From Candidatus Micrarchaeota archaeon CG_4_10_14_0_2_um_filter_60_11 (GTDB taxonomy: Archaea; Micrarchaeota; Micrarchaeia; Norongarragalinales; Norongarragalinaceae): a stretch of 30,522 nucleotides of DNA. Location: assembly GCA_002792915.1 (NCBI GenBank), contig PFPF01000020.1, positions 1 through 30,522 on the forward strand, in the 5' to 3' direction. The notes beneath the pieces were generated by a model that saw only the letters and a program-made list of their open reading frames with translations, made no database searches and was not told where the DNA came from. The position numbers and the translations under genes are program-made. This document shows positions 1-30,522 of this stretch, in pieces. How positions within the stretch are numbered: position 1 is the stretch's first letter; each line of letters opens with the position of its first letter.

Positions 1-44
1 GAAAGCGGGTTTTTTAGGCGTTCGGGAGGTGGCTGCCGGTGCGT

Positions 45-488
45 TCAGCGCTTTTTGGTTATGGCCGCCTTGATTGCCTGGACGAGTTTGCCGGCTTTTT
101 CTATGGCGTTCGACGCCTCGCTTGGCGCCACGGATTCGGCTTCGCCGTACACCACGCCGTGGCGGCGGGTGCGGTAGCGGCCGAACGCCGAAGTCAGCGG
201 CGCCGTCTCGGCGGGCAGGACGGCGGCGCAGAATTGGACGACCGCCAAATGATGCGAATCGCTGGACGCCTTGTAGCCTTTTGAAGCCATTAACGCGATT
301 CCAGCGGTGAGCATGGCGTTGTAGGCGATTGCAAGCGCCCAGTCGGGATGGCTTTCCAGGTTGTCCGCGGCTGCTTTCAAGTCGGATTCCGCCTTGTCAA
401 GCAGCGGCCGGCATTGGCCGGGCGGCAAAGCCTCGATTTTCTTAACGTCGCCCTTGTCCAGCAATTCGCTCAAATTCACGCTCGTCAC
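45..488 (-). CDS. HEPN-domain protein, putative toxin of an MNT-HEPN pair
   Basis: 147 aa, all-helical. C-terminal R-x5-H motif (GRYRTRRHGVVYGE). Overlaps the upstream MNT gene by 47 nt, the classic MNT-HEPN arrangement. Confidence 0.6.
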   Translation of the reverse strand: MTSVNLSELLDKGDVKKIEALPPGQCRPLLDKAESDLKAAADNLESHPDWALAIAYNAMLTAGIALMASKGYKASSDSHHLAVVQFCAAVLPAETAPLTSAFGRYRTRRHGVVYGEAESVAPSEASNAIEKAGKLVQAIKAAITKKR

Positions 489-1023
489 CCTTCAGCCAAA
501 CGCGGTGCTTGGCGGCGTTCTTGAAGAACCCGCCCTTGGCTTTCGCCGGCAACTCGCCGCGCTTCCATAGAATCCAGTTGATTTCGCGGTTCGTGCGCTT
601 CTGCGGCTTGGCGAGCGCGGCGTCCAGCGCCTCCTCGCCCAGGTCGCCTATCACGAGGACGTCCACGTCGCTTTTCTCGCCGTAATCGCCTTTGGCGAAG
701 CTGCCGTAAACGAAGGCGTAATCAACGCCTTCGACACGATTCAAGGCAGCCGCGATTTGCCCTATCACGCCCTCGGTCTTCAGGTAAAGCTGCCTTAATT
801 CCGCAAGGAACGGGCAGGCGGGGTTCGCGCGGAACAAGACGAGGTTGCCCTTGGCTTCGCGCGTCAAGACGCCCATGGCGACCAAATTGTCAAGCTCGCG
901 CTTGGCCTCGAAAGGCGAGACTCCCGCTTGCGCGGCAACGCCCCGCAAGTGCAAGCCGTCTTCGAACAGAACCGCGCCCAACACCTTGACCTCGGACCCC
1001 GACTTCAGCAAAGCTTCCAACAT
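442..1023 (-). CDS. Minimal nucleotidyltransferase (MNT) with N-terminal winged HTH, putative antitoxin partner of HEPN
   Basis: 193 aa. Pol-beta-type NTase signature YGSFAKGDYGEKSDVDVLVIG (GS...D.D). N-terminal wHTH-like segment. Confidence 0.65.
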   Translation of the reverse strand: MLEALLKSGSEVKVLGAVLFEDGLHLRGVAAQAGVSPFEAKRELDNLVAMGVLTREAKGNLVLFRANPACPFLAELRQLYLKTEGVIGQIAAALNRVEGVDYAFVYGSFAKGDYGEKSDVDVLVIGDLGEEALDAALAKPQKRTNREINWILWKRGELPAKAKGGFFKNAAKHRVWLKGDEREFERIAGQGRR

Positions 1024-1061
1024 GTTAAATTTAAGTTAACAATCGTTAATTTAAAGTTAAC
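1024..1061. promoter_or_regulatory. AT-rich direct/palindromic repeat (TTTAAGTTAAC ... TTTAAAGTTAAC) upstream of the MNT-HEPN operon, putative operator plus TATA region
   Basis: Two copies of TTTAA(A)GTTAAC at 1030-1040 and 1050-1061, separated by AATCGTTAA, immediately upstream of the minus-strand MNT start at 1023. Confidence 0.35.
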
Positions 1062-1126
1062 GGTTGCCCTGCCAGCGAATCAGTTCGGCGCGGTTAAAAG
1101 GCGTTCTGGGGGGTGATTGCCGGTGG

Positions 1127-1393
1127 CTAGAAGTATTGCCGGTACCATCGCTCGTAATCCTTGTGGTTTCCCACGAAATAGAACCGGACCGCGTTGGTTT
1201 CGTCGAAAACCCGGTAAACTATGCGTTGTTGCCCGATTTCGTCGACGAAGAAGCGGGCGTTGCCTTTCAAGTGCCTTTTCTCCGGGTTCGAAAGGATTTT
1301 GCTTATTTTCTTTGCGACGCGCTCCTTCGTTTCCTCGTCGAGTTTCCCGTAGTGCTTCGGCCATTCCTCGGTGAAAGCGGGTAGGTAAGGAAT
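1127..1393 (-). CDS. RelE/ParE-family type II toxin (start codon not canonical, coordinates approximate)
   Basis: Manual minus-strand translation: ...YLPAFTEEWPKHYGKLDEETKERVAKKISKILSNPEKRHLKGNARFFVDEIGQQRIVYRVFDETNAVRFYFVGNHKDYERWYRQYF*. Stop codon at 1127-1129. No ATG/GTG/TTG in frame after the upstream stop, only ATT at 1391-1393. Lies directly downstream of the RHH gene. The ORF track missed it. Confidence 0.55.
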   Translation of the reverse strand: MPYLPAFTEEWPKHYGKLDEETKERVAKKISKILSNPEKRHLKGNARFFVDEIGQQRIVYRVFDETNAVRFYFVGNHKDYERWYRQYF

Positions 1394-1400
1394 GGGTGTA

Positions 1401-1643
1401 TCACTTCAAGTGCTTGGCGTGCCGGCCCAGGGCTTGCTCCGCGTTCAGCGTCCTGCTTTTGCCGTTGCTTATGTCCCGGTCTATTGCGTCGAGTTTCCGG
1501 TTGACCATTTCGGTTTCGTTCAAGTAATTATTCCCGAAATCGATGAGCGCCAGGCGGATTGCCTCGGACTGCGAGTTCGCGTAACCCGTTTGGACTATGG
1601 CCTGCACGATTTCCTTGGTCTTGCCCCTCAAAATCACGTTCAT
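1401..1643 (-). CDS. Ribbon-helix-helix antitoxin (RelB/ParD/CopG-like)
   Basis: 80 aa. N-terminal beta-strand then helix (MNVILRGKTKEIVQAIVQTGYANSQSEAIRLAL). Immediately upstream of the RelE-like ORF. Confidence 0.6.
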   Translation of the reverse strand: MNVILRGKTKEIVQAIVQTGYANSQSEAIRLALIDFGNNYLNETEMVNRKLDAIDRDISNGKSRTLNAEQALGRHAKHLK

Positions 1644-1676
1644 TTACAAAACACCAAACAAATATCCAAGTAATGA

Positions 1677-1684
1677 TTTAAATA
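1677..1684 (-). promoter_or_regulatory. TATA-box-like element (TTTAAATA) about 35 nt upstream of the RHH-RelE operon start
   Basis: AT-rich box in the intergenic region above the minus-strand start at 1643. Confidence 0.3.
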
Positions 1685-1705
1685 TGCGCCGTTTATGCTT
1701 CAAAA

Positions 1706-2062
1706 TCAATCATATTCCTTGGTTTTCCGCCTCCTTTGCGGGAAGCGCGTCCGAGTTCGAGACGCCGTTGTCATTGTGTTTTTAGGCCGTTTTTTGTACT
1801 TTTTGTCGAGGAGCTTGTAATCGGGTTCCTCGGCGTTCGCGTAAGCCAAGTGCGGGCAATTTTTTTCCAGGCAAGCGTAATTCGGGGTGTTCTCGCAATA
1901 ACCGGGTTTCCTCGGAGTCCGGTAATTCGAGTCGTAATTCTTGTTTTCGACTTTTTCAAATGAGCCGTTTTTCAGCCGTTTGTAAAGGTACTTGCTTCTT
2001 GTAGTGCTCCACTTGCGCGCGCAATACGCTTCTAGTATGATGTGCGTCCAAACCATAGACAA
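1706..2062 (-). CDS. Hypothetical Lys/Cys-rich small protein (possible zinc-binding) in a lower-GC stretch
   Basis: 118-aa ORF with a C-x6-C-x4-C-x-H cluster. Region 1650-2150 is noticeably AT-richer than its surroundings. No recognisable family. Confidence 0.3.
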   Translation of the reverse strand: MSMVWTHIILEAYCARKWSTTRSKYLYKRLKNGSFEKVENKNYDSNYRTPRKPGYCENTPNYACLEKNCPHLAYANAEEPDYKLLDKKYKKRPKNTMTTASRTRTRFPQRRRKTKEYD

Positions 2063-2117
2063 TCGTTCGCAAACGCGTTTTTTAAGCGGTTCGGGACGTC
2101 GCTTCCAGTGGGAGGTG

Positions 2118-2140
2118 AAAACAAAAAAAACGAAAAAAGA
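2118..2140 (-). terminator. Oligo-T tract (on the minus strand) downstream of the histone-fold gene
   Basis: Plus strand shows A8 and A6 runs at 2123-2138, which are T-runs on the coding (minus) strand just past the stop at 2151. Archaeal oligo-T terminator. Confidence 0.4.
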
Positions 2141-2150
2141 ATTAGACGGC

Positions 2151-2339
2151 TTACAGGTCGTAGGGCATGACGGTCTGGCGCTTGTTCTCCTTCGCGCGCA
2201 CTATCGCCATGTCCAGCTTCTTGGCTACGAGCTCGGAAACCTTGTCGTACGACGCGCCCGAGAAGCGCATGTTCTTCTTCTTGATGTACTCGCCGACGGC
2301 GGACTTGACTGCCAACATTGAAGCCATTCCACTAACCAC
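2151..2339 (-). CDS. Small histone-fold protein (archaeal histone / DUF1931-like)
   Basis: 62 aa. Helix-loop-long-helix pattern AVKSAVGEYIKKK-NMRFSG-ASYDKVSELVAKKLDMAIVRAKENKRQTVMPYDL resembles histone-fold alpha1-L1-alpha2, with an RxT...D C-terminal motif like HMf-type histones. Confidence 0.45.
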   Translation of the reverse strand: MVSGMASMLAVKSAVGEYIKKKNMRFSGASYDKVSELVAKKLDMAIVRAKENKRQTVMPYDL

Positions 2340-2379
2340 CTCTCAAAACGGAACGAAAACGGGTTTTAAAAGCGTTTTC

Positions 2380-2781
2380 TTAGTGCTTCCTGCCGCGGGC
2401 GAGGAGGAGTTCGCGGAGTTCTTTGGACTTCATTTTGAGGATGTCCTCGCGGCTTTCGACGCCTTCCCAAGGTATGCTGAGCTTGACGGCGGCCACTCTT
2501 CCCAAAGGGCTTTCCTGCTCGAAAAAGGGCGCGATTCTGGAGATTTTCTGGAGGAAGCGCCTATGGGCTTCGGCCCTGTCATCGAAATCGTCAGGAGTCT
2601 CGAACTCTACCGGCTTCGTCGAAACGTACTCCAGCGGAATTTCGTGGTAGAGCACCAGTTTTTTGGGTTCCCGCGTGGCTTGAAAATACCAGTTCGGGCC
2701 AGGTATTGCTCCTTCTTGGTGCGCGGCCTCTAGTATGGCCTTGTGCTGCTCCCACTCCAACAAGCCGGGTTTTTCCCGCAT
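2380..2781 (-). CDS. Hypothetical protein
   Basis: 133-aa ORF with normal amino acid composition. No recognisable motif. Confidence 0.4.
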   Translation of the reverse strand: MREKPGLLEWEQHKAILEAAHQEGAIPGPNWYFQATREPKKLVLYHEIPLEYVSTKPVEFETPDDFDDRAEAHRRFLQKISRIAPFFEQESPLGRVAAVKLSIPWEGVESREDILKMKSKELRELLLARGRKH

Positions 2782-2803
2782 TCGATTTTCACCCGAACAT
2801 TAC

Positions 2804-2923
2804 TGCGGCGACCGGGAGTCGAACCCGGGTCTCGAGCTTTCCTCGCTTTCTAGCGCAGGTCTTTGCCAAAAGGCAAAGAAGTGCCTTGGAAGGCTCGAAT
2901 CATAACCGTTGGACCATCGCCGC
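2804..2923 (-). tRNA. tRNA-Gly (anticodon UCC) with a roughly 48-nt intron at the canonical 37/38 position
   Basis: Minus strand reads GCGGCGA...TCGCCGC-A, a 7-bp acceptor stem. T-arm is CCGGG-TTCGACT-CCCGG. Anticodon stem CGAGC/GCTCG encloses the loop CTTCCA|A, giving anticodon TCC. The intron contains the hairpin CTTTGCC-TTTT-GGCAAAG. Exonic length is 72 nt. Confidence 0.7.
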
Positions 2924-3068
2924 TTCCGTTTACCGCGCAGCGGGGTTTTTGACCGGCCTTTTTCTGAAAAAGGTCGCGTCTCGACCATCGCCGCGTTGAT
3001 GGCAAATAGTTTATCGTGCCGCAGGTTTTTTAACTCGGCGGGCGTAACCCCCTGCGGGTGTCTTTGCT

Positions 3069-4130
3069 TTGGAAATACTCGGTTACTCGTTCAGCGGGCT
3101 GAAGGTCCTGTTCACGCTCGCCGCGATTGTCGCGAGCGCGGTCGTGGCGGAAGTCTTGCTCCGCGTCTTCGAGCGCGTGTTCAAGTCGCTCGCGGCCAAG
3201 ACCAAGACCACGCTTGACGACCGGCTCGTGGAGGCCGAGCACGGCCCCCTGCGCCTGCTCATAATAATCCCGGGCACCTACCTGGCTCTCGTCTACTTTT
3301 ACGGCACTTACGCCGTGCTCGAGCGGCCGCTCGAGTTCTGGTTCGGGCTCGCCCTCATAATCGGGTTCGGGCATTTGGCCGCGAACGTGGTGAGCGCGTT
3401 CATGCGCTGGTACGCCAACGAGGTGAGCGGCGCCAGGCCCAAGGCGGACGTTTTCCCGATTGCGCGCAAGATAGTCAAGCTGACGGTTTACCTCGCGACC
3501 GCGATAATCGTCCTGCAGGAGCTGGGCGTGGAAATCGGGCCCCTGCTCGCGGGGCTGGGCATCGCGGGCTTGGCGGTAGCCCTCGCGCTGCAGTCAACGC
3601 TCGCGAACTTCTTTTCCGGCGTCTACCTGCTGAGCGACAAGCCGGTGCGGGTGGGCGACTACGTTTCCATCGACTCGGAAACTTCGGGGGTCAGCGGGAC
3701 CGTAAGGGAAATCGGCTGGCGGACCACGAAGGTGCAGACGCTCGGCAACGTCATATTCGTGCTACCCAACGAGAAGGTAGCCAACTCGGTGATAGTGAAT
3801 TACTCCAGCTCCAGGGACGCGGGCAGGAGCGTTATCTTCGAAGTCGGAGTGGACTACGAAAGCGACCCGGACAAGGTCGTAAAGCTCCTCAAGCAGGCGG
3901 TGGTGAACGCGGCGAAGAAGAACGAGGCGATAGTCAAGGACTACAAGCCCATCGCGCGCTTCGAGAACTTCGGGGACTCCGCGCTGTCGTTCAAGCTGAT
4001 ATTCCAGGTGACGAGCCACGTTGACCGCTGGGCCGCGGAAGCGCAGGTAAAGCGCGAGCTGCTGGACTTGTTCAGGAAGAACAAGGTCTCGGTGCCGTTC
4101 CCGGTGCGCACCGTGCACTTGAAGCGCTAG
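3069..4130 (+). CDS. mscS: Small-conductance mechanosensitive channel (MscS family)
   Basis: 353 aa. N-terminal TM helices followed by a typical MscS beta-domain (VRVGDYVSIDSETSGVSGTVREIGWRTTKVQTLGNVIFVLPNEKV). The only start codon in frame after the upstream stop is TTG. Confidence 0.85.
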   Translation: MEILGYSFSGLKVLFTLAAIVASAVVAEVLLRVFERVFKSLAAKTKTTLDDRLVEAEHGPLRLLIIIPGTYLALVYFYGTYAVLERPLEFWFGLALIIGFGHLAANVVSAFMRWYANEVSGARPKADVFPIARKIVKLTVYLATAIIVLQELGVEIGPLLAGLGIAGLAVALALQSTLANFFSGVYLLSDKPVRVGDYVSIDSETSGVSGTVREIGWRTTKVQTLGNVIFVLPNEKVANSVIVNYSSSRDAGRSVIFEVGVDYESDPDKVVKLLKQAVVNAAKKNEAIVKDYKPIARFENFGDSALSFKLIFQVTSHVDRWAAEAQVKRELLDLFRKNKVSVPFPVRTVHLKR

Positions 4131-4600
4131 CCGACTTTGGCGAGCACGGCGACGTAATTCTTGCCGTACTTCTTGGCGCACTTGGGGCACGTCGTGTACC
4201 ACATGAACGTCCTGCCGGGCTTGAAGCCCTTGCGCTCCGCGAAAGCGGCGAAGTCCTTCATCCACTTGCCCGCGTCCGAGAAGGACCCCTCGAAAACCTT
4301 GCACAAGTATTTCCCGCTAAGCACGGCGTTCTCGACGCCCGGAACGTTGCGGTTGACGCCCACGTAAACGTCCATGCCCCACAATGACTCGCCTTCAGCC
4401 AGGCACATCGCGTCGGGCGTTTTCGCCTTGACCGCCTCGATTTTGGCCATTAGGCGCGTCATCACGCCCCCGAAGTTCACGGGGATGTGGAAAAGCGCCA
4501 AAACGCGGGCCCTGACGAAGCGCTTGTCCTTCCAGACCAGGACCTTGCCGTCCCACTTCTTGGGGTCGAACGGCGGGCAGCATACTGCTTCCTTGGCCAT
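4127..4600 (-). CDS. Hypothetical protein with N- and C-terminal Cys pairs (CC ... CPKC, possible Zn site), probably co-transcribed with glyS
   Basis: 157-aa ORF directly downstream of GlyRS on the same strand with a 10-nt gap. Confidence 0.45.
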   Translation of the reverse strand: MAKEAVCCPPFDPKKWDGKVLVWKDKRFVRARVLALFHIPVNFGGVMTRLMAKIEAVKAKTPDAMCLAEGESLWGMDVYVGVNRNVPGVENAVLSGKYLCKVFEGSFSDAGKWMKDFAAFAERKGFKPGRTFMWYTTCPKCAKKYGKNYVAVLAKVG

Positions 4601-4610
4601 AACAAGTCAC

Positions 4611-6047
4611 CTATCCGATTTTTTCGCGCAACTCGGTTATCTTCACGCGCTCCTGCTTGGCAGTGTCGCGGGCGCGGAGAGTAACCGTGCCGTCCTCGAG
4701 CGTCTGGTAGTCCACGGTCACGCAGAAAGGCGTGCCCGCCTCGTCCGCGCGCGCGTACCGTTTTCCAATGCTCCCGCTTTCGTCGTACTCGACGGCCAAG
4801 CCCTTCAGCAAGCCGAAGGCCTCGCGGGCTTTTTCGGCGATTCCATCCTTCTTGACTAGCGGGAAGACGCAGGCGAGCGTGGGCGCGATTGAAGCCTCCA
4901 GTGAAAGAACGGTTTTCTTCTCGCTCTTCTCTTCCTTCTCGTTGAAGGCTTGCGTAAGTATGGCAAACAGGAGTCGGTCGATTCCGCCGGACGGCTCGAT
5001 TACGCGCGGCACGAACTTCTTGCCCAAGCCGTCGCACAGGGACAAATCCTTGCCGGACGCTTTGGCGTGCGAATCAATGTCGAAAGTGCCGCGTTCGGCT
5101 ATGCCCAGCAATTCCTTCCAGCCCCATTCCGCGTAAAGGAACTCGACGTCCCACGTATCCGACGAATAATGCGACAATTCTTTCTTCACGTGCTGGCGCA
5201 CGCGCAAGTCGCGCAGCCCAAGGCCGCGCAGCCAATCAAGGTATTCACCCAGCCAGTATTGCATCCACTTGGACGCGGGAAGCGTGGAAATCTTCGTAAG
5301 CTTGGCTTCGCGCTTTGCCGCCTCGTCCTCGGCGGTCAAAGCGAGCACTTCACCGTCGCGTATTTCGAACGGGCACTCGTCGTTATAGAAGTATTCCAAC
5401 TCGTACTGCGTGAACTCGCGGCACCTGAACACGAATTGGCGCGGCGCGATTTCGTTGCGGAATGCCTTCCCCAGTTGCGCGATTCCGAAAGGCGGCTGTA
5501 GGCGCGCCGCCAACGCGAGCGTCTTGTAGTCCGTAAAGATGAGCTGCGCGGTTTCCGGCCGCAGGTAGGCTTCGGAAGACTCGTCGGCTGTGGCGCCCGC
5601 GTGCGTCTTGAACATCAAATTGAACGGCTCGCCTATTGCCAGCTCGCCCTTGCACTTCGGGCACTTGAGGCTGTGCTTCTTCACGAGTTCGCGCAGCGCT
5701 TCCAGCGACTCGCCCTCGACCTCGGCGCCCAGTTCTTGTTTAATCAGGTGGTCTGCGCGCTCGCGGAACTTGCACTTCTTGCATTCCACAAGCGGGTCGT
5801 TGAACGCGGCAAGGTGCCCGCTGGCTTCCCAGACTTTGCGCGGCGTCAGGACGCAGCCGTCCATTCCGGCAACGTCCTCGCGGTTGCGCACGAAACGCTG
5901 CCACCACGAGTTTTCCACGTTGCGCTTGAGCTGCGCGCCGAGCGGTCCGTAGTTGTAAAACCCGGCGGGCGAGCCGTACAGCTCGCTTGAGGGATAGATT
6001 ACGCGGCGGCGCGCGCAGAGATTGACAACCGAATCGATTTTGTTCAT
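4611..6047 (-). CDS. glyS: Glycyl-tRNA synthetase, archaeal/eukaryal-type class II
   Basis: 478 aa. YPSSELYGSPAGFYNYGPLGAQLKRNV near the N-terminus, Zn-ribbon-like insert CKKCK...CPKCKG, motif 2/3 regions FRNEIAPRQFVFRCREFTQYELEYF, and a C-terminal anticodon-binding domain. Confidence 0.95.
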   Translation of the reverse strand: MNKIDSVVNLCARRRVIYPSSELYGSPAGFYNYGPLGAQLKRNVENSWWQRFVRNREDVAGMDGCVLTPRKVWEASGHLAAFNDPLVECKKCKFRERADHLIKQELGAEVEGESLEALRELVKKHSLKCPKCKGELAIGEPFNLMFKTHAGATADESSEAYLRPETAQLIFTDYKTLALAARLQPPFGIAQLGKAFRNEIAPRQFVFRCREFTQYELEYFYNDECPFEIRDGEVLALTAEDEAAKREAKLTKISTLPASKWMQYWLGEYLDWLRGLGLRDLRVRQHVKKELSHYSSDTWDVEFLYAEWGWKELLGIAERGTFDIDSHAKASGKDLSLCDGLGKKFVPRVIEPSGGIDRLLFAILTQAFNEKEEKSEKKTVLSLEASIAPTLACVFPLVKKDGIAEKAREAFGLLKGLAVEYDESGSIGKRYARADEAGTPFCVTVDYQTLEDGTVTLRARDTAKQERVKITELREKIG

Positions 6048-6076
6048 TTAAAAGAATTTTTCGCGAACGCGTTTAT

Positions 6077-6083
6077 TAAGCAA
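6077..6083 (+). promoter_or_regulatory. TATA-box-like element (TTTAAAT) upstream of nop5
   Basis: About 45-50 nt upstream of the ATG at 6130. An AGGTGG Shine-Dalgarno-like motif lies 8 nt before that ATG. Confidence 0.3.
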
Positions 6084-6129
6084 CCCTTTAAATGTGCGGA
6101 CGGATAAAACAGTTAAGGTGGTTCAGCTA

Positions 6130-7278
6130 ATGGCTTACGGTCGCAAACCCTTCAGAAAGGGCCAGAAATCTTATGGCGAGAGGCGCCCGCAAAGGGAAGG
6201 CGCCGCACCGCGCAGGGAAGGTTATGCACCGCGACGCGAAGGCAGTTTTGCGCCGCGCAGGGAAGGTTACGGCGACAGGCGTCCTGCTCCGCGTGCGGGT
6301 TACGGCGAACGAAGGGAGGGCTTTGCACCGAGGCGCGAAGGCGGCTTTGCCAAGCGCCCGATGAACCCCAATTTTGCCCCGCGGCCGGAGGGTTTCGACA
6401 AGAGGCCGCCGCGCCGCGAGTACGCGAAGAGGCGCGAGGCTTTCGAAACGGGACGCGAGGACCGCTATTCGCCCAAGGGATTCGACCGCGGCCGCTTCCT
6501 GCAAAAGGCCAAGGCGGGAGTGCAAAAGGCTTACACGAAGCCCGATGCGCCGCTGGTGCAGGCAACGCGCGCGATTGACGACTTAGACCAATCGAAGTCG
6601 CTATTGTACCAGCGGCTTTGTGAATGGGTGCAAATCAATTTCCCGGAGATGGACCTCAAGAACGAGGAAACCGTCTGCATGCTTTACGCCGAGTTCGGCG
6701 ACCGCAAGCTGTTCGACGACGACAAGGTATTCCAGATGATGGGCAGCGAGCGGGGGAAAGAAATTCTCGCGCTTGCGAAAAAGAGCTTCGGCGGCGACTT
6801 CTCGGACGAGGACCGCAAGGCGGTTTCGACGCTCGCGGCGCGCGTGCTCGAACTTTTCAAGGCCCGCACGGAACTGCAGGCTTACGTCGAGGGAAAGGCG
6901 AGGAAGGAGATGCCGAACGTCTGCGAGCTGGTGGACCCGCTGTTGGCTGCGCGCCTGTTGAGTTTGGCGGGCAACTTGAAGAACTTGTCCGAAATGCCGG
7001 CCTCGACCGTACAGGTAATCGGCGCGGAGAACGCCTTGTTCAAGCACTTGAAGGACAAGCGCCGCGTTTCGCCGCCCAAGCACGGCATAATCTTCCAGTC
7101 GCCGCTGATTAACGGCGCGCCGTTCAGCCAGCGCGGGAAAATCGCCCGCGCCTTGGCGACCAAGCTGAGCATCGCCGCGCGCGCGGACTATTACACCAAA
7201 CGCGACATTTCGCCAAAGCTCAAGGCGGACCTGGAGAAGCGCCTGAAGGAAATCCGCGAAGGCGACAAGGCGGAGTGA
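6130..7278 (+). CDS. nop5: Nop5 (Nop56/58) box C/D snoRNP protein, atypical: N-terminal Arg/Gly-rich repeat region plus NOSIC and NOP domains only
   Basis: NOSIC/NOP signature LLYQRLCEWVQINFPEM ... LLAARLLSLAGNLKNLSEMPASTVQVIGAENALFKHLKDKRRVSPPKHGIIFQSPLI ... GKIARALATKLSIAARADYY. The first roughly 130 aa are APRREG(Y/F) repeats. The track calls a GTG start at 6094. I prefer ATG 6130, which has a Shine-Dalgarno motif. Confidence 0.85.
   Translation: MAYGRKPFRKGQKSYGERRPQREGAAPRREGYAPRREGSFAPRREGYGDRRPAPRAGYGERREGFAPRREGGFAKRPMNPNFAPRPEGFDKRPPRREYAKRREAFETGREDRYSPKGFDRGRFLQKAKAGVQKAYTKPDAPLVQATRAIDDLDQSKSLLYQRLCEWVQINFPEMDLKNEETVCMLYAEFGDRKLFDDDKVFQMMGSERGKEILALAKKSFGGDFSDEDRKAVSTLAARVLELFKARTELQAYVEGKARKEMPNVCELVDPLLAARLLSLAGNLKNLSEMPASTVQVIGAENALFKHLKDKRRVSPPKHGIIFQSPLINGAPFSQRGKIARALATKLSIAARADYYTKRDISPKLKADLEKRLKEIREGDKAE
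6190..6480 (+). repeat. In-frame tandem repeats of about 24-36 nt encoding APRREG(Y/F)-type Arg/Gly-rich units at the 5' end of nop5
   Basis: Nucleotide repeats gcaccgcgcagggaaggttat, gcgccgcgcagggaaggttac, gcaccgcgacgcgaaggcagtttt and gcaccgaggcgcgaaggcggcttt. They translate to PRREGYA, PRREGSFA, PRREGYGDRRPA, PRAGYGERREGFA and PRREGGFAKR. Confidence 0.7.
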
Positions 7279-15050: not shown

Positions 15051-17792
15051 TCACTTGTAGCGCAACAGCGCGCCGAGCCCCTTGAAAGTGGCGTAAAACT
15101 GCGAGCCTTCCGGCGTGTCGCGCGAAATCATTTCGATTGGAACCGCCTTTTCCTCCGCGCGGCCGACTATTGCATTCACCAGGTCGTGCTCGTCCACCAC
15201 CTGCCACTTGCCGCCGCACTCGCACGGTTCGGGGGAACCGGGCTTTTCCTGCAGCTTGACGCGCTCTTTCCCGCAGTTGCCGCACTTTTGTTTTATTTGC
15301 CACAATTCCATGCCTTCGGTCACGAGTAGCCGCTCGATTTGCCCGCGTTCGAGCGCGGACTGGATTTCCGCCAGGCCGTACAATGAGAGGCCGCCGGTCG
15401 AGACGCGCTTCATGAATTCGTCCAAGAGCTTCTTCTCCTTGACCGCCTCCTGGTCCGAGATGATTTCCGAGGACTTTTCCAGCACTTCGCGGATTCCGAA
15501 CTCGTCAGTGTAACCCGTGTCCACCACGCCGAGAATCTTGAGCTGGTAGTTGAACGGCGCCATTTTGACGAAGTCGTGCTTCGCCGGGCCGGGCCCGCCG
15601 ACTATCACGCCCAGGAAATTCTTTAAGCCGACGAACGCGTCCATGGCAGCGCCTATGCGCTTGTAATAGAACTCGACGCCTTCCACGTGCAGGCGGTCGT
15701 AACGGTTCGCGCTGTTATGAACTACGACGCCATTCGCTATGAAGTTGCGGGTTTCCGGAACGCTCAAATCATAAAACGCGCCCTCGACCGAACAAGGCTC
15801 CTTTTTCGCGAGTTTCGCAGGAATCACTTGAGCACAAGCAATTCTTTCGATGACGTCGGCTATCGCCTCGGCTTTCCCGGCGAGGTCACTTCCCTCCTCG
15901 CGCAACAGAACCGCACGCTTCTTGAAAACGGGCAAAACTCGCTCGGCGAAGAGGCGGCGGCTCAGCGCGCGGGCGCCGTTCAAGAACGACGGCAAGCCTT
16001 TGAAATCCGCGTTCTTCAAGCCCACCTCGCGCGCCAACCTTTTTACGAGCAAGCCGTTCACGGGCGCCTGGTCGCAGCGGTTCACACTGCACTTCGCCGA
16101 GATTATTTTCAAGAGGCCACCCTGTTTACGCGAACCCGAAAAGCCTATGTTAGAAGCGAATCGCGCCAGCGAAGCGGAATCGCTCACCTCAAGGTAGTAT
16201 TGCTGTTTTTTGCCGCTTTTTTTCGGCGCGCAGGAAGCGATTATTCCAAAGCGCAGCAAGAGGAGGCGCGCGGTTTTGACCGCGCCCTCGTTGGCCATAG
16301 CCAAGGAAATGCGCCCGCTTGAGGCTGAGCCTTCCGCGTCAAACAAGCCGCGGAGGAAGCCAGCCACGACATCGTTCGGCGAACGCATCACCTTTTCGGG
16401 CACCTGCTTGTCTGCAAGCTCGGGAAACGCCTTCGCGAACAATTCGACGAGCCATTTGTTGTAAGCCGTCGTCTCGAAACACTCACCCCACCCGGACGCG
16501 CGCTTTTTGATGCGCGTGGAAGCGCCGAAAACCGCGCCAATCATCGCTTCATAGTGCTTCGCGACTTCAAGGTCGCCCTCGTAAAAGCGCAGGCGGTTTA
16601 CGTCAAAACAACCGTCACCCAAGAAATAGCCGGTTATTTGCGCCAGTTCTGGCGTGACTTCGGCGGGAAAACAAACGAGTTTCCACTTCTCCGCGTACGC
16701 GCGAACGAAAGCGTTCGCATCAAAGCCGTAGTGCCCCAAGAGCCGTTCGAGGCGTGCTTGGCCGAAGTTTGCGTCGCCGCGCTCCAACTCCGAAACGGAA
16801 GCCTGGTCGAGTCCAGCAGCAGCCGCGGCCTCGCGCTGCAGTTCGCCCAGCGACTTGCGCTTTTCGACGAGTTTAATCCGTCCTTCCTGCGAGAGCACGG
16901 CGGTGCCTTCTGGGGCGACGGCCTCGGTCAGGACGCGTTCGGCGGGCGAAGGAAGTTTTGAAGCGAGCAGCAAAAAGTCGCCTTCCTTCAAATCTTCGGC
17001 GCGCTTTTCTTCGAAGCCGTTTTCGGTTACCGTGAAGAAGACGTGTTCGGGGGTCACCTTCAAAGTTGAAACGGGGTTGCGCGTTTTCAACAAAAGCGCT
17101 TTCTGTGATTGCCGCACCGTTACCTTGTCGCACGCCGCGTCCGCCGTCTTCAACGACTTAAAATCCAAGGCTGCCAAGGAACGGCCTTCCACGGCGTTCC
17201 TTATCGGAAGCACGCTGCCGTCCGAGAAGCAAACCAACTCGTTTTCGTGAATGCACTGCCCGCCCTTGTGCACCTTCTGGTGCGCCGTGGACTCCATGCG
17301 CTTGACCACGCGGATTTGCTTGCCCTTGAGCACGGCAACCGTGGCCTCCTTCCCATCCATCACGACGAGCCCGTACTGCCCGCCGACGTCGATGAGCTCT
17401 TCCAGCGGCTCGGTAACGAACACCGACTCGCAGCGGTAGAACTGCACGGCGAGCGGCATGGGCGGCTCGATTGAGAAAAGCTCGTAATCCGTCTTGCCCT
17501 CGACTTGGCTCACGTTGCCCGCGAAAACCGCCATGCCGTTTGCGGGAGGCGTCCTGAAGTTCTTGAGGAAAGCCATGATGCGCTCGAGCGCCGCCTGCAC
17601 GTTCTTCTGGGTGGACTTGCTCTTGATGTTGGAAGCCTGCCCGTACTCGTCGCGCAGCTTGGCGACGATGTCGCTGATTTGGTAGCCGGGCGTGATGTAC
17701 ACGCTAATCAATTCAGTCCCGCGCCCGCGGTATTTCTTCAAGGCTTCGACTTGCTTCTTGAAGTCAAAACGAGCCTTCGACTCCTCCGACAT
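15051..17792 (-). CDS. prf1: Peptide chain release factor aRF1 (eRF1 homolog) interrupted by an intein at the GGQ motif
   Basis: NIKS motif (GQASNIKSKSTQKNV). GGQ is followed directly by CIHENEL... (intein) ...VVHN-SANRYDRL, which resumes aRF1 domain 2/3. Extein total is about 401 aa. Confidence 0.9.
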   Translation of the reverse strand: MSEESKARFDFKKQVEALKKYRGRGTELISVYITPGYQISDIVAKLRDEYGQASNIKSKSTQKNVQAALERIMAFLKNFRTPPANGMAVFAGNVSQVEGKTDYELFSIEPPMPLAVQFYRCESVFVTEPLEELIDVGGQYGLVVMDGKEATVAVLKGKQIRVVKRMESTAHQKVHKGGQCIHENELVCFSDGSVLPIRNAVEGRSLAALDFKSLKTADAACDKVTVRQSQKALLLKTRNPVSTLKVTPEHVFFTVTENGFEEKRAEDLKEGDFLLLASKLPSPAERVLTEAVAPEGTAVLSQEGRIKLVEKRKSLGELQREAAAAAGLDQASVSELERGDANFGQARLERLLGHYGFDANAFVRAYAEKWKLVCFPAEVTPELAQITGYFLGDGCFDVNRLRFYEGDLEVAKHYEAMIGAVFGASTRIKKRASGWGECFETTAYNKWLVELFAKAFPELADKQVPEKVMRSPNDVVAGFLRGLFDAEGSASSGRISLAMANEGAVKTARLLLLRFGIIASCAPKKSGKKQQYYLEVSDSASLARFASNIGFSGSRKQGGLLKIISAKCSVNRCDQAPVNGLLVKRLAREVGLKNADFKGLPSFLNGARALSRRLFAERVLPVFKKRAVLLREEGSDLAGKAEAIADVIERIACAQVIPAKLAKKEPCSVEGAFYDLSVPETRNFIANGVVVHNSANRYDRLHVEGVEFYYKRIGAAMDAFVGLKNFLGVIVGGPGPAKHDFVKMAPFNYQLKILGVVDTGYTDEFGIREVLEKSSEIISDQEAVKEKKLLDEFMKRVSTGGLSLYGLAEIQSALERGQIERLLVTEGMELWQIKQKCGNCGKERVKLQEKPGSPEPCECGGKWQVVDEHDLVNAIVGRAEEKAVPIEMISRDTPEGSQFYATFKGLGALLRYK
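15714..17249 (-). mobile_element. Intein (512 aa) with LAGLIDADG homing-endonuclease domain, inserted after GGQ of aRF1
   Basis: N-terminal Cys (codon at 17247-17249). Block B VTPEHVFFTV, DOD motifs ITGYFLGDGCFD and GFLRGLFDAEGSAS, C-terminal FIANGVVVHN followed by extein Ser. Internal HTH-like segment LGELQREAAAAAGLDQASVSELERG. Confidence 0.8.
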
Positions 17793-17863
17793 AAGATTAA
17801 ATACGCAAAAGCGAATTATAAACCGTTGGAAAAAACGCCCCGCCGCACTTCCGGTAAAGGCTA

Positions 17864-18334
17864 ATGCTTAAAAAGGGTCACGACTTAGTCATGATTAACT
17901 GTGATTGGGTCATGACGGGTGAAAACGAGTTTGCAACGGTCGTGAAGGACTTCCGCGAGATGCAGGAATCGTTCAAGGACCCTGTTTACCTGGCCAGCCT
18001 GATGCACAAAATCAGCGAGGAGCGCACGGCATCGAATTTGGTGTTGAAGGAAATCAACGCCAAGCTGGACAGGCTCGCAACGCTGGAGCACAGGATAGCG
18101 AGAATCGAGGAGCGCATGGGCCCGGGCCGCGAGGCTACTGCGCTAAGCGAGGTGGACGAGGAAATCGTCGCCTTCGTGAAAAAGAGCGGGGTCGCGTGCG
18201 CCGAGGACGTCAGGCGCGCCTTGAAGTACAAGGGCAAGAACGCCGCGAGCGCGCGGCTGAACGCCTTGCACAGGCAGGGCGTTTTGGAGAAGAAGAGGGC
18301 GGGAATGAAGGTATTCTACGCCTTGTCACACTGA
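17864..18334 (+). CDS. Putative transcriptional regulator with C-terminal winged-helix domain
   Basis: 156 aa with a central coiled-coil-like stretch. C-terminal LSEVDEEIVAFVKKSGVACAEDVRRALKYKGKNAASARLNALHRQGVLEKK resembles a wHTH. Divergent from aRF1 and shares a TATA-rich intergenic region with it. Confidence 0.45.
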   Translation: MLKKGHDLVMINCDWVMTGENEFATVVKDFREMQESFKDPVYLASLMHKISEERTASNLVLKEINAKLDRLATLEHRIARIEERMGPGREATALSEVDEEIVAFVKKSGVACAEDVRRALKYKGKNAASARLNALHRQGVLEKKRAGMKVFYALSH

Positions 18335-18335
18335 A

Positions 18336-18360
18336 CCGGTTTTCGCAAGGAAACCGTTTC
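18336..18360 (+). terminator. Hairpin (CGGTTT-TCGCAAGG-AAACCG) plus T-rich tail immediately after the stop of the wHTH gene
   Basis: Seen directly in sequence 2 nt after the TGA at 18332-18334. Confidence 0.35.
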
Positions 18361-18390
18361 AACCCACCTTGAAGAAAAGAGGTATTTTCT

Positions 18391-18600
18391 TCATTGGGCC
18401 GGGGTCCGCACCCCCACCATAAGCGGACTCCGGCCCAACCTAATTTTAGTTGAATTCGCAACGCTAGACGGTTTTCTTTCGCGGCGCCATCGCCTTTCTT
18501 TTCCCAAAAGAAAGGCAAGGCTTTTCTTTGGCGCGGCGCCACCGCACCTTTCTTTTCGAAAAAAGAAAGGCAAGGCATTTTTAAGGTTTGGCGGGCTAGG
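18391..18600. repeat. Intergenic array of strong hairpins: a 14-bp GC-rich stem-loop followed by two roughly 52-nt direct repeats, each with a perfect 10-bp CCTTTCTTTT/AAAAGAAAGG hairpin and a T-run
   Basis: GGGCCGGGGTCCGC-ACCCCCACCATAA-GCGGACTCCGGCCC, then R1 ttttctttcgcggcgccatcgcctttcttttcccaaaagaaaggcaaggc and R2 ttttctttggcgcggcgccaccgcacctttcttttcgaaaaaagaaaggcaaggc. Confidence 0.6.
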
Positions 18601-18609
18601 CTCTTGGTC

Positions 18610-20133
18610 ATGAAAAAATCGGACAAGAGGCCGCTGCTGCTCGCGGTCGCGATCGCCTCGGCAATGGCGTTCTTCGGCATCGCGTTCAGCGCGCTCGACA
18701 ACTGGCTGAAAGCGTTGCTGATGCTGGCCACGCTAGCCGCCTGCGGTTCGCTCGTGCGCCGTTTGACCGGCTGGGAGGATTACTACGGGTTCATGATTGC
18801 GCGCGGCGGCGCGGGCCTGGGTTGGATGAAGGTAATCGCCAAGAATCACGCCGCGGCGTGCAGGCGCATCGTTGACGCGGGCTTGACGCTGTGCTTCGGC
18901 CTGCCGTACGGGGCGCGCGTTTTCGGGTGGCGCAGCAAACAGTGGATGGAAGGCGCCACGCTGAACATCCTGTTCTTCGCTTTCTTCTTCATAATGCAGG
19001 CGGGCACGTTGAATGCCACGAGCGTCCTCTTCATCTGCCTCGGCTTGCTGGGCGGGTTGTGCGGGGTCGGCTTCGGGTTCATCATCCAGCACGCGTTCAA
19101 CGTCTTAACCGTGCCGAACACTCCGCCCGGAGTGACGCTGCTCCTGCCCGGAATCACGCTGCCGTGGGAGTCCGTCTTCGCGGTTTTGGCGATAGCCGTG
19201 GTGCACGAGTTGGCGCACGGCGTCTTGGCGAACGTGGAAAAGGTGAAAATCAAGTCGTCCGGCGTGCTGCTGCTGGGCTTCCTGCCGGTGGGCGCGTTCG
19301 TGGAGCCCGACGAGAAGGCGCTGCAAAAGCGCGGCATCCACACGAAGCGCCGCGTGCTCGCCGCGGGCAGCATTTCCAACGCATTGTTCTTCTTCGTCTT
19401 CCTCGCGCTCGCCCTGGCGACCGCGGCCGCGCTCAACTCCACGATTGAAAGGGTGAGCGTCTCCGCAATCGCATCAAATTCAACCGCGCCGATAGGCTTG
19501 CAGACGGGCGACGCGCTGACTTCGTTCGCCTCGGCGCGCGAAGCCGAAGCCTTCTTCTTTAAAATCGCGTCAGAGGGCGGCGGCTGGGCCGTGACGCAGG
19601 TCAACGGGGCCGAAAAAGGAATACGCATTTCCGAAGTTTCGGTGGACACGGCGAATGCGGGGTCGCCCAACGCGGGCTTGCTTGCGAAAGGCGAGGTCTT
19701 GCTTTCGGCCGACGGGGCGCCCGTGTACGGGTTCGACGACTTGGAGTCCGCGGTCAGGGCGCATGCGGCAAACGCGACGATTGCGGTTGAGACTACCGCC
19801 GGAGCAAAGCTGCTGAAAATCGGAACTGATGGAAAATTGGGCGTGTCGTTCAGGCAAACGCTCACATTCGAAGCAACGGACGCGCCGTCGAACGCCGCGC
19901 TGTACGCGCTGCTCGCGTTCCTGCTGGTCGTCTTCTCGTACGCCTACCTGCTCAACTTCATCCTCGCGATTATGAACCTGCTGCCCCTGTTCCTCACGGA
20001 CGGGCACCGCATAATTTACGAGGAGTTTGTTGAAGCGTGGGGCAAGAAGAAGGCGGCGCTCTACTCGGCGCTCGTGGGCTTCGCGACGATCGGGCTGCTG
20101 CTGTTGAACGCGCTGCCCTGGCTGTGGGCGTAA
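18610..20133 (+). CDS. Site-2 protease family (M50) zinc metalloprotease with PDZ domain
   Basis: HELAHG zinc motif, the C-terminal NLLPLFLTDGHRI (LDG) motif, multiple TM helices and a central PDZ-like region. The track start is TTG 18604. ATG 18610 is preferred. Confidence 0.85.
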   Translation: MKKSDKRPLLLAVAIASAMAFFGIAFSALDNWLKALLMLATLAACGSLVRRLTGWEDYYGFMIARGGAGLGWMKVIAKNHAAACRRIVDAGLTLCFGLPYGARVFGWRSKQWMEGATLNILFFAFFFIMQAGTLNATSVLFICLGLLGGLCGVGFGFIIQHAFNVLTVPNTPPGVTLLLPGITLPWESVFAVLAIAVVHELAHGVLANVEKVKIKSSGVLLLGFLPVGAFVEPDEKALQKRGIHTKRRVLAAGSISNALFFFVFLALALATAAALNSTIERVSVSAIASNSTAPIGLQTGDALTSFASAREAEAFFFKIASEGGGWAVTQVNGAEKGIRISEVSVDTANAGSPNAGLLAKGEVLLSADGAPVYGFDDLESAVRAHAANATIAVETTAGAKLLKIGTDGKLGVSFRQTLTFEATDAPSNAALYALLAFLLVVFSYAYLLNFILAIMNLLPLFLTDGHRIIYEEFVEAWGKKKAALYSALVGFATIGLLLLNALPWLWA

Positions 20134-20175
20134 GTTTAAATTGGCTGCGATGTTGGGTTAAGCGGAGGGGAAAAA

Positions 20176-20553
20176 ATGCTCAAAAAAATAGTCGCAAAAG
20201 TCAAGAGCATCAGGACCCACATCGTGGACTCCATCACGCGCAGGCCCGACGTGAACGTTTCCGGCCTGAAGCCGGAAGAAAAGGTGTTCAAGGAGTCCGT
20301 CGAAGAGGAGTGCAGGCGCGCCCTCGGAAAGATTCGCAAGCGCGTGCCCAACGCCCGCATAAGCGTGCACGTGAAGAGCTCGCTCAAGGGCAAGTGGTAC
20401 GAAATCAAGGGCACGCTCGAACTGCCCGGCGGCAGCATGTACGCCTCGGCATCCGACCGCGAACTGTACGGCGCGCTAATACGCGTGCTTTACGAGTTCC
20501 AGGAAGAGGCGCGCCGCGTCAAGAGTTACGGGAAAAAAGGTGGTTTCAAGTGA
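20176..20553 (+). CDS. Ribosome hibernation factor-like protein (HPF/RaiA, S30AE family fold) with about 24-aa N-terminal extension
   Basis: NVSGLKPEEKVFKESVEE ... RISVHVKSSLKGKWYEIKGTLELPGGSMYASASDRELYGALIRVLYEFQEEARRVKS aligns block-by-block with E. coli HPF (NITGNNVEITEALREFV ... VYVVLKVEK ... [40 protein letters not shown]). A GGAGG Shine-Dalgarno motif and a TTTAAAT box lie upstream. Confidence 0.6.
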   Translation: MLKKIVAKVKSIRTHIVDSITRRPDVNVSGLKPEEKVFKESVEEECRRALGKIRKRVPNARISVHVKSSLKGKWYEIKGTLELPGGSMYASASDRELYGALIRVLYEFQEEARRVKSYGKKGGFK

Positions 20554-20873
20554 ACTCGAAAATATTTTATGCCGCAATCGCGGTGCTCGGCGTCATGCTT
20601 TTGGCGCTCTCGGCGTACCAGTTCAACCAGTGGTGGAACACGCGCGCGACCCTCCAGCCGTCGCTCACGCAGCTGGACGAGATCGCGGGCGACGCGGAAA
20701 CGCTCGCGGCGCTGGGCCTGGGCGCGGCGGACGTCGAATCCACGAGGAGCACGATGACGGGCGCGCTTGACGCCATGATGCAGGTCGCGCTTGCCGACTT
20801 GGTGCTGGGCGTGCTGCTGTTCGCCGCGGGCGTGTCGTACTACCCGCGCGAGCACGCGCAAGGGCACTACTGA
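20550..20873 (+). CDS. Hypothetical small membrane protein (2 TM), GTG start overlapping the HPF-like stop
   Basis: In-frame tail of the spurious long ORF 20037-20873. VNSKIFYAAIAVLGVMLLALSAYQF ... LADLVLGVLLFAAGVSYY. Confidence 0.35.
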   Translation: MNSKIFYAAIAVLGVMLLALSAYQFNQWWNTRATLQPSLTQLDEIAGDAETLAALGLGAADVESTRSTMTGALDAMMQVALADLVLGVLLFAAGVSYYPREHAQGHY

Positions 20874-20908
20874 ACGCTTTTTTAGCCTTCCCGACGCAAG
20901 GATAGCTT

Positions 20909-21709
20909 ATGCCGCGCCGCAACCGCATCGACGAACTCTTGAGGGATGGGAAAACCCGCGCTACGCTGGAAAAGCGCGCCGCTTCCCCCTTGGCCGAACG
21001 CGAGGAATGGCTCAAGCCCGAGGTGGGCGACGCGCCGCTGGCGAACGACGAGGACGTCCGCCGCTTGGCCGCGAAATCCAGCGGCAACTCAGTAGCGCCG
21101 AACGCGGCAAGGCGGATGTTCAATGGGCAGGACTTCAAGCGCCTGACCGCGAACTACGCCGACAGGAACGCGGCCGCGCTGCACGAGATAAGGCACTTGT
21201 TCAAGGGACGCGACAAGGTCGTCGCGTGGGTGATAGGCCTCGGCGGCTCGCCCGTCGAGCATGAGGAAGTCGCGGAACACCTGCGCGCCGCCGGCGTGCG
21301 GGACTACGAAGTGTACGCAGCGGACATCCAAGGCGGCATAGTCCGCAAAATGGGCGCGGAAACCGCGCACGTGAAGCCCGTCCAACTGGACGCGCTCCTC
21401 GCGACGCCCGTCAAGCGGCCCGACTTGATAGTGTGCCTGAACACAACTTACCAATCCAACGCGAAAATGCAAAAATGGCTGGCCGCAAACTTCGCGGAGG
21501 CGCTGAACCCACGCGGCTTCGTCATAACCGAGTCGCGCGGCGGTTACCGCGGCAGGGTGAACCCGTTTCTGGACGAGCTCGCGCCCGCGTTGACGGAACG
21601 CAAGTTCAAGACCGAAATCGACGAGCTGTTCAAAACCTACCCCGCGCTGCGGGAAGAAGGGGACCGCGGCTACCGCGAAAAGCACTACTCGCTGTTCTAC
21701 AAAGAGTGA
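20909..21709 (+). CDS. Hypothetical protein, possibly a degenerate Rossmann/methyltransferase-like fold
   Basis: 266 aa. Segments VVAWVIGLGGSPVE, DYEVYAADIQ and PDLIVCLNT are spaced like MTase motifs I/II/IV, but no clean GxGxG. Confidence 0.4.
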   Translation: MPRRNRIDELLRDGKTRATLEKRAASPLAEREEWLKPEVGDAPLANDEDVRRLAAKSSGNSVAPNAARRMFNGQDFKRLTANYADRNAAALHEIRHLFKGRDKVVAWVIGLGGSPVEHEEVAEHLRAAGVRDYEVYAADIQGGIVRKMGAETAHVKPVQLDALLATPVKRPDLIVCLNTTYQSNAKMQKWLAANFAEALNPRGFVITESRGGYRGRVNPFLDELAPALTERKFKTEIDELFKTYPALREEGDRGYREKHYSLFYKE

Positions 21710-21732
21710 GCCGCGCGGCGGGCGGGCGCGCT

Positions 21733-22953
21733 TTAGTACTTCACGACGACGGTCTCGCCGACGCTGGAAATGTGGTCGAACTCCAGGTCGATGCGCTGTC
21801 CCGCCTGCGTCTTGATGACGAAAGCGTGCGCGCGCTTGTCCACGTCCGCAATCTTGCCCACGAACGAGCCCATCTCGGTATAGACGCCCTTGCCGACTAT
21901 GTTCATGCGCGAAATGATGCTCTTGCGGAACTCCGCCGCAAGGTAGGACGCGAGGTACATTGCGACCACGCCCAAGAGGAGCGCGTAAAAGAACGAGGAG
22001 AACGGCGCGTCGCCGAGAATCCAGTCCGCGGCGTTGTTGAAAATCAGCCAGAACAGGAGCACCATGCTGCCGTAGACCACGTAAGTCGGCAGCTGGTAGT
22101 TCTTCCTCTCGCTGATGGCGCGCAGCGTCAGCCCGCCGATTACCAGGAACAAGGCGATTGGCAGGAGCAGTAACAAGTCCTTCAGGAACCACGCCGCGAG
22201 GCGGCTCAGGTTGGACTCGCCCGCGTACTCGAGCGCCAGCACGCGCGAGATTGCCAGCCAGAACGACGCGATGAACAGCGGCGCGGACGCGAAGTAGAAC
22301 ACGAAGTCCAGGCTGTCGGGGGAGACCTTGAAGGTGAAGCTCTTCTTGAACAGCATTTCTTCCACGCCGAAGCCCTTGAGCACCAGGTAAATCCCGAGAA
22401 AGCCCACGAACCAGCGCAGGCCCGGGTCCCCGAAGAGAAAGTAGAGCAGCAGGGCGGCGCCGGGCACGCCGAACACGACGCGCGCGAACGCGGGCTCCTT
22501 TAGCTTGTCGAGGATGACGAAGTAAGTCTTCTCCAGCTCCTTGGACTGCTTCACGTTCACGGTGCGCACGCTGTCCACGCGAATCCTCGACTGTATCAGC
22601 GGCAGGACGCGCTCGTCGCTGGCGCCGTCGCTCACGAAAACGCACGACTCGGGCACGAACTCCTTGATTACGCGGTCCAGCTGCTTGGCGATTTCGACGT
22701 CCGCGTGGTAAGCCGAGCGGCCGCTGCCCACGATTGTCGCCACTTCAACGTCATGCTCCCCGGAAAGCTGTTCGGCAGTCTTGACCGCGTCGAAAACAGT
22801 GTTCGCGTCCGCGTCCTCCGGATCCGCGAGGGCCAGCTTGGTCGCCGCTTCAAGGTTCGCCTTCCTGCCGATGACCGGGCCGCGCACGCGCGCCTTTACC
22901 CCCAAGTCGTCGTCAACGTCCACGCAGAGCACGAGCAAGCGCTTCTTTGCCAT
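21733..22953 (-). CDS. DUF373-like archaeal membrane protein (N-terminal soluble domain plus C-terminal multi-TM domain)
   Basis: Start chosen at MAKKRLLVLCVDVDDDLG (ATG 22953). The track's start at 23067 adds a 38-aa hydrophobic leader that runs through the divergent promoter. C-terminal half has 6-7 TM helices. Confidence 0.5.
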   Translation of the reverse strand: MAKKRLLVLCVDVDDDLGVKARVRGPVIGRKANLEAATKLALADPEDADANTVFDAVKTAEQLSGEHDVEVATIVGSGRSAYHADVEIAKQLDRVIKEFVPESCVFVSDGASDERVLPLIQSRIRVDSVRTVNVKQSKELEKTYFVILDKLKEPAFARVVFGVPGAALLLYFLFGDPGLRWFVGFLGIYLVLKGFGVEEMLFKKSFTFKVSPDSLDFVFYFASAPLFIASFWLAISRVLALEYAGESNLSRLAAWFLKDLLLLLPIALFLVIGGLTLRAISERKNYQLPTYVVYGSMVLLFWLIFNNAADWILGDAPFSSFFYALLLGVVAMYLASYLAAEFRKSIISRMNIVGKGVYTEMGSFVGKIADVDKRAHAFVIKTQAGQRIDLEFDHISSVGETVVVKY

Positions 22954-22975
22954 AACGACGAATTCACCCGCGGCG

Positions 22976-22985
22976 GGTATAAAAC
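22976..22985. promoter_or_regulatory. TATA box (GGTATAAAAC) in the 80-bp divergent intergenic region between DUF373 and SPFH genes
   Basis: Only strong AT box between the starts at 22953 (minus) and 23033 (plus). Confidence 0.35.
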
Positions 22986-23032
22986 CCTTGTTTCCAGAAC
23001 GAATAAAAGCCGAAAAACACGGAATAATAGCC

Positions 23033-24244
23033 ATGGACAAGCAGGCTGCAGTCTTCGTGCTCATCATCGCCGCGGCGGTGACCGCGGTTTACGCGGGGCT
23101 GTTCGTGCTCCACCTGTCCCTGCCCCTGCTCGCAATCCTGCTGTTAATCCTGGCCGCGGTCGCTTCGTTCACCCCGCAAATAATCGAGTTGAAGGAGTAC
23201 GAGCGCGGCGTGCTGTTCACGCTGGGCAAGTTCCAGCGCGTCCTGAACCCGGGCTGGACGGTCATAATTCCGAACTTCCAGTCGGTTGAAAAAGTCGATC
23301 TCCGCACGCAAGTGCTCGACATCCACCCGCAAAACGTCATAACGCAAGAGCAAATCCGCCTCAAGGTGGACGCGGTCGTCTACCTGCGCATCAAGGACCC
23401 GTACAAGTGCGTGGTCGAAATCAAGAACTACAACGAGGCGGTAACGCATATCATCCACTCGGAAATCAGGAACATCATCGGCAAGATGACCGTGGAAGAA
23501 GTCATCGCGCGCACCGAGGAAATCGGCGCCGAGCTCTTCGAAACCCTGAAGAACGTGGAAACCCAGTGGGGCATCTCCACCCAAAAAGTCGAAATCCAGA
23601 GCATCGAATTGCCGCACGGCTTGGCCGAAGCGATGCAAAAGCGCCGCGAAGCCACCGAGTACAAGCAAAAGCTGGAAACCGAGGCGGAAGCCCGCCAGGT
23701 GAGCATCGACATACTCGACCGCGCGGCAAGCAAGATGAGCGACAAGACGCTTACTTACCTTTATCTTGACGCGCTCAAGCGCATTGCCGACGGCAAGGCC
23801 AACAAGATAATCTTCCCGCTGGAATTGACGCGGCTCGCGAACACGCTGGCGACCGGAGGCAAAGGCGGGGAGACCGACTACCCGAAAATCGCCGAGAGCC
23901 TCATCGCCGCGTACAGGGAACAGCAGAAGCGGGCGATTGACAGCAAGCTGCCGTTCGCCAAGAAAAAACCGGAAAACGAAGCGGGCGAAGAAGCGCAAAC
24001 CGAAATGGACGAGGCGCAGCAAAAACTAGCGGCTGAACAGGAAAGCGAAGCCGAAGAAGGGCAAGTTGGGGCAAAGGAAGCGCAACCGGCCGAAGAAGTG
24101 GAAGCAGCGGCACCGATGAAAAAAGCGCGGCTAACGCGGAAAAAACCGGAACCCGGCCGAAACAAGGCGGGCAAACGCTGGTCTGTGAAGGCTGTGAAGG
24201 AGAAAAGCAAGCGCGCGGCGGGCCGAAAGCGCGTAAGAAGGTAG
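23033..24244 (+). CDS. SPFH/band-7 (stomatin/prohibitin-like) membrane protein with Lys/Glu-rich C-terminal tail
   Basis: N-terminal TM. Band-7 core EYERGVLFTLGKFQRVLNPGWTVIIPNFQSVEKVDLRTQVLDI...IRLKVDAVVYLRIKDP. Start at ATG 23033, not the upstream ATG at 22781. Confidence 0.85.
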   Translation: MDKQAAVFVLIIAAAVTAVYAGLFVLHLSLPLLAILLLILAAVASFTPQIIELKEYERGVLFTLGKFQRVLNPGWTVIIPNFQSVEKVDLRTQVLDIHPQNVITQEQIRLKVDAVVYLRIKDPYKCVVEIKNYNEAVTHIIHSEIRNIIGKMTVEEVIARTEEIGAELFETLKNVETQWGISTQKVEIQSIELPHGLAEAMQKRREATEYKQKLETEAEARQVSIDILDRAASKMSDKTLTYLYLDALKRIADGKANKIIFPLELTRLANTLATGGKGGETDYPKIAESLIAAYREQQKRAIDSKLPFAKKKPENEAGEEAQTEMDEAQQKLAAEQESEAEEGQVGAKEAQPAEEVEAAAPMKKARLTRKKPEPGRNKAGKRWSVKAVKEKSKRAAGRKRVRR

Positions 24245-24299
24245 CGTTTTATACTCGCGGGCGATTAAGCCAGCGCAATCCTTGGTGGGATTAGGAATA

Positions 24300-27200
24300 A
24301 TGGCGAGCGAGGTTGACGCATTCGAGGAATTCTTCTCCAACGCCTACCGCCAGGAATTGAACGACTTGGCGTCCGGCTATCCCAAACAGCGCAGCCTGAA
24401 CGCGGACTGGGCGCTGCTATCCAAGTACAACCCGGAACTCGCGGACGCTTTCCTGAAAAACCCGGACGCCAACCTCAAGTTCGCGGAAGAGGCGGCGTCG
24501 CGCGCAATACTCGCGCCGGAAGGCAAGACGGTCAGGCCGCACGTGCGGTTCTTCAACCTCCCGCAAACCGCGGACGTGAGCGTGGAATACCTTGGGGCCG
24601 AGCAGCTGGACAAGCTCAGCCGCGTGGAAGGCGTCGTATCCTGGGTGACGGACATCCGGCCCTTGATGAAAGTCGCGCTGTGGGAGTGCATCCACTGCGA
24701 ACAGACCTTCAAGACCGTCAATGAGAAGGGAAAACTACGCAAGCCCGCGATTTGCAAGTGCGGGCGCCGCGACTTCAGGCTGGTCGAGCAGTCCAGCGAC
24801 TTCATCAACATGCAGCGCGCCCAAATGCAGGAACCCGTTGAAAAATTGCGGGGCAACCGCCCGTCCAGCCAAATCGAGGTCTGGATGGAGGACGACTTGA
24901 CGAACCAAATCGCGCCCGGGCAAAAAGTGATAGTCACGGGCATACTCCGCCTGCGCCCGAGCAAGGACAAGAGGAGCGAGCGCGGCGTTTACGAGAAATT
25001 CCTGGACGCGCAGCATTTGCACAAAATCGAGCGCGAGTTCGAGGAAATCGTGATTACGAAAGAGGAGGAAAAAGAGCTGCACGAAATCACCAAGCGGCCC
25101 AAGCTCTTCGAGGACGTGGCGCAAAGCATCGCGCCCAGCATCCGCGGCCACAACGAGCTCAAGATGGCGATTGCATTGCAGCTGTTCGGCGGAACCGCGA
25201 ACAAGGTGCTGCCCGACGGCGAGCAAATCCGCCCGGACATCCACGTATTGTTAATCGGCGACCCCGGCTGCATCATAGGCGACGAACGCGTGGCCCTCGG
25301 CAACGGCGCGATAGTCAAGATTCAAGAATTGGGGGAAACGCACCTGCAGGAAATAAGCCAGCCTTTGCTCACCGGGCAGGGTTACAAGCGCGCAACCGCC
25401 GAACGCTTTCACATTTACCGCAGCCAGCCCGTAATCGAGGTCGTCACCGAGTCGGGCAAGAGCATCAAGGGCACTTTCAACCACCCGTTGCTCGTGGTCA
25501 ACGGCATGAAACGCGATTGGAAGCGGCTGGACGAAATCATGCCCGGCGAACGCGTCGCCGTATCGGCCTGGATTCCGTGCACCATAACCGCGCCGGTCAA
25601 GACCGGTTGGAAGCCCGTCGAACACCGCTTCGGGCCGCGCTCGAAAGCCAAACTGCCGCAGACGCTGGACGCGGAAACCGCCGCGTTTCTGGGCTACGTG
25701 GCTGGCGACGGATGGGTGACGCGCACTCGCGTCGCGTTCGACGTGAACTCGGAGGAACAGGACTTGATTCCCGCCTTGACGCGAATCGCCAGGAAAAAAT
25801 TCGGTTTGGAACCGAAAGTCAGGCGCGAACAACGGCCAGGCAAAAAGCCGATGACGGTCATAGACCTCCACAGCGTGGACGTTGCGGCAAACCTGCAATT
25901 CCTGCGCGAAAAACGCGTGCCCGGCATCGTAATGCGTTCGGGCAACAAGGTTGCCGCCGCTTTCCTATCGTGGCTGTTCGAAGCCGACGGCTGCGTCTTC
26001 TCGAAGGGCCGCGGCAAGCGCGCGATTCAATTCAAATCCTCGGAAATCGAGTTCCTGCGCGACGCGCAAACGCTCTTGCTTCGCTTCGGCGTGCACTCGC
26101 GCGTAAACGGCAACAACCTGGCGATTCGCCGCGCGGGCTCAATCCGCAAGTTCGCGAAAAGCATAGGCTTCCAGTCCGCCAAAAAGAAGGCGCGGCTCGC
26201 GGAACTCGTTGCCGCCTGCAGCAGCCTGCAACACGAGCGCGGAAAAGAGTTGAGCGAGCGCGTGGTTTCAGCCAAACCCGCGGGCGTAGCCGACGTTTTC
26301 GACGTAGAAGTGCCTTCAGCCAAGCGCTTCATCGCCAACGGCATCATTTCGCACAACACGGCGAAATCCACCATTTTGGAATACGTCAGCCACTTGGCGC
26401 CCAAGAGCGTGTTCGTCTCGGGCGGCGCGGCTTCCGGCGTCGGCATGACCGCCTCCGCGGAAAAGGACAAGGACGGCGAAGGCTGGATTTTGAAGGCCGG
26501 CGCAATGGTGCTCGCCAACGGCGGCATCGCAATAATCGACGAGTTCGACAAGATGCAGGACGAGGACAGGGGCTCTATTCACGAGGCGATGGAACAGCAG
26601 AAAATCAGCGTTGCCAAGGCGGGAATAGTCACGCAGTTCTCGGCGCGGACCGCGGTTTTGGCCGCGGCGAACCCCAAGGAAGGCAGGTTCGACCCCAACA
26701 CGCCGCCGGCCGGGCAATTCAACATTTCCCCCGCGCTGTTGAGCCGCTTCGACTTGATTTTCGCAATCAAGGACGTAATCGACGAAAAACGCGACCGCGA
26801 CATGGCCGAGCACATCTTGGCGGGCCACCGCTTTGCTTCCCAAAAAGAGGCGCCGCCCGAAGGCCACCCGATCCTGCCGCGAATCGTGCCCGACACGCTG
26901 CGCAAGTACATCGCTTATGCCAGGCGCACCGCGCACCCCATATTGACGGACGAAGCCATGGAAAAAATCAAGGAATTCTACGTGGACCTCCGCCAAATCG
27001 GCATGAAGGAGAACACTTTCCCGATTACCGCCCGCCAAATCGAGGGAATAATCCGGCTGGCCGAAGCCTCCGCGAAAATGCGGTTGAGCGACCGCGTGGA
27101 AGTGCAGGACACGGAACGGGCGATTAACCTGGTCAAGTTCGTGCTCGAGGCGGTTTACGTGGACAAGACGACCGGCAAGCTGGACTCGGACGTGATTAAC

Positions 27201-27434
27201 ATCGGAAAACCCAAGTCGCGGATTGACAAGCTGCACTCGATGATGCGCATAATCAACGACTTGTCGACGAAGACGGACCTGGTGTCCAAGGATGACGCGG
27301 TGCGCGCGGCGAACGAGTTCGGCATCGACGAGACGACCGCCATCCGCCTCTTGAGCGAGCTGGAGCGCCAAGGCGACTTGTACAGCCCCCAGGCCGGCTT
27401 CATCCGTCCCACCTCAAAGCGGGATAGGGCGTGA
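24300..27434 (+). CDS. mcm: MCM replicative helicase interrupted by an intein in the Walker A (P-loop)
   Basis: Zn-finger CIHCEQTF...CKCG, Walker A split as HVLLIGDPG|C...HN|TAKSTILEY, Walker B IAIIDEFDKM, arginine finger SRFDLIF. Extein about 687 aa. The track start is TTG 24282. ATG 24300 is preferred. Confidence 0.95.
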   Translation: MASEVDAFEEFFSNAYRQELNDLASGYPKQRSLNADWALLSKYNPELADAFLKNPDANLKFAEEAASRAILAPEGKTVRPHVRFFNLPQTADVSVEYLGAEQLDKLSRVEGVVSWVTDIRPLMKVALWECIHCEQTFKTVNEKGKLRKPAICKCGRRDFRLVEQSSDFINMQRAQMQEPVEKLRGNRPSSQIEVWMEDDLTNQIAPGQKVIVTGILRLRPSKDKRSERGVYEKFLDAQHLHKIEREFEEIVITKEEEKELHEITKRPKLFEDVAQSIAPSIRGHNELKMAIALQLFGGTANKVLPDGEQIRPDIHVLLIGDPGCIIGDERVALGNGAIVKIQELGETHLQEISQPLLTGQGYKRATAERFHIYRSQPVIEVVTESGKSIKGTFNHPLLVVNGMKRDWKRLDEIMPGERVAVSAWIPCTITAPVKTGWKPVEHRFGPRSKAKLPQTLDAETAAFLGYVAGDGWVTRTRVAFDVNSEEQDLIPALTRIARKKFGLEPKVRREQRPGKKPMTVIDLHSVDVAANLQFLREKRVPGIVMRSGNKVAAAFLSWLFEADGCVFSKGRGKRAIQFKSSEIEFLRDAQTLLLRFGVHSRVNGNNLAIRRAGSIRKFAKSIGFQSAKKKARLAELVAACSSLQHERGKELSERVVSAKPAGVADVFDVEVPSAKRFIANGIISHNTAKSTILEYVSHLAPKSVFVSGGAASGVGMTASAEKDKDGEGWILKAGAMVLANGGIAIIDEFDKMQDEDRGSIHEAMEQQKISVAKAGIVTQFSARTAVLAAANPKEGRFDPNTPPAGQFNISPALLSRFDLIFAIKDVIDEKRDRDMAEHILAGHRFASQKEAPPEGHPILPRIVPDTLRKYIAYARRTAHPILTDEAMEKIKEFYVDLRQIGMKENTFPITARQIEGIIRLAEASAKMRLSDRVEVQDTERAINLVKFVLEAVYVDKTTGKLDSDVINIGKPKSRIDKLHSMMRIINDLSTKTDLVSKDDAVRAANEFGIDETTAIRLLSELERQGDLYSPQAGFIRPTSKRDRA
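25269..26357 (+). mobile_element. Intein (363 aa) with LAGLIDADG homing endonuclease, in the MCM P-loop (GDPG/TAKS site)
   Basis: CIIGDERVALGNG (block A), TFNHPLLVV (block B), FLGYVAGDGWV and WLFEADGCVF (DOD motifs), C-terminal FIANGIISHN then extein Thr. Confidence 0.85.
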
Positions 27435-27494
27435 AACACCGGCAGGCATAAGCATTAAAAGCCGCCAAAAATAGCTAAATTGTAGGGTTAAAAA

Positions 27495-28022
27495 ATGGAG
27501 TTCGAACAATTGGAGAAACTGGCGTTCGAAGCCGAAACTTCAGTAAACGCAGATATAACCTCTGGTAAAATAACTCCTGCCACTATCGATCAATTCAAAA
27601 CACTTCATGAAGGGATGATGGCAGCGGCAGATGAGTTTTATACCACTCTTCAACACAACCTCACCGCTCAAATTATAGCTTATGGCGCCTCAGAAACAAC
27701 TGCAAAGTTATGCAAAGGTATCTCCGAAAATTTGAAGTCGGCTAAAAATAGAGGGGATAATCCTATTGCCGCCGAACGCCTAGTTGAACGAAAATATTTG
27801 TTTTACTTACAGTTAGTTATATCCGGCCTTAAAATAACTCATAAAACTAAAGCAATTTCTAATGAAAATTATAATTTGATAAACGACTCTTTGCGCACAT
27901 TAGTTAGACTAGCGGATGAAGATAATATTTACCGCCCAGAATTAACTGAAAATGAAGCTGTTGAAACCGCAGTAGCTAATGCAATTAATGCGGTCGAACC
28001 AGAAATTGACCAGCATGACTAA
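27495..28022 (+). CDS. Hypothetical alpha-helical protein, first gene of the AT-rich island
   Basis: 175 aa. Codon usage and GC content differ sharply from the rest of the window. The stop overlaps the next start in an ATGACTAA arrangement. Confidence 0.5.
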   Translation: MEFEQLEKLAFEAETSVNADITSGKITPATIDQFKTLHEGMMAAADEFYTTLQHNLTAQIIAYGASETTAKLCKGISENLKSAKNRGDNPIAAERLVERKYLFYLQLVISGLKITHKTKAISNENYNLINDSLRTLVRLADEDNIYRPELTENEAVETAVANAINAVEPEIDQHD

Positions 28023-28827
28023 AACCTCTTTTTTGTTTTTGGATAGTAACATAATTCTAGGCGCAGCTCAAGAGAAACTCAAGGACTACTTAAAAATCGA
28101 AGTTCCGCGAGCGGGTTCACTAATTCAACCAAATGAATATCATCGCTATTCGCTTGATTTAATTGAAAAAAGTGGCCACGAGCAGTATTTGGAACGATTC
28201 ACCACATACACTGTAAAAATAGAAGTCAACAAGCTAGTCAGCGATCCGGAAATAATAGAAAAGAAAATAGTTTCCAAGATTTGGAACACTGCTGCGGTAA
28301 GTGGTTTGTCAGAGGATGATAAGAAAATAATAATGCCCATAATTTACCGTGTTTTTTTCTTGAAACTACCCGGGTTGGCTATTGACTTGCTAAATCATTT
28401 GAGCTCTAAGTCAGTTGAAGAAAATGAGCGAAAACAAGCGCTAGATGAACTGAAAACTAAAGTTTTCATTCCAATTTTCAGACGCAAGGGATTACTTAAA
28501 CAACATTTAGAGCTTTCGGGCCAAGAACATTTATTCAGATATGAACAAAACGAATACCAGACTTTGTTCTATGTCTTTGAGCGTTTTGGTAACTGGGATC
28601 AAAATAGGGATGTAAAAATATTAGCCGAAGCTATTTGCTGCTTTAGACGATTTAAAGAGCAATATAAAGAAACGCCAAATTTCTATTTTGTTTCAAACGA
28701 CAGATTGTTCCGAGCCAATAGGGTTAATGGGGGCAAACCATATCTAGAAATAATAAACGCAGTATATAGCAACTTTGAAATAAGTTTATGCGCTCCTAAG
28801 CATGCCATTGAACAACTTAATTTATAG
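28015..28827 (+). CDS. Hypothetical protein with PIN-like nuclease signature, second gene of the AT-rich island
   Basis: Start at MTKTSFLFLDSNIILGAAQ, a first-strand Asp like PIN vlDtnvli. Later DVKILAEAICC (D..ilA.A) and FYFVSNDRLF (t.D..f) resemble the 3rd and 4th PIN acidic motifs, with a long insertion between. The track start at 27979 is less likely. Confidence 0.45.
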   Translation: MTKTSFLFLDSNIILGAAQEKLKDYLKIEVPRAGSLIQPNEYHRYSLDLIEKSGHEQYLERFTTYTVKIEVNKLVSDPEIIEKKIVSKIWNTAAVSGLSEDDKKIIMPIIYRVFFLKLPGLAIDLLNHLSSKSVEENERKQALDELKTKVFIPIFRRKGLLKQHLELSGQEHLFRYEQNEYQTLFYVFERFGNWDQNRDVKILAEAICCFRRFKEQYKETPNFYFVSNDRLFRANRVNGGKPYLEIINAVYSNFEISLCAPKHAIEQLNL

Positions 28828-28955
28828 ACCCAAACACGCGCGTACCCAAATCCCAAGTTTTTTAAATAAGGGGAGCCGTAGTTATGGTAACTGCTTATCC
28901 CGCAGTCACTACCGTCGCGCGCTTGCGCGCCCCGCGTAGGAGGGATTGAAACGAA

Positions 28956-29591
28956 ATGGCTATTGACAGGAAAGGCTTCACGGAAGCCATAGGCAACTGC
29001 CTCGCGGAAAACAAGGGCAAACGCAAGTTCCAGCAGAGCGTCGATTTGGCGATTGGGTTTACAAGCGACGTGGACTTCAAGAAGCCTGATAATCGCTTGA
29101 ATCTGACGCTCGTCCTGCCGCACGCCCCGAGGAAGATTCCGGTGCTGGTTTACGCGGAAGGCGCGCCTGCCACGGAAGCCAAGAAGCACGCGGATTTGGT
29201 TTTGAGCGCCGCGGAAATTTCCGAGTACGCGAAGGACCCCAAAAAGGCCAAATCGCTCATCAATTACAACTCGCTCGCCACGCCGCAATTGATGGCTTCG
29301 GTGGGCAAGGCGCTCGGAAAATACCTCCGCGGTAACATTCCGACGGTTTTGCCGCCCAACTTCAACGTGGCTGACGCCATAGAGCGCAGCCGCAGGACGA
29401 TTTCAATCAAGACCAAGGGCAAGGCGCTGCCGGCGGCGCACTGCATCATCGGCAACGAGTCCATGGCCGCGGAGGAAATCGCGGAAAACGCCCGCGTTGT
29501 CATCGACGCTTTGATGAAGAAGTTCAACGAGCACCAGCTCAAGTCGGTCTTCGTGAAGACGACGATGGGCAAGCCGGTCAGGGTGAAGTAA
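28956..29591 (+). CDS. rpl1: 50S ribosomal protein L1 (uL1)
   Basis: 211 aa. FQQSVDLAIGFTSDVDFKKPDNRLNLTLVLPH typical of L1. AGGAGGG Shine-Dalgarno motif 8 nt upstream. Confidence 0.95.
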   Translation: MAIDRKGFTEAIGNCLAENKGKRKFQQSVDLAIGFTSDVDFKKPDNRLNLTLVLPHAPRKIPVLVYAEGAPATEAKKHADLVLSAAEISEYAKDPKKAKSLINYNSLATPQLMASVGKALGKYLRGNIPTVLPPNFNVADAIERSRRTISIKTKGKALPAAHCIIGNESMAAEEIAENARVVIDALMKKFNEHQLKSVFVKTTMGKPVRVK

Positions 29592-29593
29592 AA

Positions 29594-30427
29594 ATGGGCA
29601 TTACTCGCGAAAAGAAGGAAGAGCTCGTCAAGCGCATTGCCGGGGACTTGAAGAAGTACCCCGTAATCGGCGTCGCCTCGATAGAGGGCCTGCCGGGCAA
29701 GCAGTACGGCAGCATCAAGAAGAAGGTTTCAAGCAAGGCGAGCATTAGCGCCACGCGCCTGACTTTGATGGGGCGCGCGATTGACGAGTCCGGCAGGAAG
29801 GAGCTGCAGGAACTCAAGCAGTACTTCGGCAACGCGACCGTGCTCGTGTGCACGGACGCGGACGCCTTCTCGCTTTACAGGCTGTTCAAGCAGAACAAGT
29901 CCAAGACGATTGCGAAGGCGGGACAAATTGCGCCGTTCGACATCATCGTGCCCGCGGGCGAAACCGGCCTAGCGCCCGGACCCATCCTGACCGAACTAAA
30001 GCTGGCCAAGGTTGACGCACGCATACAGGGGCCAAAGGTAGTCATCGCGAGGGATTCGACGGTAGCCAAAAAGGGCGACGCGATAACCGGGCCCGCGGCG
30101 TCAATCCTCGCCAAGCTGGGCGTGGAGCCGTTCGAAATCGGGTTCGACGTCAAGGCGGTTTGGGACCACGGCACGATGTACATGGGCGAAGTGCTCAACA
30201 TCGACGAGGAAGGCATACTCAACGACTTGAGGAACGCCCACGCGGGCGCCTTGAACCTGTGCGTTTACGCGGAAGTGTACAACGAGGCGAGCGCGCCGTT
30301 CATCGTCGCCAAGGCCGCACGCGAGGCGAACGCACTGCAAAAGGTGCTGGAAGCGGTTAAAACTCCTGAAAACAAGAAAGAAGCGAAAGCCGAGCCTGCC
30401 GAGTCTGGGCAGGCGGAGCAGAAGTGA
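29594..30427 (+). CDS. rpl10: 50S ribosomal protein L10 / acidic phosphoprotein P0 (uL10)
   Basis: 277 aa. Starts 2 nt after the L1 stop. N-terminal L10 fold and C-terminal Ala/Glu-rich tail. Confidence 0.9.
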   Translation: MGITREKKEELVKRIAGDLKKYPVIGVASIEGLPGKQYGSIKKKVSSKASISATRLTLMGRAIDESGRKELQELKQYFGNATVLVCTDADAFSLYRLFKQNKSKTIAKAGQIAPFDIIVPAGETGLAPGPILTELKLAKVDARIQGPKVVIARDSTVAKKGDAITGPAASILAKLGVEPFEIGFDVKAVWDHGTMYMGEVLNIDEEGILNDLRNAHAGALNLCVYAEVYNEASAPFIVAKAAREANALQKVLEAVKTPENKKEAKAEPAESGQAEQK

Positions 30428-30451
30428 AAATTAATTGAAAAGGTGAGGAAA

Positions 30452-30522
30452 ATGAAGGACGTGTACGCTGCATTGCTGTTGCATTCCGCGGGCAAGCCCA
30501 TCGACGAGGAAAACGTCGAAAA
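30452..30522 (+). CDS. rpl12: 50S ribosomal stalk protein P1 (aL12), 5' partial (runs off window end)
   Basis: ATG at 30452 translates to MKDVYAALLLHSAGKPIDEENVE, the canonical archaeal L12 N-terminus. Not in the ORF track because it is truncated. Confidence 0.8.
   Translation, partial: MKDVYAALLLHSAGKPIDEENVE

What the first reader, a model, noticed from the sequence alone, without database searches (positions are those of the whole stretch)
15714..17249. Large LAGLIDADG intein inserted exactly after the catalytic GGQ motif of release factor aRF1
The aRF1 reading frame reads HKGGQ then Cys-Ile-His..., and after 512 aa resumes with ...VVHN-SANRYDRL. The intein therefore sits inside the peptidyl-tRNA hydrolysis loop, so aRF1 is non-functional until it splices. 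To my knowledge aRF1 is not among the classical, frequently cited intein hosts (polymerases, RFC, RNR, MCM, VMA, IF2 and so on). The intein carries both DOD motifs (full homing endonuclease) plus an HTH-like insert. It also shares a near-identical C-terminal block with the MCM intein in this window (RNFIANGVVVHN versus KRFIANGIISHN), suggesting a common intein lineage spreading within the genome.
Basis: partly seen in the sequence, partly recalled or inferred. Interest (0 to 1): 0.6.

Follow-up and report, generated by a model that had tools for sequence, protein, structure and literature searches.

The report
Intein inside release factor aRF1
The gene for the archaeal protein that ends translation (aRF1) is interrupted, exactly at its catalytic GGQ motif, by a genuine self-splicing intein with a homing endonuclease; this is an ordinary kind of element in a host protein I found no paper describing, and it is common in DPANN archaea.

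Summary
Confirmed, with corrections. The ORF at 15051..17792 (-) encodes a 913-aa aRF1 precursor. A 514-aa class-1 intein (15714..17255, not 512 aa or 17249) lies between Gln179 of GGQ and the invariant Ser. Removing it restores a 399-aa aRF1 that matches the aRF1 equivalog model end to end and aligns without a gap across GGQ-SA to a solved aRF1. All splicing residues and both LAGLIDADG catalytic acids are present. The insert also carries an XRE-type HTH and a helical region after the endonuclease. The predicted structure (pLDDT 89) matches solved endonuclease-bearing inteins and aRF1.

The allele is not rare. At least 89 protein clusters from Micrarchaeota, Aenigmarchaeota, Woesearchaeota and Nanohaloarchaea carry an intein at this same site, full-size or mini. 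Syntenic intein-free orthologs exist, up to 87% identical. I found no paper describing it.

The proposed shared lineage with the MCM intein in this window is not supported. That intein scores 51.6 bits, below more than 150 other inteins, and the shared C-terminal block is the generic intein block G.

Side observation in related genomes: most Aenigmatarchaeota aRF1 orthologs replace the "invariant" GGQ glutamine with Met, Trp, Tyr or Phe, with or without the intein. That looks more surprising than the intein.

The parts
15051..17792 (-). aRF1 precursor ORF (913 aa plus stop): N-extein, intein, C-extein
   Evidence: TIGR03676 scores 413.7 bits in two stretches on the precursor. 100% identical to NCBI COX86_01410, Candidatus Micrarchaeota archaeon CG_4_10_14_0_2_um_filter_60.
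17256..17792 (-). N-extein, aa 1-179 (aRF1 domain N and the start of domain M). It holds NIKS (aa 55-58) and YxCxxxF (aa 119-125), and ends in GGQ.
   Evidence: Pfam eRF1_1 covers aa 14-133. Alignments A1 and A3.
17256..17264 (-). GGQ codons (GGC GGG CAG), aa 177-179. Gln179 is the intein's -1 residue.
15714..17255 (-). Intein, 514 aa, from Cys1 to His513-Asn514
16953..17255 (-). N-terminal part of the Hint splicing domain (approximate limits): block A Cys1 and block B T68-P-E-H71
   Evidence: TIGR01445 intein_Nterm covers aa 180-254. Beta strands span precursor aa 186-277 in the model. T/S and H are conserved in 49/49 full-size homologs.
16722..16865 (-). XRE-type helix-turn-helix (Pfam HTH_3), lying between the Hint N-lobe and the endonuclease
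   Evidence: HTH_3 at precursor aa 310-357, 25.3 bits against a cutoff of 23. Five helices at aa 302-366 in the model. Weak match to controller protein C.BclI, 2b5a.
16134..16658 (-). LAGLIDADG homing-endonuclease core (approximate limits). Motif 1 ITGYFLGDG lies at 16611..16643 with catalytic Asp214. Motif 2 LRGLFDAEG lies at 16329..16361 with catalytic Glu308.
   Evidence: LAGLIDADG_3 1e-24 in two stretches. The catalytic residues are D in 47/49 and E in 49/49 full-size homologs. Foldseek matches 7qss, 1dq3 and 2cw7.
15837..16133 (-). Helical region after the endonuclease (precursor aa 554-652). It aligns with the C-terminal part of PI-PfuI and probably makes extra DNA contacts.
   Evidence: phmmer aligns intein 208-511 with 1dq3 143-450. 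Helices at aa 554-652. The function is inferred.
15714..15830 (-). C-terminal part of the Hint domain: block F (FYDLSV, Asp496) and block G (FIANGVVVHN)
   Evidence: TIGR01443 intein_Cterm covers aa 673-694. D, H and N are each conserved in 49/49.
15051..15713 (-). C-extein, aa 694-913 plus stop. It starts with the invariant Ser (+1 nucleophile) and holds the rest of domain M and domain C with a Cys4 zinc-ribbon insert.
   Evidence: Pfam eRF1_2 and eRF1_3. S694 is invariant in alignment A1.
25269..26357 (+). Comparator, not part of the element: a 363-aa LAGLIDADG intein in MCM at the Walker A loop (GDPG|C...HN|TAKS)

Best explanation
This is the aRF1 (class-I release factor) gene of a Micrarchaeota archaeon. 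It is interrupted in frame by a 514-aa class-1 intein, inserted between the catalytic Gln of GGQ and the invariant Ser that follows.

Shown by sequence, profile and fold comparison:
- The insert is a split Hint splicing domain with Cys1, T-x-x-H, block F Asp and terminal His-Asn, followed by Ser at +1.
- Into it are nested an XRE-type HTH, a two-motif LAGLIDADG endonuclease with both catalytic acids, and a helical region.
- Deleting exactly these 514 residues restores a canonical aRF1.

Inferred from the established class-1 intein mechanism:
- After translation, Cys1 makes a thioester with Gln179.
- Ser+1 attacks that thioester.
- Asn514 cyclises to release the intein, and an O-to-N shift leaves a normal ...KGGQ-SANRY... 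loop.
- Until that happens, a roughly 57-kDa domain sits at the tip of the loop that must enter the peptidyl-transferase centre, so the precursor should be inactive.
- The freed intein is expected to cut intein-less aRF1 alleles at the GGQ-coding DNA and copy itself in (homing).

That model fits the mix of full-size, mini-intein and empty alleles seen among close relatives.
For: - Junction and length.
- Pfam and NCBIfam domains.
- The spliced extein matches TIGR03676 over positions 2-402 of 403 at 439.5 bits. It aligns gap-free across KGGQSA.R..RL with solved aRF1 4af1, E 3e-81.
- The AlphaFold model has pLDDT 89.4. Foldseek finds the TliVMA intein 7qss (E 9e-23, TMt 0.74), PI-PfuI 1dq3, PI-PkoII 2cw7, and aRF1/eRF1 structures.
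- 77 intein-bearing aRF1 clusters all read GGx|C...HN|S, plus 13 more in Aenigmarchaeota.
- In 49 full-size homologs, the splicing residues are conserved in 49/49 and the endonuclease catalytic acids in 47-49/49.
- Intein-free orthologs reach 87% (P0084) and 74% (P0085) identity. They share the M50 peptidase / small ORF / aRF1 / TruD neighbourhood and have an uninterrupted CAA|TCN junction.
- Of the 150 best 50%-identity cluster representatives matching the intein, the best 34 are all aRF1-hosted, and 60 of 150 overall.
Against: - Neither splicing nor endonuclease activity has been measured; both rest on conserved residues and fold.
- Only 30 kb of the genome is visible, so a second intein-free aRF1 elsewhere cannot be excluded.
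- Intein GC3 (0.69) is lower than extein GC3 (0.83). This could mean relaxed selection rather than active mobility.
- Pairwise intein and extein identities are correlated (Spearman 0.58), so much of the inheritance may be vertical rather than by homing.
Confidence: 0.9

Rival explanations
1. The intein is a conditional switch. Splicing responds to redox state, temperature or another signal, so the supply of active release factor, and hence translation termination, is gated after translation.
For: The position on the catalytic loop makes activity depend fully on splicing. The allele has been retained across several DPANN phyla, including mini-inteins without an endonuclease that cannot persist by homing. 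Conditional splicing is documented for other archaeal inteins (my own knowledge, for example RadA and MoaA inteins).
Against: No sensor feature was found. The second Cys at intein position 9 is not conserved: P0004 has Thr there. The mix of empty, mini and full alleles is what a selfish homing cycle predicts without any host benefit.
Confidence: 0.1
2. The intein still splices but its endonuclease is inactive. The element is now only inherited vertically, as a resident passenger.
For: Intein and extein identities are correlated. Intein GC is close to the host's (0.575 vs 0.596), which suggests long residence.
Against: Both catalytic acids are present here and conserved in 47-49 of 49 full-size homologs, with no frameshifts or stops. 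Some inteins are more alike than their exteins: P0024 vs P0031 is 65% for the intein and 54% for the extein, which suggests transfer. Closely related empty alleles exist.
Confidence: 0.25
3. The aRF1 intein and the MCM intein in this window are a single lineage that recently spread within this genome.
For: The C-terminal blocks are similar, RNFIANGVVVHN vs KRFIANGIISHN. Both are LAGLIDADG inteins.
Against: BLASTP gives 28% identity over the endonuclease core only. Lengths are 514 vs 363 aa, and the MCM intein has no HTH and no post-endonuclease region. phmmer gives 51.6 bits to the MCM intein, against 100-471 bits for 150 other cluster representatives, and 926 representatives have E <= 1e-10. 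The block is generic: 16 of 90 inteins from non-aRF1 hosts match F[IV]ANGx[IVL]xHN.
Confidence: 0.03
4. The insert is a non-splicing mobile insertion that has inactivated this aRF1 copy, making it a pseudogene.
For: None specific. The rest of the genome was not available to check.
Against: The 913-codon frame is uninterrupted. Every splice-site residue is intact. The extein is 87% identical to an intein-free ortholog and scores 439 bits on the equivalog model. Synteny with the intein-free loci is conserved.
Confidence: 0.03

Closest known systems
PI-PfuI (Pyrococcus furiosus ribonucleotide reductase intein, PDB 1DQ3)
   Same: It is the best sequence match among solved structures (E 4e-12). The alignment runs from the first LAGLIDADG motif through the post-endonuclease region to block G. 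The fold match is E 8.5e-19. It has the same class-1 splicing chemistry and two-motif endonuclease, plus an accessory domain between the endonuclease and the C-terminal splicing segment.
   Different: The host protein and insertion site differ. PI-PfuI has no XRE-type HTH between the Hint N-lobe and the endonuclease. Identity is only about 18%.
Endonuclease-bearing VMA inteins of Thermococcus litoralis and Pyrococcus horikoshii (PDB 7QSS, 7QSU, 7QST)
   Same: They are the best fold matches (E 9e-23, TM-score 0.74 normalised to the target). The Hint plus LAGLIDADG architecture is the same, and they also insert in a catalytic loop of an essential protein.
   Different: The host is the V-type ATPase A subunit. 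They lack the HTH_3 module and are shorter.
HTH_3-bearing LAGLIDADG inteins in archaeal MCM, FttA/aCPSF1 and Top6A
   Same: They are among the nearest non-aRF1 relatives by sequence (150-156 bits); the HTH_3-less RadA inteins score 138-147 bits. They share the order Hint-N, HTH_3, LAGLIDADG x2, Hint-C. The HTH module is therefore a family trait and not unique to this intein.
   Different: The host proteins and homing sites differ. The first 34 database matches are all aRF1-hosted, so the aRF1 inteins form their own group.
Inteins in other translation factors (archaeal IF2/aIF5B inteins)
   Same: An intein in a core translation factor. The NCBIfam IF-2 intein-containing model matches the intein part.
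   Different: The factor and site differ. The 2015 survey by Novikova et al. lists aIF2 but no release factor among the archaeal hosts in the passages I searched, and it says that core translation and transcription components contain few inteins.

Membership tests
Class-1 intein | N-terminal nucleophile (Cys or Ser) as first residue (block A) | tested here: met
   Cys180 of the precursor is intein residue 1. It is Cys in 49/49 full-size homologs.
Class-1 intein | Block B T-x-x-H motif | tested here: met
   T68-P-E-H71. T or S is present in 49/49 and H in 49/49.
Class-1 intein | Blocks F and G with a penultimate His and terminal Asn, followed by Cys, Ser or Thr at +1 | tested here: met
   FYDLSV (Asp496), then ...VVHN|S. 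TIGR01443 scores 32.8 bits against a cutoff of 15.6. Each of D, H and N is conserved in 49/49, and the +1 Ser is invariant.
Class-1 intein | Hint fold formed by the N- and C-terminal segments | tested here: met
   Pfam Intein_splicing covers intein aa 17-514, E 2.3e-19. The model has pLDDT 89.4 and matches solved inteins.
Class-1 intein | Precise in-frame insertion in a conserved host site, with intein-free orthologs | tested here: met
   The spliced product aligns gap-free to 4af1 and to TIGR03676. Empty syntenic alleles are L003, L004 and L005.
Class-1 intein | Autocatalytic protein splicing | not testable with these tools
   This needs expression of the precursor.
LAGLIDADG (dodecapeptide) homing endonuclease | Two LAGLIDADG helices, each ending in a catalytic acidic residue | tested here: met
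   ITGYFLGDG (Asp214) and LRGLFDAEG (Glu308). LAGLIDADG_3 scores 1e-24 in two stretches.
LAGLIDADG (dodecapeptide) homing endonuclease | Site-specific cleavage of the intein-less allele | not testable with these tools
   Inferred only. Full-size, mini and empty alleles coexist.
aRF1/eRF1 class-I release factor (TIGR03676 equivalog) | Full-length match above the curated cutoff, with three domains (eRF1_1, eRF1_2, eRF1_3) | tested here: met
   439.5 bits against a cutoff of 234.7, covering positions 2-402 of 403. All three Pfam domains are present.
aRF1/eRF1 class-I release factor (TIGR03676 equivalog) | NIKS, YxCxxxF and GGQ motifs | tested here: met
   NIKS at aa 55-58, YRCESVF at aa 119-125 and GGQ at aa 177-179.
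   51.6 bits, ranking below the 150 listed representatives. Identity is 28% over the endonuclease core only.

The most novel reading that the evidence does not exclude
The aRF1 intein is more than a selfish passenger. Because it sits on the catalytic Gln, its splicing rate sets the supply of active release factor, and in these tiny-genome DPANN archaea it works as a condition-dependent gate on translation termination.

A more remote variant: selection on the intein's -1 residue, or co-conversion during homing, helped the 'invariant' Gln to be replaced by Met, Trp, Tyr or Phe in Aenigmatarchaeota aRF1, where the same intein site is also occupied.
Probability: 0.08. Interest if true: 0.7.

Novelty: new member of a known kind. 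Interest (0 to 1): 0.4.

Why it matters
- It adds the class-I release factor, at its catalytic GGQ loop, to the list of intein hosts. The 2015 survey by Novikova et al. describes core translation components as containing few inteins.
- It fits the rule that inteins sit in the most conserved, functionally critical sites.
- It gives a natural precursor in which termination activity should depend wholly on splicing. That could be useful for engineered control of termination.
- There is a practical annotation problem. NCBI records name these genes 'hypothetical protein', 'helix-turn-helix domain-containing protein' or 'LAGLIDADG family homing endonuclease'. An essential gene is therefore easily missed in DPANN genome annotation.
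- The side observation may matter more. Orthologous aRF1 of most Aenigmatarchaeota lacks the GGQ glutamine. That would give a natural test of what the 'invariant' Gln is needed for.

Tried and rejected
- **Literature.** Terms covered intein with aRF1, eRF1, release factor, DPANN and Micrarchaeota, plus GGQ with Aenigma*. No paper describes an aRF1/eRF1 intein or a non-GGQ aRF1. 'ARF1' mostly returned the ADP-ribosylation factor.
- **Specific papers.** The Bodo saltans virus paper mentions eRF1 and inteins separately. The text of Novikova et al. 2015 has no release factor, and its supplements are not held. The Anaeramoeba intein paper has none.
- **Limits of the search.** InBase and other intein databases could not be queried. 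The library lacks most subscription journals, so absence of a paper is weak evidence.
- **Gln loss as a by-product of the intein: rejected.** I first suspected this for the four intein-bearing homologs with GGM, GGY or GGW. But 107 intein-free Aenigmarchaeota proteins also lack Gln.
- **A conserved Cys1-Cys9 redox pair in the intein: rejected.** Position 9 is not conserved.
- **Low-GC island.** PADLOC and PHROGs scans of the island ORFs and the upstream 156-aa ORF gave nothing significant.
- **Not achievable.** The whole genome of the window organism or of Aenigmatarchaeota could not be scanned for a second aRF1 copy.
Full report
**1. Observation**

The ORF at 15051..17792 (-) is 913 codons long. 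It reads ...STAHQKVHKGGQ|CIHENELVCFSDG...ETRNFIANGVVVHN|SANRYDRLHVEG....
- GGQ is aa 177-179.
- The insert runs from Cys180 to Asn693. That is 514 aa, or 1542 nt, at window 15714..17255.
The upper one (17249) and the length (512 aa) are two codons short.

**2. Identity of host and insert**

Pfam finds eRF1_1, eRF1_2 and eRF1_3 in the flanks. In the insert it finds Intein_splicing (2.3e-19), LAGLIDADG_3 (1e-24, two stretches) and HTH_3 (25.3 bits, cutoff 23).

NCBIfam places the precursor in the aRF1 equivalog TIGR03676 in two stretches. After removal of the 514 residues, the 399-aa product matches positions 2-402 of 403 at 439.5 bits, against a cutoff of 234.7. The intein N- and C-terminal models also hit.

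The spliced sequence aligns without a gap across ...KGGQSA.R..RL... to the solved archaeal aRF1 4af1 (E 3e-81) and to eRF1 structures.

An AlphaFold2 model of the precursor, built on a 77-sequence alignment, has mean pLDDT 89.4. Foldseek against the PDB returns these matches:
- the endonuclease-bearing TliVMA intein 7qss (E 9e-23, TM 0.74 normalised to the target);
- aRF1 4af1;
- PI-PfuI 1dq3;
- PI-PkoII 2cw7;
- PI-SceI.

By sequence, the closest solved intein is PI-PfuI. That alignment extends from the first LAGLIDADG motif through the helical region after the endonuclease to block G.

**3. Anatomy and likely activity**

The intein has every class-1 splicing residue:
- Cys1;
- block B T68-P-E-H71;
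- block F Asp496;
- His513-Asn514;
- Ser at +1.

Both LAGLIDADG motifs keep their catalytic acids: ITGYFLGDG has Asp214 and LRGLFDAEG has Glu308. In 49 full-size homologs the splicing residues are conserved in 49/49, with block B Thr conservatively replaced by Ser in four, and the catalytic acids in 47/49 and 49/49. This argues that both functions are under selection.

An XRE-type five-helix HTH (precursor aa 302-366) lies between the Hint N-lobe and the endonuclease. A helical region (aa 554-652) follows the endonuclease. I infer that both add DNA contacts for target recognition, as accessory domains do in PI-SceI and PI-PfuI. That comparison is from my own knowledge and was not tested here.

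The mechanism in the best explanation is the standard class-1 pathway. It is inferred, not measured. The -1 residue is the catalytic Gln itself, and the +1 nucleophile is the invariant Ser of the GGQ-S loop. The precursor therefore carries a roughly 57-kDa domain on the loop that must reach the peptidyl-transferase centre, and should be inactive until it splices.

**4. Distribution**

The protein is 100% identical to NCBI COX86_01410 from a Candidatus Micrarchaeota MAG, where it is annotated 'hypothetical protein'.

That search returned 77 further or identical aRF1 clusters carrying an insert. All are at the same site, GGx|C...HN|S.
- Intein lengths are 139-217 aa for minis, about 430-445 aa without the HTH, and about 500-577 aa with it.
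- Source names are Micrarchaeota, Fermentimicrarchaeum, 'DPANN group', Nanohaloarchaea, Aenigmarchaeota and Woesearchaeota.
- Some JGI entries are already labelled 'eRF1/intein/homing endonuclease'.
- NCBI entries are mostly labelled 'helix-turn-helix domain-containing protein' or 'LAGLIDADG family homing endonuclease'.

An exhaustive HMMER search of 1.84 billion cluster representatives with the intein alone gave 4113 hits at E <= 0.001. The best 34 are all aRF1-hosted, as are 60 of the best 150.

Intein-free orthologs are common. The spliced extein is 87% identical to P0084 and 74% to P0085. Their loci share the window's neighbourhood of M50 peptidase, small ORF, aRF1 and TruD, and their DNA reads straight through ...GGN CAA|TCN GCT....

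Pairwise intein and extein identities are correlated (Spearman 0.58). There are exceptions where inteins are more alike than their exteins: P0024 vs P0031 is 65% for the intein against 54% for the extein. This suggests mostly vertical descent with some transfer. Intein GC3 is 0.69 against 0.83 for the extein.

Overall the pattern of full, mini and empty alleles is the classical homing cycle.

**5. The MCM-intein link**

The window's MCM gene (24282..27434, +) carries a 363-aa intein at 25269..26357, in the Walker A loop (GDPG|C...HN|TAKS).
- BLASTP between the two inteins gives 28% identity over about 200 aa of the endonuclease core, plus the C-terminal block.
- With phmmer the MCM intein scores 51.6 bits. 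The 150 listed representatives score 100-471 bits, and 926 representatives reach E <= 1e-10.
- The motif F[IV]ANGx[IVL]xHN occurs in 16 of 90 inteins from other hosts.

The shared block is the generic block G. The two inteins are no more related than archaeal LAGLIDADG inteins in general. The nearest non-aRF1 relatives are inteins in other organisms' MCM, FttA/aCPSF1, Top6A and RadA. The MCM, FttA/aCPSF1 and Top6A inteins also have HTH_3, so the HTH is a trait of this intein family.

**6. Novelty**

Nine of the ten full-text searches targeted an aRF1/eRF1 intein or inteins in these archaea. None found a paper describing one (and related calls). Novikova et al. 2015 (PMC4760082) list aIF2 but no release factor in the passages I searched, and they remark that core translation components contain few inteins. 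NCBIfam has intein-containing exception models for Tes, GyrA and RtcB-family proteins, but none for aRF1 appeared among the matches.

I could not query InBase. From memory it lists no aRF1 allele.

I therefore rate this a new member of a known kind. It is a standard intein in an undescribed host and site, and it is abundant in public DPANN data.

**7. Side observation in related genomes**

Four intein-bearing homologs read GGM|C, GGY|C or GGW|C instead of GGQ|C. The ATG and TGG codons were checked in the DNA.

I searched with the spliced extein of one of them (P0064, Aenigmarchaeota). All 120 best hits lack the Gln:
- 90 are intein-free GGM;
- 8 are GGY;
- 5 are GGF;
- 4 are GGW;
- 13 are intein-bearing GGM.

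A scan of GTDB species genomes returned 80 loci, all from different assemblies and mostly named Aenigmatarchaeota. They split into 28 GGM, 33 GGW, 3 GGY and 16 GGQ.

Further checks:
- The residue is clade-specific on a neighbour-joining tree.
- GGM and GGY loci share class-I aminoacyl-tRNA synthetase and TatD neighbours with the GGQ loci, so they are orthologs and not a paralogous family.
- The variants score 450-507 bits on the aRF1 equivalog model, end to end.
- Only position 179 varies, while G177, G178 and S180 stay invariant. In some of them NIKS also varies: NVKD, NIKL and NIKA.
- No second aRF1 copy from any of these genomes appeared among the 80 best loci, although sister-clade GGQ proteins at 46-52% identity did.
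- Three full-text searches found no report.

From my own knowledge, biochemical work on bacterial RFs (Shaw and Green 2007) and on eRF1 suggests that the Gln side chain is not strictly needed for catalysis, so such factors may be active. This was not tested here and deserves its own study.

**8. Verdict**

The element is an ordinary class-1 LAGLIDADG intein that very probably splices to give functional aRF1. It is widespread rather than unique. The proposed kinship with the MCM intein is not supported. Interest is moderate at 0.4.

Noticed in passing
Related loci L001, L002 and L006-L085; proteins P0058, P0064-P0066 and P0193-P0312 (not in the window): Most Aenigmatarchaeota aRF1 orthologs replace the 'invariant' Gln of GGQ with Met, Trp, Tyr or Phe, with or without the intein. 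All 120 best hits to one such extein are non-Q. Of 80 GTDB species loci, 64 are non-Q (28 GGM, 33 GGW, 3 GGY) and 16 are GGQ. The residue is clade-specific. GGM and GGY loci are syntenic with the GGQ loci. The variants score 450-507 bits on the aRF1 equivalog model. No second copy was seen, and no paper was found.
   Followed up: partly
Proteins P0236, P0269 and P0270 (Aenigmatarchaeota aRF1): The stop-codon-recognition motif NIKS also varies in some of these non-GGQ aRF1 proteins: NVKD, NIKL and NIKA.
   Followed up: no
window 25269..26357 (+), within the MCM ORF 24282..27434: A second intein in the window. It is 363 aa with a LAGLIDADG endonuclease, inserted in the MCM Walker A loop (GDPG|C...HN|TAKS). 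It is only distantly related to the aRF1 intein.
   Followed up: partly
window about 27400..28900: A low-GC island (0.38-0.39, against about 0.60 for the window) between MCM and ribosomal protein L1. Its two ORFs (27495..28022 and 27979..28827) have no significant Pfam, PADLOC or PHROGs match. It is probably foreign DNA.
   Followed up: partly
window 2804..2923 (-): A 120-nt tRNA match in Rfam (47.4 bits) that ARAGORN did not call. Its length suggests an intron-containing archaeal tRNA.
   Followed up: no
Proteins P0329 (1452 aa) and P0069/P0070 (1187-1188 aa): These are aRF1 precursors with more than the GGQ-site intein. P0329 has two Intein_splicing stretches, with about 500 extra residues between domain N and GGQ. 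P0069 and P0070 have about 245 extra residues before GGQ. aRF1 may therefore have at least a second intein site.
   Followed up: partly
window 15711..15713 compared with L003 and L004: The +1 Ser codon is AGC in the intein-bearing allele, but TCA or TCT in the two intein-free orthologs. That is a two-step codon difference right at the junction. It could be a co-conversion tract or a change that makes the site immune to the endonuclease.
   Followed up: no
Proteins P0351, P0352, P0357 and P0358: LAGLIDADG inteins carrying an XRE-type HTH_3 module also occur in MCM, FttA/aCPSF1, a metallo-beta-lactamase-fold protein and Top6A. This points to a modular HTH-bearing intein family across several hosts.
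   Followed up: partly
NCBI and JGI names of P0001, P0004, P0010-P0012, P0029, P0037 and P0046: Intein-bearing aRF1 genes are named 'hypothetical protein', 'helix-turn-helix domain-containing protein' or 'LAGLIDADG family homing endonuclease' in NCBI records. The release factor is therefore hidden in annotation.
   Followed up: no

What the first reader, a model, noticed from the sequence alone, without database searches (positions are those of the whole stretch)
27435..28870. Sharply AT-rich 1.4-kb island with a two-gene overlapping operon (helical protein plus PIN-like protein) inserted between mcm and the L1-P0-P1 ribosomal operon
Composition drops abruptly to roughly 35% GC right after the mcm stop at 27434 and returns to more than 60% GC at the L1 leader near 28880. 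The two ORFs are translationally coupled (ATGACTAA overlap at 28015-28022), a hallmark of toxin-antitoxin, abortive-infection and defence pairs. The second protein carries PIN-like acidic motifs (FLFLDSNIIL; DVKILAEAI; FYFVSNDRLF) with a large unexplained insertion. The first is an uncharacterised all-helical protein that could be its regulator or antitoxin. The usual archaeal L11 gene upstream of L1 is absent, and the island occupies that position. I recognise no described family for either protein, so this is the best candidate for a horizontally acquired, undescribed two-component nuclease-based module.
Basis: partly seen in the sequence, partly recalled or inferred. Interest (0 to 1): 0.75.

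Follow-up and report, generated by a model that had tools for sequence, protein, structure and literature searches.

The report
Mobile PIN-nuclease gene pair in DPANN archaea
A 1.4-kb AT-rich insert between the mcm and ribosomal L1 genes of a Micrarchaeota genome carries a very rare two-gene cassette, an acidic helical protein followed by a PIN-fold nuclease with a large insertion, that looks like a new toxin-antitoxin-type module moving between DPANN archaea.

Summary
Window 27435-28870 has GC 0.373, against 0.599 +/- 0.027 elsewhere (z about -8). It holds two same-strand genes, A (27495-28022, 175 aa) and B (28015-28827, 270 aa), overlapping in ATGACTAA.

No Pfam, NCBIfam, PADLOC, PHROG or PDB sequence match exists for either protein. 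Exhaustive searches of 1.8-5.8 billion proteins find only about 12 lineages, all apparently DPANN archaea. In every case where the contig allows, A lies directly upstream of B, and the two co-evolve (r = 0.92). A is acidic and B mostly basic.

In all lineages the pair is AT-richer than its flanks, five of them GC-rich hosts, at different insertion sites and often beside restriction-modification or transposase genes.

Best reading: a horizontally mobile, VapBC-like toxin-antitoxin or defence module built from two undescribed families. A's role is inferred, not shown.

The claim that the island replaces L11 is not supported, because L11 is not upstream of L1 in Micrarchaeota generally.

The parts
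27435..27494 (+). Upstream spacer of the cassette. It is AT-rich and has TATA-like elements: ATTAAAA at 27454-27460 and AAAAATA at 27467-27473, which is -28 from the A start. This is the likely own promoter, giving a leaderless or short-leader transcript.
   Evidence: Sequence. TATA-like scan. The L001 copy has TTTTATA at -33 in a 38-nt spacer inside GC-rich DNA. Promoter function is inferred.
27495..28022 (+). Gene A: 175-aa acidic (pI 4.8), all-helical protein of an undescribed family. It is the proposed cognate partner (antitoxin or inhibitor) of B.
   Evidence: ORF. No family hits. Homologs sit directly upstream of every B homolog. pI 4.6-5.8 in nine lineages. The model is all-helix but has low confidence, pLDDT 47.
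28015..28022 (+). ATGACTAA: the B start codon overlaps the A stop codon by 8 nt, consistent with translational coupling.
   Evidence: The identical ATGACTAA junction is in L001. Other lineages show a 1-nt overlap, direct abutment, or gaps of 8-24 nt.
28015..28827 (+). Gene B: 270-aa PIN-fold (VapC-like) predicted metal-dependent nuclease of an undescribed family. Proposed catalytic residues are D10 (28042-28044), E70 (28222-28224), D199 (28609-28611) and S227/D229 (28693-28701).
28246..28599 (+). Helical region of B (about residues 78-195) beyond the ~130-residue PIN core. It includes a long helical hairpin (136-191) between strand 3 and the D199 helix. Family-invariant residues in it are D102, D144 and E180-Y181.
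28828..28870 (+). Downstream spacer with the T-run and TATA-like stretch TTTTTTAAATAA (28858-28869). This is the probable end of the cassette transcript and/or the TATA box of the L1 operon. GC returns to host level after about 28880.
   Evidence: Sequence, composition. No Rfam match in 27300-29100. Terminator or promoter role is inferred.

Best explanation
The island is a horizontally acquired, self-contained two-gene cassette of the toxin-antitoxin type. Both genes are transcribed from the cassette's own TATA-type promoter and are translationally linked.

B is a VapC-like PIN-domain, Mg2+/Mn2+-dependent endonuclease, most likely an RNase. Its active site is formed by D10, E70, D199 and S227/D229, and a helical insertion of about 120 residues probably shapes substrate or partner binding.

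A is an acidic all-helical protein made in fixed proportion with B. It most likely binds and neutralises B. Release or loss of A, through stress, infection or loss of the cassette, would free the nuclease to cut RNA and arrest the cell.

The cassette circulates among DPANN archaea, both AT-rich Nanoarchaeia-type genomes and GC-rich Micrarchaeota-type genomes. It lands in intergenic sites and in defence or mobile islands.

Shown here: the composition anomaly, the operon structure, the PIN fold and conserved catalytic residues, strict co-conservation and co-evolution of A and B, rarity, and variable genomic location.

Inferred: nuclease activity, RNA as substrate, A as inhibitor, toxicity, and the transfer mechanism.
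For: - Composition: GC 0.373 against 0.599 +/- 0.027. GC3 is 0.32 and 0.36 against 0.75.
- The same cassette is AT-richer than its flanks in all 12 lineages, including five GC-rich hosts with different neighbours: mcm|L1, DEAD helicase|506-aa ORF, ?|RIO1, GatB/E-like gene, and ABC transporter.
- The acidic residues sit where Matelska et al. 2017 (PMC5499597) place them for the VapC-like group: after strand 1, in the helix after strand 2, at the N-terminus of the crossover helix, and after strand 4 with a Ser. They are conserved in 9 lineages.
- Operon: A lies upstream of B on the same strand in every lineage. Spacing runs from an 8-nt overlap to a 24-nt gap.
- A and B pairwise identities correlate: r = 0.92, Mantel p about 6e-4.
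- A is acidic (pI 4.6-5.8) and B mostly basic (pI 6.3-8.9).
- Neighbourhoods include Mtase+ResIII, a type IIG-like Mtase, TaqI_C, PDDEXK, Fic, HNH and DDE transposases.
- B is frameshifted in two lineages, which fits the decay often seen in toxin genes.
- Patchy, extremely rare distribution: 6 B clusters among 1.84 billion representatives and 8 A clusters among 5.8 billion.
Against: - A is about twice the size of canonical VapB antitoxins. It has no detectable DNA-binding domain, and its model is unreliable at pLDDT 47.
- No operator-like palindrome is conserved upstream.
- A population variant (L003) has a 60-bp in-frame deletion in A that removes family-invariant residues while B stays intact. 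If real, this is awkward for an essential antitoxin.
- The PIN assignment rests on a moderate-confidence model built from 3 sequences. There is no sequence-level support, even after removing the insertion.
- The first acidic residue is Glu instead of Asp in some members.
- No toxicity, binding or cleavage data exist.
- No integrase, att sites or flanking repeats explain mobility, and the cassette was not found on viral contigs.
Confidence: 0.55

Rival explanations
1. A dedicated antiviral or conflict (abortive-infection type) system rather than a simple addiction module. A would be a sensor or regulator that holds the PIN nuclease B inactive until an invader-derived or symbiosis-derived trigger releases it.
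For: Several copies sit next to restriction-modification genes, PDDEXK or HNH nucleases and transposases. A is large for an antitoxin (175-194 aa) and as well conserved as B, with mean pairwise identity 0.35 against 0.37. It has a strongly conserved internal motif, G-x-NPIAAER. B carries an extra conserved helical domain.
Against: No match to any PADLOC model. In the window, L001, L002 and L103 the cassette sits alone among housekeeping genes, not in a defence island. No sensor-type domain is recognisable in A. With sequence data alone this reading cannot be separated from the toxin-antitoxin reading.
Confidence: 0.22
2. A two-subunit RNA-processing enzyme with a cellular substrate, for example a HARP-like protein-only RNase P or another tRNA/rRNA maturation nuclease. 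A would be the substrate-binding subunit, acquired as an accessory metabolic function.
Confidence: 0.08
3. A selfish DNA element whose PIN-like protein acts on DNA. It would be a homing or insertion nuclease that promotes the cassette's own spread into intergenic sites, with A as a DNA-binding or targeting partner.
For: The cassette is only about 1.4 kb with very short flanks. It is found at different intergenic sites without an integrase. The host genome tolerates homing elements: inteins with LAGLIDADG domains sit in mcm and aRF1. The PIN-like superfamily includes DNA nucleases of the FEN-like group (PMC5499597).
Against: The fold is closest to VapC-type RNases, and FEN or Exo1 hits are marginal. 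There are no terminal repeats, target-site duplications or conserved insertion-site sequence. No multiple copies per contig were seen. The populations sampled carry the cassette at a fixed site.
Confidence: 0.05
4. Not foreign at all. The genes would be native, and their low GC would reflect gene-specific constraints such as amino-acid composition or selection for low expression through rare codons.
For: The pair is also somewhat AT-richer than its flanks in hosts that are already AT-rich, 0.26-0.31 against 0.32-0.41. This could indicate an intrinsic bias.
Against: GC3, which is largely free of protein constraints, is 0.30-0.46 against 0.67-0.87 in flanking genes. The location differs in every lineage. 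The pair is absent from 80 other Micrarchaeota L1 neighbourhoods and from nearly all sequenced DPANN genomes.
Confidence: 0.03

Closest known systems
VapBC type II toxin-antitoxin systems (VapC = PIN-domain RNase, PF01850 / COG1487 group; VapB antitoxin)
   Different: No sequence-level match to any PIN Pfam or NCBIfam model or to any PDB VapC. B is about twice VapC length, with a conserved helical insertion of about 120 residues. A is 175-194 aa, against about 70-90 for VapB, and has no recognisable AbrB, RHH, PhD or HTH DNA-binding domain. The overlap is 8 nt (ATGACTAA) rather than ATGA. So far it is found only in DPANN-type archaeal contigs.
HARP / PIN_5 minimal protein-only RNase P (Aquifex, Hydrogenobacter, Halorhodospira)
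   Different: Structural score is lower than for VapC. There is no PIN_5 sequence match. HARPs are single genes of about 190 aa with a housekeeping role, whereas B is 270-288 aa, always paired with A, rare and mobile.
PcrIIC1, the Cas9-associated PIN protein (PDB 8wmm chain G)
   Different: It is 134 aa, has no insertion, and works with type II-C Cas9. No cas genes or CRISPR arrays were seen near any A-B cassette.
Predicted PIN-toxin families with atypical partners in Matelska et al. 2017 (e.g. DUF4411, PIN_14 and PIN_15 multi-component TA systems; DUF4935 with an extra C-terminal region)
   Same: These are VapC-group PIN domains predicted to be toxins from operon context, some with extra domains and non-canonical partner proteins.
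   Different: None of their Pfam models matches B or A. Their partners are HTH, DUF955 or PUA-HTH proteins, not a 6-helix acidic protein like A.

Membership tests
PIN domain-like superfamily, VapC-like group | Alpha/beta/alpha fold with a central parallel beta-sheet, superposable on solved PIN domains | tested here: met
PIN domain-like superfamily, VapC-like group | Invariant Asp at the end of strand S1 | tested here: met
   D10 follows predicted strand 5-9. The position is D in 6 and E in 2 of the 8 full-length members (LFLDSN, FFETS, FLESS). It is acidic throughout but not strictly Asp.
PIN domain-like superfamily, VapC-like group | Catalytic Glu on the extra helix immediately after strand S2 (criterion from PMC5499597) | tested here: met
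   E70 is invariant in 9 sequences and lies in helix 65-76, directly after strand 59-64. Placement is by predicted secondary structure, since coordinates could not be inspected.
PIN domain-like superfamily, VapC-like group | Carboxylate at the N-terminus of the crossover helix H4 (D-x-x-I-L-A-x-A type motif) | tested here: met
   D199 is invariant and lies at the start of helix 198-216. The motif D-[VLF]-x-I-[LI]-[AS]-E-A is conserved.
PIN domain-like superfamily, VapC-like group | Asp after strand S4, supplemented by Ser/Thr ([ST]-x-D) | tested here: met
   S227 and D229 are invariant, directly after strand 222-226. The motif is F-[YFH]-F-[VI]-S-[NC]-D.
PIN domain-like superfamily, VapC-like group | Sequence-profile match to a curated PIN family (PF01850 or other PIN_x models) | tested here: not met
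   No Pfam or NCBIfam hit at E <= 10 for any of 9 members. No PDB PIN hit with family profiles, even with the insertion deleted.
PIN domain-like superfamily, VapC-like group | Metal-dependent nuclease activity | not testable with these tools
   Requires biochemistry.
Type II toxin-antitoxin system (VapBC-like) | [quoted passage not shown] | tested here: met
   A is upstream of B on the same strand in all lineages. Spacing is an 8-nt overlap (window, L001), a 1-nt overlap (L094), abutting (L002), or gaps of 8-24 nt in the others. Co-transcription itself was not tested.
Type II toxin-antitoxin system (VapBC-like) | [quoted passage not shown] | tested here: not met
   A is 175-194 aa. No DNA-binding or antitoxin domain appears in Pfam, NCBIfam, PADLOC, PHROGs or PDB profiles. 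The model is six helices at pLDDT 47, so the fold is undetermined. A divergent DNA-binding domain cannot be excluded.
Type II toxin-antitoxin system (VapBC-like) | Toxin inhibits growth and the antitoxin neutralises it by direct binding | not testable with these tools
   Indirect support only: co-evolution r = 0.92 and opposite charges.
Type II toxin-antitoxin system (VapBC-like) | Patchy, horizontally mobile distribution | tested here: met
   About 12 lineages only. Insertion sites differ. GC is below the flanks in every lineage.
HARP / PIN_5 protein-only RNase P | PIN_5 (PF08745) sequence signature; stand-alone gene of about 190 aa; housekeeping distribution | tested here: not met
Catalogued anti-phage defence systems (PADLOC-DB v2) | Match of a component to a PADLOC model | tested here: not met
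   No hit for the window proteins. Only single-member marginal hits appeared: Csx1 at E 0.0012 for one B homolog and AbiN at E 0.024 for one A homolog.

The most novel reading that the evidence does not exclude
A-B is not a classical addiction module. It would be a previously unrecognised DPANN-specific conflict or defence system. The large conserved helical partner A would act as a sensor or gate for an insertion-bearing PIN nuclease. The 1.4-kb cassette would move between DPANN phyla (Nanoarchaeia-type and Micrarchaeota-type genomes) by an integrase-free route, possibly tied to the episymbiotic lifestyle or to unknown DPANN viruses.
Probability: 0.2. Interest if true: 0.65.

Novelty: new variant of a known kind. 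Interest (0 to 1): 0.42.

Why it matters
DPANN archaea have tiny genomes full of orphan genes, and their mobile elements, viruses and defence repertoire are poorly known. This cassette defines two new protein families. One is a PIN nuclease with a conserved helical insertion of about 120 residues. The other is a 6-helix acidic partner. Neither is visible to current family databases, and they behave as a single mobile unit.

The cassette gives a clean, compact marker of gene flow between compositionally very different DPANN lineages. It is also a small, testable candidate for a new toxin-antitoxin or defence pair. If A proves to be an antitoxin, it would be a new antitoxin class for PIN toxins. 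If the insertion determines the target, it would bear on how insertions tune PIN substrate choice, which Matelska et al. 2017 flagged as an open question.

It is not a fundamentally new kind of system. PIN-based two-gene modules are abundant in archaea.

Tried and rejected
- Flanking direct or inverted repeats and integration scars: only short chance-level matches, for example a 10-nt imperfect inverted repeat at 27445 and 28892. Nothing is conserved between the window, L001 and L002 borders.
- Empty-site allele: all ten population contigs and L003 carry the island. The nearest other Micrarchaeota L1 locus (L014, 69% identity) has only 70 nt upstream, and the rest are not syntenic with mcm. 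No empty site could be shown.
- L11 displacement: rejected. A tblastn probe finds L11 in only 5 of 80 Micrarchaeota L1 loci, about 4 kb downstream and never upstream. My first regex test was too strict and is disregarded.
- Viral origin: three IMG/VR scans and a BFVD fold search gave nothing significant.
- The first metagenome scan found nothing. The second found 4 loci.
- Rfam on 27300-29100: no RNA family, including no L1-leader family.
- Structure of A: the model has pLDDT 47 and is unusable for fold search.
- Sequence-level PIN evidence: family profiles, with and without the insertion, against PDB gave only noise such as ArsR and GTP cyclohydrolase.
- The weak Actin, DUF3294 and phrog_37562 hits of A are not shared by other family members and were dismissed.
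- Operator palindromes upstream of A: none conserved.

Full report
**Source.** The window comes from a GC-rich (about 60%) DPANN archaeon. Protein A is identical to 'hypothetical protein COX86_01455, Candidatus Micrarchaeota archaeon CG_4_10_14_0_2_um_filter_60', and B to COX86_01460 on a 30,522-bp contig.

**1. Observation.**
- GC in 200-bp windows falls from 0.55-0.62 to 0.34-0.43 right after the mcm stop at 27434. It recovers to 0.50-0.58 from about 28850.
- Interval 27435-28870 has GC 0.373. The 524 equal-length windows elsewhere average 0.599 (sd 0.027, minimum 0.497), so the interval is about 8 sd low.
- Third-position GC is 0.32 for A and 0.36 for B, against 0.747 +/- 0.109 for 28 other ORFs.
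- A is 27495-28022 (175 aa). B runs from the ATG at 28015 to 28827 (270 aa). They overlap in ATGACTAA.
- The start at 28015, rather than the longer ORF from 27979, is supported by conservation of the N-terminus and of the same ATGACTAA junction in a 55%-identical homolog.
- L1 (28956-29591) and P0 (29594-30427) follow.

**2. What B is.**
- No Pfam, NCBIfam, PADLOC or PHROG model matches B or any of its homologs.
- Family profiles do not hit any PDB sequence, even when the insertion is deleted.
- An AlphaFold2 model from a 3-sequence alignment is moderately confident (pLDDT 69.8, pTM 0.69). It shows five strands alternating with helices.
- Foldseek is weaker (best E 0.045), but its top hits are also PIN-like: HARP RNase P, PAE0151 and VapC.
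- Only about 129 of 270 residues align to VapC. The rest is helical, including a long, low-confidence hairpin at 136-191.
- In an alignment of nine lineages at 25-57% identity, the acidic residues fall where Matelska et al. 2017 place them for the VapC-like group (PMC5499597):
  - D10 (D or E) after strand 1.
  - E70 in the helix after strand 2.
  - D199 at the N-terminus of the next core helix, in the motif D-x-x-I-L-A-E-A.
  - S227-x-D229 after strand 4, in the motif F-x-F-V-S-N-D.
- B is therefore a PIN-fold, probably active, VapC-like nuclease of a sequence family not yet described, carrying a conserved insertion with invariants D102, D144 and E180-Y181.

**3. What A is.**
- A has no significant match anywhere.
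- Its model is six helices at pLDDT 47, too poor for fold comparison.
- It is consistently acidic (pI 4.6-5.8), whereas B is mostly basic (pI 6.3-8.9).
- Its best-conserved motifs are Q-I-x-A-[FY]-G-A-x-x-T-T, G-x-N-P-I-A-A-E-R and I-N-[DE]-S.

**4. Distribution and linkage.**
- A word-indexed search of 5.8 billion proteins found 3 clusters each for A and B.
- An exhaustive HMMER scan of 1.84 billion representatives with the B profile found 6.
- A profile search for A found 8.
- A metagenome scan added two loci.
- This gives about 12 lineages in total. On every contig that extends far enough, an A homolog (176-194 aa; BLASTP E 1e-23 to 1e-63 between lineages) lies immediately upstream of a B homolog on the same strand.
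- Spacing ranges from an 8-nt overlap to a 24-nt gap.
- Pairwise identities of A and B across eight lineages correlate with r = 0.92 (Mantel p about 6e-4), and their mean divergence is similar. The two genes are inherited and evolve as one unit.

**5. Foreignness and mobility.**
- In all lineages the pair has lower GC than its flanks:

| Locus | Pair GC | Flank GC |
|---|---|---|
| window | 0.37 | 0.60 |
| L001 | 0.45 | 0.62 |
| L002 | 0.37 | 0.51 |
| L103 | 0.33 | 0.53 |
| L106 | 0.36 | 0.54 |
| AT-rich hosts | 0.26-0.32 | 0.32-0.42 |

- One AT-rich host is annotated Candidatus Nanoarchaeia.
- The insertion context differs every time:
  - mcm|L1 in the window.
  - DEAD helicase|unknown ORF in L001.
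  - Upstream of RIO1 in L002.
  - Next to a GatB/E-like gene in L103.
  - After an ABC transporter in L106.
  - After a Mtase+ResIII pair in L107.
  - Beside an 818-aa type IIG-like Mtase, a PDDEXK gene and a DDE transposase in L096.
  - After a TaqI_C protein in L099/L104.
  - Near Fic and a DDE transposase in L094.
  - Near an HNH gene in L111.
- The pair is absent from 80 other Micrarchaeota L1 neighbourhoods.
- The three copies closest to the window's (50-57% identity) all sit in hosts more GC-rich than the cassette (L001 0.62, L002 about 0.51), at different sites and still AT-rich. This argues for repeated acquisition from an AT-rich pool rather than one old, ameliorated insertion. That is an inference.
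- The cassette carries a TATA-like element about 28-33 nt upstream of the A start, even where it is embedded in GC-rich DNA (window, L001). It therefore probably brings its own promoter.
- No integrase, terminal repeats or target duplications were found, and it is not on IMG/VR viral contigs. The transfer mechanism is unknown.

**6. Mechanism.**
- The best-supported reading is a VapBC-like toxin-antitoxin type module, with B as a metal-dependent PIN endoribonuclease and A as a co-translated acidic partner that binds and neutralises it.
- The evidence is the fold, the catalytic residues, the operon layout, the charge complementarity, the co-evolution, the mobility, the defence-island neighbours, and the occasional decay of B. 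B is split by frameshifts in L103 and, at an identical G6 run, in two independent assemblies L102 and L110.
- Four points count against a textbook VapBC.
  - A is twice the size of VapB and has no visible DNA-binding domain.
  - No conserved operator was found.
  - B has a large insertion.
  - One population variant (L003) has a clean 60-bp in-frame deletion in A that removes invariant residues while B is intact.
- Rivals are a sensor-effector defence system (not separable by sequence alone), a HARP-like RNA-processing enzyme, a selfish DNA-nuclease cassette, and native genes with odd composition. The report sections weigh each.

**7. The L11 argument.**
- A tblastn probe detects L11 (51-55% identity) in only 5 of 80 Micrarchaeota L1 loci. 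In each it lies about 4 kb downstream of L1. It is never directly upstream, and the upstream neighbours are variable.
- Absence of L11 upstream of L1 is therefore the norm in this phylum and says nothing about the island.

**8. Comparison and novelty.**
- Functionally the module works most like VapBC.
- Membership of the PIN-like superfamily (VapC-like group) is supported by fold and active-site layout but not by any sequence model.
- Membership of canonical VapBC fails on the antitoxin architecture.
- I found no paper describing this family.
- I rate it a new variant of a known kind: two new families forming a PIN-based two-gene module restricted, so far, to DPANN archaea.
- Interest is moderate. 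A specialist would not be astonished by another archaeal PIN module. The extreme rarity, the insertion-bearing PIN, the unusual partner and the clear inter-lineage transfer make it a worthwhile small experimental target.

Noticed in passing
window 27633-27692 (gene A); L003 1-1905: A contig from the same population (99.9% identical) has a clean 60-bp in-frame deletion in A. It removes EFYTTLQHNLTAQIIAYGAS, including family-invariant Q59 and G64, while B stays intact. It could be a real genotype or an assembly artefact. If real, it bears on whether A is an essential antitoxin.
   Followed up: partly
window 25269-26357 (within mcm, 24282-27434, + strand): The MCM helicase gene is interrupted by a 363-aa intein (CIIGDE...ISHN|T) with a LAGLIDADG homing-endonuclease domain.
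   Followed up: partly
window 15051-17792 (- strand): The aRF1/eRF1 release-factor gene also carries an intein with a LAGLIDADG domain. It is inserted immediately after the catalytic GGQ motif (...HKGGQ|CIHEN...VVVHN|SANRY). An aRF1 intein is also present in the unrelated AT-rich host contig L096.
   Followed up: no
window 1001-2500: A second, milder low-GC patch (0.46-0.53 against about 0.60) holds several small ORFs of 93-188 aa with no Pfam hits and GC3 of 0.56-0.68. It may be another acquired or fast-evolving segment.
   Followed up: partly
L102 about 1700-1712 and L110 about 4824-4836: In this lineage B is split by a frameshift at a G6 homopolymer (AAAGGGGGGTAGTAG); one more G would restore the frame. 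The identical break occurs in two independent assemblies. This suggests a real pseudogene or a slippage-prone tract. L103 also has a frameshifted B.
   Followed up: partly
L020, L021, L022, L035, L052 (Micrarchaeota L1 loci): Where L11 is detectable near L1 in Micrarchaeota, it lies about 4 kb downstream on the same strand. This differs from the classical archaeal L11-L1-L10-L12 order. In 75 of 80 loci it is not within the fetched flanks at all.
   Followed up: partly
window 28567: A single T/C polymorphism in B (Phe to Leu) separates two groups of otherwise identical population contigs. L005-L010 and L012 each differ from the window by one mismatch across 26901-29600, and L003 carries T>C at 28567.
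   Followed up: no
L107 143-5463; L096 9134-11590; L099 6282-7133: Restriction-modification genes lie directly beside the cassette in three AT-rich lineages. These are an 836-aa N6_N4 Mtase plus a 936-aa ResIII helicase, an 818-aa Mtase/NmeDI_C fusion, and a 283-aa TaqI_C specificity-domain protein. Whether this is functional linkage or just defence-island clustering is open.
   Followed up: no
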